Shown here: in pieces, positions 1 to 64,000 of the stretch
Position numbering within the stretch: position 1 is the first letter of the stretch
Layout of the letters: the number at the start of each line of letters is the position of its first letter
Source of the DNA: Paludibacteraceae bacterium
GTDB taxonomy: Bacteria; Bacteroidota; Bacteroidia; Bacteroidales; Paludibacteraceae
Length of the DNA: 64,000 bases
Direction of reading: 5' to 3'
Assembly: GCA_017477325.1 (NCBI GenBank)
Contig: JAFUWV010000005.1
Coordinates: 2,439 to 66,438, forward strand
Notes under the pieces: generated by a model
Databases searched by the model: none
The model's input: only the letters and a program-made list of their open reading frames with translations
What the model was told of the DNA's origin: nothing
Made by a program: the position numbers and the translations under genes

Positions 1-1872
1 ATGACCTGTACTTTTAACAATGATATTGGAATTAACGATACTACCAGCATCTACCACTAACGTTCCTCCTTCTTTTATAATTATTTTAGCTGCAGGATTC
101 ATCGTGAGTATGGCGGAAAGAGTTAATGTAGCATTATTAGTAATTATGATGTTACCACATTGGGTTAAATCTGTATTCCAACAGGTATCTTCTGTAATAG
201 TAAGTGTATGATAAGGAAATTCATATTCATTAAAAACTCCGTATTCGTTCATTTCGGCAACTGCAGGATTAGAATCGTCACCATCGGGGATATCTGGACA
301 GCAGATAGGACAATTCGAGGGTTTTGGACCAAGTCCCCAGAAATAATAACCATCATTATCCTCATCTGTTATTCGAATATCAGTTGATGAATAAATATTA
401 CTGTATATGGGATGATTTATTTTATAAGAGGTTTTAAAAGTATTTATTGATTGAAATACGATATATAAGAAACCTCCGTTTCCTGAGTTTTCTCCGGCAC
501 TATCTTTGAATATCCAAATAGTTTGTCCAACATAAGGACTATTTTCATCTATAATATATTGCTGGAGAGGCTGATTCGTTGAAATAGGAGAATATTTTAT
601 AGTATCTCCTGTTTTAGCAACTGAAAAACCAACAAGAATTAATGCATGGTTCATAAAACCATTACTAAAACCTGAAGAAAGAGGTCCAAAAGATATTAGG
701 GCTTTTTTTAAAGTCGTTTCTGATTTCATGATAGAATTATATCCTTGAATACTTATCAAGTCAACCGGTGAAGTACACATTTCCTCACAAGGGATACTAT
801 CATCATTATAAAAAGGGAGGCACTCTTCTGTCACAACACCATAATCTCTAATATAATCTAGAGCTCTATCTGGATAACCACCAGATTTGAATGATCCACA
901 TGAATGTTCTGAGGGACAAGAACTTAATTGCTGCTCAGATAAATCATAATAAAGCAACTGATTATAATATAGATTTATTGAAGATTCTACTGCTGCGCAA
1001 GCAGAAAAAGCCCAACAACCACCGCCACCAGAAGAATTAAATGGTATTAGTTGATTCTTAACAGAAGTTACCCAATTCTTTCCATGTCTGTTCCTCCAAT
1101 CGAAATAGTCAACAAAAGTTGTGTATTCATTATCTCTTGATAAATCTGTTATATCCTCTTCTGCTGTTTCTTCTATTGCAGAATTAATACTATTTTTATG
1201 ATTCCTAACATAGAAGATACCTCCTGCATAATACTCAAAACCATCGGAAATAAAACCATCATCTGTAGCATTGAAATATCTTTTCTTTTCTGTATAAGAC
1301 ATTTGTGATAACATCGTTGAACTAGCATACCAATATAGTTTAGATTCTCTATTGGATTCATTCCACTTTGAAGCGACGTATTCCTGTTGTTTTTCTTTTA
1401 TCTTGTTTTTTAGCGATGATAATTTTTCAGACTGATAGGATTGCCGCATATTATAGTGCATCTCTGAGATATTAAGAAGACTATTTCGGACAATTACTCT
1501 TATTTCTTGTGGTATAACAGAATCTAACAAAATAGTTTCTAAAGCAACATTATTAAATGAATGGATAGAATTCTTGGCAGACAAATAATAGTCTTCAAAA
1601 ACTAGATATTCTTTATCTTCTTTATCAATAAGTATTATTCTTACAACCGATTCTGTTCCTTGAAGTTCTACAGAACCACTTACTGATAATCCAGAAATAG
1701 GACCTACTTCTGGTAATATAATAATAGTATCAGATAGGATATAATTATTAGATATATCCAGGTGTTTAATTGTCATATAAGTTCCTAATTTAAAGGCGGC
1801 ATTATCATATATATCCGCTTTAACAAATAAGGGACCTAACAACAATAATAAGGAAATAAAAGTTTTCTTCAT
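1..1872 (-). CDS. Secreted papain-like (peptidase C1 family) protein, N-terminal 624 codons; the ORF runs off the left window edge
   Basis: My own minus-strand translation gives an uninterrupted frame from ATG 1872-1870 to position 1. It is absent from the ORF track because no stop lies in the window. Signal peptide MKKTFISLLLLLGPLFVKA. Papain-family blocks are FDWRNRHGKNWVTSVKNQ, GGGGCWAFSACAAVES (Cys codon 1017-1015), NHALILVGF and WIFKDSAGENSGNGGF. The distal part resembles beta-helix repeats (NIIITNNATLTLS). Confidence 0.75.
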   Translation of the reverse strand, partial: MKKTFISLLLLLGPLFVKADIYDNAAFKLGTYMTIKHLDISNNYILSDTIIILPEVGPISGLSVSGSVELQGTESVVRIILIDKEDKEYLVFEDYYLSAKNSIHSFNNVALETILLDSVIPQEIRVIVRNSLLNISEMHYNMRQSYQSEKLSSLKNKIKEKQQEYVASKWNESNRESKLYWYASSTMLSQMSYTEKKRYFNATDDGFISDGFEYYAGGIFYVRNHKNSINSAIEETAEEDITDLSRDNEYTTFVDYFDWRNRHGKNWVTSVKNQLIPFNSSGGGGCWAFSACAAVESSINLYYNQLLYYDLSEQQLSSCPSEHSCGSFKSGGYPDRALDYIRDYGVVTEECLPFYNDDSIPCEEMCTSPVDLISIQGYNSIMKSETTLKKALISFGPLSSGFSNGFMNHALILVGFSVAKTGDTIKYSPISTNQPLQQYIIDENSPYVGQTIWIFKDSAGENSGNGGFLYIVFQSINTFKTSYKINHPIYSNIYSSTDIRITDEDNDGYYFWGLGPKPSNCPICCPDIPDGDDSNPAVAEMNEYGVFNEYEFPYHTLTITEDTCWNTDLTQCGNIIITNNATLTLSAILTMNPAAKIIIKEGGTLVVDAGSIVNSNIIVKSTGH

Positions 1873-1883
1873 ATTCCCTCCTT

Positions 1884-3140
1884 TCATTTTGTGAGTATCA
1901 TACGTTTGGTGCCTACGACTTGCCCATCAGCAATGAGAGAGTATAGATACATACCTGCCTGGAGTTCATTGGCCTGTATGGTAAGAGAACCTTCACCTGC
2001 CTTAGCAATGGAGTGTTTCTGAATCTGTGTGCCATTCATATCATAAATATAGATGGCAGCATTTTGCATATCGGCAGGTAGGAAATAACGAATCTCTGTT
2101 GCAACATCAAAAGGATTGGGTTCATTCTGATAAAGCACGGCGTCATCTGAGAGATTGTCTTCCGGCATTTGTCTTTTTATTGGTTCACCAGCCTGCAAAC
2201 TCTCCACCTGATGTTGTAAGTCCTGAATCGCCATAACCAAGAGAGGAATGATCTCTTGATAGTTGATTCCAAGGAATCCGTTGCCGTCTTCATTTACGAT
2301 ATTTGGCAACAACTCACGAACCTCTTGAGCGAGAAAACCATAATGCAACTGCTCAAAGTCGATATCAGGACTGAAATACTTAGGTTTCTCGTTAGTGGAA
2401 TCGTTCACCTCTCCTTCCAACTCTATCTGCTGCCAGTTATATTGAACAGGATTAAGTCTGCCTATTACCGACAATGCCTCTTGCTTTATAGGAGTAATGT
2501 TTGCTTTCAGTCTTTCATCAGAGGTCTCCGTTACAGTAGTGGCAAAAAAATTCCCATTAACTTTTGTTTGACCATAGAAATATCCAGCATACTTGTCGGG
2601 TATGGCAGAATTATACTCAGATATTCCGCCAAATATACCGGTTCCATTGTTTGAACCTGTAAGCAATCCGTATACACCATAGTTATATCCACTTGCCAGA
2701 TTACCTGCGGTAGCATATACTCCGTATGCCTTAGGAAAGAATACTCCATTATACATTGATGGAATAACCGCCCCATTCCCAGCAGAAGCTTTGACACCTA
2801 TACATTTGTCAAAAGCAAACTTGCTACTTGCATATATAGCAGCACTTGTTTGACTGGTAAATTTGTCTGTAAAAACTTTTACTCCATAATTTGTTGAAGA
2901 CAAATAAGGTTGGTTACCTTGAAGAACACTTAATGCGTATTCCGTAATACTCATAGAGCCATTACGCTCCACTGAAACAGCGGCAGTTGAATCTCCGACT
3001 GTATTTACTGACAAATTGGACAAGGGAGCCGAAGTGCCGACAGCAATACCTACTTTGCCGTCACTCACTACTTTAAGTTGGGAACTTGCATATCCTGCCG
3101 ACATGAGAAGGATAGCAGAGAGAAAAAGAGTCTTTTTCAT
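1884..3140 (-). CDS. Tail-fibre-like protein with a peptidase S74 intramolecular-chaperone domain and a T9SS C-terminal sorting domain
   Basis: 418-aa ORF with a signal peptide and Gly/Tyr-rich repeats (NYGVKVF, AYGVYATAGN, NYGVYGLLTG). SDERLKANI...HYGFLAQEV...INYQEIIPLLVMAIQDLQ matches the S74 chaperone domain of phage tail fibres and endosialidases (nt 2193-2522). The last ~80 aa (LYQNEPNPFDVATEIRYFLP..IYIYDMNG..GMYLYSLIADGQVVGTKRMILTK) are a typical type-A T9SS CTD (nt 1887-2135). Confidence 0.8.
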   Translation of the reverse strand: MKKTLFLSAILLMSAGYASSQLKVVSDGKVGIAVGTSAPLSNLSVNTVGDSTAAVSVERNGSMSITEYALSVLQGNQPYLSSTNYGVKVFTDKFTSQTSAAIYASSKFAFDKCIGVKASAGNGAVIPSMYNGVFFPKAYGVYATAGNLASGYNYGVYGLLTGSNNGTGIFGGISEYNSAIPDKYAGYFYGQTKVNGNFFATTVTETSDERLKANITPIKQEALSVIGRLNPVQYNWQQIELEGEVNDSTNEKPKYFSPDIDFEQLHYGFLAQEVRELLPNIVNEDGNGFLGINYQEIIPLLVMAIQDLQHQVESLQAGEPIKRQMPEDNLSDDAVLYQNEPNPFDVATEIRYFLPADMQNAAIYIYDMNGTQIQKHSIAKAGEGSLTIQANELQAGMYLYSLIADGQVVGTKRMILTK

Positions 3141-3330
3141 GGTAATAATGATTTTTATGTTTTTATTAGGATTTCGGGGTAAAGGTATGCAATATATTGC
3201 AATAAAGCAAATAAAATAAGAAGAAAAGTTAAATTAGTGTTATATTCCATAACATTCACTCAATAATCCATAAGAAGAAGCACCCGTAAGGTAGAAAAAA
3301 TGTGTCAAGACAGTCCCCCCCCGCCGAATT

Positions 3331-3356
3331 AAAGGGACGCGGTGAAGCGTCCCTTT
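3331..3356 (-). terminator. Hairpin downstream of the amylase gene
   Basis: AAAGGGACGC-ggtgaa-GCGTCCCTTT forms a 10-bp stem. A second small hairpin TGCCCC-gtt-GGGGCA lies at 3367-3381. The U-tract is weak. Confidence 0.5.
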
Positions 3357-3418
3357 GCACGTCTTATGCCCCGTTGGGGCAAGTAAAGAATGAAGAATGA
3401 ATAATAGTAAAGAATGAA

Positions 3419-5185
3419 TCACTTCACTTTTGTTCCTTGCATAGTATAGAGTCCGCCATTGCGCTCGATATACAGAATGCCATCCTGCATGACTTTTCTC
3501 GGTGCTGCAGACAAATCAGAATGCGACTCGACCGATTCAACCGAAGTATCAATAAGAGTGGTGTATATATCAAACAAATCACCGCTATAGGCCAGATAAT
3601 AGCCCAAGGGCACTGCAGTACTACGTGCGGAACCCATACGCAAGATAGCCTTACCGTGGTGACCCGTAATGGTAGCAGAATAGGAGTTGGAGGCAGCGGT
3701 CTCGTCGGTCACTTCTGACTCGGAGTGAATACCAACGACCTTACGTATATGCACAAGGCGGTTGATGTCGTTCTTGAAAGTGTACCAATGAGGCCAGAAC
3801 ACACATGGCACTCCCGGCAACATCAATATATATGCATTAGCGGCAAGTATCTCTTTGCGCTTGTTAGCCAAGTTAGTATTATAACCGATAAACTCTGCAC
3901 CCTGGTTGTCGGAGCGATGGAAAGTATCATGATTATCAATAAAAGTGACAGCAAACCGAGAGAGACCCTCAGAGCGGAGACCCTGGTTCTTGAGGTTAGA
4001 GTAATTAGAACCTCCATTCCAAGATTTGATTTTTGCCTTGAGCGGAAAGTCGAAAGCGAGAGTGTTGTATGAGACTGACTCAAGATGTGACTTGACAGAC
4101 TGTACATCATCCATCCAGAACTCCGACACAGAGAAGAAGGGCTTCGAGGCAAGGTTGTATTGCGAGAGATAACTGCCAGCATAACCACGGGTCATATCGT
4201 AGCGGAAGCCGTCGAAACCAATCTTGTTTATCATCCATTTGGTGTATGCCTCACACATCTGCTGTACATACTCCTGCGTATGGTCAAGGTCGCGACAGCC
4301 GGCATCGTTGGTGCCGGTGTCAGCATTGCCGTATGTAAGCGACTTGCTGTCAGACGAACTATTTGTTGCCGCCTCATCACCTGCGCAGATATATTTTGAC
4401 TCTATCTTGAACGAACCATAGTCTTCGAAATTGTTGGTAGCAAAACCTTTTGCCCAACCGTTGTTGCTCTGGAAATGGTTGATAACGATATCGGCTATCA
4501 CCTTGCAGTTGTGGCTGTGCAGAGAAGTAATAAGCGTCTGCAACTCAGCTTTGTTGCCCCAAGCACTGCTTAGATTGGAGTAGCATTTGGTGTAGTAGCC
4601 CACTCCGCCACCATTGCCCGAAGGCGGGAGCCATACCAAATCGAAGTTCGTGCCTATCTCCTCCGCAAGGTTCTGCAGAGTAGCATACTTAGTGTTGGAA
4701 TACGTGGTTAACTGGTGTGAGTTCCAATAGAAGGCCTGCAGCATGACGCCTTCATATTCCGATGGTACAGCCACCTCGGCATACTTTGAGGGGTCAGGAT
4801 AGTTGTTTCCCTTTGCACCCTGCAGACAGATTACCGAACCATTGTAGGTGATCGTTACATCTTGCGCTTGCTGAAGACTGAAACCGATGTTGGCATCGGT
4901 GCCGACAGAAGTGGCATACAGATTAGAACATTCTTCCGAGAACTTGTTGTATCCGAGCCAGGTACTCGAACCGTCGGTTACCTTGAACTCGTAAGAACCG
5001 ACAGGTACAGCTGAGAATGTGACACTCCATATCCCGCTGTTTTCTGTCATTGGAGAGCCTTTGATATTCCACGACTTGCCATCACACCAGGAACTGCCGC
5101 TTGTCCCGTTGCCTGCCACATAGTAAGCGGCAAAAGAGCTGACAGAGCAGAAGGTTATGAAAAGAAAAAGGACTGACTTACGCAT
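3419..5185 (-). CDS. GH13 alpha-amylase with an N-terminal carbohydrate-binding-like domain
   Basis: All four GH13 conserved regions are present: DIVINHF, GFRYDMTRG, EFWM and FIDNHD. It has a signal peptide and is the last gene of the SusC/D locus. It ends in a short conserved C-terminal motif (see findings). Confidence 0.9.
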   Translation of the reverse strand: MRKSVLFLFITFCSVSSFAAYYVAGNGTSGSSWCDGKSWNIKGSPMTENSGIWSVTFSAVPVGSYEFKVTDGSSTWLGYNKFSEECSNLYATSVGTDANIGFSLQQAQDVTITYNGSVICLQGAKGNNYPDPSKYAEVAVPSEYEGVMLQAFYWNSHQLTTYSNTKYATLQNLAEEIGTNFDLVWLPPSGNGGGVGYYTKCYSNLSSAWGNKAELQTLITSLHSHNCKVIADIVINHFQSNNGWAKGFATNNFEDYGSFKIESKYICAGDEAATNSSSDSKSLTYGNADTGTNDAGCRDLDHTQEYVQQMCEAYTKWMINKIGFDGFRYDMTRGYAGSYLSQYNLASKPFFSVSEFWMDDVQSVKSHLESVSYNTLAFDFPLKAKIKSWNGGSNYSNLKNQGLRSEGLSRFAVTFIDNHDTFHRSDNQGAEFIGYNTNLANKRKEILAANAYILMLPGVPCVFWPHWYTFKNDINRLVHIRKVVGIHSESEVTDETAASNSYSATITGHHGKAILRMGSARSTAVPLGYYLAYSGDLFDIYTTLIDTSVESVESHSDLSAAPRKVMQDGILYIERNGGLYTMQGTKVK

Positions 5186-5230
5186 AATGATATTATAAAT
5201 AAAGTTAATAGTGTATTACCAATTATGTTG

Positions 5231-5238
5231 CAAAATTA
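5231..5238 (-). promoter_or_regulatory. Bacteroidota sigma-A -7 box (TAATTTTG) for the amylase gene
   Basis: The reverse complement of caaaatta matches TAnnTTTG, about 46 nt upstream of ATG 5185 and downstream of the 5289-5327 terminator. Confidence 0.45.
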
Positions 5239-5288
5239 AAGAAATATTTTTATTCATGCAACACAAAAAGACTCTTATATCACGTAAA

Positions 5289-5327
5289 AGCAGAAATAAG
5301 TTCCACAAGTTGGAACTTATTTCTGCT
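5289..5327 (-). terminator. Intrinsic terminator-like hairpin after the lipoprotein gene
   Basis: Perfect 17-bp stem AGCAGAAATAAGTTCCA-caagt-TGGAACTTATTTCTGCT. It is followed on the minus strand by TTTTAC. Confidence 0.65.
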
Positions 5328-5391
5328 CAACCTACCTAAGCATATAGAGCTTAAGTGATTGACGGGTTAACACTTAGTGTCTCTATGCAAA

Positions 5392-6273
5392 TTAATTCTC
5401 CTCTGCAGAAGCATAGGTGAATGTAACTGCATAGGGGAATTTGGCATCATCAGGAACCATGTGGTTTCCATCGCCGTCAGCATTCTCTACTGCACTTGCC
5501 CATGCGTCGCCGATGAAGACTTTGCACTTGAAGTTCTTGCCGGGGATTTCACCTTTCCATGTGAAGGTTCCGTCTGCATTCTTTGTCATAACGCGGTCTG
5601 AGTTACCCCAGTCTTTCTCGTCAAAGTTTCCTGTGAAGATTACGTCACCTTCAGGAAGTGCGCCACCTTCTGTTTCAGGAATGATAGTAACTGTAAACTC
5701 GGCAGCACGAGCAACTACGGTTTCGCACTCGCTCTTGTTCCATCCGCCAATACCCAGATAGAGAACACCGGCAGGTGCATCGGCTGCAATAACGAACTGA
5801 CCTTCACCGCTGATTTCAGTAAGAGTAACTGTTGTGTTCTCTTCGTCAACAGTAACGCCTGTTGCCTGACCTTGCCAGCTACCGTCACCTTCATACTTCA
5901 AGCAGATTTTGCCCTGCAGACCACCTTCACCAAGTTTGAAGGTTGCTTTGAACCATGTCTTGCTTCCGTCGATAGCCTCGAACTTAACAGCGTTGGCTGC
6001 GTCAGCCTGAGCGTCTTCAAGACCAATGTAGGTGTTCTCACCTGACCAGTCGTTACCATTGATGCAACCTTTCATGTAGATACCGTTACACTCTGAGCCT
6101 TCAGGAATGTTAAGAACAATAGTAACATATCCTTCTGCAGGTTTGTCTACTTTAGGAACATCAGAGGGGTTTACTTCCGGAATAATAATCTCCGGGGTGG
6201 GTTTGCTGTTGCAAGAAGCAAAAACCAATGCGCCCATTGCAAGGGCTGCAACCATTAATTTGTTAGCTTTCAT
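5392..6273 (-). CDS. Surface glycan-binding lipoprotein (SusE/SusF-position protein)
   Basis: Lipoprotein signal MKANKLMVAALAMGALVFASC. It lies between susD and the amylase. Two beta-rich Trp/Gly repeats resemble starch-binding modules (VIFTGNFD..WGNSDRVMTKNADGTFTWKGEIP). The function is inferred from position. Confidence 0.6.
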   Translation of the reverse strand: MKANKLMVAALAMGALVFASCNSKPTPEIIIPEVNPSDVPKVDKPAEGYVTIVLNIPEGSECNGIYMKGCINGNDWSGENTYIGLEDAQADAANAVKFEAIDGSKTWFKATFKLGEGGLQGKICLKYEGDGSWQGQATGVTVDEENTTVTLTEISGEGQFVIAADAPAGVLYLGIGGWNKSECETVVARAAEFTVTIIPETEGGALPEGDVIFTGNFDEKDWGNSDRVMTKNADGTFTWKGEIPGKNFKCKVFIGDAWASAVENADGDGNHMVPDDAKFPYAVTFTYASAEEN

Positions 6274-6385
6274 AATGAATGAATTTTTAGTTAATAATGT
6301 TGATTAATAAAGTTGTTTGTTATTATAAGTGTTTACTTATATTCATTTTTCATATTGGCATATAGCAAATTATGTGCCATTCTGA

Positions 6386-8161
6386 TTAATATCCGGGATT
6401 CTGCTCCAGATTGGCATTAGCCACCTTGTCGGAGTTTGGAATCGGATAGAGAATGAAGTGCATGTCCAGACTCTTCGCCTCGAGCCAGTTGCCTGAATCA
6501 TCAAACGACTTCTGTCCGCCACGACCTTCCCAGTTCATGGTAGCGTCAGGGCCGACAAATTGTCCGAAACGGATAAGGTCTATACGACGGCGTCCTTCAT
6601 GATAGAACTCACGCAGCCACTCTGCAAGAAGATTCTCTTCTGTCAGGTCGGAGGCCGACCAAGCAGTAGCGTTCGCACGCTCACGAATACGATTTACGTT
6701 TCCAAGAGCCTCTGACGTCTTGCCTGCACGGAACTGTGCCTCTGCCAGTGTGAGCACTGCCTCGGCTGTACGCATGAGTGGAACATCCGTATCAGTATAC
6801 TTGCTGTCATGCTGCGGCTTCTCTGCATCAGGATTGTACTTCATTTCAGCAGTAAACTGAGTGGAATAGAGGTTGGTCCACTTGCAGATACCCCAACAGT
6901 TGTCAAAGCCTTCACCATTTTCAGGAACTTCACCTAGAAAGTCTTTCACGTTGTCCGTACCATCGTTAGGATTGATATTCTTAGCGCAGAACATTGCTCG
7001 GTCATCCTTGGCTATAGAAGGCATGGCAAACTCGTCTGCATCTTTGCCGGCTGCAACAATCTCGGCCACTGTTTTTCCGGGGAAGAACACTTTTATCAGT
7101 TCCGGATCCGAACGCCAGCAACCCCAGTTGTTGTCTGAAGTACCTATATCGTTCATCTTCTGGTTGCGGCATGACGCAATCGCATACTGGCTTCCTGCCC
7201 ATGTACGGATGTAGGCTCCGTCCTGAGCCGAGAGGAATACCATCTCGTCTTGTGACGTCTGGTCATTGTCACCCATGAAGATCTGTGCAAATGGCTTGTG
7301 AAGATTTGGATAAGCGTCTATCACCAGCTGGGCATACTTGGCTGCATTATCCCAATCTGCTGTACCTTTAGTGAATGACTTTCCGTCTGCACTTAGTGTA
7401 CCGGTGTAGATCTCAGCATTGAGGTAAAGACGGGCAGCAAGCATATAAGCCGCCGGCTTCGTAGCACGATAGATGGTCGTTCCGCCCTTTTCATACAAAT
7501 CATCAACGAAGCCGTGTTTGTCGGTCTCGGTAAGAGTCTCGCCGAACATCGGTTTGGTATGACCTGTCAGAATCTCATCAAGCAACCATTGATAGAGGTC
7601 AGCACGCTTGATCTGGTCTGGGTTCCCTGCACCCCATACTGTTACAGTGAAGGGCACATTTCCGAACATATCAAGCAGATGATAGTAGTTCAGTGCGCGA
7701 ATGAAACGTATCTCTGCACGCTGGTGAACAGTCTTCTCGTCTGTCATGCCCTCTGTCTTCTCAAGGAAGTGATTACACATCGTTACACCGTAGTTGAGAC
7801 GATTGTAGAGTTTGCTGACGAACGGGTTTGTGGCTGACCACGAAATCATTAGAAGGTCGGAGCAACCGGCATCGTTGCGCCAGGTCCACCAGCCTGCATC
7901 TGTCGGGAATTCGTTCAGCACGCAGAGTGTACGATAGAATCCGGAGTAACCTTCATCATCTGTGATAATGTCAGCATCACCTCCGCCACCTGTCTGACCT
8001 GTTTGGCAGAAAGAAGTATAAATCTTGTAGAACACTGCATCCTGGTCAAAGGTCTGATTGATGTTCGGGTCAATAGGTTGCGTGTTCAGGTTCTGCACAC
8101 AAGCATTCATGCCGAGCACTACGGCAAGAAGAATCGCAAATGTTTTTATTGTAGTTTTCAT
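6386..8161 (-). CDS. susD: SusD/RagB-family nutrient-binding outer-membrane lipoprotein
   Basis: 591 aa with lipobox LGMNAC. It lies immediately downstream of the SusC-like gene (12-nt gap) and has the usual SusD length and TPR-like composition. Confidence 0.85.
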   Translation of the reverse strand: MKTTIKTFAILLAVVLGMNACVQNLNTQPIDPNINQTFDQDAVFYKIYTSFCQTGQTGGGGDADIITDDEGYSGFYRTLCVLNEFPTDAGWWTWRNDAGCSDLLMISWSATNPFVSKLYNRLNYGVTMCNHFLEKTEGMTDEKTVHQRAEIRFIRALNYYHLLDMFGNVPFTVTVWGAGNPDQIKRADLYQWLLDEILTGHTKPMFGETLTETDKHGFVDDLYEKGGTTIYRATKPAAYMLAARLYLNAEIYTGTLSADGKSFTKGTADWDNAAKYAQLVIDAYPNLHKPFAQIFMGDNDQTSQDEMVFLSAQDGAYIRTWAGSQYAIASCRNQKMNDIGTSDNNWGCWRSDPELIKVFFPGKTVAEIVAAGKDADEFAMPSIAKDDRAMFCAKNINPNDGTDNVKDFLGEVPENGEGFDNCWGICKWTNLYSTQFTAEMKYNPDAEKPQHDSKYTDTDVPLMRTAEAVLTLAEAQFRAGKTSEALGNVNRIRERANATAWSASDLTEENLLAEWLREFYHEGRRRIDLIRFGQFVGPDATMNWEGRGGQKSFDDSGNWLEAKSLDMHFILYPIPNSDKVANANLEQNPGY

Positions 8162-8173
8162 ATCTTCAAGAAT

Positions 8174-11100
8174 TTAGAAAGTGATGGTGCAACCAATAAG
8201 AGTAGTCATGGCACGTGGATACATGTTTCCGTCTATTCCACCCGACACTTCCGGGTCTAACCCTTTGTAACCTGTGATAACAAACGGATTGCTAACTGTC
8301 GCATACAGACGGGCATGTGAAATCACATTGTTCGGTTTGTTCCACGAGTAGCCGAGAGTAATGTTGTCGCAACGGAGGAAGGATGCATTCTGAACGAAAT
8401 AGTCGGTCAGAACACCGTCGGTCTGGTTGCGAAGATTGTTTTTATCATAATAGTAAGAGTTGAATGCCTCTTTCAGTACACTATGATAGCCTTCGAATTT
8501 TGCATCGTAGATGGTAGTAACATACTGCAACTGGTCTTGGAGTACGCTGTTATATACGTAGTTGCCGATAGATGCACGGAGCGTGATACCAAGGTCGAAG
8601 TTGTAGAACTGCCACTTCGTGTTGAAGCCCATCGTTACTACCGGAGCAGGACTATGGTAGAACTTCTTGTCCTTTGTGTCGATTACACCATCGTTATTCA
8701 AGTCAACACGTGTAAGGTGACCCGTTGCATCGTAAGCTGTCTCATATACATAGAACGATGAAGCAGGGTGACCTACTGCGTGAGCCTGTACTTTCTGGTC
8801 ATTACCTATATTACCGAGGTCGATGTAGTAGTCGGGGTCATCGCTGTTGGTAAGACGGGTAATCTTGTTCATATTCCAAGTGGTGTTAAAGCCCAGATCC
8901 CATTTGAGCTTCTTGTTGTCTATTGCAACTGCATTGATTGAGAACTCAACACCTTGGTTGAATAGTGAACCGATGTTGCTGATAACTCGTGTCTTGAAGT
9001 TGGTTCCTGCAGGAACGTCAACATAGTTGATAAGGTCATCTGTCAAACGATAGTAGTAATCAATTGCACCACTGATACGGTTGTTGAGGAAAGCGAAGTC
9101 TATACCTGCATTATAAGTGGTGGTTTTCTCCCAAGTAAGCTTCGGGTTGTACTCGTTTGGTCTATATGTAGGATAGTAAAGATAGGTACCGTCTGTTACA
9201 ACACCGGCATCTTTCTGCTCCTGAGTCAGTTCTCCTACCAGAAGCTCGCCGACGGTTGAATAAGCACCCGTACCCTCACGACTTGCCACGTAAACAGGCA
9301 GATATGGGAAATCACCTTGGTTGATGTTCTGCTGACCTGTGATACCATATCCGAGACGGAGCTTGAAATCATTCAGCCAGTTGACATCCTTGAAGAAAGT
9401 CTCCTTGATTTTCCAACCGAGAGCGACTGAGGGGAACACACCCCAACGGACATCGGGAGCAAAACGCGAAGACGCGTCTGCACGAACCGTTGCTGTCAGC
9501 ATCACCTGATCCCAGCCTATCCAGTTTGCACGACCGAAGAAGGAAACAAGGTAGCTCTCGGTGGCGGAATCGTAACTCGTGAAGTCCTTGCGCGTGCCGC
9601 GGAGATCTACGTTGTTGTTGGTCTCGGGATAGAAGCCGCCGCCTTCTGAATGATAGTCATTATAGAAATGTTGCCACTCGTAACCTGCCATTATGTCGAA
9701 ATGCTGGTTGGCTTCTGTGAAGTCTTTGTAATATTGGGCGTAAGCATTGAACGACAGATTATATTTGTGCTTCTCCTGCCATCCTTCATAACCGTAATAA
9801 CCCCATGTAGTGTTTTGAGCATACGGAGATATACTGGTTTTCTGCTTACCGTATGAGTAGTCGGCACCGAAGTTTGCATGCAAATGCATATCCTCGAATC
9901 CGTGAATCTTGTAGTCTGCCTCAAGGTTTCCAACGAAAGCACCGGAGTTGGCACGGTCGTTCTTGGTATCAATGATATTGAGCGGGTTGGCTGCCGTCTG
10001 GGTGTTGAACATATAGTCCCAAGTGGGGTCGTTGAGCGAAGTTGCCACCTGAGTACGTCCGTAGTAGCCGTTAAAATGCTCAAATCCGTCAGCCTTGACA
10101 GGTTGGGTCGGGTCGTATGATAGAGCCTGACCTACTACTCCGCCGTCTGCATAACGGTTGTAGATATACATACCCTTCGCATTCAGATTGAACGTGAGGT
10201 GCTTGTCAAGGAAAGAAGGATTGAGGTTCATGCTCGCTGTTACACGTTGCATCTGCGATGTAGGAATAATACCGTTCTGCAGTGTGTAGCCGATTGAGAA
10301 ACGATAAGGCATGTGCTTTGTTCCTCCCGTAAGGCTCACATTGTGGTCGGTCGATACTGCAGGGCGGTAAAGCTCTTTCTGCCAGTTGGTGTTGGCTGTA
10401 CCGAACTTGGCCATCTTTGAGGCCGAAGTACCTAGCTGCTGGGCATAATTGCGAAGCTCGTCTCCAGACATCACATCAAGAGTGTTGGTAAGGGTAGCCA
10501 GAGATACGTTGCCTGAATAGTTGACTTTCAACTTCTGTCCGGCACTACCTTTCTTGGTCGTGATGATGATCACACCATTCGATGCACGAGAACCGTAGAT
10601 TGCAGTTGCAGAAGCGTCTTTCAGTACCGTGAACGACTCTATATCGTTCGGGTTTACCATTGACAACGGGTTCGCAACACCTTGAACACCTTCGTTATCC
10701 ATTGCAAGACCGTCGATAACGATAAGAGGGTCGTTGCTTGCCGACAGAGACGAACCACCACGGATACGGATTGTCGAGCCGCCACCGGGAGTTCCGTCGT
10801 TGCTCGTTACAACAACACCTGCAACCTTACCTGAAAGCATTTCCTGAGCATTGGTGGTCAGACCCTTGTTCATGTCATCGGGTTTGATAGCGGTGACGGA
10901 GCCGGTAGCATCGTTTTTCTTAACGACACCGTAACCTACAACCACCACTTCTTCAAGCAGCTCAGAGTCTTCACCGAGGCGCACTGCCATATTGGCAGCA
11001 GCGGGAAGAGTCTGTGACTTGTAACCCATGTAAGAAATCTGCAATTGGGCATTGGCACCTACGCTGAGTGTGAAGTTACCATCCCAGTCGGTAATAGTAC

Positions 11101-11266
11101 CGTTGGTGGTTCCCACCTCAAGGATACTTGCACCGATGATAGGCTCACCTGTAGCAGCATCAGTCACCACACCCGAAACCGTGGTCTGAGCAAACAGTGC
11201 CATTGCAGGGAGCAAGAGCAACATTAGCGCCCATACACGGATGAGAGAGAATGTTTTGTTTTTCAT
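8174..11266 (-). CDS. susC: SusC/RagA-family TonB-dependent outer-membrane transporter
   Basis: Carboxypeptidase-regulatory-like N-domain (VSGVVTDAATGEPIIGASI), plug region (VVVVGYGVVKKNDATGSV) and terminal Phe (TITF). I place the start at ATG 11266 (MKNKTFSLIRVW). The track start at 11314 is a TTG inside a tandem repeat. Confidence 0.9.
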   Translation of the reverse strand: MKNKTFSLIRVWALMLLLLPAMALFAQTTVSGVVTDAATGEPIIGASILEVGTTNGTITDWDGNFTLSVGANAQLQISYMGYKSQTLPAAANMAVRLGEDSELLEEVVVVGYGVVKKNDATGSVTAIKPDDMNKGLTTNAQEMLSGKVAGVVVTSNDGTPGGGSTIRIRGGSSLSASNDPLIVIDGLAMDNEGVQGVANPLSMVNPNDIESFTVLKDASATAIYGSRASNGVIIITTKKGSAGQKLKVNYSGNVSLATLTNTLDVMSGDELRNYAQQLGTSASKMAKFGTANTNWQKELYRPAVSTDHNVSLTGGTKHMPYRFSIGYTLQNGIIPTSQMQRVTASMNLNPSFLDKHLTFNLNAKGMYIYNRYADGGVVGQALSYDPTQPVKADGFEHFNGYYGRTQVATSLNDPTWDYMFNTQTAANPLNIIDTKNDRANSGAFVGNLEADYKIHGFEDMHLHANFGADYSYGKQKTSISPYAQNTTWGYYGYEGWQEKHKYNLSFNAYAQYYKDFTEANQHFDIMAGYEWQHFYNDYHSEGGGFYPETNNNVDLRGTRKDFTSYDSATESYLVSFFGRANWIGWDQVMLTATVRADASSRFAPDVRWGVFPSVALGWKIKETFFKDVNWLNDFKLRLGYGITGQQNINQGDFPYLPVYVASREGTGAYSTVGELLVGELTQEQKDAGVVTDGTYLYYPTYRPNEYNPKLTWEKTTTYNAGIDFAFLNNRISGAIDYYYRLTDDLINYVDVPAGTNFKTRVISNIGSLFNQGVEFSINAVAIDNKKLKWDLGFNTTWNMNKITRLTNSDDPDYYIDLGNIGNDQKVQAHAVGHPASSFYVYETAYDATGHLTRVDLNNDGVIDTKDKKFYHSPAPVVTMGFNTKWQFYNFDLGITLRASIGNYVYNSVLQDQLQYVTTIYDAKFEGYHSVLKEAFNSYYYDKNNLRNQTDGVLTDYFVQNASFLRCDNITLGYSWNKPNNVISHARLYATVSNPFVITGYKGLDPEVSGGIDGNMYPRAMTTLIGCTITF

Positions 11267-11304
11267 TTTGGTGTTAATTAAAGTTGATATTATTGTGTTA
11301 TTAG

Positions 11305-11437
11305 AGTTTGCCAAGTTTGAGGGGTTTGAGAAGTTCGTAAAGTTTGTAAAGTTTGCTGAGTTTGAGGGGTTTGAGAAGTTTGTAAAGTTCGTTGAGTTCG
11401 TTGAGTTTGTTGAGTTTGTAAAGTTCGTTGAGTTGGA
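11305..11437. repeat. Imperfect tandem array, 9-nt unit (AGTTYGNNN) x ~15
   Basis: Units read off directly: agtttgcca, agtttgagg, ggtttgaga, agttcgtaa, agtttgtaa and so on. The array runs from the MFS stop codon (11438-11440) to 39 nt upstream of the susC ATG. A 27-nt sub-block recurs at a 45-nt offset. Confidence 0.95.
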
Positions 11438-12787
11438 TTAGTCCTTCTTTTCCTTTATAAATATAACTGCGGCAGCGCCAAGGATGAGCAGTGCACCTGC
11501 CACAACAAGCATCATGACCTGACTGCCGGCACATATATGCTGCAGAAGCAAGCCTCCGCAAAGGGCAGCGATGATCTGCGGTAGGCAGATTGTGCAGTTG
11601 AACAAACCGAGAAGTGTGCCCATATACTTACTGCCGGAGATGGCATTGGTGATAATAGTGAAAGGCAGAGCAAGCATTGCCGCCCATGCCGCACCTATGA
11701 AGGCATAGCTAATAAGGAGCACATACTGATTGGTCACAAGCATTGCAGACGCGAAGCCAAGACCTCCGACAACGAGAGAGATGGCATAAGCACCCTTGTT
11801 GCCTGTGTATTTCTCAAGCAAAGGAAGAAGCATAGCCCAGAGAAGAGAGCCTACAGCCTGAATAGCGAAGCAGACTCCCACCCAGTTGCCGGCAGACTGG
11901 AAGGCGGCATCAGCGGTAGAGGCACCATCCCAACCGAAGCATTGAGTGGCAATAGCGCCATTGGAGTAGGTCCACATATACATAAAGGCAGCCCAGCAGA
12001 AGAACTGCACAAGGCCAACCGTCAGGAACGAGCGAACGATAAAGCCGGTATTGGAAGCGCCTTCGGAAGTCTCTTCTTTCTTATTATTAAGTCCGTGGAA
12101 CTCGGCATACTCCTGCGGGTCCATCTCTTCGACAGCGAAGAAGGTGTAGAGTACACAGAGAATGAGGATGGCAGCGCCGACATAGAACGACCACTTGACA
12201 GAGGCGGGGATGACTCCCTCTGGAGCCGTGTTGGCGATACCTATCCAAGTAAAGAAGATAGGGAAGAGGTAACCTACGAGCGAGCCTGCGTTGCAGAGTG
12301 CGGACTGAATGGCGTATGCCGTACCTTTCTGTTCCTCGTTGACCATATCGCCCACCATCATCTTGAAGGGTTGCATGGCTATATTAATAGAAGTGTCGAG
12401 GAACATAAGCGAGAACAGACCGAACCACATGGCGGCATTAAGCCCGAGCCATACACCCTGCTCGAAGGTAAAGTCGCCTGCATTAGGCAGCAGCACCATG
12501 ACAGCAACGGCGATAACCGCACCTATAAGAAGATAGAACTTACGACGGCCAAAGAACTTACCGAACCAAGTCTTGTCGGACAGAATACCGATAAGAGGCT
12601 GAACTATCATACCCATAAGCGGGGGCAAGATCCAAAAGAAAGATAATTGATGAGGGTCTGCGCCGAGAGTAGCAAATATTCGACTAATGTTGGCACTCTG
12701 CAGAGCGTATGCTATTTGAACTCCGAAGAAGCCAAAACTCAGATTAAAAAGTTGTCCGAGGGACAAATTGCGTTTTTCTGTTGGCAT
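11438..12787 (-). CDS. MFS sugar transporter (GPH/SLC45-like), first gene of the starch locus
   Basis: About 12 predicted TM segments. The start is moved to ATG 12787 (MPTEKRNLSLGQLFNLSFGFFGVQ), which follows a -7 box. The track start at 12850 lies upstream of that promoter. Confidence 0.8.
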   Translation of the reverse strand: MPTEKRNLSLGQLFNLSFGFFGVQIAYALQSANISRIFATLGADPHQLSFFWILPPLMGMIVQPLIGILSDKTWFGKFFGRRKFYLLIGAVIAVAVMVLLPNAGDFTFEQGVWLGLNAAMWFGLFSLMFLDTSINIAMQPFKMMVGDMVNEEQKGTAYAIQSALCNAGSLVGYLFPIFFTWIGIANTAPEGVIPASVKWSFYVGAAILILCVLYTFFAVEEMDPQEYAEFHGLNNKKEETSEGASNTGFIVRSFLTVGLVQFFCWAAFMYMWTYSNGAIATQCFGWDGASTADAAFQSAGNWVGVCFAIQAVGSLLWAMLLPLLEKYTGNKGAYAISLVVGGLGFASAMLVTNQYVLLISYAFIGAAWAAMLALPFTIITNAISGSKYMGTLLGLFNCTICLPQIIAALCGGLLLQHICAGSQVMMLVVAGALLILGAAAVIFIKEKKD

Positions 12788-12808
12788 AATTTCAGTTTTA
12801 AAAGCCCG

Positions 12809-12816
12809 CAAAGTTA
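12809..12816 (-). promoter_or_regulatory. -7 box TAACTTTG for the MFS/PUL operon
   Basis: The reverse complement of caaagtta matches TAnnTTTG, 22 nt upstream of ATG 12787. Confidence 0.5.
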
Positions 12817-13013
12817 CTACTTTTATTTCAATAAGCAAAATTTTTTGCATAATTTTCTTATTATTTTTGATATTTTTTAGGAAGAAAAAGTATGTGACAT
12901 ATTGATTTGCAGTAATGTGCTACAGACAGATGCGGATGGGAAAGCAATGCGTAAGGAGCAGGCGGAAGCGCCCCACCCTCTGCGAGAGAAAAGAGACATA
13001 GAAGCGCGACAGT

Positions 13014-13068
13014 TCGTTTACGTGTCGTTTACGTCTCGTTTACGTGTCGTTTACGTCTTTTTTACGTA
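13014..13068. repeat. Tandem array, 11-nt unit TCGTTTACGTS x 5
   Basis: tcgtttacgtg, tcgtttacgtc, tcgtttacgtg, tcgtttacgtc, ttttttacgta. The last base alternates G and C. Confidence 0.95.
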
Positions 13069-13093
13069 AATGAGAGGATTGAGAGTGAGAAAA

Positions 13094-13192
13094 GGGAGTT
13101 AACAGGGAGAGAATCGGGAGCTAATCGGGAGAGAAATGGGAGATAATGGACAGATAATGGACAGATAATAGACAGATAATAGACAGATAATG
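13094..13192. repeat. Tandem array with 11-nt phasing x 9, drifting from GGGAGnnAAyn to GACAGATAATR
   Basis: GGGAG starts at 13094, 13105, 13116, 13127 and 13138, exactly 11 nt apart. GGACAG/AGACAG units then continue at 11-nt steps to 13192. Confidence 0.9.
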
Positions 13193-13289
13193 AAGCTATG
13201 GTGCAGAGAAAATGGAGAAAAAATGAGAATTTGAGAGATTGTAGAGCATTTTTTGCAAGAAAAGACTTGCACAATTGGAATAAAAGTTT

Positions 13290-13297
13290 TAATTTCG
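13290..13297 (+). promoter_or_regulatory. Near-consensus -7 box TAATTTCG (followed by CAC) upstream of recQ
   Basis: One mismatch to TAnnTTTG. It has the same TAnnTTTGCAC-like context as other promoters in this window. It would place the heptamer array in the recQ 5' leader. Confidence 0.35.
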
Positions 13298-13312
13298 CAC
13301 TCTGAATAGGTG

Positions 13313-13402
13313 TTACTGGTTACTGGTTACGGGTTACGGGTGACGGGTGACGGGTTACGGGTTACGGGTTACCGGTGACGGGTTACGGGTGACGGGTTAC
13401 GG
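13313..13402 (+). repeat. Tandem heptamer array (TKACGGG) x 13, G-quadruplex-competent on the plus strand
   Basis: ttactgg x2, ttacggg x2, tgacggg x2, ttacggg x2, ttaccgg, tgacggg, ttacggg, tgacggg, ttacgg. There are six consecutive GGG tracts with 4-nt loops, then three more. Confidence 0.95.
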
Positions 13403-13458
13403 AGGAAGGGGAATGATGCACACGAAGGAAAAAATATCAAAACATATCTTAATAATAT

Positions 13459-15639
13459 ATGAGCAGACACGAAGAACTACTCGAAGCACTGAAGAAGAAT
13501 TTCGGTTTTGACGGTTTCAAGGGGAATCAGGAGGCCATTATTGACAACTTGATGGATGGTAACGACACATTTGTGCTGATGCCGACAGGCGGCGGCAAGA
13601 GTCTGTGTTACCAACTGCCTTCATTACTGATGGAAGGAACAGCGATAGTGATATCCCCTTTGATAGCACTGATGAAGAACCAGGTGGATGCGATGCGCAA
13701 CTATTCTGAAGAAGACGGCATAGCCCACTTTATCAATTCATCGCTGTCGAAAGCAGAGATCCAGTCGGTGAAGGAAGACATACTGGGAGGAAAGACAAAG
13801 TTGCTGTATGTAGCCCCTGAATCGCTTAACAAGGACGACAATGTGGACTTTCTGCAGAACGTTAAGATATCGTTTTACGCAGTGGACGAGGCACACTGTA
13901 TATCGGAATGGGGTCACGACTTCAGGCCTGAGTACAGAAGGATATTGCCGATAGTGAAGCGAATAGGGCGCGCTCCGATTATTGCACTGACAGCCACCGC
14001 CACTCCCAAAGTGCAGCATGACATACAGAAGAACCTGGGAATGCTGAAGGCACAGGTGTTCAAGTCATCGTTCAACCGGCCGAACCTATACTATGAAGTA
14101 AGGCCGAAGACGGACGATGTGGACAAGGAGCTGATAAAGTATATCCGCTCGATGGAGGGCAAGTCAGGTATAGTGTACTGCCTGTCAAGGAAGACGGTGG
14201 AGGATCTGGCGCAGACACTTCAGGTGAACAACATATCGGCACTGCCGTATCATGCAGGAATGGACAGCGCTGTCAGAACGCAGAACCAGGATGATTTCCT
14301 GATGGAGAAAGCGCAAGTGATTGTTGCCACAATAGCTTTCGGCATGGGTATAGACAAACCCGACGTGAGGTTTGTGGTCCATTATGACATACCCAAATCA
14401 CTGGAAGGCTACTATCAGGAGACCGGCCGAGCAGGCAGAGACGGCGGCGAAGGTCAGTGCATCTGCTTCTACTCCCCAAAAGACATAGAACGCCTGAGGA
14501 AATTCCAACAGGGCAAGCCTGTTGCGGAACAGGAGATAGGCAACCAGCTGCTGTTCGAGACACAGAGTTACGCCGAATCGACATTGTGCCGCAGAAAGCT
14601 GTTGCTCCACTATTTCGGCGAGGAGTACGACCAGGACAACTGCGGCAATTGCGACAACTGCAAGAAGACATACAAGATAATAGACGCAGGCGAGTTGCTT
14701 CAAGTGACACTTGAGACGATACAGCAACTGAACGAGAAGTTCAAGGCAGAGCATGTGGTTGACATACTGAAGGGCAACGAGACACAGACGGTGCTGAGCT
14801 ACAAGCACAACGAGCTGGAGAACTTCGGCATAGCAGAAGACGAGGACGAGAGCACGCTGCACGCCATCATCCGCCAGGCTATGCTGACAGGCATCATAAA
14901 GAAAGACATAGAGGCCTACGGAGTACTGAAACTGACCTCGGACGGAAAGAAATTCCTTAAGAAAGGCGGCGAGTTCAAAGTGCCGATAGAAAGCAACGGC
15001 GAGGACGAGGAAGACATGGAGCCGACCATGGCAAGCGGCTCGGCAGCAGACGACGTGCTGTTCTCGATACTGAAAGACATACGCAGGAAACTGTCGAAGA
15101 AACTGGAAGTGCCTCCATTCGTAATCTTCCAGGACCCCAGTCTGGAAGCGATGGCAACAAGCTATCCTATCACAATAGAGGAGTTGCAGAACATACCGGG
15201 TGTTGGTGCAGGCAAGGCAAAGAGATACGGCGAGGAATTCATACATATAATAAAGGAATATGTAGAGGAGAACGAGATTATCCGTCCGGAAGACCTGAGA
15301 GTGAGAACCGTTGCCAAGAAGTCGCAACTGAAGATAAGTATCATTCAAGCCATAGACCTGAGAAAAGACCTGGACGACCTGGCGGAGTCGAAGGGTATGT
15401 CGATGGAGGAGCTGCTGGAAGAGATAGAAGCAATAGTCTATTCGGGCACGAAGCTCAACATCAACTATTTCATCGAAGAAGTGGTTGACCCCGACAAGGA
15501 GGAAGAGATATACGAATACTTCCAGAACGCAGAGACGGACAACATAAAGAAGGCCTTGGAGGCACTCGGCGAAGACGACTTTACCGAAATAGAAGTGCGC
15601 CTTGTGAGGATAAAGTTCCAATGCGAGTTGGGGAGTTAA
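13459..15639 (+). CDS. recQ: ATP-dependent DNA helicase RecQ
   Basis: 726 aa. Motif I MPTGGGKS, DEAH box with the RecQ signature DEAHCISEWGHDFRPEY, a Zn-binding Cys cluster (CGNCDNC) and a C-terminal HRDC-like region. Confidence 0.95.
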   Translation: MSRHEELLEALKKNFGFDGFKGNQEAIIDNLMDGNDTFVLMPTGGGKSLCYQLPSLLMEGTAIVISPLIALMKNQVDAMRNYSEEDGIAHFINSSLSKAEIQSVKEDILGGKTKLLYVAPESLNKDDNVDFLQNVKISFYAVDEAHCISEWGHDFRPEYRRILPIVKRIGRAPIIALTATATPKVQHDIQKNLGMLKAQVFKSSFNRPNLYYEVRPKTDDVDKELIKYIRSMEGKSGIVYCLSRKTVEDLAQTLQVNNISALPYHAGMDSAVRTQNQDDFLMEKAQVIVATIAFGMGIDKPDVRFVVHYDIPKSLEGYYQETGRAGRDGGEGQCICFYSPKDIERLRKFQQGKPVAEQEIGNQLLFETQSYAESTLCRRKLLLHYFGEEYDQDNCGNCDNCKKTYKIIDAGELLQVTLETIQQLNEKFKAEHVVDILKGNETQTVLSYKHNELENFGIAEDEDESTLHAIIRQAMLTGIIKKDIEAYGVLKLTSDGKKFLKKGGEFKVPIESNGEDEEDMEPTMASGSAADDVLFSILKDIRRKLSKKLEVPPFVIFQDPSLEAMATSYPITIEELQNIPGVGAGKAKRYGEEFIHIIKEYVEENEIIRPEDLRVRTVAKKSQLKISIIQAIDLRKDLDDLAESKGMSMEELLEEIEAIVYSGTKLNINYFIEEVVDPDKEEEIYEYFQNAETDNIKKALEALGEDDFTEIEVRLVRIKFQCELGS

Positions 15640-15653
15640 CGGAAAGGACAGAG

Positions 15654-16997
15654 ATGCACAAGGGAGAGATAGACATCATAACGCTGGGGTGCTCGAAGAA
15701 TCTGGTGGATGCGGAGCGACTGATGAAGCAACTGGAGACAAGAGGCTTCAAGTGTGTGCATGACTCTGCCAATCCGCAAGGAGAGATAGCAATAATCAAC
15801 ACATGCGGTTTCATAGGTGATGCCAAAGAAGAAAGCATAAACACCATACTGCAATTCATAGAGCGCAAGAAGCACAAGAAGCTGAAGAAACTGTATGTGA
15901 TGGGGTGTCTGTCGGAGAGATATCTTGCCGACCTTGAGCAAGAACTGCCCGAAGTGGACAAGTACTTCGGCAAGTTTGATTATATGGGGATAGTGGAAGA
16001 GGTGGCAAGAGTTCCAGGTTCCAGGTTTCAGGTTTCAGGTCTCAGGTTTCAGGTCTCAGGAGTTGCCGAGTACGAGAGAGTGCTGACCACTCCGAAACAC
16101 TTTGCTTACCTGAAGATAGCGGAAGGATGCAACCGTTTCTGTTCTTACTGCGCGATACCGCTGATTACGGGCAGGTACAAGAGCCGTCCGATAGAAGAGA
16201 TTGTGGAAGAAGTGAGATGGCTGGTGAAACAAGGGGTAAAAGAACTGCAAGTAATAGCCCAGGACCTGACTTACTACGGCACCGACATATACGGCGAGAG
16301 CAGAATTGCAGAACTGGTGGACAAGATAAGTCAGGTTGAGGGAATCAAGTGGATACGCCTGCATTATGCCTACCCCACACATTTCCCGACGGACCTGCTG
16401 CCAGTGATGCGCGAGAGAGACAATGTGTGCAAGTATCTTGACATCGCCCTGCAGCACTCCACCGACCACATGCTGAGCCTGATGCGCCGCCATATCACCC
16501 ATGAGGAGCAGACCGCCCTCATACATGAGATTCGCAGACAAGTGCCGGGCATACACTTGAGAACCACAATGCTGGTAGGACACCCCGGAGAGACAGAAGA
16601 GGACTTTCAGGCACTGAAACAATGGGTGAAAGAGATGCGTTTCGAACGTCTGGGAGCCTTCAGCTACAGCGACGAGGAAGGCACATACGCCAACCAGCAC
16701 TACGAAGACAACATCCCGCAGGAGGTGAAAGACAGGAGACTGGACGAGCTGATGAGCATACAGGAAGAGATAGCGGCAGAACTCAACAGGGCAAACACAG
16801 GCAAGACGATGCAGGTGGTGATAGACAGGGAAGAGGATGAGTACTACATAGGCCGAACCGAGTTCGACTCGCCGGAGGTGGATCAGGAGGTGCTGATAAA
16901 GAAAGACAGAGAGTTGAAGGTGGGCGAGTTCTACATGGTCCGCATCTCAGAAGCGGACACCTTCGACCTGTATGGAATCATAGTGAACAATGCATAA
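15654..16997 (+). CDS. rimO: Ribosomal protein S12 methylthiotransferase RimO
   Basis: MTTase N-domain (IDIITLGCSKNLVD), radical-SAM CxxxCxxC (EGCNRFCSYCAIP) and a TRAM-like C-terminus. The start is moved to ATG 15654, just after the recQ stop at 15637-15639. Confidence 0.9.
   Translation: MHKGEIDIITLGCSKNLVDAERLMKQLETRGFKCVHDSANPQGEIAIINTCGFIGDAKEESINTILQFIERKKHKKLKKLYVMGCLSERYLADLEQELPEVDKYFGKFDYMGIVEEVARVPGSRFQVSGLRFQVSGVAEYERVLTTPKHFAYLKIAEGCNRFCSYCAIPLITGRYKSRPIEEIVEEVRWLVKQGVKELQVIAQDLTYYGTDIYGESRIAELVDKISQVEGIKWIRLHYAYPTHFPTDLLPVMRERDNVCKYLDIALQHSTDHMLSLMRRHITHEEQTALIHEIRRQVPGIHLRTTMLVGHPGETEEDFQALKQWVKEMRFERLGAFSYSDEEGTYANQHYEDNIPQEVKDRRLDELMSIQEEIAAELNRANTGKTMQVVIDREEDEYYIGRTEFDSPEVDQEVLIKKDRELKVGEFYMVRISEADTFDLYGIIVNNA
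16011..16059 (+). repeat. Tandem heptamer array (GTYYCAG) x 7 inside the rimO coding sequence
   Basis: gttccag x2, gtttcag x2, gtctcag, gtttcag, gtctcag. It is translated in frame as VPGSRFQVSGLRFQVSG. Confidence 0.95.
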
Positions 16998-17028
16998 TTC
17001 ATAATGAAGAATTATTAAATAATCATAT

Positions 17029-17304
17029 ATGACGACCAAGGAACTAATATCAGACATTACTGCAGCAAGCGGTATAAGCAAGACTGAGGTGGCTCAGCTT
17101 GTGGAAGCCACAAACGGTATCTTTACCGAGACATTGCTGCAAGGAACAAGTGTCCACATTCAAGACTTTGGAGACTTCGAGTTGCGCGACAAGAAAGAGC
17201 GCATCACCGTTCACCCCAAGACAGGAGAACGCACACTGACACCTGCGAAGAAACAGATTGTTTTCAAGCAGACACCCAAACTGAAATCCGACCTCAAAAA
17301 GTAA
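17029..17304 (+). CDS. hup: HU-family DNA-binding protein
   Basis: 91 aa with the typical HU/IHF fold signature (KTEVAQLVEA..F..F.....ER....PKTGE). Confidence 0.85.
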   Translation: MTTKELISDITAASGISKTEVAQLVEATNGIFTETLLQGTSVHIQDFGDFELRDKKERITVHPKTGERTLTPAKKQIVFKQTPKLKSDLKK

Positions 17305-17310
17305 CATACT

Positions 17311-18549
17311 ATGGCAGAAAAGAAACTAACACTTGCCACACTGAGAAAGATGCTGGCAAAGCAGACAGGAATGCCCGAGAGCAAAGTTGAGACATTCCTC
17401 GATAATTTCTTCCAGACCATAGTATCCGGTCTGAAGGAAGACGGACAAGTACGCCTCAACGGCCTTGGCACATTCAAGGTGCAAGCCATCCAACCAAGAA
17501 AGAGCGTAAACATAAAGACAGGCGAGAGCATCATCATTGACGGCTACAACAAAGTGGTGTTCACCGCAGAACCTGCCCTGAAAGAGCAAGCCAATGCGGG
17601 CAACCCCAACTTCAAGTCAGTAAAACTGCAAGGCAAAGCCGCACCCGTGGTTTCAGCAGACGGAATAGACCCTCTGCAGAAACTGGGTGAGCAGGCCGAA
17701 GAAATCAAAGACATTCTGGCTGAGCTGGGAGTCAGCACAACGGAGACAGTAACAGAGACACCGGAGGAGCCCGTTGCACAGGATGCGCCTATTGTGCCTA
17801 TAGTGCCGGAAATACCCGATGAACCTGAAGAGACAGAAGTGACGGAGACACCGGAGGAGCCACAGGCTGTAGAACCAGAGCCGGAGACTGTATCGGAGCC
17901 TGTGACTGAACCCATATCAGAGCCTGTACCCGAACCTGTACCTGAGAAGAAAGAGGAGAAGACGGAAGATGAAGAGAACAAGGAGAAGCCATTCCAGCCT
18001 TGGAAAGTGGCAGGAATAAGCATTGTCATCTTCTGTCTGCTGCTTGTAGGTGCATATTTCTTCTTACGCCACAAGCTGACCACCTGGGCAGACAGTCTGC
18101 TCAACAAAGACAATCAGACAGAGCAGGTGCAGACACTTACGGAGACAACTCCAGAGGCAACCGATGTCACACCTATAGCAGCCGACAGCACAACAGAGAG
18201 CGCAGAACAAGCACCTGAGCAGACACCTGACCAAGTAGAGGAGCCCAAACAGGAAGATCCTATTCAAAACTGGTACGGAGGTGAGCGCAAATACGAAAAG
18301 TTCATCAAGACAGAGACTCTGGGCGAAGGCAGCCGACTCACTCACCTGTCCAGGAAATACTACGGTGCGCCAGACTTCTGGGTGTATATATACGAAGCAA
18401 ACAAAGACCGCATCAAGAATCCGAACAAGATAGGCAGAGGTACGAAACTGCGCATACCGGAACTTCCTGCCGAGCTCATTGACACCAACAACGAGAAGTC
18501 GATGAAGCAGGCAAAAGAGTTGCACAACAAGATACTGGGGAAGAAGTAG
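17311..18549 (+). CDS. HU-like N-domain, acidic Pro/Glu-rich linker, TM segment and LysM-domain protein
   Basis: N-terminal ~95 aa are HU-like (GLGTFKVQAIQPRKSVNIKTGESIII). A PE-rich tract follows (TETPEEP repeated). One TM segment is present (VAGISIVIFCLLLVGAYFFL). The C-terminus is LysM-like (RLTHLSRKYYGAPDFWVYIYEANKDRIKNPNKIGRGTKLRIP). Confidence 0.7.
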   Translation: MAEKKLTLATLRKMLAKQTGMPESKVETFLDNFFQTIVSGLKEDGQVRLNGLGTFKVQAIQPRKSVNIKTGESIIIDGYNKVVFTAEPALKEQANAGNPNFKSVKLQGKAAPVVSADGIDPLQKLGEQAEEIKDILAELGVSTTETVTETPEEPVAQDAPIVPIVPEIPDEPEETEVTETPEEPQAVEPEPETVSEPVTEPISEPVPEPVPEKKEEKTEDEENKEKPFQPWKVAGISIVIFCLLLVGAYFFLRHKLTTWADSLLNKDNQTEQVQTLTETTPEATDVTPIAADSTTESAEQAPEQTPDQVEEPKQEDPIQNWYGGERKYEKFIKTETLGEGSRLTHLSRKYYGAPDFWVYIYEANKDRIKNPNKIGRGTKLRIPELPAELIDTNNEKSMKQAKELHNKILGKK

Positions 18550-18554
18550 ATTTA

Positions 18555-18682
18555 GTTGAGAGTTGAAAGTTGAGAGTTGAGAGAAGTTTATTAGTTGAAA
18601 GTTGAGAGTTCTTAGTTTGCTTTGCTCTCACGATCGGCAAGCCGTGGAGAGAAGTTTATTAGTTGAAAGTTGAAAGTGGATA
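18555..18682 (+). repeat. Heptamer arrays (AGTTGAR) with a 27-nt direct repeat, spanning the uvrA initiation region
   Basis: AGTTGAG/AGTTGAA units lie at 18555-18582, 18594-18621 and 18662-18682. GAGAGAAGTTTATTAGTTGAAAGTTGA occurs at 18580-18606 and again at 18648-18674. The hairpin CTCTCACG-n10-CGTGGAGAG lies between them. Confidence 0.9.
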
Positions 18683-21516
18683 ACGAAGTAATACAAATAC
18701 GAGGGGCGAGAACCAACAATCTGAAGAATGTAAGTATAGACATTCCAAGAAACAAGTTGGTAGTAGTGACAGGTCTGAGCGGAAGCGGGAAATCAAGTCT
18801 CGCTTTCGACACTTTGTATGCGGAAGGCCAGCGCAGATATGTAGAGTCGTTGTCCTCATACGCACGACAATTCCTTGGCAGAATGCAGAAGCCACAGGTT
18901 GATTTCATCGACGGTATTCCTCCTGCCATTGCCATACAACAGAAGGTGGCCTCGAAGAATCCACGTTCTACGGTAGGCACCGCGACTGAGATATATGACT
19001 ACCTGAAACTGCTCTTTGCCCGCATAGGCAAAACCATCTCTCCCGTCTCGGGTCAGGAGGTTAAGCGACATCAGGTGCAAGACGTGGTGCAATACGTGAT
19101 GAGTCTGCCCATCGGCACCAAAGTGATGCTGCTATCACCTATCCTGCTGCCTGAAGGAAGGACTCTGAAAGAGCAACTCGACATCTGGCAGCAACAAGGT
19201 TTCACACGTCTGCTGCACAACAACGATATCGTACGTTTCAGCGATGTGCCCTACTCTGCCGTTGCCGACGACAGCTTCTACCTGCTTATCGACCGCATCG
19301 TATGCGATGGAGAGCAAAGCACCGCCAACAGGTTTGCCGACTCGGTGCAGACAGCTTTCTTCGAGGGCAAGGGATACTGCAGAATACTGGTGCCAGAGAG
19401 CGGAGTGCAAGATTTCTCCACACGCTTCGAGGCAGACGGAATCACTTTCATGGAACCCACGGAGCACTTGTTCGACTTCAACAATCCTCTTGGTGCATGC
19501 CCCGAGTGCAACGGCTTTGGCAACGTGATAGGCATCGACCCCGACCTTGTAGTACCTGACAAGTCGAAAAGCATCTATGAGGAAGCTATCGCCTGCTGGC
19601 ACGGAGAAAAGATGTCGCTATGGAAAGACGAACTGGTCAACAACGCAAGAAAGTTCTCATTCCCGATTCACACTCCTTTCTATGCCCTCACTCCGGAACA
19701 GAAGCAACTGATATGGACAGGCAACGAGTATTTTCACGGACTGAACGAGTTTTTCCGTATGCTTGAGCAACAGCAGTATGCCAAGATACAGTACCGCGTA
19801 ATGCTTGCCCGCTACAGAGGCAAAACTCTCTGTCCGGAATGTAGCGGCACAAGACTAAGGAAAGAAGCGACCTACGTGTATGTAGGAGGCAAGAATATAA
19901 CACAACTCATCAGTATGTCCATTGCCGAGTTGGCAGAATGGTTCAGCCGACTGCAACTCAGCGAGCAAGAACGAGACATAGCCAAGCAACTGCTGATAGA
20001 GATAACCTCACGGCTGCAGTTCATGCTTGACGTAGGGCTCGACTACCTCACTCTGAATCGTCTGTACGGCACGCTGTCAGGCGGCGAGAGTCAGAGAATA
20101 AACTTAGCCAAGCAGTTAGGCAGCAGCCTTGTAGGTTCACTCTACGTGCTGGACGAACCAAGCATAGGTCTGCACCCGAGAGACACACACAGGCTGATAA
20201 AAGTACTTCGTGAGTTGCGCGACCTTGGCAACACGGTGGTAGTGGTGGAGCACGACGAGGACATAATGCGTGCTGCAGACTACATCATTGACATCGGTCC
20301 TGAAGCAGGCATGCGTGGCGGAGAAGTGGTGTGGCAAGGCGACCCTGCCAAAGACATAAACGACAGCACACCTGCACAGCACTCTTATACACTTGACTTC
20401 CTCTCCGGCAAAGAGCAGATAGAGATACCGCGATTCCGCAGACCGTGGAACAACTACATCGAGATAAAAGGAGCAACAGAGAACAACCTGAAGAATATCG
20501 ATGTCCGTTTCCCTCTGAATGTAATGACGGTAGTGACAGGGGTGTCGGGTAGCGGCAAGTCAACACTGGTTACCCAAGTGCTCTACCCTGCCCTCAAGAA
20601 ACTATACGGAGGAGTGGCCGAGCATACTGGCAACTTCTTGTCGCTGACAGGCAGCACCATGCTCGCACAGAACATAGAACTCGTTGACCAGAACCCTATC
20701 GGCACTTCCACTCGCAGCAACCCTGTGACCTACATAAAGGCATACGACGAGATACGCCGGCTGTTTGCCGAACAACAACTAAGCAAGCAGATGGGTTACA
20801 CTCCGGCCCATTTCTCATTTAACACACCCGGTGGCAGATGTGAGGAATGCAAAGGCGAAGGCTTCGTCACCGTCGAGATGCAGTTTATGGCAGACCTTGT
20901 GCTGGAGTGTGAACACTGCCATGGCAAGCGCTTCAAGCAAGACTTGCTGGATGTGCAGTACAAAGGGAAGAATATATACGATGTTCTGCAGATGACTGTC
21001 AATCAGGCAATAGCATTCTTCTCCCAAGACATAAAGCAAGATGACAGCAATATGTCGCCCAAGGCAAGAAAAGCAGAGTCGCCATCAGACAAGATAGCAC
21101 GCAACATAGTTCAACGGCTCAAACCACTGCAAGACGTAGGCATAGGATATATCAAACTGGGGCAGGCATCGTCCACTCTCTCGGGCGGAGAAAGCCAACG
21201 TGTAAAACTGGCTGCCTTCCTTGCCGACAACAAGCCTCAGCCCACTATCTATATCTTCGACGAACCTACCACGGGTCTGCATTTTCATGATATACGTATT
21301 CTGCTCAAGGCTTTCAACTCACTCATAGCCAAAGGACATACCGTAATCATCATCGAGCACAATCCTGCTGTCATCATGGCCGCCGACCATATTATAGACC
21401 TTGGCCCGGAAGCAGGTGACAAGGGAGGAAACATAGTGTTCGAAGGAACACCGGAGATGCTGCTCAAGTGCAAGCAGTCTTACACCGGAAGATGCCTTGG
21501 CGAACTGAAAGTTTAG
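18670..21516 (+). CDS. uvrA: Excinuclease ABC subunit A (UvrA)
   Basis: 948 aa with two ABC ATPase modules (GLSGSGKSSLAFDTLYAEGQRRY, GVSGSGKSTL, LSGGESQR x2) and zinc-finger Cys pairs. There is no in-frame ATG upstream of IQIRGAR. The start must be TTG 18670 or GTG 18676, since a TGA lies in frame at 18667-18669. Confidence 0.9.
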   Translation: MKVDNEVIQIRGARTNNLKNVSIDIPRNKLVVVTGLSGSGKSSLAFDTLYAEGQRRYVESLSSYARQFLGRMQKPQVDFIDGIPPAIAIQQKVASKNPRSTVGTATEIYDYLKLLFARIGKTISPVSGQEVKRHQVQDVVQYVMSLPIGTKVMLLSPILLPEGRTLKEQLDIWQQQGFTRLLHNNDIVRFSDVPYSAVADDSFYLLIDRIVCDGEQSTANRFADSVQTAFFEGKGYCRILVPESGVQDFSTRFEADGITFMEPTEHLFDFNNPLGACPECNGFGNVIGIDPDLVVPDKSKSIYEEAIACWHGEKMSLWKDELVNNARKFSFPIHTPFYALTPEQKQLIWTGNEYFHGLNEFFRMLEQQQYAKIQYRVMLARYRGKTLCPECSGTRLRKEATYVYVGGKNITQLISMSIAELAEWFSRLQLSEQERDIAKQLLIEITSRLQFMLDVGLDYLTLNRLYGTLSGGESQRINLAKQLGSSLVGSLYVLDEPSIGLHPRDTHRLIKVLRELRDLGNTVVVVEHDEDIMRAADYIIDIGPEAGMRGGEVVWQGDPAKDINDSTPAQHSYTLDFLSGKEQIEIPRFRRPWNNYIEIKGATENNLKNIDVRFPLNVMTVVTGVSGSGKSTLVTQVLYPALKKLYGGVAEHTGNFLSLTGSTMLAQNIELVDQNPIGTSTRSNPVTYIKAYDEIRRLFAEQQLSKQMGYTPAHFSFNTPGGRCEECKGEGFVTVEMQFMADLVLECEHCHGKRFKQDLLDVQYKGKNIYDVLQMTVNQAIAFFSQDIKQDDSNMSPKARKAESPSDKIARNIVQRLKPLQDVGIGYIKLGQASSTLSGGESQRVKLAAFLADNKPQPTIYIFDEPTTGLHFHDIRILLKAFNSLIAKGHTVIIIEHNPAVIMAADHIIDLGPEAGDKGGNIVFEGTPEMLLKCKQSYTGRCLGELKV

Positions 21517-21535
21517 AATTAAAACAAATAAATAT

Positions 21536-21961
21536 ATGTATTCCGATCCCAAACAATGTCTGTACTGCACAGACAACCAGACGCAGAAAGACCTGATGGT
21601 CTTCGTAAAGAAACTCAGTGTATCACGCCTCTTTATCTTCCGCGAGCAGACCTATCACGGCAGATGTCTCGTGGCATACGATGAGCACATAAACGACATG
21701 AACGAGCTCCAACCTGAGCAACTCAATGCTTTCATGGCTGATGTGACAGCAGTTACGCGTGCTATGCAAAAGGTGTTCAACCCCGAGAAAATCAACTACG
21801 GCGCATACGCTGACACCCTCTCGCACCTGCATTTCCACCTTGTGCCCAAGTACAAAGGCGGACCCGACTACGGAGGCACTTTCCAGATGAATCCGAAACA
21901 AGTGTATCTTACTGAAGAACAATACCAAGAAATGGCAGAGCAACTGAAAGCACTGCTTTGA
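21536..21961 (+). CDS. HIT-family (histidine triad) protein
   Basis: 141 aa with the histidine triad HLHFHLVP. Confidence 0.8.
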   Translation: MYSDPKQCLYCTDNQTQKDLMVFVKKLSVSRLFIFREQTYHGRCLVAYDEHINDMNELQPEQLNAFMADVTAVTRAMQKVFNPEKINYGAYADTLSHLHFHLVPKYKGGPDYGGTFQMNPKQVYLTEEQYQEMAEQLKALL

Positions 21962-22007
21962 CTTGCACTATTCAGGATGTTTATAATAAAATCTTACATA
22001 TAACAAA

Positions 22008-22039
22008 AACAATAGAGATGCAAACACATCTCTATTGTT
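22008..22039. terminator. Bidirectional terminator hairpin between convergent genes
   Basis: AACAATAGAGATG-caaaca-CATCTCTATTGTT forms a 13-bp perfect stem. It has A-rich 5' and T-rich 3' flanks. Confidence 0.7.
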
Positions 22040-22062
22040 TTATATGTTATGTATTGGCTTTA

Positions 22063-22836
22063 TTATTTAGAGAAACCACTGACGAATGATGCACCCATGT
22101 TCTGCGGGTTGTTGTCATCATGAGGCTTCTGTCCAAGCAACTCTGGCAGATACGAGTCGCGGATATATGCGAACTCAGGCTCTTCGCGCAGGATGCTGCG
22201 ACATTTGTCTATAGCCTTCTGCTTGTTGCCTGTCTTCTCGTAGCACTGCGCAATCACCATCTGTACAGAGCGATAGTTCCAGTTATATACCGTGTCGCCG
22301 GTATGCTTAAATTGCTCCTCTGCTTTGAGCAGATGCTCAAGAGCAAGTTGTTTGTCTCCCCCGAAAGCAGAAGGGCAATAGAAATAGATGCTGCCACGAA
22401 GAGTGAGAGCATAGGGGTTCTGAGGGTCGAGTTTGACAGCCTTCTCCGAGTAAGAGAACGTTTTGGGTCCATTGCTCAGAATGGTTATCTTGCTGACTGA
22501 GATATAGTAGGATGCTGCAGCGGAGAGATAAGTAAGCCGGGTGGACTCAGGCATCTTGCCCTCCATCTCATTCAGATGCTTGTTGAAGTTCTCCAGCAGT
22601 TGCTTTACATTCTTCTCTTTGACAGATATGGCGTATGCTATGTAGCCATACTCATAGTTCAGTAGTCGCTGGCGCTCCTGATTGTCCATATTACGCCAAT
22701 CTGCTGTAGTCACATACTGCTTCCAGAGATTCTTGTTCTGACTCAGGTAACAGTTGTACATCGCCTTCTGGTCGTATTGTGCAAAGCATAATGCCGAGAG
22801 TGACAATAGTAATGATATTATAGTTGATTTCTTCAT
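22063..22836 (-). CDS. Secreted TPR-like repeat protein, function unknown
   Basis: 257 aa with signal peptide MKKSTIISLLLSLSALCFA and helical repeats of TPR-like spacing. No catalytic motif was recognised. Confidence 0.5.
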   Translation of the reverse strand: MKKSTIISLLLSLSALCFAQYDQKAMYNCYLSQNKNLWKQYVTTADWRNMDNQERQRLLNYEYGYIAYAISVKEKNVKQLLENFNKHLNEMEGKMPESTRLTYLSAAASYYISVSKITILSNGPKTFSYSEKAVKLDPQNPYALTLRGSIYFYCPSAFGGDKQLALEHLLKAEEQFKHTGDTVYNWNYRSVQMVIAQCYEKTGNKQKAIDKCRSILREEPEFAYIRDSYLPELLGQKPHDDNNPQNMGASFVSGFSK

Positions 22837-22943
22837 ATGTTCTGTTTTACGATTGTATTGTTTTCAACAATCGTGCCAGAAAATCATTAATCATAGAAAT
22901 AGTGCTACTTTATATGAAGAAGAGAACATTTTTAGAATTACTG

Positions 22944-22985
22944 AAAAGAAAAGAGTTGAAAGCAAGCCTTCAACTCTTTTCTTTT
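22944..22985 (-). terminator. Terminator hairpin after pfp
   Basis: 17-bp perfect stem AAAAGAAAAGAGTTGAA-agcaagcc-TTCAACTCTTTTCTTTT. Confidence 0.6.
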
Positions 22986-23015
22986 ATCTATTCGCTTTTC
23001 GCTATTGACTATCCG

Positions 23016-24665
23016 TTACCGGATCACTCCTTTTTCCAGCATCAGTGTGTGTGTCGGCAGGTCGCATACCTCCGAAGGTCCGTAGTACTGGATCGGGCCC
23101 GGGTAGATATACTGGTTGGTCTTGGCCCAACTGTCGCGGTGAGCAGCGAAGTATTTGAACGGAGCACCGTCCAGTTCCACAAGCGCTTTCTGGATTACAG
23201 GTTTCATCTTGCCTGCACGCTTCTCCATATTCATCATCATAGTGATAGGCACACCGCCTGCCACCCACTCTGCAGCGGGAGCTGTCAGGTTGCGGACGAG
23301 AGCCATATAGCCGGTTTTGCCCGAAGTTATCAGATATGTAGCAGTGATACCAAGAGCGTAGCAGTAGTCAGCATCGAAGTTGCTCGGAGTGGCGCAACGG
23401 CCCTCGTAACCGAAGAAGTGGTTCAGAGCGGCAAACTTGCCTTTGTATTTGCCTTCACCCTTCAGCATCGCCAGTTTCTTGGCCACCATCTCTATCAGCA
23501 GTTTCTCTGTCTCTATCTGACTAACCTGCACATTTCCGTGAGGGTCGCGGTCCATTGTGAGTTGGCGTGCAATACCCTTTGGCAGCGAGCGATACAGTTC
23601 GCGGCTGTCAGGTGAAAGCATGCCCTTCACATACTGGCGCTTCTCGTCGTCGGTACCCATAGCGAGGAACTCCTCGTTGTTAGCGAGAAGGTCGTTGAGT
23701 TCACGAATGAGGCGTTTCATTGCGGGAATGAACTCTATGAGGCCCTCAGGGATGAGGATAGTACCAAAATTGAGGCCTGCCTCGGCACGATTGACTATCA
23801 CTTTGACAATGCCGTCAACTATCTCGTTCAGAGTCATCTCTTTCTTTTCCACTTCCTCGGAGATAAGGCAGATGTTAGGTTGCGACTGCAGAGCGCACTC
23901 CAGTGCTATATGGCTTGCCGAGCGGCCCATCAGACGGATGAAATGCCAGTATTTCTTTGCGGAGTTGGCATCGCGCTGTATGTTACCGATAAGTTCGCTA
24001 TATACCTTGCATGCAGTGTCAAAACCGAAACTGGTCTCTATCATCGAGTTCTTCAGGTCGCCATCGATAGTCTTGGGGCAGCCTATCACCTGTATGCCGC
24101 AACCTTTCTGCAGATAGTACTCTGCAAGCACGCAAGCGTTGGTATTGGAGTCATCGCCTCCGATGATGACGATAGCCTTGATATTGAGCTTCTGACAAAT
24201 CTCTATACCTTTGTCAAACTGCCAGGTTTCTTCCAGCTTAGTACGGCCTGAGCCGATAATATCAAATCCGCCTGTGTTGCGATATTCGTCTATTATCTCT
24301 GCTGTCAGTTCTGTGTACTGATGCTCTATCAGACCGCTGGGACCACCAAGGAAACCGTACAGTTTGCTGTCTTTGTTCAGACGTTTCAGTCCGTCAAACA
24401 GTCCGCATATCACGTTGTGTCCGCCGGGGGCCTGACCACCTGAAAGAATCACGCCCACGTTAACTGCGGGGTAAGTCGTCTCATCACCTTTCACCAGTTC
24501 CAATACCGGCAGGCCGTATGTGTTGGGGAATAATGCTTTGATTTCTTCTTGGTCGGCAACCGACTCTGTTGCAGCGCCTTCCTGTACTTTCACGTTACCC
24601 TTGAGAGCAACGGGCAATTTTGGTTGATAGTTGCCACGAGCTATCTGAAGTGGACTTTTTTGCAT
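23016..24665 (-). CDS. pfp: Diphosphate--fructose-6-phosphate 1-phosphotransferase (PPi-dependent PFK)
   Basis: 549 aa of the long PPi-PFK type, with the PFK motifs GGDDSNT and MGR. Confidence 0.85.
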
Positions 24666-24705
24666 AGTTGTATGTTGTTTTTGTTATTATTCTTTGTTCA
24701 GCCTG

Positions 24706-24713
24706 CAAAGTTA
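24706..24713 (-). promoter_or_regulatory. -7 box TAACTTTG for pfp
   Basis: The reverse complement of caaagtta lies 41 nt upstream of ATG 24665. Confidence 0.45.
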
Positions 24714-24739
24714 CGCACTTTTTCCGAAATATGCAATTG

Positions 24740-26155
24740 CTATTTCAAATTCCCTCTTTCCCGACTGTCTGCGTCTTCATTAATCAGGCTTACAAGCGCC
24801 TCTACAGCCTCTTCCTGGGCAATATTCTTCCTGACACACTCTTTGCCTCTGTACAGACTCACTTTTCCTCTACCTGCCCCCACATAGCCATAATCTGCAT
24901 CTGCCATCTCGCCAGGTCCGTTCACTATGCAACCCATCACGGCTATCTTCAACCCCTTCATCTGCGCTGTGGCGGCTTTCACTTCCTGAATAGTCTTCTC
25001 TATGTCAAACAATGTTCTTCCGCACGATGGGCAAGACACATATTCCGTCTTATACCTTATCACTCCTGCCGCCTGCAGTATATCCTTGGCAAGCGTCTCA
25101 AGTCTCGCTCTCTCAAAATGCCGGTTCTCTATCACCAGCTGCCCGGCTCCTGTGTCAAACAGCGGTTTACCCAAGTCTGCCGAGGCATGAATGCAGAAAT
25201 TCTCCCAGCTGCAATCTTCCTCAGAAATGTATCTCAGCATGCTACCGTCAAGCTCAAGGTAAGCTCTCGGTGTAATACCATTCTCGAATCTGCTTGCTAT
25301 CTCTTGCGCAACCGGTATCTCTGCCTCAGGAGCCTCCGAGAGAGATACCCTTATCGTGTCTCCTATCCCGTCCGCAAGCAGTGCGCCAATCCCCAATGCC
25401 GACTTTATCCTGCCGTCTTCGCCCTCGCCTGCCTCTGTCACTCCAAGGTGCAACGGGAAATGCATATCCTCCTTGTCCATCCGCTCAACCAGCAACCGCA
25501 CCGTCTGAACCATAATCTTGGTGGTAGATGCCTTGACGGATATAACCACGTCGCCGAACTCTTCCTCCACGCATATCCTTAGAAACTCCATACAGCTCTC
25601 CACCATTCCCTGAGGCGTATCTCCATATCTCGACATTATCCTGTCGGACAACGAGCCGTGGTTCACACCTATGCGAAGTGCAGTATGGTGCTCTTTGCAG
25701 ATATTAAGCAGCCTTACAAACCTCTCACGCAATCTGCCCAGTTCTTCCTTATACTCTTCTTCCGTATATTCAATATGAATGAATTTCCTTGCCGGATCAA
25801 CATAATTGCCGGGATTTATCCTCACTTTCTCCACTACTTTTGCTGCCTCATCGGCTACATTCGCATTGAAATGCACGTCGGCTACCAAAGGAGTCATGCA
25901 GCCTTTCGCTCTAAGAGCCTCAGCCGTCTGACGCAAACTCTCAACCTCACGCGTGCCTTGCGTAGTGAATCTAAGTAGTTCGGCTCCTGCCCCGATTATC
26001 TTCAGCGCCTGCCCAACTGAAGCCGCAACGTCATTGGTGTCAGTGTTAGCCATACTCTGCACTCTGATAGGATATTCCGACCCTATACACAGTCCACCCA
26101 CACGTGTTGTTGATGTCTTTCTTCGATTCTTTGGAGTTAAATCTATCTGTTGCAT
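24740..26155 (-). CDS. ispG: 4-hydroxy-3-methylbut-2-en-1-yl diphosphate synthase (IspG/GcpE)
   Basis: RVQSMANTDT TIM-barrel N-domain, an inserted middle domain, and Fe-S Cys motifs (CPSCGRT, GCIVNGPGE). The start is moved to ATG 26155 (MQQIDL) because the track start overlaps the -7 box. Confidence 0.85.
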   Translation of the reverse strand: MQQIDLTPKNRRKTSTTRVGGLCIGSEYPIRVQSMANTDTNDVAASVGQALKIIGAGAELLRFTTQGTREVESLRQTAEALRAKGCMTPLVADVHFNANVADEAAKVVEKVRINPGNYVDPARKFIHIEYTEEEYKEELGRLRERFVRLLNICKEHHTALRIGVNHGSLSDRIMSRYGDTPQGMVESCMEFLRICVEEEFGDVVISVKASTTKIMVQTVRLLVERMDKEDMHFPLHLGVTEAGEGEDGRIKSALGIGALLADGIGDTIRVSLSEAPEAEIPVAQEIASRFENGITPRAYLELDGSMLRYISEEDCSWENFCIHASADLGKPLFDTGAGQLVIENRHFERARLETLAKDILQAAGVIRYKTEYVSCPSCGRTLFDIEKTIQEVKAATAQMKGLKIAVMGCIVNGPGEMADADYGYVGAGRGKVSLYRGKECVRKNIAQEEAVEALVSLINEDADSRERGNLK

Positions 26156-26176
26156 ATCATATACGATTAGTGAGCG

Positions 26177-26184
26177 CAAAGATA
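26177..26184 (-). promoter_or_regulatory. -7 box TATCTTTG for ispG
   Basis: The reverse complement of caaagata lies 22 nt upstream of ATG 26155. Confidence 0.5.
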
Positions 26185-26310
26185 GTAATTTCTGCTGACA
26201 CCCGCAATAAAATAGTTGAAAGTTTAAAGAAGCAGATAATCACATAAGTCAGTCAAAAACCTTAAACAAGTACCGCAATATGGTGGTATAGGATTGTCCA
26301 GAAAGACTCT

Positions 26311-26496
26311 GTGCCATATCCGGTGGAAGTAATCATCGAAAAGCGGGTAAGGAACGCCTACGACCGGTTCGTCAGCGGATGGTTCTGGGCTACAGCTATA
26401 CTACTGCTCCTGATTGCAGCATTCCTGATTTGCGACAAGATACCCGCCACCAAACCATACACAACCATGATAAAAGGACTTCTTAAATGGCTCTGA
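26311..26496 (+). CDS. Possible small membrane protein (61 aa, GTG start)
   Basis: It has one hydrophobic segment (WFWATAILLLLIAAFLI), and its stop directly abuts a 12-bp hairpin. There is no ATG start and no recognisable promoter. Confidence 0.25.
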   Translation: MPYPVEVIIEKRVRNAYDRFVSGWFWATAILLLLIAAFLICDKIPATKPYTTMIKGLLKWL

Positions 26497-26542
26497 AATT
26501 GTCCAAAAACAAGGCATATTTTTGGACAGGTTTTGGACAATT
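26497..26542. terminator. Hairpin between convergent small ORFs
   Basis: AATTGTCCAAAA pairs with TTTTGGACAATT (12 bp). A third copy, TTTTTGGACA at 26519-28, offers an alternative pairing partner. Confidence 0.4.
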
Positions 26543-26570
26543 CAGTTGTGCCCGAGTGGTTAGGGAGAAA

Positions 26571-26831
26571 CTAATCCCCAGGAAACATATCTCCCACAAG
26601 GAACCACATGAGAAATGGGGTAATCATAATGCTAATAATAAATATTATCCATGAGAACCAGCGATAACCTATCTCACGGAATTTCCATGCTATTGAGGCG
26701 GATAGATATAGATAAATATACCACCCGATAAAGATTGACACTATAATAATGAGAAACCACATTATCAACACTCTTTCTTTAATTGCAAAGGTACAAATAA
26801 TCATCAACATACAAAACATGTTATAAAACAT
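26571..26831 (-). CDS. Small hydrophobic protein (86 aa, ~3 TM), unknown function
   Basis: ATG start, strongly hydrophobic and AT-rich. No homology was recognised. Confidence 0.4.
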   Translation of the reverse strand: MFYNMFCMLMIICTFAIKERVLIMWFLIIIVSIFIGWYIYLYLSASIAWKFREIGYRWFSWIIFIISIMITPFLMWFLVGDMFPGD

Positions 26832-26865
26832 ACTTTTTTTTCTTGTGTAAACCCAAAATAAGTAT

Positions 26866-26873
26866 TACCTTTG
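26866..26873 (+). promoter_or_regulatory. -7 box TACCTTTG
   Basis: Consensus TAnnTTTG lies 23 nt upstream of ATG 26896. Confidence 0.5.
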
Positions 26874-26895
26874 TACAGAAAAACAAAAGATAATC

Positions 26896-27075
26896 ATGTT
26901 GCTAAGCATTCTGATAATATTGCTTGCAGTTCTCTATTTTGCATGGAGTATTTATCTTGCCATAGTAGCCACCAACCGCGGCAACTGGGCATGGGGAGTT
27001 ATTTTCTTTTTCATTTCCATAATATTCACTCCATTAGTAGTGCACCTTATATATAAAGGTGCTGGTATTCTGTGA
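26896..27075 (+). CDS. Small membrane protein, 59 aa (below the ORF-track cutoff)
   Basis: My own translation is MLLSILIILLAVLYFAWSIYLAIVATNRGNWAWGVIFFFISIIFTPLVVHLIYKGAGIL, with two TM segments. A consensus -7 box precedes it. Confidence 0.45.
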   Translation: MLLSILIILLAVLYFAWSIYLAIVATNRGNWAWGVIFFFISIIFTPLVVHLIYKGAGIL

Positions 27076-27137
27076 TTTTTTCAGTCTTTTAATGGTTAAG
27101 AGATATTCTGTAATTTTGCCCAAAAATAATATTTTGT

Positions 27138-27346
27138 ATGGCAAAGTTAACAGATGATCAATTGCGCTTTATTATCGACCTTGATGCTTCAGGCGCACAA
27201 GGCAAGATAAATACGCTCACTGTTGACATCAATAAACTCGAGAAAGAAAACCAGTCTCTGCGCTCCATCCTCTCTCAAAACGAGAAGGAGATGCAGCAGC
27301 TCGCTACGCAGATGGAGCGGCTCGAGCAACGAAGCATGAGTAACAC
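27138..27346 (+). pseudogene. Orphan 5' gene fragment (coiled-coil N-terminus) that ends at the tRNA-Ser terminator
   Basis: MAKLTDDQLRFIIDLDASGAQGKINTLTVDINKLEKENQSLRSILSQNEKEMQQLATQMERLEQRS looks like genuine coding sequence. The rest of the 164-aa track ORF is antisense to a terminator and a tRNA. Confidence 0.35.
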
Positions 27347-27383
27347 AAAAAAAATGCCGCTGAATGCAGTATTCATCGGCATT
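27347..27383 (-). terminator. Intrinsic terminator of tRNA-Ser
   Basis: The minus strand reads AATGCCGATGAATACTGCATTCAGCGGCATT followed by TTTTTTTT. Confidence 0.75.
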
Positions 27384-27384
27384 G

Positions 27385-27471
27385 CGGAAGGAGGGGGATT
27401 CGAACCCCCGGTACCCTTACGAGTACGTCAGTTTAGCAAACTGGTGGTTTCAGCCACTCACCCATCCTTCC
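27385..27471 (-). tRNA. tRNA-Ser (anticodon GCU), class II
   Basis: Folded by hand. Acceptor GGAAGGA/TCCTTCC. D-stem GGT/ACC with loop GAGTGGCTGAA. Anticodon loop TTGCTAA. Long variable arm with GTAC/GTAC stem. T-arm GGGGG-TTCGAAT-CCCCC. Discriminator G. No CCA is encoded. Confidence 0.9.
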
Positions 27472-27685
27472 TGTCAGGCGTGTTGCCAAACTGCTTCTTT
27501 TCGAAAGCGGGTGCAAAAGTAATGCAAATTTTTCACATGCGCAAGAACAAACTGAAAAATCTTGTATATTTTAACAAAATGAGAGCAAATCATATCGGTC
27601 TGACAAGTTTGACAGGAATATACGAATCCTGAAATTAAAAGTACATAAAAACACTTTACTGTATGGAAAGTTCAGAAAAAAGTGT

Positions 27686-27693
27686 TACCTTTG
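27686..27693 (+). promoter_or_regulatory. -7 box TACCTTTG for mltG
   Basis: TTACCTTTGCACCC lies only 10 nt upstream of ATG 27703. Confidence 0.5.
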
Positions 27694-27702
27694 CACCCGA
27701 TT

Positions 27703-28728
27703 ATGAAGAAGAAAACTATTGTAATATTAACCCTGTTCGCTATGGTGCCTATAGCGATAGGGATTGAGCAGTATTATCGCATGTTTGTGAGCAATCTGAC
27801 TGCAAAAGACGACGAAGAGCACTTACTTTATATATACCCCAATTCATCGTTAGACAGCGTCATTGCCGCCATAGAAGAGACACATGACATAGCATCTCCA
27901 TGGAATCTGCGTCTGCATTGCCGAATGATGAAGTTCGCTCACCCCAAAGCAGGGTGCTATAAACTAAATGAGAAAGAGGCGGACGTGAATCTGATTCGTC
28001 GTCTGAGAGGAGGCGAACAGACACCTGTAGAAGTCACATTCAACCGCATCCGGACTCGCAGTCAGCTGGCGAAACGCCTGTCTGACCAACTGTTGATGGA
28101 CTCCGCAGAAGTGGCTCAAAGACTTGAAAGCAACGAGTATATGTCACAATACGGACTTAAGCGTGAAACAGCTGTGTGTCTGTTTATTCCTAACACATAC
28201 GAGTTGTATTGGACCATATCTGCCGATGCCCTGTTTGCAAGAATGGAGAAAGAATACAAACACTTCTGGACTGCAGAAAGAGTGCAAAAAGCCAAAAAGC
28301 TGGGACTCAGCAAAGAGGGAGTTGCCACTGTGGCAAGTATTGCAGAAGAAGAGACTAACAAAGACTTCGAATATCCTATCATAGCAGGTCTGTATCTGAA
28401 CCGCTTGAAACAAGGCATGCCTCTGCAAGCATGCCCCACAGTCAAGTTTGCATGGCAAGACTTCAGTTTGCGCAGAATACTCAACAAGCATCTTGAGATT
28501 GACTCACCCTACAACACTTACAAAAACAAAGGCCTGCCACCGGGACCCATTCGTATCCCCCGCGCTTCCACAATGGATGCAGTACTCAACTACACTCCAA
28601 GCACCTATCTTTTCATGTGTGCTTCTGCCGAATTCAACGGCACACACCATTTCTCCTCAACATACGCTGAGCATGCAAGATATGCAAGAGAATATCAGGC
28701 AGAATTGAACAAAAGAAACATAAAGTAA
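27703..28728 (+). CDS. mltG: Endolytic murein transglycosylase MltG (YceG-like)
   Basis: N-terminal TM anchor and a YceG domain (GLPPGPIRIPRASTMDAVLN ... FNGTHHFSSTYAEH). The start is moved from GTG 27682, which overlaps the promoter, to ATG 27703. Confidence 0.85.
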   Translation: MKKKTIVILTLFAMVPIAIGIEQYYRMFVSNLTAKDDEEHLLYIYPNSSLDSVIAAIEETHDIASPWNLRLHCRMMKFAHPKAGCYKLNEKEADVNLIRRLRGGEQTPVEVTFNRIRTRSQLAKRLSDQLLMDSAEVAQRLESNEYMSQYGLKRETAVCLFIPNTYELYWTISADALFARMEKEYKHFWTAERVQKAKKLGLSKEGVATVASIAEEETNKDFEYPIIAGLYLNRLKQGMPLQACPTVKFAWQDFSLRRILNKHLEIDSPYNTYKNKGLPPGPIRIPRASTMDAVLNYTPSTYLFMCASAEFNGTHHFSSTYAEHARYAREYQAELNKRNIK

Positions 28729-28746
28729 GCAGAAACTTCAACGAAG

Positions 28747-29589
28747 ATGCAATATACACAAGTATTATTCAGTGTTGACTCCGAACTCGGTTTTGTGCAA
28801 GATGTACTGACTCAGCAACTTGCAGACATAGGTTTCGAGAGTTTTGTTGAACAGGCTGACGGCCGGTTAGCGGCATATATTCCAACCTGCAACTTTGATA
28901 CCGCCAATCTGAAATCCATGCTCGACTCCTTTCCTTTCGAAGGAGTACGACTTTTGGAAACCACACTCTGCGAAGACAAAGATTGGAACGAAGAATGGGA
29001 ACAGAATTCGTTTCAACCGATACAGATTGGCTCCGACTGCCTCATTCATGCACCATTCCACAAGAATCTGCCACAGTGCAAATACGACATAGTCATAAAT
29101 CCAAAAATGGCATTTGGCACGGGCACTCACCAAACCACGTCTCTCATTCTGAGCAGACTCCTGCAAACCAATCTGCAAGGCAAAAGTCTGCTTGACATGG
29201 GCTGCGGGACTGCCGTATTAGGCATCTTAGCCAAGAAACTGGGAGCTTCGCCTGTCACTGCTATCGATATTGACAACTGGTGTACCGAGAATGCTGCAGA
29301 GAATTGTATGCTGAACGGCATCAGCGACATGGAGATTTTGCTTGGAGATGCCAAACTGCTTGAAGGCAGGAGTTTTGACATCATACTTGCTAACATCAAC
29401 CGCAATATTCTATTAATGGATATGCCGCATTATGCCGCATCGCTCAATAACGGCGGCATACTGATAATGAGCGGATTCTACACAGACGATATACCTGTCC
29501 TTATGGAAGAGGCAAAAAAGCATGGTCTTGTGCAAGCAGAACATCTGAGCAAAGACAACTGGGCAATGCTCGAACTACATAAAGAATAA
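28747..29589 (+). CDS. prmA: Ribosomal protein L11 methyltransferase
   Basis: 280 aa with SAM motif LDMGCGTAVLG and PrmA-like overall organisation. Confidence 0.85.
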   Translation: MQYTQVLFSVDSELGFVQDVLTQQLADIGFESFVEQADGRLAAYIPTCNFDTANLKSMLDSFPFEGVRLLETTLCEDKDWNEEWEQNSFQPIQIGSDCLIHAPFHKNLPQCKYDIVINPKMAFGTGTHQTTSLILSRLLQTNLQGKSLLDMGCGTAVLGILAKKLGASPVTAIDIDNWCTENAAENCMLNGISDMEILLGDAKLLEGRSFDIILANINRNILLMDMPHYAASLNNGGILIMSGFYTDDIPVLMEEAKKHGLVQAEHLSKDNWAMLELHKE

Positions 29590-29634
29590 TCCGTTGCGCA
29601 ATGACAATGCGGTATTTAATCAAATAGAACATTC

Positions 29635-30963
29635 ATGTCAACAATTTGTGCCATATCAACTCCTGCCGGCATTGGCGGAATAGCCGTTGTCAGAGTGTCC
29701 GGCAAAGACGCCATCAGCATTGTGGACAGCCTTTTCGAAGGCAAACACTCATTGGCAACAGCCAAGGGATACTCAATGCATTACGGCACCATTGCTGACT
29801 TGGACGATGCCGTAGTGAGCATTTTTCGGGCACCTCATTCGTTTACCGGTGAGGATGTGGTAGAGATTAGTTGTCATGGTTCATTGTTCATTCAGCAGGA
29901 GTTGCTCCACAGACTGACAGGAGCCGGCTGTAAACCTGCCCAACCGGGAGAGTTCACCAAGCGGGCATTCCTGAATGGCAAAATAGATCTGAGTCAGGCC
30001 GAGGCTGTTGCAGACCTGATTTCCGCACAGAGCAAGGCTGCTCACAACATAGCATTGAGCCATATCAGAGGAGGGGTCTCAGAGAGACTAAACCATCTGC
30101 GCGAACAACTGCTAAAGATTACCTCCCTGTTGGAGCTTGAGCTGGACTTTGCCGACCATGAAGAACTGGAGTTTGCAGACAGAAGCGAGTTGAGCAAGTT
30201 AGCACACGAGATTGACCTGCATATCGGTAAGCTTGTGAGTACATTCAAATTGGGCAATGCCTTGAAAAACGGAATATCAGTAGCCATCATAGGCCCTACC
30301 AATGCCGGAAAATCGACACTGCTGAATGCACTCGTAGGCGAAGACAGAGCCATCGTCAGCGATATTCATGGCACCACAAGAGACACCATAGAAGAAACCG
30401 TAAGCATTGATGGTATACTGTTCCGCTTTATTGATACGGCAGGCATCAGACAAACTGACAATCAAATCGAAAGCATAGGGATAGACCGCTCAAGGAAAGC
30501 AGCGGAGAAAGCAGATATAATTCTTTATGTGCTCGACTCTGCCAATATGGACACCACAAAAGATGACATACTAAAAGATATTGACACTATCGACAAGACT
30601 ATTATCACGATATACAACAAAGTTGATTTGCTTCAAGAGCAGCCTTGCATATCAAACGACAACGAGATTTATCTCTCAGCCAAACACGGAGATATAGAGC
30701 CGCTGAGAAAATTGCTCGTCAAACATTTGCCGAACGAGACTCCGAATGAGATACTCATTTCCAACACAAGACACTATGAGGCTCTTTGTCTGGCCCAGTC
30801 TGCTATTAGACGTGTTCAACAGGGACTGCAACAAAACTTGTCAGGAGAGTTACTCTCGATGGATTTGCATGATTGCCTTGACGCACTGGGGGAGATAACA
30901 GGAGAAATTACGTCAGAAGATGTACTCGGCAACATCTTTTCTCATTTCTGTATAGGAAAATAA
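29635..30963 (+). CDS. mnmE: tRNA modification GTPase MnmE (TrmE)
   Basis: G1 motif GPTNAGKSTLLNAL, DTAG, NKVD and the diagnostic C-terminus FCIGK. Confidence 0.95.
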   Translation: MSTICAISTPAGIGGIAVVRVSGKDAISIVDSLFEGKHSLATAKGYSMHYGTIADLDDAVVSIFRAPHSFTGEDVVEISCHGSLFIQQELLHRLTGAGCKPAQPGEFTKRAFLNGKIDLSQAEAVADLISAQSKAAHNIALSHIRGGVSERLNHLREQLLKITSLLELELDFADHEELEFADRSELSKLAHEIDLHIGKLVSTFKLGNALKNGISVAIIGPTNAGKSTLLNALVGEDRAIVSDIHGTTRDTIEETVSIDGILFRFIDTAGIRQTDNQIESIGIDRSRKAAEKADIILYVLDSANMDTTKDDILKDIDTIDKTIITIYNKVDLLQEQPCISNDNEIYLSAKHGDIEPLRKLLVKHLPNETPNEILISNTRHYEALCLAQSAIRRVQQGLQQNLSGELLSMDLHDCLDALGEITGEITSEDVLGNIFSHFCIGK

Positions 30964-30986
30964 GAATACATAAAACAAAATCATAT

Positions 30987-31868
30987 ATGCTTCTATCAAT
31001 GACCGGCTATGGTAAAGCCGAATGCCTTATTCAAAACAAAAAATACATAGTAGAGTTGCGTTCGCTCAATTCAAAACAGATGGATATCTCAATGCGCCTG
31101 GCTTCTCTGTTTCGAGAAAAAGAACTTGACCTGAGAACTATCCTGACGCAGCAGTTGGAACGGGGGAAAATAGATTGCGCCATCTTGCCTGACAACAACA
31201 CTGCAGAGTCAGCCACTGCATATATCAACACGCAATTGCTTGACATGTACGTAAAACAACTGCAAGATTATGCCAACCAGAACAATCTGACAACAGACGT
31301 TCTTGCCATTGCAATGAGAATACCTGATGTGACCAAGCCCAACGAAAACAGCCAGTTGTCTGACGAGGACTGGGAGATACTGAAGAGCACGGTTATGCAG
31401 GCAATAGAGCAATTCAACAGCTTCCGGCGGCAAGAGGGTAACGCCCTGCAAAACATGTTTACGGAAAAACTGAATGCCATACTTGCGCTACTCAGCCAGG
31501 TAGAGCCTCTGGAGAAAGAGAGGATACAGAAAATCAGAACAAGACTTGAAGACAACCTGCGCCAACTTTCAGAAGAGACACAACAAGCAACCGACCGCAA
31601 CAGACTGGAGCAGGAGATGATATATTATCTTGAGAAACTTGATATCACCGAAGAGAAAGTAAGGCTCAAAAACCACATACGCTATTTCTTTGAGACTATG
31701 CAGGAGGAAACAGGGGTCGGTAAGAAACTCGGATTTGTAGCTCAGGAGATGGGCAGAGAGATTAACACCTTGGGAAGCAAATCCAATCATTCTGAAATGC
31801 AAATCATAGTGGTTAAGATGAAAGACATACTTGAGCAGATAAAAGAGCAAGTGTTGAACGTATTGTGA
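30987..31868 (+). CDS. yicC: YicC-family stress-induced protein
   Basis: N-terminus SMTGYGKAE and the conserved C-terminal helical DUF1732-like region (EMGREINTLGSKSN). Confidence 0.85.
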   Translation: MLLSMTGYGKAECLIQNKKYIVELRSLNSKQMDISMRLASLFREKELDLRTILTQQLERGKIDCAILPDNNTAESATAYINTQLLDMYVKQLQDYANQNNLTTDVLAIAMRIPDVTKPNENSQLSDEDWEILKSTVMQAIEQFNSFRRQEGNALQNMFTEKLNAILALLSQVEPLEKERIQKIRTRLEDNLRQLSEETQQATDRNRLEQEMIYYLEKLDITEEKVRLKNHIRYFFETMQEETGVGKKLGFVAQEMGREINTLGSKSNHSEMQIIVVKMKDILEQIKEQVLNVL

Positions 31869-31890
31869 TATATTTGAAAATTCGAAGATT

Positions 31891-32448
31891 ATGATACTTA
31901 TATTTTGCGCACCATCAGGTTCCGGAAAGAGCACTTTTGTGAAGCACCTACTCTCATGCTACAACACTTTCGAGTTGTCAATCTCTGCCACTTCACGCCC
32001 TCCGCGTGGCACGGAGAAACATGGAGTTGAATACTATTTTCTCACAGCTGAAGAGTTCCGAAAACTTATAGCTGAAGATAAATTTGTCGAGTATCAGGAA
32101 GTCTATAAAGACAAGTTCTATGGCACTCTGAAAAGCGAGATTGACAGAATACAAAAAAAAGGTCATCATGTGGTGTTCGATGTCGATGTGAAAGGAGGAC
32201 TGAACCTGAAAAAGATATTCGGGAATGGTGCCATTTCCGTGTTCATTCAACCCCCATCAATCGAAGAACTCCGCAAGCGACTGACAGGCAGAGGCACCGA
32301 CTCTGCAGAGATGATAGAGCAGCGCATAGCAAAAGCATCTACCGAACTACAGGACGCACCATATTTCGATCACATCATTGTGAACGACAACCTGCAGACC
32401 GCACTTGCCGAACTGGACACGTTATTGAAACAATACAATCTTATATAA
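31891..32448 (+). CDS. gmk: Guanylate kinase
   Basis: P-loop APSGSGKST, the SATSRPPR motif and 185 aa length. Confidence 0.9.
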   Translation: MILIFCAPSGSGKSTFVKHLLSCYNTFELSISATSRPPRGTEKHGVEYYFLTAEEFRKLIAEDKFVEYQEVYKDKFYGTLKSEIDRIQKKGHHVVFDVDVKGGLNLKKIFGNGAISVFIQPPSIEELRKRLTGRGTDSAEMIEQRIAKASTELQDAPYFDHIIVNDNLQTALAELDTLLKQYNLI

Positions 32449-32464
32449 ACCATCCATCGGCAAA

Positions 32465-33043
32465 ATGAACATAGGCATCTACTCCGGCTCGTTTAATCCC
32501 ATACATCTCGGCCATACAGGTTTAGCCGGATATATTCTCCGGCACAGCAACCTGGACGAGGTCTGGCTGATGGTATCGCCCAATAACCCGCTTAAAACAG
32601 AAAGCGACCTGTGGGATGAGAAGTTCAGACTCAAACTTGCCAAGATAGCCACCAATCATATACCCGGAGTAACTGCTTCCGATTTCGAGTTCAACCTGCC
32701 GCGCCCATCATATACTGTTGAGACATTAAGGCAGCTTTCTGACAGATATCCGCAACACAGCTTTTCGCTCATTATCGGCTCAGACAACATGACTATTTTC
32801 CACAAATGGAGGGAATATGAATATATACTTGGCCACTATCCGATACTTGTATATCCGCGCAAAGGAGATGATATGGAGTATCTTAAGAAGAAATATCCGA
32901 ATATACATATTGTCGAGAATGCACCTTTGTTCGAGATATCTTCAACCATGATAAGACAGAAACTTAAGGCTGGAGAAAGCGTGGCAGAATGGGTAGATAA
33001 AGAAGTAAATGAGATTTTGGAAAAAGAATATTTGCGAGATTGA
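32465..33043 (+). CDS. nadD: Nicotinate-nucleotide adenylyltransferase
   Basis: GSFNPIHLGH (HxGH) and the ISST motif near the C-terminus (EISSTMIR). Confidence 0.9.
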   Translation: MNIGIYSGSFNPIHLGHTGLAGYILRHSNLDEVWLMVSPNNPLKTESDLWDEKFRLKLAKIATNHIPGVTASDFEFNLPRPSYTVETLRQLSDRYPQHSFSLIIGSDNMTIFHKWREYEYILGHYPILVYPRKGDDMEYLKKKYPNIHIVENAPLFEISSTMIRQKLKAGESVAEWVDKEVNEILEKEYLRD

Positions 33044-33117
33044 ATTTTTTGTAGTAATTTCGTAGCCGAAAAAATTTCGTTAGAACAAAAGCGTATATAA
33101 ACAAAATTAAAAACTCT

Positions 33118-33354
33118 ATGATAACAACATTCAACAAGTTACGTGCTGTGAAAGACAGCCTCCCCAGCGGCAGTATGAACGCAATTGCAGAAGAATTAGG
33201 CATTTCTGCCGATGAAGTTCGCACATATTTCGGCGGAAAAGCCGAAGATGGCACAGGCATACATATTGAGCCGGGTCCTGATGGAGGCATTGTCACTCTC
33301 GACAACACTCGTATTTTGGAAGTTGCCCTGCGCATTGCGTGGGAGAACCGCTGA
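33118..33354 (+). CDS. Small hypothetical protein (78 aa), possible HTH
   Basis: The segment SMNAIAEELGISADEVRTYF resembles a helix-turn-helix. No family was recognised. Confidence 0.4.
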   Translation: MITTFNKLRAVKDSLPSGSMNAIAEELGISADEVRTYFGGKAEDGTGIHIEPGPDGGIVTLDNTRILEVALRIAWENR

Positions 33355-33471
33355 GATGCAAGAAGCACTAAACATTAAAAATCAGCAAGGAAGACGCTCT
33401 GACAAATAGTTGGAACGGCTTTCTTTGCATTATATATAATTAGTCTGTAACATAACAAAAAACAATTAGAA

Positions 33472-34323
33472 ATGAGAAAACGTATTTTTGCCGCAATTGC
33501 TGCTATTAGTATTAGCTGTGCCGGTTTTGCTTGGGACTTCCCCGGATTTGAATGGTCAGTGGGAGCAGACATTACTTCTGCATACCTCTGGCGTGGTCTG
33601 AATCTTGGCGGTTTGGCCATTCAGCCTGATGTATCAATTGGCTACGGAGGCCTTAAACTTGACGCTTGGGCCAACATCTCGCCTAAAGATTACAAATTCA
33701 AGGAAATAGCACCCGAACTCGACCTCACTCTTTCCTACTCTATCGTCGGATTGACGGTCGGTGTCAATCACCAGTACTATTTCGACAAAACAAAGTTTTT
33801 TGACTGGAGAATGCCGACTCTTGAACAGTACAACAACGGTGATTATGCAGGCAACCAGACGGAAGTTTTTGCGGAATTTAATCTTGGAGACATCCTGGAA
33901 GACGTTCCGTTTCACATAGGATGGTACACTTACGTTGCCGGTGACGACTATGCAGAGCAGTATGCCGAAGATGGCGAGACCGTTATTGGCATCAAGCGTG
34001 CATATTCATCCTACTTTGATGTTTCATACGATTTCGGGCTGCCTCTCGGTTTTTCCATTACACCTACAGTTGGTATGTCTCCTTGGAAAGGTATGTACAA
34101 CTACTATGACGAAGGTTTCTCCGTAAACAATATATCGCTCAAACTCAACTGGGAATTTGAAGGCGGAGACCATTTCGCTCTTGACGTTTATGCTATCGGA
34201 GCTGTCAATACTGCCGGCATAAACAAAGAAAATGTCTGGAGAAACTTCTACAACACCTCCACCGGCGACTGGAATACCCAGCGCCTGCACTTCGCTATCG
34301 GTCTGGGTGTTTGGTTCTTCTAA
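33472..34323 (+). CDS. Putative outer-membrane beta-barrel porin (TorF/Gcw_chp-like)
   Basis: It has a signal peptide. The ITSAYLWRGLNLGGLAIQPDVSIGY block resembles the Gcw_chp family. The sequence alternates in a beta pattern and ends in aromatic residues (WFF). Confidence 0.5.
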   Translation: MRKRIFAAIAAISISCAGFAWDFPGFEWSVGADITSAYLWRGLNLGGLAIQPDVSIGYGGLKLDAWANISPKDYKFKEIAPELDLTLSYSIVGLTVGVNHQYYFDKTKFFDWRMPTLEQYNNGDYAGNQTEVFAEFNLGDILEDVPFHIGWYTYVAGDDYAEQYAEDGETVIGIKRAYSSYFDVSYDFGLPLGFSITPTVGMSPWKGMYNYYDEGFSVNNISLKLNWEFEGGDHFALDVYAIGAVNTAGINKENVWRNFYNTSTGDWNTQRLHFAIGLGVWFF

Positions 34324-34346
34324 TACTGTCTTCATAACTACGTTTT

Positions 34347-35363
34347 ATGGATAAGCGTATATACAGAACAACTTTTGCGCTGCTGTTCCTTGGAGCAGCA
34401 GCATTTTTCCTATGGGCCTATCCTGATGAGGAAAAAGTCGAATATTACCACAATCAAGGTAAAATATTCGGCACTTACTACAACATTCGCTATAGCGCTA
34501 CCAAAGACTTGGAAAAGGGGATAGTGAAGACCATGCAAGAGTTCGACAACAGCCTGTCCGCTTTCAATCAGGAATCCACCATCAGCCTCATCAACCGGAA
34601 CGAAAGCACGAAGACTGATGCTTATTTCGAGCAGATGTATGAAAAAGCAGAAGAAGTATGGCAGTTGTCTGACGGTGCATTCGATATTACCGTTGCTCCT
34701 TTGGTAAATGCATGGGGATTCGGGTTCAAGAACAAAGCAGAGGTAACCGGACAGATGATAGACAGTCTGAAGCAGTTTGTCGGCATGCCGCTCGTAAAAC
34801 TTGACAATCACAAACTGATAAAACAGGACTGTCGCACTATGCTTGATGCCAGTGCTATAGCCAAAGGACAGGCTTGCGACGTGGTGGCTGACTTCTTGAA
34901 AGAGAAAGGCTGCGAGGACCTGCTTGTGGATATCGGTGGAGAAGTAGTATTGAAGGGCGTCAATGAGAATGGCGAACCATGGCGCGTTGGCATTGTCAAG
35001 CCTCAAGACGACCCTACCGGCACGCATAACACGCTCCAGGAAGTAATCAGTTCCACATCACTCTCAATGGCTACATCCGGCAATTATCGCCAGTTCTACT
35101 ACGAAAATGGAATCCGTCGCTCACATACTATTGACCCCAGAAGCGGTTATCCAGTCAATCACTCGCTGCTTTCTGCCACTGTTATTGCAGACAACTGCAT
35201 GACAGCCGACGCTCTGGCAACCGCATGTATGGTACTGGGAAAAGACAGTGCCATGCTTATGATTAACAACATTCATGATGCCGAATGCTACCTGATCTAT
35301 GCCGACGGAGACAGCATAGATACAGCTATGTCAGAAGGCTTTCATAAGCTGATAAGAAAATAA
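34347..35363 (+). CDS. apbE: FAD:protein FMN transferase (ApbE family)
   Basis: AFDITVAPL, DIGGE and ATSGNYRQF blocks typical of ApbE. Confidence 0.85.
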   Translation: MDKRIYRTTFALLFLGAAAFFLWAYPDEEKVEYYHNQGKIFGTYYNIRYSATKDLEKGIVKTMQEFDNSLSAFNQESTISLINRNESTKTDAYFEQMYEKAEEVWQLSDGAFDITVAPLVNAWGFGFKNKAEVTGQMIDSLKQFVGMPLVKLDNHKLIKQDCRTMLDASAIAKGQACDVVADFLKEKGCEDLLVDIGGEVVLKGVNENGEPWRVGIVKPQDDPTGTHNTLQEVISSTSLSMATSGNYRQFYYENGIRRSHTIDPRSGYPVNHSLLSATVIADNCMTADALATACMVLGKDSAMLMINNIHDAECYLIYADGDSIDTAMSEGFHKLIRK

Positions 35364-35388
35364 ATTTGCATATACGGGAAAAAGTTTG

Positions 35389-35396
35389 TACTTTTG
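35389..35396 (+). promoter_or_regulatory. -7 box TACTTTTG for bamD
   Basis: It lies 17 nt upstream of ATG 35413. The track ORF start (TTG 35386) overlaps it. Confidence 0.45.
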
Positions 35397-35412
35397 CAGG
35401 CTAATTTGTAGA

Positions 35413-36213
35413 ATGAATAAGAAGGGCTTTATATTAATGCTTGTCTTGGTGTTTCTGGTATCGTGCGGCGAATACCAGAAACTGCTCAAGTCTACTGATC
35501 CTGAACTGAAATATGAAAAGGCTATCGATTATTTCAACCAGAAGAAATACTCAAAGGCCTTGACTCTGTTTGACGATATCTCCACTTACTACAAAGGGAC
35601 AGAGCGAAGTCAGGAAGTGCTCAACTATATAGCTCGCTGCTATGTAGGGCAAAAGGACTATTCATCTGCTGCCGAATATTATCAAATCTACATCAGGAAC
35701 TATCCTAAAGGGCGTTACATAATCGAAGCAAGATATATGATAGGTCATTGCTACTATCTGGATTCGCCCGATGCAAGACTTGACCAGACGATGACAAAGG
35801 ACGCAATAACGTACTTGACAGACTTTGTGGACCTGTATCCGGAAAGCGAGTATGCCCAGAAGGCGTACGAGGAGATTGACGCAATGAACAACAAGCTGGC
35901 GCAGAAAGAATACTATTCCGCCAAGTTGTACTATAATTTAGGTTCATATCTCGGAAATAACTATGAGTCGTGCGCCATTGTTTCCCGCAATGCACTCAAA
36001 AACTATCCCGGCAACAAATATCAGGAGGAATTCAGTTGGCTTATTCTGCAGTCGAAATACCAACAAGTACTGATGAGTATCAGTGAGCGCCGGCAAGAAC
36101 GGGCTCAGGATGCAGAAGACGAATGCTACAGTTTCTTGACAGAGTTTCCGCAGTCGAAACATCGTAAAGCTGCCGAGAAAATACAGAATGAACTAAAAAA
36201 AATAAAGAAATAA
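35413..36213 (+). CDS. bamD: Outer-membrane assembly lipoprotein BamD (YfiO)
   Basis: Lipobox LVSCGEY and TPR repeats. It has the conserved Bacteroidota position upstream of rpoZ-like and coaBC genes. Confidence 0.8.
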   Translation: MNKKGFILMLVLVFLVSCGEYQKLLKSTDPELKYEKAIDYFNQKKYSKALTLFDDISTYYKGTERSQEVLNYIARCYVGQKDYSSAAEYYQIYIRNYPKGRYIIEARYMIGHCYYLDSPDARLDQTMTKDAITYLTDFVDLYPESEYAQKAYEEIDAMNNKLAQKEYYSAKLYYNLGSYLGNNYESCAIVSRNALKNYPGNKYQEEFSWLILQSKYQQVLMSISERRQERAQDAEDECYSFLTEFPQSKHRKAAEKIQNELKKIKK

Positions 36214-36241
36214 CAAGGAATAAACTATCAAATATAACAAT

Positions 36242-36577
36242 ATGGATTACAAAAACAGCAAAGCACCTCACAACACTGTCACTCGTGACATGAATGAGTT
36301 GAGTCAGAAAGTGGGCAACGTTTATGAGACTGTTGCCATTATCTCCAAGCGGGCAAACCAAATCTCACAAGAGTTAAAGAAAGAACTGGACAACCGTCTG
36401 CAAGATTTCAATGTTCCCCAGGAGAACATCGATGAGATATTTGAGAATAAAGAGCAGATAGAGATTTCACGTCAGTACGAGCTTCTGCCCAAACCGTCAC
36501 TTTTGGCAACCGAGGAGTTCCTTGACGACGAACTCACCATTCGCAACACTTCCAAAGACAAAGCATTGGAAGAATAA
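36242..36577 (+). CDS. RNA polymerase omega-subunit-like protein
   Basis: 111 aa. The VYETVAIISKRANQIS block resembles RpoZ. It overlaps the coaBC start by 1 nt (TAATG). Confidence 0.6.
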   Translation: MDYKNSKAPHNTVTRDMNELSQKVGNVYETVAIISKRANQISQELKKELDNRLQDFNVPQENIDEIFENKEQIEISRQYELLPKPSLLATEEFLDDELTIRNTSKDKALEE

Positions 36578-37764
36578 TGCTCAGAGGCAAACACATATTA
36601 GTCGGAATAAGTGGCGGAATAGCAGCCTACAAGATTCCGGAACTCATTCGCCTACTCAAGAAAGAGGGTGCAGACGTGTGTGTTTGCACTACAAGGAATG
36701 CACTTCAGTTTGTCACTCCCCTCACACTTGAGACTTTGAGCAACAATCAAGTCTATTCCGATGTATTTGCACCGCACAACAACCATCAGACTGAGCATAT
36801 CAGTTTGCCGGACTGGGCTGACCTGATGATCATAGCTCCATGCACGGCAAACGTGATAGGCAAGATGGCAGCAGGCATAGCCGATGATGCTCTCACCACC
36901 ACATTTCTTGCCATGCTCAAGCCTGTACTGGTGGCTCCGGCAATGAACGACAAGATGCTCGCCCACCCTGCAGTACAACGTAATCTCAATATTATCGCCG
37001 GCTATGAAAACACTACCGTACTTGATTGCGACAGCGGTTTCCTCGCCTGCGGTACTACGGGCAAGGGCAGAATGCAAGAACCGGAAGATATTGTGATGGC
37101 AGCGGACATCTTACTTGAGAAAAAAACTCTTGCCGGCAAACGGGTGTTAATAACTGCAGGTCCCACGCAGGAAAAGATTGACCCTGTAAGATACATATCC
37201 AACTACTCAACAGGCAAAATGGGATACGCTCTTGCATATGCTTGTCTTAAGCGTGGTGCCGAGGTCACTCTAGTTAGTGGTCCGAGCAGTGAACGTTTCT
37301 GCGGAAAGACAATCAATGTCACATCTGCAAAACAGATGTTCGAAGTCTGCAAAGCGGAATTTGCTCAAGCCGACATCACCATTCTTTGCGCTGCTGTGGC
37401 TGACTATAGTCCTGCAACGGAAGCGGAGACAAAAATTAAACGCAATTCCGGTGAACTTAACCTGAGGCTGCAGCCCACTCATGATATAGCTGCAGAACTC
37501 GGCAAACAGAAAACTCAGAATCAACTGCTTATTGGATTTGCTTTGGAGACTGACAATGAGGAAGAGAATGCTATCGGCAAAATGCAAAGAAAAAATCTTG
37601 ACTACATTGTTCTCAATTCATTGCAAGACAAGGGGGCTGGATTCGGCTGCGATACAAACAAAGTAACCGTCTTCTCGCAAAAGGGTAGCAAGACAAGTAT
37701 GCCTTTGGCTTCAAAGCAAGAGATTGCCGCATCTATAATTGACATTATCAGTCAGGACGTATAA
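36577..37764 (+). CDS. coaBC: Bifunctional phosphopantothenoylcysteine decarboxylase / phosphopantothenate--cysteine ligase
   Basis: Flavoprotein N-domain (GISGGIAAYK, PAMN) and CoaB C-domain (ITAGPT.E.IDPVR.ISN.S.GKMG). Confidence 0.9.
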   Translation: MLRGKHILVGISGGIAAYKIPELIRLLKKEGADVCVCTTRNALQFVTPLTLETLSNNQVYSDVFAPHNNHQTEHISLPDWADLMIIAPCTANVIGKMAAGIADDALTTTFLAMLKPVLVAPAMNDKMLAHPAVQRNLNIIAGYENTTVLDCDSGFLACGTTGKGRMQEPEDIVMAADILLEKKTLAGKRVLITAGPTQEKIDPVRYISNYSTGKMGYALAYACLKRGAEVTLVSGPSSERFCGKTINVTSAKQMFEVCKAEFAQADITILCAAVADYSPATEAETKIKRNSGELNLRLQPTHDIAAELGKQKTQNQLLIGFALETDNEEENAIGKMQRKNLDYIVLNSLQDKGAGFGCDTNKVTVFSQKGSKTSMPLASKQEIAASIIDIISQDV

Positions 37765-37784
37765 ATCTGACTCGCAAAACAATG

Positions 37785-37829
37785 TCTTAAGAGACTTAAG
37801 TGCCTTAAGCGACTTAAGTAACTTAACAA
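37785..37829. repeat. Tandem array, 9-nt unit CTTAAGNNN x 5
   Basis: cttaagaga, cttaagtgc, cttaagcga, cttaagtaa, cttaacaaa. The core CTTAAG is palindromic. Confidence 0.9.
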
Positions 37830-37858
37830 AAAACACGGAATGGATTCCGTGTTTTTTC
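37828..37858. terminator. Bidirectional intrinsic terminator
   Basis: AAAAA-ACACGGAA-tgga-TTCCGTGT-TTTTT lies between convergent coaBC and the DUF3276-like gene. Confidence 0.8.
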
Positions 37859-37875
37859 TTTTACTTAATTCAGAA

Positions 37876-38295
37876 TTAGTCTTTCTTCACAAAACGTGAG
37901 AACAGTCCGCGACGCTTGGGTTCTTCCTCCTCTGCTTGCGGTTGCTCTTCTGCTACTACTTCTTCAGCCTTTGGTTCGTCAGCCGAAGTTTCAGGAACCC
38001 ACTCTTGACGTTCCTCAATAGTGCCGAACTTCTGTTCCACAAAACCAATCACATCACCCAGAGCTTCTGTGAAGTGCTTGAAATCTTCCTTGTAAAGGAA
38101 CACTTTATGCTTTTCGAAAGTAGGGAACTCTTCCTCGCCGGCTTTCTTTTTGCTCTCTGTAATGCAAAGATACAAGTCTTCGTTACGAGCCTTCTTAACA
38201 TCCAGATAATAAATTCTCTTTCCTGCTTTGACAGAGCGTGAATACACTATCTCCGGTTCACGTCTGTCTTCAAATCTACGGTTTTCCATCTCCAT
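37876..38295 (-). CDS. PUR-alpha-like DNA/RNA-binding protein (DUF3276)
   Basis: The VYSRSVKAGKRIYYLDVKKARNEDLYLCITESKK repeat is characteristic of bacterial Pur-alpha-like proteins. It has an acidic C-terminal tail. Confidence 0.65.
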   Translation of the reverse strand: MEMENRRFEDRREPEIVYSRSVKAGKRIYYLDVKKARNEDLYLCITESKKKAGEEEFPTFEKHKVFLYKEDFKHFTEALGDVIGFVEQKFGTIEERQEWVPETSADEPKAEEVVAEEQPQAEEEEPKRRGLFSRFVKKD

Positions 38296-38347
38296 TAATG
38301 TTTAAATTAATAAAAATACTTTCAGCCAACAACTATGTTGTCGCATG

Positions 38348-38355
38348 CAAAATTA
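38348..38355 (-). promoter_or_regulatory. -7 box TAATTTTG for the DUF3276-like gene
   Basis: The reverse complement of caaaatta lies 53 nt upstream of ATG 38295. Confidence 0.4.
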
Positions 38356-38432
38356 CAGCATTTTTTTGGATTATGCAAAATAAATTTGTTTATTTTACAC
38401 TTTTTTTAATTGTGCAATTCGCAGAAAAGTAT

Positions 38433-38440
38433 TACCTTTG
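38433..38440 (+). promoter_or_regulatory. -7 box TACCTTTG for nusB
   Basis: It lies 41 nt upstream of ATG 38481. The track ORF start at 38238 lies far upstream and overlaps the divergent gene. Confidence 0.5.
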
Positions 38441-38480
38441 TGCCCACAATCAACAAACAAGGCGCGGTGGCGCAAACAAT

Positions 38481-39437
38481 ATGATTAACAGAACTCTTGT
38501 TAGGACAAAAGTCATTCTAACCCTTTTCGCATATTTTCAAGATGCTGAAAAGACAAAATTCTCTGCTGAAAAAGAACTTCTCCGTTCGTTTTCTGACACT
38601 TACAATCTTTATTTCTTACTGATTGACCTTATTAACCAGCTTACTTCCAATGCTCAGTTGAAGATTGACGAAGGCAAGGAAAAAGCACAGGCATTGCACA
38701 TTGATTACAACCCCAATCCAAGGTTTGTAAACAACAGGTTTGCCGAACAAGTGTTTGAGAATCGCCAACTGCGTCACCACATTGACGAGCAGAAACTCTC
38801 ATGGGACACCGTGTCCGACTCTGTAGGACTCCTACTCAAGCAGATTTATGACTCCGACATTTATAAGGAGTACATGAATGCGCAAGAGTCGTCCTATGAG
38901 GCTGACAAAAACGTATGGAGAAAAATCTTCACTTTCATCTTGCCTGACAACCCTAATCTCGAGAATGCGCTTGACGAATTGGAGGTTGTGCTTGATGGCA
39001 ACTGCTGGACCTCCGACATGGACGTTGTCATGTCATACGTCGTAAAGACTATTAAGAGATTCAAGGAAGAGAATGGCGCCGACCAGCCGCTTCTTGAGAT
39101 GTTTGACCACGAAGAGGAACTCGAATTTGCCAAACAACTGCTCAAAGAAACCATCAGTCACAGCGATGAATATCAGACCTTGATTGAGCAGAAACTCAAG
39201 AACTGGGATGCCGAGAGAATCGCTTTCATGGATATGCTTATCATGAAAACCGCACTCGCAGAGCTGTTCACCTTCCCTGAGATTGCAGTCCAGATTACTA
39301 TCAACGAGTATCTCGACATAGCAAGAGAATATTCCACCGACAATAGTCCGCAGTTTATCAACGGCCTGCTTGACGAGATAATCAGAGAGCAGACAAAGCA
39401 GGGCAACATGGTAAAAGGTCTTACACTGAAAAATTAA
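38481..39437 (+). CDS. nusB: Transcription antitermination factor NusB (long Bacteroidota form)
   Basis: It begins MINRTLVRTKVILTLFAY. The C-terminal NusB fold signature is present (WDAERIAFMDMLIMKTALAEL ... INEYLDIAREYS .. FINGLLD). Confidence 0.8.
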   Translation: MINRTLVRTKVILTLFAYFQDAEKTKFSAEKELLRSFSDTYNLYFLLIDLINQLTSNAQLKIDEGKEKAQALHIDYNPNPRFVNNRFAEQVFENRQLRHHIDEQKLSWDTVSDSVGLLLKQIYDSDIYKEYMNAQESSYEADKNVWRKIFTFILPDNPNLENALDELEVVLDGNCWTSDMDVVMSYVVKTIKRFKEENGADQPLLEMFDHEEELEFAKQLLKETISHSDEYQTLIEQKLKNWDAERIAFMDMLIMKTALAELFTFPEIAVQITINEYLDIAREYSTDNSPQFINGLLDEIIREQTKQGNMVKGLTLKN

Positions 39438-39485
39438 AAACTATAACTGAAACTAAAATATTAACAAACTAAATAGAAAACAACT

Positions 39486-39836
39486 ATGCTTAATTACATT
39501 CTTCTACAAGCTCAAGCAGCCGATCCCGGTCAGTCTGCAGGTTCCGGAATGGGTAACTGGTCATTCTGGATTATGATGATTCTCATCTTTGTAGTCTTCT
39601 ATTTCTTCATGATTCGTCCTCAGACAAAACGTCAGAAAGAGTTGCAACAGAAACGTGATGCACTCAAGAAAGGCGACAAAGTGATAACCGCAGGCGGAAT
39701 ATACGGTGAGATCAAAGATATTCAGGAGAATGCCTTCATCATCACCGTAGCGAAAGACGTAACACTGAAGATCGACAAATCGTCTGTTACACCTATCGAA
39801 GAGGAGCAGCCCAAGGAAACCGAGCCCAAGAAATAA
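39486..39836 (+). CDS. yajC: Preprotein translocase subunit YajC
   Basis: FYFFMIRPQTKRQKE ... GDKVITAGGIYGEI. Confidence 0.9.
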   Translation: MLNYILLQAQAADPGQSAGSGMGNWSFWIMMILIFVVFYFFMIRPQTKRQKELQQKRDALKKGDKVITAGGIYGEIKDIQENAFIITVAKDVTLKIDKSSVTPIEEEQPKETEPKK

Positions 39837-39884
39837 ATAAGCACAGACTGATAACAGGCACGTTGCCATTTTTCACCTCTACAG

Positions 39885-40859
39885 ATGAACAAGTTGAGGG
39901 CTATATTATTGCGTTATTGGCTTAAGATCAAAGCGTTTATGAGAGAAAGAAATCTCTTCACGTTTTGTCTTTTCCTTGTGTTTGCTGCCATCTTGTGGTA
40001 CGGTCATGCCATGAATACCGTCAGAGAGCGCACACTCAGTATTGAGATTCAGTATGCGGGCATTCCTGACAATGTAGCGTTCACAGGCTCTCTGCCTGCG
40101 GAGTTTCGTTTCACTGTTCGCGATCAGGGCAAGCGCCTGCAGAAGTACCATGAGAGCACCTTCATTCCTATAGAAATCGATTTGTCGCAACAACTGAATA
40201 CGAAAGAAGGTCATTTGCACATAGCTGCCGATCAAGTTAAGAGCAAGATTGCCGACCAGCTGCAAGGTACTGCCAAAATACAGAACATTCAACCCGATAT
40301 CATTGAAACCGACTTCTACACTCAGCATAGCAAGTCGGTAGCGGTAAAAATAGAAGGTGATATCTCTGCCGCCACTCAGTACTATTTCACTCAGCCTCCG
40401 GTGACCATACCCTCAAAGGTAAAGATTTTCGGAAAGAAAGAGCAACTGGACTCTATCACCGCCGTCTCCACCGAGGTATTATCTGCTACTGACATTCGCG
40501 ACAGTATCAGCATCAATGTCGGCCTCATGCCTGTCAGCGGAATTCGCTTCGCAACCGACAGCGTAACCGTTAAGGCGCAGACAAGGCAATTCACGGAGAA
40601 GCGGCTCACGCTCAACATACCTACCAAAGGAGTTCCTGCCGGAGAGAGAATGAGAATCTTTCCTTCCACTGCCGAGGTGACCGTACACATTCCTGTCGAG
40701 TATTTTAACGAGGTGAACGAGAACAATATCACCATCTTCTGTAAGTACCCCCAGAAGCAGCAGCGCTCGCTTCCTGTCGAACTCAAGTATGATTCCAAGC
40801 ATATCATCAAAGCCCGGGTCACACCTGCAGAAGTAGAATATATAATAGAGAAACTATGA
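39885..40859 (+). CDS. YbbR-like domain-containing membrane protein
   Basis: It has an N-terminal TM segment and repeated beta-rich modules. Its position after yajC matches other Bacteroidales. The assignment rests on recollection of synteny. Confidence 0.5.
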   Translation: MNKLRAILLRYWLKIKAFMRERNLFTFCLFLVFAAILWYGHAMNTVRERTLSIEIQYAGIPDNVAFTGSLPAEFRFTVRDQGKRLQKYHESTFIPIEIDLSQQLNTKEGHLHIAADQVKSKIADQLQGTAKIQNIQPDIIETDFYTQHSKSVAVKIEGDISAATQYYFTQPPVTIPSKVKIFGKKEQLDSITAVSTEVLSATDIRDSISINVGLMPVSGIRFATDSVTVKAQTRQFTEKRLTLNIPTKGVPAGERMRIFPSTAEVTVHIPVEYFNEVNENNITIFCKYPQKQQRSLPVELKYDSKHIIKARVTPAEVEYIIEKL

Positions 40860-41998
40860 GACCTATACAGATGGTTGACCTGCAGACTCAGTATCAGCAG
40901 ATAAAACCGGAAATAGATGCAGCTATTCAGAAAGTCATCGACGATGCCACTTTTATCAAGGGCCCCCAGGTGACTGACTTTTCTGTTGCGCTTGCTTCGT
41001 GGCTCTCTGTCAGACATGTCATTCCGACCGGCAATGGCACCGACGCTCTGCAGATTGCTCTCATGGCTCTGGGTCTGAAAGAGGGTGATGAAGTGATTAC
41101 TCCCGATTTCACCTTTATTGCCACTGCCGAAGTCGTGGCATTGCTCGGACTGACTCCTGTGGTTGCGGACGTCGACAGAGACACAATGAACATCAGTATC
41201 GATGCTGTAAGAAAGGCTATCACGCCAAAGACAAAAGCCATCGTTCCTGTACATCTGTTTGGTCAGTGTGCCGACATGGAACCTCTGCTGCAGTTGGCTA
41301 AAGAGAACAATCTGTACGTGGTTGAAGATGCCTGTCAGGCAATAGGAGCCGAATACATATTCTCCGATGGTACTCGCAAGAAAGCGGGGACTATAGGCCA
41401 TATCGGATGCACATCTTTCTTCCCGTCAAAGAATCTTGGGTGCTACGGAGACGGAGGTGCTATCTTCACCGACGATGACGAGCTTGCCAAGCGTATGCAG
41501 GCCATTGCCAATCACGGAATGGTGATAAGATATCATCATGATATGGTTGGAGTTAACTCGCGGCTTGACAGCATTCAGGCTGCAGTACTGGGCGTAAAAC
41601 TCACGCATCTTGATGAATACACCGGGCAAAGACAACTCGCTGCAGACTACTACGACCGCGCATTTGCAAACAACAAGTCTCTCACCTGTCCCGCAAGAGC
41701 GAAGTATTCTACACATGTCTTCCACCAATACACACTGCAGGTGAACAACTACGACAGAGACACTCTGCGTGAGCAACTGCGCGAAGCCGGTATTCCTGCT
41801 ATGGTTTACTATCCTGTACCTCTACACATGCAAAAAGCATATCACGATCAGAGATACAGACAAGGAGATTTTCCCGCATCCGAATATCTGGCGTCATGCG
41901 TCCTGTCACTGCCTATGCACACGTGCCTTACGCAGGAGCAGTTGGAGTATATCACTCAGACCGTGAATCGGTTAATCGGACAATCAGACAACCGATGA
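40856..41998 (+). CDS. DegT/DnrJ/EryC1/StrS-family PLP-dependent aminotransferase
   Basis: GNGTDAL, and SFFPSKNLGCYGDGG containing the PLP Lys. There is a 4-nt ATGA overlap with the upstream gene. Confidence 0.85.
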   Translation: MRPIQMVDLQTQYQQIKPEIDAAIQKVIDDATFIKGPQVTDFSVALASWLSVRHVIPTGNGTDALQIALMALGLKEGDEVITPDFTFIATAEVVALLGLTPVVADVDRDTMNISIDAVRKAITPKTKAIVPVHLFGQCADMEPLLQLAKENNLYVVEDACQAIGAEYIFSDGTRKKAGTIGHIGCTSFFPSKNLGCYGDGGAIFTDDDELAKRMQAIANHGMVIRYHHDMVGVNSRLDSIQAAVLGVKLTHLDEYTGQRQLAADYYDRAFANNKSLTCPARAKYSTHVFHQYTLQVNNYDRDTLREQLREAGIPAMVYYPVPLHMQKAYHDQRYRQGDFPASEYLASCVLSLPMHTCLTQEQLEYITQTVNRLIGQSDNR

Positions 41999-42030
41999 AT
42001 CAGCGAATAAGTTAATTAAGTTGATAAGTT

Positions 42031-43497
42031 ATGGCAGAGAAGAATCTACTCACACAAGAGACCACTCTCAAGCAGAAGACCACACTTACACCTCTGCAGA
42101 TACAGGAGATTCGTATTCTGGAGTATCCCACTCTGGAACTCGAACAGCGCATCGAGCGCGAAATCGAAGAGAATCCGGGTCTTGAAGCCGGCTCCGAAGA
42201 CAAGGAGACCAACGAAGAAGAAGATATCATGGGTGAGCAGGAAGATGCTCTGCAAAACGACGAGTTTGACCTCAACGACTACATCTCCGACGATGACGAT
42301 GTGCCGGAATACAGAACAAGAACCAACAACCTCTCACCTGACGACAAACAGGAAGACATTCCTTTCTCCGTTGGTGAATCTTTCCAGGAACAGCTGCTTT
42401 CTCAACTTGGACTGCTCAAGCTCTCGGCTCTTGAACAGAAAGTAGCACAATATGTCATCGGTAACATCGACGAAGACGGATACCTGAGGCGGGAGCCTGA
42501 GCAACTGGTTGACGACCTGGCATTCAAAGCAGGCATCACTATTGCTGACGAACAGATGCTCAACATCATTCATCTTATTCAGAATACTTTCGAACCGGCA
42601 GGAGTGTGCGCCCGAAACCTGCAGGAGTGTCTTATACTGCAACTGCAACGCAAGCAAGCCACTCCGGCTGTCAGTCTTGCCATCACCATACTCGAGAAGA
42701 AATACAAGGAGTTTACCGCTCATCACTATCAGAAAATCGTAGAGCGCTTCTCTGTCACTGACGAACAACTCCGTGATGCCATTGCCGAGATACAGAAACT
42801 GAACCCAAAGCCGGGAAACACCTACTCGCAAGATGTGTATAATGCCACGGCTGTCATTCCCGACTTCATAATCGAAGTGGAAGAAGGCACCATCAGTATT
42901 CAGCTCAACAACGGTAACATACCCGAACTTCGTGTTAACCGCGAATTCAACGAGATGCTTCAGCAGTATCAGGCACAACCCAGCCATAGCAAGCAGGAGA
43001 AAGACACCATTGCCTTCATCAAAGACCGTATCGACTCCGCCAGATGGTTCATCGATGCTATCAAACAACGTAACGACACTCTGCTGCGCACCATGAGGAC
43101 CATTGTAGCTATACAGCGCGAGTATTTCCTTGATGGCGACGAGGCTCTGCTCAAACCTATGATACTCAAAGATGTGGCAGACCGCACTGGATACGATGTC
43201 AGTACCATCTCGCGCGTCAGCAACTCCAAATATGCCCAGACACCGTACGGAATCTTCCCGCTTAGATATTTCTTTTCCGAGAGTATGACCAACAACGAGG
43301 GGGAAGAAGTGGCTACCAGAACCATCAAGAATGCCCTGCAAGATATCATCAACAGCGAAGACCCGCTTGCTCCGCTCAATGATGACGAACTGGTTGTACT
43401 GCTCGAGCAGAAAGGATTCCCCATTGCAAGACGTACTATTGCCAAATACCGCAAACAGCTCGGAATACCTGTTGCAAGACTGAGAAAGAAGATTTGA
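42031..43497 (+). CDS. rpoN: RNA polymerase sigma-54 factor
   Basis: Acidic region II, an HTH, and the RpoN box ARRTIAKYR near the C-terminus. Confidence 0.9.
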   Translation: MAEKNLLTQETTLKQKTTLTPLQIQEIRILEYPTLELEQRIEREIEENPGLEAGSEDKETNEEEDIMGEQEDALQNDEFDLNDYISDDDDVPEYRTRTNNLSPDDKQEDIPFSVGESFQEQLLSQLGLLKLSALEQKVAQYVIGNIDEDGYLRREPEQLVDDLAFKAGITIADEQMLNIIHLIQNTFEPAGVCARNLQECLILQLQRKQATPAVSLAITILEKKYKEFTAHHYQKIVERFSVTDEQLRDAIAEIQKLNPKPGNTYSQDVYNATAVIPDFIIEVEEGTISIQLNNGNIPELRVNREFNEMLQQYQAQPSHSKQEKDTIAFIKDRIDSARWFIDAIKQRNDTLLRTMRTIVAIQREYFLDGDEALLKPMILKDVADRTGYDVSTISRVSNSKYAQTPYGIFPLRYFFSESMTNNEGEEVATRTIKNALQDIINSEDPLAPLNDDELVVLLEQKGFPIARRTIAKYRKQLGIPVARLRKKI

Positions 43498-43527
43498 GAA
43501 GCTCTTATTTGGTGCAATCGGTAAGCT

Positions 43528-44154
43528 ATGAATAAGTTCCTTTCATATTCGGCACGGATTCTCAGCATTCTCCTTCACCCTATGCTCATGCCTACGTATG
43601 CCGTCTCAATGCTTGCGGCGGCCTATGCTGCTTACCAGTCTCCGCTACCCGCCGCATACACTGCCATTCTTGTCGCAGGCACGTTCATCCTCACTTTTGC
43701 CATTCCTCTCTCTGTCATACTGCTTCTTATTAAGCAGGGACGGCTCAGAGACCTCTATATAGAAGACCCGTCGGAGCGCACTCTGCCATACGTCTATGGC
43801 CTGGTAGCTACTGCCGCATGGTGCTTCTTCCTCTCGTGGGTACTTAAGATGCCCGCTTACATAGTGGCATCTGCAGTAGGAGCACTCGTAGCACTCTTAC
43901 TGGTCAGCATTATCAATTACAAATGGAAAATCTCTGCTCACCTGGCATCTATAGGAGCCTTGATTGGAGCAGTCGCTGCATGGCAGTATCACAACTCTAT
44001 TTCCTCTCTCTGGCTCATCCCCACCCTCTTGGTGTTGGCACTACTGCTCTGCTATGCCAGACTCTGTCTAAATCAGCACACGCCATGGCAAACCGTCTGT
44101 GGTCTCTTGCTCGGACTGGCATGCACTTCGCTGACATGTTTCATAAGTCTGTAG
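43528..44154 (+). CDS. Integral membrane protein, possibly PAP2-like
   Basis: About 6 TM segments. KISAH and R-x5-H (YARLCLNQH) are weakly reminiscent of PAP2 motifs. Confidence 0.4.
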   Translation: MNKFLSYSARILSILLHPMLMPTYAVSMLAAAYAAYQSPLPAAYTAILVAGTFILTFAIPLSVILLLIKQGRLRDLYIEDPSERTLPYVYGLVATAAWCFFLSWVLKMPAYIVASAVGALVALLLVSIINYKWKISAHLASIGALIGAVAAWQYHNSISSLWLIPTLLVLALLLCYARLCLNQHTPWQTVCGLLLGLACTSLTCFISL

Positions 44155-44227
44155 AGTATGCAGGGTTAACTTTGCAACCTGACAACCAATAAAGCAAGAT
44201 CGCAAGCGCACTACCGCCTCCTTTATT

Positions 44228-45382
44228 CTACAGACTGTCCGTCTTTGCTTGCTTCAGTTCTTCCAGTTCGTCTTCACGCATGCGAAGCTCTTTTCTCAAT
44301 GAGTCTATCACGGCATCTTTCTGCGACAGTTGCTTGCTGTGATACTCAAACAGGTCTTTCACCAGTGCCTCTTGGTCGAAGCCTTCTGTCACCGCATCTT
44401 CGTGGAACACTATCTGACTGCGCATAAAGCCTTGTTTCTCTGCCTCCTGGTAGAATCGTTCTCTGCTCTCGTCACTCAGCCGCTCGCCTGCTATGTATAG
44501 GTCTATCACATCCTGCTTGCCCGAGCTGTCTATCTTATAGTCGAAGATGTAGCTCTTCCCTATTGATTTGTTGCTGCTTATAAGGCGTGATGCAGCACGG
44601 CGCGTATTGTTGTCCTGCACTATGTCAATGGTCGAGAATACACCCGGAATCAGCACTATCACCAGTATCACATACACCACCCACTGCCTCCTGCTCTGTT
44701 TCTTCTGGTCCTCCAGTTGCACGGACGGGTAGCGGAAATACTTCACCATGATGAAGGTGGCAAGCGAGATGAACACGCTGTTGATGAAGAACAGGTACAT
44801 CGCTCCGAGAGCGTATTGCCAGTTCAGTTGTGCTATGCCATAGCCTACAGTGCACAGAGGCGGCATCAATGCCGTTGCTATCGCCACACCCGACATCACA
44901 GTGCCCTTCTCTTTCCTTGAGGTCTCCACTATGCCTGCCAGACCGCCGAACAAAGCTATCAGCACGTCGTATATCGTTGGCTTGGTACGGGCAAGCAGCT
45001 CTGTCGGCTGCTCAAGATCAAGCGGCGTGAGCACGAAATAGAGTGTGGAGGCAAGTATAGAGATCACCACCATCACCACAAGGTTCTTCAGCGCTTCCCA
45101 CACAAGGTCCGTGTCGTTGGTACCCAGACCCAGGCCGAAACCTATTATCGGGCCCATCAATGGCGATACCAGCATCGCACCTATGATTACGGGTATGGAG
45201 TTCACATTCAGACCGAGCGAAGCTATCAGTATCGCAAAGAAGAGGATGAACACGTTGGGTCCGCGGAAAGGCACGCTGCTGCGTATGTTGGTCATTGCCG
45301 CCAGCACGTCTATATGCTCCGACAGGTTGACCAACTCCCGCAAGTACTTACCCGTACTATTCATTTTGTCCCGTAAACTCAT
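44228..45382 (-). CDS. DUF389-family membrane protein
   Basis: GAMLVSPLMGPIIGFGLGLGTND and the repeated hydrophobic core are typical of DUF389/TIGR00341. The C-terminal part is soluble and coiled-coil. Confidence 0.65.
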   Translation of the reverse strand: MSLRDKMNSTGKYLRELVNLSEHIDVLAAMTNIRSSVPFRGPNVFILFFAILIASLGLNVNSIPVIIGAMLVSPLMGPIIGFGLGLGTNDTDLVWEALKNLVVMVVISILASTLYFVLTPLDLEQPTELLARTKPTIYDVLIALFGGLAGIVETSRKEKGTVMSGVAIATALMPPLCTVGYGIAQLNWQYALGAMYLFFINSVFISLATFIMVKYFRYPSVQLEDQKKQSRRQWVVYVILVIVLIPGVFSTIDIVQDNNTRRAASRLISSNKSIGKSYIFDYKIDSSGKQDVIDLYIAGERLSDESRERFYQEAEKQGFMRSQIVFHEDAVTEGFDQEALVKDLFEYHSKQLSQKDAVIDSLRKELRMREDELEELKQAKTDSL

Positions 45383-45526
45383 ATTCGTATTCTTTTATAT
45401 TTATTACTGCTTTGTCTTGTCTCTCCTTTTCTGCATCTGTCTGTTCTTTCAATATATATCTGCTGCAAAGATACTAAAGAAAAACCACATGCACAAACCC
45501 CGCACCGAATATTTCAAACATTTCAT

Positions 45527-45534
45527 GTATCTTT
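45527..45534 (+). promoter_or_regulatory. -7 box TATCTTTG (copy A of a duplicated ~30-nt promoter module)
   Basis: AATATTTCAAACATTTCATGTATCTTTGCA at 45507-45536 is repeated with two mismatches at 45704-45733. Confidence 0.5.
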
Positions 45535-45544
45535 GCAGCGTGGT

Positions 45545-45698
45545 TGATGCAATTTCGCAAATGTAATCTTAAATATTGCGGGAATAGAACCCACAAGGCA
45601 ACTTGTTTCCGACGTATTTGCATTATTGTAGTCTCAACATCAATTTTATAAATAAACGCCAAAAGCCTTGTACATAACAGATGTGCAAGACTTTTTTT
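45545..45698 (+). ncRNA. Candidate small RNA (promoter-to-terminator unit, ~150 nt); alternatively a 34-aa Cys-rich peptide ORF at 45547-45651
   Basis: It is bounded by the -7 box at 45527-45534 and an intrinsic terminator at 45667-45698. There is no ORF of 60 aa or more on this strand. The only ATG ORF encodes MQFRKCNLKYCGNRTHKATCFRRICIIVVSTSIL. Confidence 0.3.
45667..45698 (+). terminator. Intrinsic terminator
   Basis: CTTGTACAT-aacag-ATGTGCAAG forms 9 bp including one G-U pair. It is followed by ac and TTTTTTT. Confidence 0.65.
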
Positions 45699-45723
45699 GT
45701 TTGCATATTTCAAACCTTTCATG

Positions 45724-45731
45724 TATCTTTG
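45724..45731 (+). promoter_or_regulatory. -7 box TATCTTTG (copy B) for the ORF6N gene
   Basis: It lies 43 nt upstream of ATG 45774. Confidence 0.5.
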
Positions 45732-45773
45732 CACCGATAAAAAGTATTGTTCAATCTACACTATTGAACTCTA

Positions 45774-46315
45774 ATGCCACGACAAAATAACATATCCGAG
45801 CCGGAAATAATAACAGCCCGTCTGACAACCGATATCGAAAACCTGATTAGAAGTATCAGAGGCAAACAGGTTATGCTTGACCGAGATTTATCAATGCTAT
45901 ACGGTGTAGAAACTAAAGCGCTTAATCAAGCTGTCAAGAGAAACATTTCAAGATTTCCTGAGGACTTTATGTTTCAGTTTACCAAAGAAGAAAACGATAT
46001 TTTAAGGTCACAACTTGTGACCATAGAAACAGAAAATACTATAAGGTCACAAATTGCAACCATAGACAAAAGAGGGCGGCACGTAAAATATTTGCCGTAT
46101 GCTTTTACTGAGAATGGCATAGCCATGTTAAGCAGTGTGCATCGCTCTCAACAGGCAATAGAGATATTGTTGAATTTCAGAAGTCTCACGACCGCTTTCT
46201 ATGCATTGACAATACTGTATACCATATAGGTGCCTCACTTAAAGACCTTGGCAAACGCTGGTTTGCCTTCTCAAGAATGGAGATAACAACCGACAAACTT
46301 TTAAGTAAACTATAA
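45774..46315 (+). pseudogene. ORF6N (KilA-N-related) domain gene disrupted by an internal deletion or frameshift
   Basis: The N-terminal frame gives IRGKQVMLDRDLSMLYGVETKALNQAVKRNISRFPEDFMFQ...AFTENGIAMLSSV and stops at 46229. A second frame, open 46112-46315, gives EFQKSHDRFLCIDNTVYHIGASLKDLGKRWFAFSRMEI, which I recall as the usual C-terminus of this family. The junction is near 46160-46175. Confidence 0.6.
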
Positions 46316-46412
46316 TACTTCAAACCTGAAACCTGATACTCAAACTACCCCGCCTATGAATAAATAACATATAACAATACAAACATATAACTCTTAGCGT
46401 TATAAGCCCAAC

Positions 46413-46549
46413 TTGATTGTTTGAAAACTCGACACTTTCAACTAATCATTAGATGTTCAAGCATGGTTTTATGTGCGCTCACGTATTAGCGTGAGTATTC
46501 CGTGCATAAATTTGAACATCTAAGGTAGTCGAGAACCTCAAACAATCAA
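46413..46549. other. 137-nt long imperfect hairpin (candidate structured RNA or MITE-like element)
   Basis: Pairings traced by hand: 46413-24/46538-49 (12 bp), 46428-33/46528-33 (6 bp), 46451-60/46512-21 (10 bp), 46471-77/46501-07 (7 bp including 2 G-U), 46478-83/46490-95 (6 bp), with a hexaloop. An asymmetric internal loop lies at 46434-50 versus 46522-27. Confidence 0.5.
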
Positions 46550-46691
46550 ATGGAAGCAGCGAAAGCGCACGCTTTTCTCATGTCTGTATGTGTTTGTTGA
46601 TACGTTCGATGAAAAGTCCTTGGTACTTGGTCTCTTGGTACTTAAAATATACTCTCGTTAAGATAGCAGGCAAACGGACAGCCCTAGTCCT

Positions 46692-46735
46692 TGACCGAGC
46701 GACGAGCGGGAGATGACCGAGAGATGAGCGGGACA
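46692..46735. repeat. Tandem 22-nt duplication (4 x 11-nt sub-units)
   Basis: TGACCGAGCGACGAGCGGGAGA followed by TGACCGAGAGATGAGCGGGACA. A short CTTGGTA-type array lies nearby at 46619-46643. Confidence 0.85.
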
Positions 46736-46820
46736 AAAAAGAGACTGAAAAATGTACTCTGATTAAGAATGAACCAACAAAACAACCAAATAAGCAATTA
46801 ACGCGACGCAAGCCGCAAAT

Positions 46821-46873
46821 ATTAACAATTAAAAATTAACAATTAAAAATTAACAATTAAAAATTAAATTATT
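46821..46873 (+). repeat. Tandem array, 14-nt unit ATTAACAATTAAAA x 3.8, abutting a start codon
   Basis: Three perfect units lie at 46821-46862, plus a partial unit that ends at the ATG at 46874. Confidence 0.95.
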
Positions 46874-48046
46874 ATGAGAAAAAAACTATTTTCAATTCTT
46901 CTCGCCCTCGTAGCCGGCATTGGCTTCAGTTGGGCGTCCACCATCACCGTAACGTGGAACAACGATGACATAACCGGCAGTGGAAATTCTTTCACCAAGG
47001 ACGGTGTCACTATAACTGCCGGCGTGATAGACTTCACGGAAAAGAATTTCTCGCGCGGCGGAACATTTACCACCACCCTCGGCAACTTCACCAAGATTGA
47101 AGTGACTGCCCGGTATGCTCGCCTCTCCGGCACAGGCTGGTCTGGCAGCACATGGACCGGCAATGCTTCCAGCGTATCGTTCAGTGGCGATATTTATGGT
47201 ATGGGAACTGGCGTAACGATGGTGTTCACCATTGAGCCGACGACCGTCGATGTCACCGGCGTGACCCTCTCGCAGAGCGAGGCGGCAATGACCGTGGGCG
47301 GCGAGACGCTGACGCTGACCGCTACCGTCGCCCCCGACGACGCAACGGACAAGACCGTGACATGGACGTCGAGCGACCCAACCGTAGCAACTGTAGCTAA
47401 CGGCGTAGTAACCGCCGTAGCAGCCGGCACAGCTACCATCACCGCCACCGCCACCAACGGCACCGATGACACCACCGATGACAAAACCGCTACCTGCACT
47501 ATTACGGTTACTGACCCTGACCAAGTAGCAGCAGATGCAGTACTGGCTCTGTTCGATGCCCTGCCTGCTATCGATGCCATTACACTGGACAACAAAGAGG
47601 CTATCGAAGCTGCCCGCGCTGCATACGACGCTCTGACCGATGAGCAGAAAGCACTGGTTACTCCCGAAGACTTAGCCAAACTGACCGCCGCTGAAGAAGC
47701 ACTGGCTGCTGCTGAGAAAGCCGCTGCCGACCAAGTAGCAGCAGACGCAGTACTGGCTCTGTTCGATGCCCTGCCTGCTGTAGAGAATATTACGCTGGAC
47801 AACAAAGAGGCAATTGAAGCTGCCCGCGCTGCATACGAGGCACTGACCGCCGACCAGAAAGCACTGGTTTCTGCTGAGGACTTGGCTAAACTGACCGCTG
47901 CAGAAGAAGCTCTGGCTGCATTAGAATCTCAAGGCGTTGAGAATGTACAAGGTAATGTGAAGAATGTCAAGATTCTTGAGAACGGACAAATCTTCATCCT
48001 CCGCAGCGAGAAGGTATATACATTGCAAGGCCAAGAGGTAAAATAA
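46874..48046 (+). CDS. Secreted Big_2 (bacterial Ig-like) domain protein with two 70-aa helical repeats and a short conserved C-terminal motif
   Basis: Signal peptide MRKKLFSILLALVAGIGFSWA. Big_2 block VTGVTLSQSEAAMTVGGETLTLTATVAPDDATDKTVTWTSSDPTVATVANGVVTAVAAGTATITA. There are two copies of DQVAADAVLALFDALP...ITLDNKEAIEAARAAYDALT..QKALV..EDLAKLTAAEEALAA. Confidence 0.75.
   Translation: MRKKLFSILLALVAGIGFSWASTITVTWNNDDITGSGNSFTKDGVTITAGVIDFTEKNFSRGGTFTTTLGNFTKIEVTARYARLSGTGWSGSTWTGNASSVSFSGDIYGMGTGVTMVFTIEPTTVDVTGVTLSQSEAAMTVGGETLTLTATVAPDDATDKTVTWTSSDPTVATVANGVVTAVAAGTATITATATNGTDDTTDDKTATCTITVTDPDQVAADAVLALFDALPAIDAITLDNKEAIEAARAAYDALTDEQKALVTPEDLAKLTAAEEALAAAEKAAADQVAADAVLALFDALPAVENITLDNKEAIEAARAAYEALTADQKALVSAEDLAKLTAAEEALAALESQGVENVQGNVKNVKILENGQIFILRSEKVYTLQGQEVK
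47519..47919 (+). repeat. 210-nt tandem duplication inside the Big_2 gene
   Basis: Copy 1 starts at 47519 and copy 2 at 47729, both with gaccaagtagcagcaga. Nucleotide identity is high over about 190 nt. Confidence 0.9.
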
Positions 48047-48079
48047 AGGTATAGTAAGGGTATAGCAACCCTATACGAG

Positions 48080-48105
48080 AGCAAGTGGCTGAAAGGTCAC
48101 TTGCT
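48080..48105 (+). terminator. Terminator-like hairpin after the Big_2 gene
   Basis: AGCAAGTG-gctgaaaggt-CACTTGCT followed by TTCGTT. Confidence 0.5.
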
Positions 48106-48245
48106 TTCGTTATATAATAATCGTCACTTTTTGCGTTTACCTGCCACGTACGTGAAGCGATTAAGGCGCACCGAGAATGTCCGGCGGACATTCGAAGGAG
48201 TAAGTGCGCCGCGCGAGTTCGCAGAGCGAACATAGAACTCCTTAA

Positions 48246-48344
48246 AGCCGAGACATACTAGAAAGATACCCGACGGATGGCAACGTCTTCATCCTCACAC
48301 CCGACGGCCGACGCTTCAACCTCCAAGGCGCAGAAGTGAAATAG
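48246..48344 (+). pseudogene. Orphan remnant encoding only the shared C-terminal motif
   Basis: The frame is open only from the TAA at 48243. It reads SRDILERYPTDGNVFILTPDGRRFNLQGAEVK then stop. There is no start codon and no upstream coding sequence. Confidence 0.5.
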
Positions 48345-48450
48345 CTTAGGCAGATGCATTAACCTTATAAAGAAAATGTAAGATACGCAAAGAGGAGATA
48401 TCAGTCAGAAAGAACAACGTGTCATAAAATAAGGTCTAACAAACCGTACT

Positions 48451-48490
48451 GAGAAAGTGTCAAAAGTTCATGAACTTTTGACACTTTCTC
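48451..48490. repeat. Perfect 40-nt palindrome
   Basis: GAGAAAGTGTCAAAAGTTCA/TGAACTTTTGACACTTTCTC. There is no spacer and no flanking T-tract on either strand. Confidence 0.95.
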
Positions 48491-48627
48491 TATAATCCAC
48501 AGAAACAGACCTCTGAGCAGAATGGTATTACACCGAGAGCATACCGTTAGCATAGCAACTGAGTGTGCGCGGTCCTTGTCGCTCATATAGGGCAGAAATT
48601 CTGTTTGCATATTTGTGTTTTTTTCGC

Positions 48628-48635
48628 TATCTTTG
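48628..48635 (+). promoter_or_regulatory. -7 box TATCTTTG for nadC
   Basis: It lies 71 nt upstream of ATG 48706 and inside the spurious N-terminal extension of the track ORF. Confidence 0.45.
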
Positions 48636-48705
48636 CAGCCGTATATTGTGTGCATACGTGCAAACGCATAATTACATATCATCAAGATACTTAAATTACA
48701 CTAAT

Positions 48706-49584
48706 ATGAAATATATCTCAACAGAAGAACTCAACAAACTTATCGCGCAGTGGTTCAAAGAGGACATTGGCGATGGCGACCACACTTCGCTCAGTTGCAT
48801 ACCGCAGACTGCCATGGGCTGCCAGCAGCTTATCATCAAGGAAGACGGCATACTGGCAGGAGTCGAAGTGGCGGAACATGTGTGTCACTATTTCGACCAC
48901 GAGCTGCGCATCGAGACCTTCATCCGCGACGGCGCCGAGGTAAAGAAAGGCGACATTGCTTTCCGCGTGTATGGCAAGGTGCTGTCACTGCTGCAAGTGG
49001 AGCGCACCATGCTCAACATCATGCAACGCATGTCTGGCATCGCCACCACTGCCCACCGCTACCAGTCGCTCATTCAGGACACAGGCTGCCGTGTGCTTGA
49101 CACGCGCAAGACCACTCCCGGCCTGCGCTTGTTGGAAAAAGAAGCAGTGGCAATAGGCGGAGGCACAAACCACCGCATCGGACTCTTCGACATGATACTG
49201 CTCAAGGACAACCATGTGGATTTCGCAGGCTCTATCACCGCTGCCATCACTCGCGCACAGGACTACTGCAAGAAGAACCGCAAAGACCTGCGCATCGAGA
49301 TAGAAGTACGCAACGAAAAGGAGATACTCGAGGCACTCGCAACCAACGGAGCCGACCGCATCATGCTTGACAACTTCACGCCTGAACGCACCAAGGAGGC
49401 TGTCGCTATAATCCGTGACTGGGAACAGCAGAACCATCGCCACATCGAGATAGAGTCGTCCGGAGGAATAACTCTTGACACCATCCGCAGCTATGCCGTC
49501 TGCGGCGTGGATTTCGTCTCTGTCGGCGCACTCACCCACTCTGTCAAGAGCCTCGATATGTCGTTCAAGGCAGTCAAGCAGTAA
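48706..49584 (+). CDS. nadC: Nicotinate-nucleotide diphosphorylase (carboxylating), quinolinate phosphoribosyltransferase
   Basis: 292 aa from MKYISTEELNKLI. EDIGDGDHTS, RKTTPGLR, KDNH and LDN blocks are typical of NadC. Confidence 0.9.
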   Translation: MKYISTEELNKLIAQWFKEDIGDGDHTSLSCIPQTAMGCQQLIIKEDGILAGVEVAEHVCHYFDHELRIETFIRDGAEVKKGDIAFRVYGKVLSLLQVERTMLNIMQRMSGIATTAHRYQSLIQDTGCRVLDTRKTTPGLRLLEKEAVAIGGGTNHRIGLFDMILLKDNHVDFAGSITAAITRAQDYCKKNRKDLRIEIEVRNEKEILEALATNGADRIMLDNFTPERTKEAVAIIRDWEQQNHRHIEIESSGGITLDTIRSYAVCGVDFVSVGALTHSVKSLDMSFKAVKQ

Positions 49585-49718
49585 GAATATTATACATAAA
49601 ACCCCTTCCACGGTGCAGCAAAGTTGAAGCAATCACCAAGCAAAGTGTAAGCAATCTCTATGCTCACTCTTCACATACTGCACAAATCGGAATATTATCC
49701 ATATACATCAAACATAAT

Positions 49719-51515
49719 ATGATACAGGAAAGAATCAACTCACTCAGAAGTCTGATGCAAGAGCACGGACTGAGTGCATACATAGTGCCGGGCACTGACC
49801 CGCACGCAAGTGAATACATGTGTGACCACTGGAAAGAAATCACATGGCTCAGTGGCTTCAAAGGAGAGACCGGAACAGTGCTTGTAACACTGCAAGAGGC
49901 TTTCCTCTGGACTGACTCACGCTACTATCTGCAGGCTGACAAAGAACTGGCAGGCACAGGAGTCAGCCTCATGCGCGAAAGCGACATCGACACTCCCACC
50001 ATACCCGAGTGGCTGACAGACAACCTCAAGAGCGGCAGCACCGTAGGCGTAAATCCCGAGATGTTCACCGTGCAGGCATACAAAGCCCTTCAGGACGAGC
50101 TGGCAGAGGCAGGCATAGGAATAAAGAGTATCGACTTCATTCGTGAATTGTGGACAGACGGCCGTCCCGCTATTCCGCAAGTGCCTCTGTATGAATACAA
50201 GGCGGAATTTGCGGGCGAAACAGTGGAGAGCAAACTCGGCAGAATACGTGCTGAGATAAAGAAGAAAAAAGCTGACACGATGGTCATCTCCGCCCTCGAC
50301 GAGATAGCATGGATTCTGAACATTCGCGGACTCGACGTGGACTTCAACCCTGTTGTAATCAGCTATCTGCTGCTCACCGGGGACAGCTGCACGCTCTTCG
50401 TTGCGCCTGAAAAAGTGACAGCCCAGGCAAAGCAATATCTCCTGAGCAACCGTGTCAAGACTGACGATTACGAAAACATATTCGCAGCATTGAACGCCCT
50501 GCCGGCGTCTTCAGTGGTACTGTTCGACGGCAACAGACTCAATCAGGCGCTCTATGAGGCACTGCCTGCCGACTGCAAGAAGATAAACACGCAGTCGCCT
50601 ATACTGCTGCTCAAGAGCATAAAGAACAGTGTAGAGCTGGAGGGGGAGAGAAAAGCGATGCGCGAAGATGCTGTGGCTCTGACACGATTCTTCCGCTGGT
50701 TGGAGGAGGAAGCCTTTGCTGACGGCAAGACTCCTACGGAATACGAGCTGATGGAGAAACTGCATGAATACAGAGCAATGGGCAGAAACTTCGTCACTGA
50801 GAGTTTTGGCACCATAGCAGGCTACAAGGGCAACGGAGCCATTGTCCACTACGAAGCCACCAAAACAGATTGCGCAGTGGTCTATCCCGAAGGAATGCTT
50901 CTGCTTGACTCAGGAGGACAGTATCTGGATGGCACAACCGACATCACACGTACCGTATGGCTCGGAGGAGAAATACCCGAACAAGCAAAGAAGGACTACA
51001 CTTACGTCCTGAAAGGTCATATCGCACTCGCTACTGCACGCTTCCCGCGAGGCACCAGAGGCAACCAGCTGGATGCTCTTGCCAAGCAGTACATGTGGCA
51101 GGCGGGAATCACCTACGGACACGGCACAGGACACGGAGTCGGTCACTTCCTCGGTTGTCACGAAGGTCCGCAGAACGTACGTACCGACATGAACCCCACA
51201 CAATTACAGCCAGGACAGATATGCTCGGACGAACCTGGAATATACCGCACCGGCATGTGGGGTGTGCGTATAGAGAACCTTGTGGCTGTGACAGAGGCTC
51301 CGCAGACTGAGGCCCGCACCACCGACGACCGTTTCTTGTGCTGGAAGACACTCACACTCTGCTACTACGACACCTCTCTCATTGATATGTCACTGCTAAC
51401 TGCTCAGGAGCGTGAATGGATCAACTGCTACCACAAGCACGTCGCAGAACAGATATGCCCGCTGCTCAGCAAGGAAGATGCAGCGTGGCTGAAGAATAAA
51501 TGCAAGGCAATCTAA
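49719..51515 (+). CDS. Xaa-Pro aminopeptidase (M24B, aminopeptidase P family)
   Basis: 598 aa with creatinase-like N-domains and metal ligand blocks (DSGGQY..GTTDITRT, HGTGHGVG, SDEPG, IENL). Confidence 0.85.
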   Translation: MIQERINSLRSLMQEHGLSAYIVPGTDPHASEYMCDHWKEITWLSGFKGETGTVLVTLQEAFLWTDSRYYLQADKELAGTGVSLMRESDIDTPTIPEWLTDNLKSGSTVGVNPEMFTVQAYKALQDELAEAGIGIKSIDFIRELWTDGRPAIPQVPLYEYKAEFAGETVESKLGRIRAEIKKKKADTMVISALDEIAWILNIRGLDVDFNPVVISYLLLTGDSCTLFVAPEKVTAQAKQYLLSNRVKTDDYENIFAALNALPASSVVLFDGNRLNQALYEALPADCKKINTQSPILLLKSIKNSVELEGERKAMREDAVALTRFFRWLEEEAFADGKTPTEYELMEKLHEYRAMGRNFVTESFGTIAGYKGNGAIVHYEATKTDCAVVYPEGMLLLDSGGQYLDGTTDITRTVWLGGEIPEQAKKDYTYVLKGHIALATARFPRGTRGNQLDALAKQYMWQAGITYGHGTGHGVGHFLGCHEGPQNVRTDMNPTQLQPGQICSDEPGIYRTGMWGVRIENLVAVTEAPQTEARTTDDRFLCWKTLTLCYYDTSLIDMSLLTAQEREWINCYHKHVAEQICPLLSKEDAAWLKNKCKAI

Positions 51516-51550
51516 TCTTTAAACGTCAAACATTAAGCGTTAAACAACTG

Positions 51551-52657
51551 ATGATAACACTTGAACAACTGAAAGACATACAGGAACGCACGGAGAAGTT
51601 GCGCCACTATCTCAGTATCGACGAGAAGCAGATGCAACTTCAGGAGGAAGAACTTCGCACCCAGGACCCTGACTTCTGGAGCCACCAAAAGGCTGCAGAG
51701 GCGCAGATGAAAAAGGTGAAGACACTGAAGAACTGGATTCAAGGCTTCGAGGGTGTAAGGAAGGCAACCGAAGAACTCGAACTCGCTTTCGACTACTTCA
51801 AGGAAGAGATAGTCAGCGAAGAGGAGGTGGACACTGCCTACGCCACTGCACTGAGGGAGGTGGAGAACCTTGAAATGAAGAATATGCTCTCGCATGAGGA
51901 GGACCAGATGCCAGCAGTACTGAAGATTGTGGCAGGAGCAGGAGGCACCGAAGCACAAGACTGGGCCGATATGCTCATGCGTATGTACCTCCGCTACTGC
52001 GAGAAACACGGCTACAAAACCACCATACAAAACCTGCAGGAGGGTGAAGAAGCAGGAATCAAGACTGTCACTTTCAACGTGGAAGGCGATATGGCATACG
52101 GCTACTTGAAGTCGGAGAATGGTGTACACCGCCTGGTCAGAGTGTCACCATACAATGCACAAGGCAAACGTATGACCTCTTTCTCATCGGTGTTCGTGGT
52201 GCCTCTGATTGACGACACGATAGAGGTGGAGGTCAACCCTGCTGGCATCAGTTGGGACACCTTCCGCAGTTCGGGAGCAGGAGGACAGAATGTGAACAAA
52301 GTGGAGTCCGGTGTGCGTCTGCACTACAAGTTCAAAAACCCTCTTACAGGCGAGGACGACGAGATAGTAATCGAGAACACAGAGACTCGCGACCAGCCCA
52401 AGAACCGCGAGAATGCACTGCGCCTGTTGCGCTCGCAACTCTACGAACTGGAACTGGAGAAACGTCGTCAGGCGGCAGCCAAAGTTGAAGCAGGGAAGAA
52501 AAAGATCGAATGGGGAAGTCAGATACGGAGCTACGTGTTCGACGACCGCCGGGTAAAAGACCACCGTACCAACTATCAGACCAGCAATGTGAATGCCGTA
52601 ATGGATGGTGACCTCGACGAATTCATCAAAGCCTACCTCATGGAATTCCCCGACTGA
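51551..52657 (+). CDS. prfB: Peptide chain release factor 2
   Basis: From MITLEQLKD. GGQ motif (SGAGGQNVNKVES) and an RF2-type SPF-position tripeptide that reads SPY. The frame is continuous with no internal in-frame stop. Confidence 0.9.
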   Translation: MITLEQLKDIQERTEKLRHYLSIDEKQMQLQEEELRTQDPDFWSHQKAAEAQMKKVKTLKNWIQGFEGVRKATEELELAFDYFKEEIVSEEEVDTAYATALREVENLEMKNMLSHEEDQMPAVLKIVAGAGGTEAQDWADMLMRMYLRYCEKHGYKTTIQNLQEGEEAGIKTVTFNVEGDMAYGYLKSENGVHRLVRVSPYNAQGKRMTSFSSVFVVPLIDDTIEVEVNPAGISWDTFRSSGAGGQNVNKVESGVRLHYKFKNPLTGEDDEIVIENTETRDQPKNRENALRLLRSQLYELELEKRRQAAAKVEAGKKKIEWGSQIRSYVFDDRRVKDHRTNYQTSNVNAVMDGDLDEFIKAYLMEFPD

Positions 52658-52672
52658 CAAAGCACCTACGAT

Positions 52673-53389
52673 ATGAAACGCATCTTATCTCTGACAGTAT
52701 TGTCCTTCCTCTTGGGAGGAATAGCGTTAGCCCAGGTAAACCTCGTTAACGCAGGTTACAGAAAAGCCCTTTTCATAGGTGCTCACCCCGACGACAACGA
52801 GTCGTGTGCGGGAGGCACAATGATTCTGCTGCAGCAGAACGGCTGCGAGGTGGTGAGTGTGTATCTGACCTCAGGCGAGGCAGGTATTCCCGACAAGAGT
52901 CACGACGAAGCTGCTGCCATCCGCAGAAAGGAGCTGGCTGAAGCATGTCTGATTATGGGAGTCAGACCACTGCTGATGACTCAGATTGACGGAGCTACCG
53001 AGATTAATGCAGAACGGTACAAAGAGATGCTGCAGGTGATTGAGGAAGAGAAACCCGATGTAGTGTTCACCCATTGGCCCATTGATTCCCACCGCGACCA
53101 CAGGATATGTTCTGTCCTTGTGCTTGACGCATGGAGACAAAGTGGTAAGAATTTTGATCTCTACTATTATGAGGCAGAGACCGGGATGCAGTCGAAGAAC
53201 TTCATTCCGGAGGTATATGTCAACATCGACCCTGTAGTTGAAACCAAGCATGAGGCACTACGCAAACACGTAAGCCAGAATCCGGAGGATATACTGGAGT
53301 GGCACTCGCCGATGGAGATATTCCGCGGCAGAGAGTCGGAATGTCCGAGAGCAGAAGCCTTCGTCATGCTTCACAAAACAAAGCAATAA
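52673..53389 (+). CDS. PIG-L/LmbE-family deacetylase, secreted
   Basis: Signal peptide, AHPDDNES motif and HRDH. Confidence 0.8.
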   Translation: MKRILSLTVLSFLLGGIALAQVNLVNAGYRKALFIGAHPDDNESCAGGTMILLQQNGCEVVSVYLTSGEAGIPDKSHDEAAAIRRKELAEACLIMGVRPLLMTQIDGATEINAERYKEMLQVIEEEKPDVVFTHWPIDSHRDHRICSVLVLDAWRQSGKNFDLYYYEAETGMQSKNFIPEVYVNIDPVVETKHEALRKHVSQNPEDILEWHSPMEIFRGRESECPRAEAFVMLHKTKQ

Positions 53390-53412
53390 TAACAAAACAA
53401 TATAAATTAGGT

Positions 53413-54615
53413 ATGAAAAAGACAATTATCATGGCTGCAATGTTGGGAATAATCTTTCCCATGACAGCACAAAACGACAGTATCCCTGAAGAGAAGAAAG
53501 ACTCCGGATTCGTGTTTACAACTGTAAAGGAGAACCCTATCACGAGTGTAAAAGACCAGAACCGCTCAGGCACATGCTGGGCATTTTCAACCATTGGTTT
53601 CCTTGAGTCGGAACTGCTCCGTCTGGGTAAGGGGGAGAAAGACCTGAGCGAGATGTTCGTGGTTCACAAGACAATGCAGGACCGCGCAGAGTATGTGGTC
53701 CGCATGTACGGAGAGGCACAGTTTGCTGCCGGAGGCTCGGCATACGACGTAATATACTGCCTGAAAAACTACGGCATGGTGCCGCAAGAAGTGATGCCGG
53801 GCATAATGTACGGCGACACCCTGCCCAACCACAACGAACTTGATGCTGTAGCCAAGGGCTACGTAAACGGTATCACCAAGAGCAACCTCAAGAAGCTGAC
53901 ACCGGTATGGAAGAAAGGTCTGCAGGCTGTGTATGACACATATCTGGGAGAGATACCTGAGGAGTTCGAGTACGAAGGCAAGAAATATACTCCGAAGAGT
54001 TATGCCGAGTCGCTCGGTCTGAATGCGGACGACTATGTAAGTATCACCTCTTACACCCATCATCCGTTCTACACACAGTTTGCACTCGAAGTGCCTGACA
54101 ACTGGCGTATGGACCAGATGTACAACGTACCGATGGAAGACATGATGGCTATCATTGACAACGCTTTGGACAAAGGCTTTACTCTTGCATGGGGAGCTGA
54201 CGTGAGCGAGATAGGCTTTACCCGCACCGGCATAGGAGTTATGCCTGATGCTGACAAAGGTGCAGACCTGACAGGCTCCGACGCTGCAAAGTGGCTGGGT
54301 CTTAGTGCAGCAGACAAACGCAAAGAACTGACACAGAAACCTCTGCCTGAAATGGAAATCACACAAGAGATGCGTCAGACAGCGTTTGACAACTGGGAGA
54401 CAACCGATGATCACGGTATGCAGATATACGGTATTGCCAAAGACCAAAACGGCAAAGAGTACTACATGGTCAAAAACTCATGGGGCACAAAACGCAGCGA
54501 CTACAAAGGCATATGGTACATCAGCCGTGCTTTCATGCAGTACAAGACTAACGACGTTCTGGTTCACAAAGATGCAATTCCGAAAGACATCAAAAAGAAA
54601 CTCGGAATAAAATAA
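53413..54615 (+). CDS. pepC: Aminopeptidase C-like cysteine peptidase (C1B family) with signal peptide
   Basis: From MKKTIIMAAMLGIIFPMTAQ. The active-site block is VKDQNRSGTCWAFS. HGMQIYG and KNSWG blocks are present. Confidence 0.85.
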   Translation: MKKTIIMAAMLGIIFPMTAQNDSIPEEKKDSGFVFTTVKENPITSVKDQNRSGTCWAFSTIGFLESELLRLGKGEKDLSEMFVVHKTMQDRAEYVVRMYGEAQFAAGGSAYDVIYCLKNYGMVPQEVMPGIMYGDTLPNHNELDAVAKGYVNGITKSNLKKLTPVWKKGLQAVYDTYLGEIPEEFEYEGKKYTPKSYAESLGLNADDYVSITSYTHHPFYTQFALEVPDNWRMDQMYNVPMEDMMAIIDNALDKGFTLAWGADVSEIGFTRTGIGVMPDADKGADLTGSDAAKWLGLSAADKRKELTQKPLPEMEITQEMRQTAFDNWETTDDHGMQIYGIAKDQNGKEYYMVKNSWGTKRSDYKGIWYISRAFMQYKTNDVLVHKDAIPKDIKKKLGIK

Positions 54616-54645
54616 CAACTAACAACATTATTAAAAACTAAACCT

Positions 54646-57600
54646 ATGACTACTAACATTCAACAACCCACTCGTATGCAGTTCACTCACCTTCACGTAC
54701 ACTCTCATTACAGCATTCTCGATGGTATGTCGAAAGTGCCTGATATTGTCAATCATTGTCAAGAAAACGGCATGAATGCAGTGGCCCTGACTGACCACGG
54801 CAATATGTATGGCATAAAGGAGTTTCTTGATTATTGCAAGAAGATAAACAAGAAAGCTTCAGGCAAGGTGAAAGAGTGTGAAGAGCGGATACAGAAGGCC
54901 GAACAGATGCTTGAGCAGCTGCCCGAGTGGGAGAAACAGCTCCAGACAGAGACCGACGAGCACGAGCGTGAAACACTGAATACCAGAATAAAAGATGCAC
55001 GCAAGGCCGCCGAAGACCTCCCTGGACTGCGTGAAGACCTGCCACGCCTGAAGAAGAAGGCTGAAGAATACGTACCATTCAAGCCGATAGTAGGAGTGGA
55101 AGCATATTGCGCACGCCGCAGCAGACACCTGAAGGAGAAAGGCTTCAAGCAGATTACCGGTGAGAACAGAGAGATAATAGTTGACCGCTCAGGCTGGCAT
55201 CTGATACTGCTTGCCAAGAACAAAACCGGCTACTATAACCTCTGTAAGATTGTATCACTTTCGTTTATAGAAGGTTTCTACGACAGACCGCGTATCGACA
55301 AAGAACTGCTGGAGCAGTATCACGAAGGAATAATCTGCTCGTCAGCTTGCCTTGGCGGAGAATTGCCGCAACTGATACTGCAAGGCAAAACGGACGAAGC
55401 AGAGAAGTCTATCAACTGGTTCAAATCGATATTCGGCGAGGACTATTACATAGAACTCATGCGTCACAAGACCGACAAACCCAATGCCGATACCGACGTA
55501 TATCAGAAGCAGATGATAGTGAACAAGGTGCTTGTTGAGTTAGCAAGAAAGACCAATACAAAGATTATCTGCACCAACGATGCTCACTTTGTGAAAGAAG
55601 AGCATGCCGAAGCCCACGACAGGCTTATATGTCTGAGTACCGGCAAGTATTTAGACGACCAGAACCGTATGCACTACACCAAGCAGGAGTGGCTGAAGAC
55701 ACCGGAAGAGATGGCTGCTATCTTCAGCGACCTGCCTGAGGCACTCAGTAACACTCAGGAGATAGTGGACAAGGTTGAAGTGTATGACATAGACTCAGCA
55801 CCTATCATGCCGCTGTTCCCCATACCTGAGGATTTTGGCACAGAAGAGGAGTACCGTCAGCGGTTCACACATGAAGACCTGTTCAACGAGTTCACACGTG
55901 ACGAAAAAGGCAATGTGGTACTTAGCCAGGAGGAAGCGGAGAAGAAGATAAAGAAGCTGGGAGGCTATGACCGGTTATATCGTATAAAACTGGAGGCCGA
56001 CTACTTGAGCAAACTGACATGGGAAGGTGCAGCAAAGCGTTATCCCGGCGATGCCCTGACAGATGAACACAAAGAGCGTATCAACTTCGAACTCCACGTC
56101 ATGAAGACAATGGGTTTCCCCGGATATTTTCTTATAGTGATGGACTATATACGTGCCGCAAGAGAGGAGCTTGGAGTGAGTGTCGGTCCGGGCCGTGGCT
56201 CGGCAGCAGGCTCTGTAGTTGCCTACTGTCTCCGTATCACAGACCTTGACCCGTTGAAGTACGACTTGCTGTTTGAGCGTTTCCTGAATCCTGACCGTAT
56301 TTCACTGCCCGATATAGATGTTGACTTTGACGATGCAGGCAGAGAGCGCGTTCTGAACTGGGTAAGCGAGAAATACGGCAAGACACATGTGGCGCACATC
56401 ATCACTTACGGCACCATGGCAGCCAAGTCGGCAATAGCTGACGTGGGAAGAGTGCAGCGCGTGCCACTGGCACAGGTGAACGAAATCAAAAAACTTGTTC
56501 CTGACAAGTTCCCTGACGAACTGAAAGACGAGAAAGGCAAGACCCCGAAAGTGAATCTGCATAACTGCTACAGATATGTAGACGAACTGAAGGCGCTGCT
56601 GAACGGTGAAGATGACAATGTGTCATCGATGCTGCATTATGCAGAAGAGTTGGAAGATACGATTCGGCAAGTGGGAATACATGCTTGTGGAGTCATAATA
56701 GGTGCTGACGACTTGACCAAGTTTGCCCCCCTGGCTACCATCAAGGACAGAGACACAGGCGAAGACATTATGGTGACACAATACGACGGTCACGTGGTGG
56801 AGAATGTGGGACTCATAAAGATGGACTTCCTGGGACTGAAAACTCTGACTATCATCAAGGAGGCTCTTAGCAACATACGTCACTCCAAGGGTGAAGCTGC
56901 CGTGCCTGACATAGACAACATACCGATAGACGACCCCCTGACATACAAGCTGTTCCAAGAGGGAAAAACAATAGCCGTGTTCCAGTTTGAATCGCCCGGC
57001 ATGCAGAAGCACATGAAGAATCTGAAGCCTACACAGATTGGTGATCTGATAGCGATGAATGCTCTGTATCGTCCCGGACCGATGGACTATATAGACTCAT
57101 TCATCCGCAGAAAGCATGGCAGAGAAGAAATAACGTATGACATACCTGTGATGGAAAAGTATCTGAAAGATACGTACGGCATTACGGTATATCAGGAGCA
57201 GGTGATGCTACTATCGCGTCTGCTGGCAGGCTTCACTCGCGGTCAGGCAGACTCGTTGAGAAAGGCTATGGGCAAGAAGATATTTGCCATGCTGGCCGAC
57301 TTGAAACCCAAGTTCATAGAAGGAGGCAAGAAGAACGGCCATAACCCGCAGGTATTAGAGAAAATTTGGAAAGACTGGGAAGCCTTTGCAAGTTATGCTT
57401 TCAACAAGTCGCATGCCGCTTGCTATGCGTGGGTGGCATACCAAACCGCCTACCTGAAGGCACATTTCCCTGCCGAGTTTATGGCAGCCAACCTGACAGT
57501 CTCCAAAGATGATATCACATCGGTTACCAAGCTTATGGACGAATGTCGTTCGCTTGGCATTAACGTGTTGCGTCCGGACATCAACGAGTCGGAACTGAAC

Positions 57601-58758
57601 TTCACCGTGAATCAGACGGGTGACATACGGTTTGGACTTGGAGGAATAAAAGGCGTAGGCGAGAGTGCAGTAGAGGCAATACTTAGAGAGCGTGCAGCTA
57701 ACGGCAAGTTTGACAGCATATATAATTTTGTAGAGCGGGTAAATCTCAATGCTTGCAACAAGAAAGCAGTTGAGAGCATGGCATTGGCAGGAGCTTTCGA
57801 CGGGCTGGAAGGTCTGTACAGAGAACAACTGATGGACATAAACAGCAAAGGTGAGAACGTGCTTGACACTCTGATGAGATACGGCAACCAGTACCAACTG
57901 GAAAAAGACATGCAACAGAATTCGCTGTTTGGCGGCTTCGACTCGGAATTAGCAGTAGAGATACAGAAACCGGAACTACCACTGGTACCACGCCGCTCTG
58001 CGATAGAGAAATTGAACATAGAGAAATCGCTGATAGGCATATTCCTCTCTGCCCACCCACTTGACGAGTATGAGTTTGAGATTAGGAAACTATGCAGTAT
58101 GACTACAGCCGAGCTCAGTTATTTCGATCAGTTTGTCAGGCCGGACGAACGCAGTTCATTCATTACACCTGAAGACAAAATGCCTCCGCTGGATTGGATA
58201 GAAAAATACGAGAATAAATCAGTAAAGATAGGTGGCATTATCACAAAAGTGGAGAAACTGATTAGCAAGAACAACAATGCTTATGGGCGTTTTACAATAG
58301 AGGACTACACCGGCACATATACTTTTGTTGTCTTTGGAGAAACATATCAGAGGATAGCGCCCATGATGATAGAGAACTTATACGCAGCAGTAAGCGGTGT
58401 GGTACAACAGCGTGGTGCAGGCAGGCAGTATTTCAAACCCGCACTGCCCAAAGATGCAGAGTATGAATTCAGCGTGAAAAGCATAGAACAACTGCAGGGT
58501 ATGCAGGAGCACTATTTGAAAGAACTGCGTCTGAAAGTACCAATTACTAACATCAGCCCTGATTTCAACGAGGAGTTGGTTGATCTTGCCAAGAAAAGTG
58601 CGGGGACAGCATCACTGACCTTGCAGATATTTGACGAACAACATAGAAACAAACTGACACTTGTATCTAAAAAGTACAAGATCAAAATCACTAAAGACTT
58701 GTGGCATTGGCTTCAGACCGGCGAATCAAAGGAAAGATTCAGTTTTGAAGTAATCTAA
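54646..58758 (+). CDS. dnaE: DNA polymerase III alpha subunit
   Basis: PHP domain FTHLHVHSHYSILDG, polymerase core (LPDIDVDF, GLIKMDFLGLKTL), HhH and OB domains. A charged insertion lies in the PHP domain. Confidence 0.95.
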   Translation: MTTNIQQPTRMQFTHLHVHSHYSILDGMSKVPDIVNHCQENGMNAVALTDHGNMYGIKEFLDYCKKINKKASGKVKECEERIQKAEQMLEQLPEWEKQLQTETDEHERETLNTRIKDARKAAEDLPGLREDLPRLKKKAEEYVPFKPIVGVEAYCARRSRHLKEKGFKQITGENREIIVDRSGWHLILLAKNKTGYYNLCKIVSLSFIEGFYDRPRIDKELLEQYHEGIICSSACLGGELPQLILQGKTDEAEKSINWFKSIFGEDYYIELMRHKTDKPNADTDVYQKQMIVNKVLVELARKTNTKIICTNDAHFVKEEHAEAHDRLICLSTGKYLDDQNRMHYTKQEWLKTPEEMAAIFSDLPEALSNTQEIVDKVEVYDIDSAPIMPLFPIPEDFGTEEEYRQRFTHEDLFNEFTRDEKGNVVLSQEEAEKKIKKLGGYDRLYRIKLEADYLSKLTWEGAAKRYPGDALTDEHKERINFELHVMKTMGFPGYFLIVMDYIRAAREELGVSVGPGRGSAAGSVVAYCLRITDLDPLKYDLLFERFLNPDRISLPDIDVDFDDAGRERVLNWVSEKYGKTHVAHIITYGTMAAKSAIADVGRVQRVPLAQVNEIKKLVPDKFPDELKDEKGKTPKVNLHNCYRYVDELKALLNGEDDNVSSMLHYAEELEDTIRQVGIHACGVIIGADDLTKFAPLATIKDRDTGEDIMVTQYDGHVVENVGLIKMDFLGLKTLTIIKEALSNIRHSKGEAAVPDIDNIPIDDPLTYKLFQEGKTIAVFQFESPGMQKHMKNLKPTQIGDLIAMNALYRPGPMDYIDSFIRRKHGREEITYDIPVMEKYLKDTYGITVYQEQVMLLSRLLAGFTRGQADSLRKAMGKKIFAMLADLKPKFIEGGKKNGHNPQVLEKIWKDWEAFASYAFNKSHAACYAWVAYQTAYLKAHFPAEFMAANLTVSKDDITSVTKLMDECRSLGINVLRPDINESELNFTVNQTGDIRFGLGGIKGVGESAVEAILRERAANGKFDSIYNFVERVNLNACNKKAVESMALAGAFDGLEGLYREQLMDINSKGENVLDTLMRYGNQYQLEKDMQQNSLFGGFDSELAVEIQKPELPLVPRRSAIEKLNIEKSLIGIFLSAHPLDEYEFEIRKLCSMTTAELSYFDQFVRPDERSSFITPEDKMPPLDWIEKYENKSVKIGGIITKVEKLISKNNNAYGRFTIEDYTGTYTFVVFGETYQRIAPMMIENLYAAVSGVVQQRGAGRQYFKPALPKDAEYEFSVKSIEQLQGMQEHYLKELRLKVPITNISPDFNEELVDLAKKSAGTASLTLQIFDEQHRNKLTLVSKKYKIKITKDLWHWLQTGESKERFSFEVI

Positions 58759-59986
58759 GTGCTTCGCCAACAACATAGTTGCTGCCGCCGATGAAGATAG
58801 TGTCATCAGCGGCGGCTTCATTTATTGCCTCCGTAACAGCCGACTCTACATAAGAGAACGCTCTGCCCTGCAGTCCTACTGCGGATGCCATGTTGAGTAG
58901 TTCAGGTGCAGGAATGGCACGGTGTGTTTGAGCCTGAGTGAAATAATAAGTAGCGGACTTAGGCAGAAGACGCAGCACTTCTGTAACATCTTTGTCGCTA
59001 ACCATTCCGAATACAATCCTAAGATTGTTAATCAGCTTGAGATCGTCTATATATGCCCGAACTCCATGAGAGTTGTGCCCGGTATCAAGAATGATATTCA
59101 GTGAGTGAGTCTTGGGAGACAAGATAGTGAGTTGCTGCCAACGGCCTTGTAGACCCGTAAGGTCGCAGACACGCATCAGTCCCTGACTGACTGCCTCTTT
59201 AGGGATATCCCAACCTCGAGTGCGCAGAACCGATACTGTGGAGAGCACAGTACGGATATTCTTCTGCTGGTACAATCCTTTGAGCTGACAGTCAGGAAGA
59301 TGAGTAAAGGACTGCTCTTCTGCAAATAGAATGTCACAACTATTCCGCTCTGCAGCAGAGAGAAAAACAGGACGCGTCTGAGCACATGCTTCACCTATGA
59401 CAACAGGAACATGAGGTTTGATGATTCCGGCTTTCTCAGTAGCAATCTCTTCAAGAGTGTCACCGAGAAATTCGGTATGATCTAAACCGATATTGGTTAT
59501 AACACTTACTTGCGGTGTGATAATGTTTGTGGAATCTAGTCTGCCACCGAGCCCAACTTCTACAACTGCGATGTCCACTTTTTCGCTTGCGAACCACGAG
59601 AAAGCAAGAGCCATGGTGGTTTCAAAGAATGACGGCTTTACCTTTTCAAGCAGTTGGCGGTTGTGCTCTACAAAATCAACCACCGCTTGCTTAGGAATCA
59701 TAATTCCGTTGATGCGGATACGTTCGCGGTAATCAACAAGATGCGGAGAGGTATAAAGCGCAGTTTTGTAGCCTGCTGACTGAAGAATAGCCGCCAACAT
59801 GTGTGAGGTACTACCCTTACCGTTAGTGCCTGCTATGTGGACTGTTGGGAACTGGAGATGCGGATTACCGAGTGCCTGCATAAGGCTCACGGTGTTGCCG
59901 AGTCCCGGCTTGTAAGCTGCAGCTCCTACCAAATGAAAAGCAGGTTGGGAGTTGTATAGATACTGAAGCGTCTCAGAATATGTCAT
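58739..59986 (-). CDS. folC: Bifunctional folylpolyglutamate synthase / dihydrofolate synthase
   Basis: Mur-ligase P-loop HIAGTNGKGST and 415 aa length. Its 3' end overlaps the dnaE 3' end by 20 nt. Confidence 0.9.
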   Translation of the reverse strand: MTYSETLQYLYNSQPAFHLVGAAAYKPGLGNTVSLMQALGNPHLQFPTVHIAGTNGKGSTSHMLAAILQSAGYKTALYTSPHLVDYRERIRINGIMIPKQAVVDFVEHNRQLLEKVKPSFFETTMALAFSWFASEKVDIAVVEVGLGGRLDSTNIITPQVSVITNIGLDHTEFLGDTLEEIATEKAGIIKPHVPVVIGEACAQTRPVFLSAAERNSCDILFAEEQSFTHLPDCQLKGLYQQKNIRTVLSTVSVLRTRGWDIPKEAVSQGLMRVCDLTGLQGRWQQLTILSPKTHSLNIILDTGHNSHGVRAYIDDLKLINNLRIVFGMVSDKDVTEVLRLLPKSATYYFTQAQTHRAIPAPELLNMASAVGLQGRAFSYVESAVTEAINEAAADDTIFIGGSNYVVGEALRLLQN

Positions 59987-60018
59987 CGAAATGATTTATT
60001 TATGCCATTTACAAGATA

Positions 60019-60026
60019 CAAAGGTA
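60019..60026 (-). promoter_or_regulatory. -7 box TACCTTTG for folC
   Basis: The reverse complement of caaaggta lies 33 nt upstream of ATG 59986. Confidence 0.45.
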
Positions 60027-60173
60027 AGGCATTTTAAAGAAATTACGGTAAATGAAAGAACCTTCATTTTTTTTCAGTAGACTAGTTCTCTCATTATCAG
60101 GATGATTTAGAAATAGAGATAAAATAAATCTATTTTTTTTGCGGAAATATTTGGTCATATCAAAAATTAGCAG

Positions 60174-60181
60174 TACCTTTG
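60174..60181 (+). promoter_or_regulatory. -7 box TACCTTTG for tRNA-Val
   Basis: AGTACCTTTGCACCC lies 27 nt upstream of tRNA position 1. Confidence 0.5.
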
Positions 60182-60207
60182 CACCCGCATTTGAGAAAAC
60201 AATGCAC

Positions 60208-60282
60208 GGGCGAATAGCGCAGTTGGTTCAGAGCATCTGCCTTACAAGCAGAGGGTCGGGGGTTCGAATCCCTCTTAGCCCA
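60208..60282 (+). tRNA. tRNA-Val (anticodon UAC)
   Basis: Folded by hand. Anticodon arm TCTGC-CTTACAA-GCAGA. T-arm GGGGG-TTCGAAT-CCCTC. Acceptor GGGCGAA/TTAGCCC with one G-A mismatch. D-stem GCGC/GAGC with one G-A mismatch. No CCA is encoded. Confidence 0.8.
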
Positions 60283-60285
60283 CAC

Positions 60286-60319
60286 AAGAAGACTTGAGAA
60301 ATCAGGTCTTCTTTTTTTG
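60286..60319 (+). terminator. Intrinsic terminator of tRNA-Val
   Basis: AAGAAGAC-ttgagaaatcag-GTCTTCTT followed by TTTTT. Confidence 0.8.
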
Positions 60320-60338
60320 TTATATTAGGAAAAAGTAT

Positions 60339-60346
60339 TATCTTTG
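60339..60346 (+). promoter_or_regulatory. -7 box TATCTTTG for the engB operon
   Basis: It lies 36 nt upstream of ATG 60382. Confidence 0.5.
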
Positions 60347-60381
60347 CACACATAAAATCAGCAAAGAAAAGAAGATAAAAA

Positions 60382-60978
60382 ATGCAAATAAACACCTCAT
60401 CATTTGTTATATCAAGTCCTGACGTGAGCAGTTGTCCCAAAACAACGCTACCTGAGTATGCATTTATTGGCAGGAGCAATGTTGGCAAATCATCACTAAT
60501 CAACATGCTGTGCAATCATGAAGGTCTTGCAAAGACATCATCAAAACCGGGCAAAACACTGCTCATCAACCACTTTCTGATTAACAACACATGGCATCTG
60601 GTGGATCTGCCAGGCTATGGTTATGCACAGGCAGGAAAAAAACAAAGAGAGCAACTTCGACGGATGATAGAGCGCTACTGCCTCTTACGCGAGCAACTGA
60701 TTTCTATGTTTGTGCTGGTTGATATACGGCATGAAGCACAGCAAATAGACATGGATTTTATGCAATGGCTTGGTGAGAACGAGATACCTTTCGCTATAGT
60801 CTTCACTAAAGCAGACAAATTATCAAGACAAGCACAGCAAGAGAACATCGAACAATACCGAGTGCGACTGAGCGAACAATGGGAGGAGTTACCACCAATG
60901 TTTGTCACATCGGCAGAGAAGCACATCGGCAGAGATGATATATTGAATTACATCGAAGAAATCAACAATAGTCTATGA
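60382..60978 (+). CDS. engB: Ribosome biogenesis GTP-binding protein YsxC/EngB
   Basis: G1 [18 protein letters not shown], and TKADK as G4. Confidence 0.9.
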
Positions 60979-62105
60979 GAAAATCAGCAGTGATATTGGG
61001 GTGGATATTTGTTTGCATGCTACTAACAACAAGTTGCAAGAAGCAGGCATCAAACGTAGCAATACAAATACCACATGGGCAATATGCTCAAGGGTTTGTG
61101 CTGACAGAGCATGAAGATTATAGTGAGGTGATTATTTTTGACCCATGGGAAAAAGGCAAAGTGATGCAGAGGTATTTTTTGGTGACAGGTGATGGTACAC
61201 AGGTGACAGGAGACGGGCTGGTTGTAAGAGTGCCTATCAGGAGAATGGCGGTCACATCATGCACACATGTAGGTTTCTTAGATGCACTTGGCGAGACAGG
61301 TTCTCTGTGCGGAATATGCTCTCCGAAATTAGTATATACACCTATACCATCAGAGAAAGAAGGATGTGCCGACCTGGGAGATGCCATGCAAGTGAATCCG
61401 GAAAGAGTAATACTGACCCACCCTGACGCTGTGATGATAAGCACCTACGCACAAGGCGATGGGGTAAGACAATATATGGAGAAAACCGATATTCCTGTAA
61501 TCTACAACAATGAATGGACAGAATCTTCGCCTCTTGCACGGGCAGAGTGGATACGGCTTATAGGAGCTTTTTATGATAAGCAGGAGATGGCGGATAGCAT
61601 ATTCAGGTGTGTAGAAACACAATACAAGGAGTTAAGACAGCAAGTCAAAGAGCAAATAAAGGAAAAGCGCACGCTGATGGCAGGAAACAACTTCAGAGGG
61701 ACATGGTATATGCCAAGCGGGAAAGTATATACAGGCCAATTATACAGAGATGCAGGTGCGAGCTATTTTTATGAAAACGACTCCACAAACGGGAGTATTC
61801 CGCTAACAGTGGAGAGCGTACTGATGAATTTCCGCAATGCCGATGTATGGGTTAACAGTACAGCACGCAGCATGAAAGAACTACGCGAGATAGACGAGAA
61901 GCACACTTGGTTCAAAGCTTACCGGACGGGAGAGGTGTATAACTTTCTTCGCCGCAGTACGGACTACGGAGCCAACGACTTCTGGGAGAGTGCGGTAGTA
62001 CATCCCGAGAGGTTACTGAGAGACATGGTGTGGGTGCTGTATCCCAAATTGCTACCTTCGGACTATGAGCCGTATTACACAGAGAAAATCGGTGATAGCG
62101 AATAA
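60975..62105 (+). CDS. Periplasmic-binding-protein-type lipoprotein (BtuF/iron-siderophore-like ABC substrate-binding protein)
   Basis: Lipobox LTTSCKK and a two-lobed alpha/beta pattern. The assignment comes from general resemblance only. A 4-nt ATGA overlap links it to engB. Confidence 0.5.
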
Positions 62106-62785
62106 TGAGAATAGGACTTATATATAAAGGTAAAGTAAAGGAAGAGCATGAGGAGTTCGTCGCGAACTTGGTCAGTCAGACCTCACGCGAACTTTACAAG
62201 ACAGATGTGCAGCCACAGGATGCGGATGCGTTGGAGCAATTATGCGACAAAGAGAGCATAGACATCATGTGCATCAGCTGTCGCAATAACCGCCGTGAGA
62301 TACAGCATTATCTGGATCTCTGCCGCAACCTGAGACTACCCTACCTTTTCCTGACTGAGACCATGACTATGCCCAAACAATTAAAAAAAACAGTGTCACC
62401 TATAACAATGCTTGAAGAAGAAGCCCACAAAGCAGAGATACTGACACACCTGAAACGTTTCACAGGCACTGATATACTACTGCTTATAGCTAACGACTAC
62501 GGCAGTCGTGCAGAGCAGAACACTAACAAGATTCTCACCTCTCTACGCACACTTGGCTTCACCGCAGAGACACTGAAGGCAAGGAAAGATAGTTTCTCAG
62601 TAAACAAAGAAGCAGCAGAGAGAGCAAGGGATTTGTCGGCTGACATAATAATATTGACCGCTTCACGCGACTACGGACTGGATGATATTCTGTTCGGTCC
62701 ACAGGAGTTGCATGCAATACGAAAAAGTTTTTGCCCTGTCGTGCTACTTAATCCACGAGGAGACCTATATTCACTTTGCGACTAA
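62105..62785 (+). CDS. Hypothetical protein (226 aa), possibly tandem USP-like fold
   Basis: The start overlaps the upstream stop (TAATG). No diagnostic motif was recognised. Confidence 0.4.
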   Translation: MRIGLIYKGKVKEEHEEFVANLVSQTSRELYKTDVQPQDADALEQLCDKESIDIMCISCRNNRREIQHYLDLCRNLRLPYLFLTETMTMPKQLKKTVSPITMLEEEAHKAEILTHLKRFTGTDILLLIANDYGSRAEQNTNKILTSLRTLGFTAETLKARKDSFSVNKEAAERARDLSADIIILTASRDYGLDDILFGPQELHAIRKSFCPVVLLNPRGDLYSLCD

Positions 62786-62796
62786 ACAAATAAGAC

Positions 62797-64000
62797 ATGA
62801 GGAAAACTTTACTCTCACTGATTATACTGCTTAGCAGCACTATTGCCACATACGCTGACGACTTCGACATTTTGCGTCATAATCTGCGTGAACACGTCAC
62901 GTTGGGCAAGACTGACTACAATCCTGAGATGCCGGAGATGCGGATCTACTTGAATGACCTTAATCGTTCGGCATCAGCATACATGTCAACAATGCGCCAC
63001 GACACCACATTCCTATGGGATGACATAGCGATGCTTCGAGCAGTACCAAGTCTGACACCGGCTCACATAAATGCCTCATACCAACGCCTGCTTGACATGA
63101 CACGTGCCTGGGCATACCCCGGTGGAAAACTTTATCAAGACACCATGTTGCTGCGTGAGATACGTTACGGACTGAAAATATTATCAGAAGTTGCTTACAA
63201 CAAACAGACCAAGCGGATAGGCAACTGGTGGGAATGGCGAATAGGAGTTCCGTGGAATTATGGGCACATAGTAAGCATACTTTATGAGCAACTGACCGGA
63301 GATGAAATAAAGCAGTATGAGCAAGGAGTAGCCACTTTCATTCGCTCGTTCACCCGCAATGGCGACCTTACATACGCCAATCAGGCATCAATATGCCGCA
63401 ATCTGTTAGTGCTTGGCATTCTGACCAATAACAAAACAGATGTAAGAAATGCGTTACGATACACCATACCTGCTTTTGCTGACAACACATCACCTCAGCA
63501 GCGTATGGCAGCCATAAGACGCCAAGACGGATACATAAGCCGTCAACGACAGACACTGCAAAACGTATCGCTACTGAAAAACAAAGAGGGACTTTACGAA
63601 GACGGGAGTTTCATACAACATAATGCTATACCATATATAGGCACCTACGGAGTGGAAATAATACAGATGGCTGCATACATGGCACGCATCACAGAAGGAA
63701 CAGAACTTAAGGTGCCGGAAGAGATTACGGAATGGCTTCCGATATGGATCAACAACGCATATCTGCCGGCAATGTACAGAGGCGAGATGATGATTATGCT
63801 GATGGGGCGTGCCAACGATAGTAATCCATACAATAATGCACGCCTAGCAGCACTTAGCATAATGGATGCAGCCCTGCTAATCAATGACTCTACCCTACGG
63901 ACGCAAGCACTGACAGCAGCAGCTAATACACTGATTCACGATCCGCACCACAAATCGCCATACTCAGAACTTGCTCCACTGCCGATATACAAACCCATAA
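62797..64000 (+). CDS. Polysaccharide lyase family 8 (hyaluronate/chondroitin-AC/xanthan lyase-like), N-terminal 401 codons; the ORF runs off the right window edge
   Basis: My own translation shows no stop from ATG 62797 to 64000 (not in the ORF track). Signal peptide MRKTLLSLIILLSSTIATYA. GNWWEWRIGVPWNYG and YEDGSFIQHNAIPYIGTYG resemble the PL8 alpha/alpha-toroid domain. Confidence 0.7.
   Translation, partial: MRKTLLSLIILLSSTIATYADDFDILRHNLREHVTLGKTDYNPEMPEMRIYLNDLNRSASAYMSTMRHDTTFLWDDIAMLRAVPSLTPAHINASYQRLLDMTRAWAYPGGKLYQDTMLLREIRYGLKILSEVAYNKQTKRIGNWWEWRIGVPWNYGHIVSILYEQLTGDEIKQYEQGVATFIRSFTRNGDLTYANQASICRNLLVLGILTNNKTDVRNALRYTIPAFADNTSPQQRMAAIRRQDGYISRQRQTLQNVSLLKNKEGLYEDGSFIQHNAIPYIGTYGVEIIQMAAYMARITEGTELKVPEEITEWLPIWINNAYLPAMYRGEMMIMLMGRANDSNPYNNARLAALSIMDAALLINDSTLRTQALTAAANTLIHDPHHKSPYSELAPLPIYKPI

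Follow-up and report, generated by a model that had tools for sequence, protein, structure and literature searches.

Within the 64-kb window (the whole stretch of Paludibacteraceae DNA that was analyzed), the recQ coding sequence occupies positions 13459 to 15639 of the forward strand and specifies a protein of 726 amino acids. Pfam models identify DEAD, Helicase_C, RecQ_Zn_bind, RQC, HRDC, and RecQ-1-like HTH domains in this protein, and its orthologs share 70–95% amino acid identity across Paludibacteraceae and Bacteroidales. A divergently oriented MFS gene lies upstream, and the space between the MFS and recQ promoters holds three arrays of 11-nt units detected by TRF (13014–13192, forward strand). 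The first of these, TCGTTTACGTN (13014–13067), is shared with a congener (L001); the other two, GGGAGAGAATC (13087–13147) and AGATAATGGAC (13141–13192), differ in copy number between conspecific strains. A search of positions 12700–13600 against Rfam at a permissive threshold returned no match, and the region thus contains no known riboswitch or leader RNA.

The subject of this analysis is a fourth array, this one with a 7-nt unit, which lies between the recQ promoter and the recQ start codon. Both a direct reading of the sequence and TRF identified it (13312–13402 in the TRF output, period 7, 13.0 copies, 89% matches, score 133). It consists of 13 units of the form TKACKGG on the coding strand of recQ (13313–13403, forward strand), beginning approximately 15–16 nt 3' of the promoter. 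In register from position 13313, the units are TTACTGG (two copies), TTACGGG (two), TGACGGG (two), TTACGGG (two), TTACCGG, TGACGGG, TTACGGG, TGACGGG, and TTACGGA. The original prediction counted thirteen TKACGGG units; there are indeed thirteen heptamers, but only 9 of the 13 are exact TKACGGG. Similarly, the distance from the end of the array to the recQ ATG, given as 57 nt, measures 55–56 nt.

This heptamer is restricted to the recQ locus. A pattern of two consecutive units matched 12 times inside the array and once elsewhere in the window, at position 61202 with 2 mismatches (0.26 matches expected), and the unit did not occur as an array anywhere else in the 64-kb window or in the 165–174 comparison loci. 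For the window and these loci, a dispersed repeat family or a regulon motif can therefore be rejected. The same observation bears on the idea that the array is an iteron-like series of sites at which a protein would bind DNA or RNA by recognizing GTKAC at 7-nt spacing. On the one hand, the repetition is regular, binding by S1, Csp, or CsrA-type proteins has been proposed for TAACTGA repeats upstream of start codons (PMC4679880), and TTACTGG, aligned in register with TAACTGA and read in the same orientation, shares 5 of its 7 positions. On the other hand, a unit that is arrayed nowhere else in the window or in 165 other loci defines no regulon, and agreement at 5/7 positions would arise by chance with a probability of approximately 0.18 across the 14 rotations and strands. 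In addition, the array ends about 56 nt from the ATG rather than within a few nucleotides of it, and the window contains no TAACTGA repeats. We consequently rejected kinship with the TAACTGA repeats and consider a binding-site array highly improbable.

The promoter upstream of the array consists of a -33 element, TTG within CTTGCA (13267–13269, forward strand), located 20 nt 5' of a -7 box, TAATTTCG (13290–13297), which departs from the Bacteroidota consensus TAnnTTTG at one position. This arrangement, TTG-N20-TAATTTCG, fits the primary-sigma promoter type of Bacteroidota (-33 TTTG / -7 TAnnTTTG). The -7 box had been singled out in the original prediction as near consensus, and the comparison with relatives makes it look real: TTG-N17-23-TAnnTTTG is present upstream of recQ in 49 of 53 relatives, at a median distance of 65 nt from the ATG. 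The box is unchanged in L001 and in all conspecific strains, and the promoter core (13263–13302) is identical in L001, although the recQ genes are only 84.8% identical at the nucleotide level. In the window, the promoter and the ATG are 161 nt apart; subtracting the 91-nt array leaves approximately 70 nt, compared with the median of 65 nt in relatives. Furthermore, TAATTTCG is the only relaxed match to a -7 box within 350 nt upstream of recQ, and no candidate with one mismatch or fewer was found between the array and the ATG. With a promoter core shared by L001 and no other -7 box farther downstream, transcription most likely runs through the array and makes it part of the recQ leader, as had been proposed. 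The leader would then end in an A-rich part (13404–13458, forward strand), the 3' half of which can be aligned with the short leader of L001. The region around the start codon is predicted to be mostly unpaired (30 of 45 positions between -24 and +21). Translation initiation in Bacteroidota is not based on Shine-Dalgarno sequences.

Strain variants of the locus were gathered by exact-protein look-ups of RecQ and of the neighboring 91-amino-acid HU-like protein; a look-up of the MFS protein returned only the window's own contig, and an exact search of metagenome contigs with 33 nt of the promoter gave no match. The original prediction had asked whether copy number varies between strains, and it does: five conspecific alleles, with recQ genes 97–100% identical at the nucleotide level, carry 13, 15, 20, 25, or 29 units. 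Each allele is a mosaic of TTACTGG, TTACGGG, and TGACGGG units, of which 6–11 contain GGG, in an order that differs between alleles, and the number of G tracts varies as a result. All five sampled alleles nevertheless have at least 13 units and at least six GGG tracts, and the TTACCGG unit is present in every one of them.

Tandem repeats are a classic source of misassembly, and the window comes from a metagenome-assembled genome, so an assembly artifact has to be considered. Several contigs end near the array, and at one locus another array region contains a stretch of Ns. Against this, assemblies made independently, from no fewer than seven samples and from three sources (JGI, ENA, and the window), place the array at the same site with the same flanks, and the alleles are distinct yet internally consistent. 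We therefore give an artifact almost no credence. Three short-read contigs (L089, L090, and L094) start inside the array region or slightly 5' of it, which is expected because an unstable repeat is hard to assemble.

Since recQ is confirmed on the forward strand, the G-rich strand of the array is the non-template strand, as originally proposed. The tract pattern also held up: six consecutive GGG tracts with 4-nt loops form a canonical putative G-quadruplex (G4) run at 13331–13368 (forward strand), at -128 to -91 relative to the recQ ATG and thus inside the ~200 bp upstream of the gene. Three further GGG tracts follow at 13380–13396 and, after an 11-nt loop, GGGG at 13408–13411, which together make up a second cluster (13380–13411, forward strand). 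The array was also checked with G4 predictors, as had been suggested. The G3N1-7x4 motif in the array is the only one on either strand of the 64-kb window, compared with a mean of 0.17 motifs in 100 dinucleotide shuffles of the window. G4Hunter scores in 25-nt windows range from 1.2 to 1.64 across 13325–13419; they are mostly 1.2–1.4 and reach the maximum of 1.64 only at 13385–13419 (1.2 and 1.5 are the usual permissive and strict thresholds). When G4 formation was allowed, RNAfold placed a three-layer G4 at 13331–13368 in the window allele, with a gain of only 0.8 kcal/mol over the hairpin. According to these models, the array could fold into a G-quadruplex.

The original prediction went further and proposed a feedback arrangement, in which a G4 in the array, formed by the displaced non-template DNA strand or by the leader RNA, would throttle recQ and be resolved by RecQ, so that the G4 load would set the level of the helicase. 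If true, the synthesis of a helicase would be under the control of the enzyme's own substrate. In favor are the six plus three G3 tracts that the non-template strand carries downstream of the promoter; the mostly moderate G4Hunter scores count against it. The alleles can be read in both directions. The canonical motif is kept in four of the five, and a motif with loops of up to 12 nt occurs in all five. However, the variable base of the unit makes or breaks a G tract (TTACTGG versus TTACGGG), and one allele (L081/L083) has no G3N1-7x4 motif. In a permutation test, presence or absence of the canonical motif followed the share of GGG units; from unit composition, the motif is expected in approximately 1.9 of the five alleles. 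Some within-species selection for G tracts is possible given the four observed; we set this difference aside as evidence of selection for GGG runs, because tandem duplication alone clusters like units.

The second structure to be considered is an RNA hairpin. For every allele, the prediction is a long hairpin rich in G·U pairs, with energies from -43 to -97 kcal/mol and z-scores from -3.0 to -4.6. For the window, the array alone has z = -4.6 and the leader has z = -3.0 at -42.9 kcal/mol, and none of 200 shuffles was equally stable in silico. The hairpin equals or exceeds the G4-containing fold in stability in three of the five alleles, which counts against the feedback proposal, and the minimum-energy RNA fold lacks a G4 in two of the five alleles when G4 is allowed. 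In single-stranded DNA, a hairpin or cruciform is ruled out by its negligible stability (-7.5 kcal/mol, z = +0.5), which leaves G4 as the main non-B option on DNA and speaks for the feedback proposal.

The predicted hairpin could itself be the selected element, namely a cis-regulatory RNA structure such as a target of RNase III or an element that affects stability or translation, whose copy number would serve as a RecQ dosage rheostat or a means of phase variation, possibly with consequences for genome-wide repeat stability. Besides its prediction in every allele, where it is long and imperfect, and the failure of the shuffles to fold as well, two features of the units agree with this: with T and G alternating at unit position 2, GUUAC and GUGAC can pair, and the TTACCGG unit found in all alleles makes a near-palindrome. 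There is also a direct experimental precedent in hmw1A, discussed below. However, any tandem array of a quasi-palindromic unit would fold in this way, and the structure relies on many G·U pairs and on bulges of 1–2 nt. The units are homogenized by the repeat process, which makes a covariation test impossible. Finally, congeners manage without the array, and recQ is a housekeeping gene rather than a typical contingency gene. On balance, we consider selection for the hairpin unlikely.

A related and more elaborate possibility is a heritable RecQ-dosage rheostat, in which copy number and the share of GGG units, acting through DNA G4 and RNA hairpin or G4, would set the RecQ level, and RecQ would in turn act on G4s and slipped strands, including those of its own leader and of the many arrays in this lineage. 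Through this self-reference, the locus would work as a switch by which repeat stability is tuned across the genome. This proposal resembles the tandem-repeat switches that have reportedly been described in mutL of enterobacteria, from which it would differ in acting through a helicase and non-B DNA structure; we think it very unlikely to be correct.

The comparison with other species speaks against a conserved device. The heptamer array is absent from two syntenic congeners, L001 and L095 (recQ 85% and 83% identical at the nucleotide level, respectively), both of which keep the gene order SusC-MFS-recQ-rimO-HU and one of which has the same promoter. Close relatives that lack the array at an otherwise identical locus had been named as an outcome that would speak against feedback, and these two congeners essentially provide it. 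It had also been asked whether related genomes carry G-tract arrays in their recQ leaders. In other species, the leaders or the vicinity of recQ contain unrelated, mostly non-G arrays, for example AAAGTTA (30 copies), AAAAGAC, GAATTTA, GGAAAATCC, and ATCGGAGTA. Nor does a G4 motif recur upstream of recQ: L001 and L095 are without one, and of the 37 first-set loci whose upstream sequence extends to 150 nt or more, one, the window itself, has the canonical motif on the same strand as recQ. In an independent set of 18 species, no locus had a G4 motif even with loops of up to 12 nt (0/18).

One observation initially favored feedback. In the first set (39 loci, comprising 38 relatives and the window), GGG-bearing array units on the coding strand upstream of recQ were in excess, 7 of 25 compared with 2.6 expected (P ~0.002–0.01). 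The count includes non-independent cases (L028 is the same as L031, and two arrays come from the window), and all GGG-bearing arrays other than the one in the window's recQ leader are found upstream of the promoter rather than within the leader. The excess was not replicated in the independent set (2/12 compared with 0.66 expected, P = 0.13), and enrichment of GGG arrays at recQ is thus unproven. Given congeners without the array, G tracts that vary among strains, and non-G units in other species, a special recQ feedback device has little support and we rate it as quite unlikely; the array behaves as a fast-evolving microsatellite that related species lack.

G4 motifs near recQ and G4-forming heptamers both have published precedents, and the original statement that a G4 array in a recQ leader is undescribed was too strong. 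In D. radiodurans, the promoters of recA, recF, recO, and recR, as well as that of recQ, contain putative G4 motifs, and the ligand NMM represses these genes (Beaume et al. 2013, PMC3592403), a precedent that lends the feedback proposal some plausibility. As in D. radiodurans recQ, the motif described here lies within 200 bp upstream of the gene, and G4 control of a repair gene has been proposed in both cases. However, the D. radiodurans motifs are non-repeat sequences in a GC-rich genome with experimentally observed NMM repression, whereas the one in the window is a single microsatellite in a low-GC context, unconserved in relatives. The heptamer repeats GGGNATC and GGGGA(C/T)T of Xanthomonas and Nostoc form G4 (Rehm et al. 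2015, PMC4692102). They share with the recQ array a G3 tract and a 4-nt loop per 7-nt unit, an intergenic location, and extensive differences in length and sequence among closely related genomes. Most of them are transcribed, as the recQ array probably is, and any regulatory role is putative in both cases. The difference is that the Xanthomonas and Nostoc units are scattered across the genome, preferentially in groups of four, the fewest that can form a G4, whereas the recQ unit occupies one locus in 13–29 copies with non-G3 variants mixed in.

The closest analog is the heptamer repeat in the 5'-UTR of hmw1A of H. influenzae. There, (ATCTTTC)n is part of the transcribed 5'-UTR, where it forms a long hairpin, and expression falls as the number of repeats rises (PMC12721329). 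Like the repeats of hmw1A/hmw2A (Rapun-Araiz et al. 2025), the recQ array has a heptamer unit in more than 10 copies between the promoter and the start codon (its transcription being our inference), with a strain-dependent copy number. The hmw1A/hmw2A leader forms a long hairpin of repeats plus a G-rich segment, and the recQ array is predicted to form a self-pairing hairpin. On the other hand, the two units have unrelated sequences, and recQ encodes a housekeeping DNA helicase rather than a surface adhesin.

Taken together, the evidence favors a reading that the original prediction offered as its sober alternative, that this is one member of a family of arrays that happens to be G-rich. We consider it likely, with a probability of approximately 0.75, that the array is a hypervariable simple sequence repeat with a heptanucleotide unit, (TKACKGG)n, that was born within this lineage in the recQ leader, and that its G4 motif is a by-product, not a conserved device. 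The repeat would have arisen in the species' own lineage, between the conserved -33/-7 promoter and the A-rich translation-start region, and would have expanded, contracted, and been homogenized by replication slippage or unequal recombination. These processes would have produced strain alleles that combine units of the TGG and GGG types, 13–29 in all, and the G4 motif would appear in an allele depending on which unit variant happened to spread. The array, its polymorphism, its absence from congeners, the conservation of the promoter, and the predicted folds are observations; that the array is transcribed, that slippage is the mechanism, and that expression is affected in any way are deductions. 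One point against this reading is that simple slippage leaves the clade's preference for periods of 7, 9, and 11 unexplained.

If the array acts at all, an effect on expression of the hmw1A kind is the most likely, by analogy: a quantitative, heritable, and strain-specific change in recQ expression. Such an effect would be exerted through leader length and the long RNA hairpin rich in G·U pairs; a G4 might form at the apex of this hairpin or on the DNA strand that is displaced. Whatever the effect, the alleles form a natural series in the leader of a DNA-repair gene, from 13 to 29 units and from GGG-rich to TGG-rich, and this series would be a ready test set for the effects of G4s and hairpins in 5' leaders on gene expression in Bacteroidota.

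The cyanobacterial STRR heptamers are 7-nt repeats comparable to those described here. Intergenic heptamer direct repeats (TAACTGA and others) are known from Beggiatoaceae, Cyanobacteria, and Bacteroidetes, with Paludibacter among those listed (MacGregor 2015, PMC4679880), and intergenic heptamer arrays that are missing in close relatives and break assemblies were noted earlier in Bacteroidetes (PMC4679880). The arrays described here resemble the TAACTGA and STRR repeats in their lineage-restricted abundance, their intergenic location, the shorter repeat-free spacers of relatives, and the breaking of contigs within repeats. They differ in that one dominant unit occurs at many loci in MacGregor's case, whereas the unit changes from locus to locus in this clade, where arrays with periods of 9 and 11 are frequent as well. 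Our literature search found no published description of tandem repeats in Paludibacteraceae or rumen Bacteroidales.

This wider context, in which arrays of periods 7, 9, and 11 turn over quickly in an uncultured rumen Paludibacteraceae clade, may be of more interest than the single array. Array density is 0.1–1 per kb in the loci L001–L038, and there are almost no arrays in the Paludibacter, Parabacteroides, and Bacteroides loci. The recQ array would be one among many 7-, 9-, and 11-nt arrays that fill intergenic spacers, leaders, and a protein linker. Short arrays of these three periods are common in the rumen clade, and they even occur in frame inside the protein linker.

Immediately before recQ, 13 heptamers are arranged head-to-tail at 13313-13403, as read from the sequence (TRF: 13312-13402, period 7, 13.0 copies, 89% matches). 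The units are, in order, TTACTGG x2, TTACGGG x2, TGACGGG x2, TTACGGG x2, TTACCGG, TGACGGG, TTACGGG, TGACGGG, and TTACGGA, which contain a run of six GGG tracts separated by 4-nt loops (13331-13368) and three further tracts (13380-13396); a GGGG tract lies at 13408-13411. The array holds the sole canonical G-quadruplex (G4) motif, G3N1-7x4, on either strand of the 64-kb window (mean per dinucleotide-shuffled window, 0.17), and its G4Hunter score is 1.2-1.64. The ORF at 13459-15639 encodes full-length RecQ, with DEAD, Helicase_C, RecQ_Zn_bind, RQC, HRDC, and RecQ-1-like HTH domains; therefore, the G-rich strand of the array is the non-template strand. The sequence read, TRF, and the motif scan thus agree with the original prediction of a G-rich heptamer array with a G4 pattern before recQ, apart from trivial differences in coordinates.

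According to its RecQ orthologues, the window belongs to an uncultured clade of Paludibacteraceae from rumen and gut. Its nearest species-level relatives are two congeners, L001 (a MAG from roe deer rumen) and L095, in which RecQ is 95% and 94% identical at the amino acid level and recQ is 84.8% and 82.9% identical at the DNA level, respectively; both retain the gene order SusC-MFS-recQ-rimO-like-HU. The full Bacteroidota promoter pattern TTG-N17-23-TAnnTTTG was found upstream of recQ in 49 of 53 relatives. In the window, it consists of TTG (13267-13269), N20, and TAATTTCG (13290-13297), and the promoter core (13263-13302, AGACTTGCACAATTGGAATAAAAGTTTTAATTTCGCACTC) is the same in L001, even though the coding sequence has diverged by 15%, and in all conspecific strains. 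Between the array and the recQ ATG, no sequence matches the -7 box with at most one mismatch. Among relatives, the -7 box lies a median of 65 nt from the ATG; in the window this spacing is approximately 161 nt and, once the 91-nt array is subtracted, approximately 70 nt, matching the clade median. The promoter pattern in relatives, the identical core, and the lack of a downstream -7 box therefore argue for placement of the array in the leader, and we infer, with good support, that it is transcribed as part of the recQ leader, as originally proposed.

In L001, the same promoter is followed directly by a leader of approximately 48 nt without the repeat, and L095 likewise has no array. Conspecific strains, obtained by exact-protein look-ups and including several independent assemblies (recQ 97-100% identical in nucleotides), all carry it at the same site, as five different alleles. 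These are mosaics of TTACTGG, TTACGGG, TGACGGG, and TTACCGG units, and the position that varies most often decides whether a G3 tract is intact. The canonical motif is present in the alleles of the window, L082, and L087 (13 units, 9 with GGG), L094 (15 units, 8 with GGG), L085 and L088 (interrupted; 25 units, 10 with GGG), and L089 (29 units, 11 with GGG); in L081 and L083 (20 units, 6 with GGG) the pattern appears only with loops of up to 12 nt. When the unit order of each allele was permuted, the probabilities of a canonical motif were 0.81 (window), 0.41 (L094), 0.39 (L085/L088), 0.25 (L089), and 0.05 (L081/L083), so that its presence in four of five alleles is a mild excess, as tandem duplication of neighbouring units would give. 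Presence or absence of the motif largely tracks the share of GGG units in the allele. No array of the TKACKGG unit was found in the rest of the window or in 165 other loci. The heptamer microsatellite in the inferred recQ leader is real, G4-competent, and variable among strains; among these loci, it is specific to one species in a clade rich in such arrays.

As RNA, the array is predicted to self-pair: GUUAC can bind GUGAC or another GUUAC via G·U pairs. The predicted fold of the window leader has an energy of -42.9 kcal/mol (z = -3.0; none of 200 shuffles was equally stable), and the array alone has z = -4.6. The same type of long imperfect hairpin is predicted for all alleles (-43 to -97 kcal/mol), and the last 45 nt, around the recQ start codon, are mostly unpaired in the predicted fold. 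Allowing G4 in the energy model gains the window allele 0.8 kcal/mol, and two of the five alleles still have no G4 in the minimum-energy fold. For single-stranded DNA, hardly any hairpin is predicted (-7.5 kcal/mol, z = +0.5); therefore, G4 would be the chief non-B option on the displaced non-template strand. An Rfam search of the region gave no match.

The original prediction also proposed a feedback arrangement, in which G4 in the leader array sets the level of RecQ. There is a precedent for G4 near such genes: in D. radiodurans, putative G4 motifs occur in the promoters of recQ, recA, recF, recO, and recR, and these genes are repressed by the G4 ligand NMM (PMC3592403). We therefore looked for an excess of GGG-bearing units, read on the recQ coding strand, among arrays upstream of the gene. 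Such units occurred in 7/25 arrays upstream of recQ versus 2.6 expected and in 2/84 other arrays versus 6.5 expected in the first locus set (P about 0.002-0.01), where GGG cases are not independent of each other; all the cases at recQ except the window recQ-leader array lie upstream of the promoter. An independent set of 18 further species gave 2/12 versus 0.66 expected and 2/42 versus 4.8 expected, respectively (P = 0.13), and none of its loci had a G4 motif, even with loops of up to 12 nt. The residual GGG-array signal at recQ is unproven. Comparative support for the feedback is lacking, and this part of the prediction was not borne out; within this one species it may still operate, but we regard it as very unlikely.

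GGGNATC heptamer repeats (G3 plus four bases) form G4 in vitro; in Xanthomonas and Nostoc such repeats are numerous and variable, most are transcribed, and a regulatory role was not found (PMC4692102). Intergenic heptamer direct repeats that are missing from close relatives and break assemblies have been described in Bacteroidetes, including Paludibacter (PMC4679880). In H. influenzae hmw1A, an (ATCTTTC)n repeat lies within the transcribed 5'-UTR and folds into a long hairpin that RNase III processes, with more repeats lowering expression (PMC12721329); this is the nearest functional analogue of the recQ-leader array. As far as can be tested, the array belongs with variable simple sequence repeats in leaders; it falls outside the dispersed GGGNATC class and does not qualify as a conserved G4-regulated recQ promoter. 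Most likely, the array expands and contracts by slippage, and it may be neutral for recQ or modestly tune its expression via leader length and RNA structure; we assign this reading a probability of about 0.75.

TRF detected 0.1-1 short-period arrays per kb in clade loci (L001-L038) and almost none in Paludibacter, Parabacteroides, and Bacteroides loci (L039-L080). In other species, the recQ leader or its vicinity carries arrays of unrelated sequence, for example AAAGTTA x30 (L114), AAAAGAC (L111), GAATTTA (L099), GGAAAATCC (L018), and ATCGGAGTA (L032), and other arrays in the MFS-recQ spacer of the window also vary in copy number among strains. Across the window, L001-L038, and L095-L118, periods are strongly biased: 7, 9, and 11 dominate the first set (36, 22, and 19 arrays; 3-6 for periods 6, 8, 10, and 12), and 7 and 11 dominate the independent set (21 and 14; 6 for period 9). 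Simple slippage does not explain this odd-period preference. Most of the 11-mer arrays occur in long divergent spacers, ahead of the promoters; the 7-mers are in leaders and short spacers after stop codons.

Between the promoters of MFS and recQ, which are divergent, an 11-nt array with TTTACGT (TCGTTTACGTN x5, 13014-13067) is shared with L001 (3667-3717, TTTTTACGTCC x4.6) despite 15% coding divergence, whereas the adjoining arrays are not; it could be a phased set of regulator binding sites. A 130-nt array of 9-mers (AGTTTGNNN, 11305-11434; higher-order periods 36 and 45) fills the minus-strand spacer from the MFS gene stop to the SusC-like gene start, with 7.7 copies in conspecific L081 versus 10.6 in the window. 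The long intergenic region at 46230-46873 holds the short arrays CTTGGTA, TGACCGAGAGA x3, and AAAAATTAACAATT x3.6 (which stops immediately 5' of the gene at 46874), and a long inverted repeat (approximately 46400-46560).

Heptamers also occur within a gene: GTTYCAG x7 (16011-16060) lies in frame in the rimO/miaB-like methylthiotransferase ORF (15621-16997), in the UPF0004-Radical SAM interdomain linker. Conspecific L081 and L083 each carry a pair of such arrays (L081 5553-5677) around a 37-nt unique core and have a protein of 482 aa versus 458 aa. The orthologous site has unrelated AGTTGAR heptamers in four loci from other species (L015, L035, L011, and L036) and no heptamer array in L001. Evidently, arrays invade the coding linker so long as the frame stays intact. 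In the spacer that separates the HU-like gene from uvrA (18554-18677), AGTTGAR arrays flank a core that is approximately 45 nt long and includes a small hairpin (CTCTCACG...CGTGGAGAG). Comparison of the window with L086, L088, L090, L091, and L093 revealed 0, 1, or 2 copies of this module among conspecific strains (spacers of 52, 126-133, or 208 nt), which points to higher-order unequal recombination or a small insertion module tied to heptamer arrays. L086 and L092, from bioreactor metagenome ERR1278103, encode an identical 91-aa HU-like protein with the same downstream genes and have a Peptidase_M6 gene in place of the window's recQ; they represent a rearranged or different genome with a block in common.
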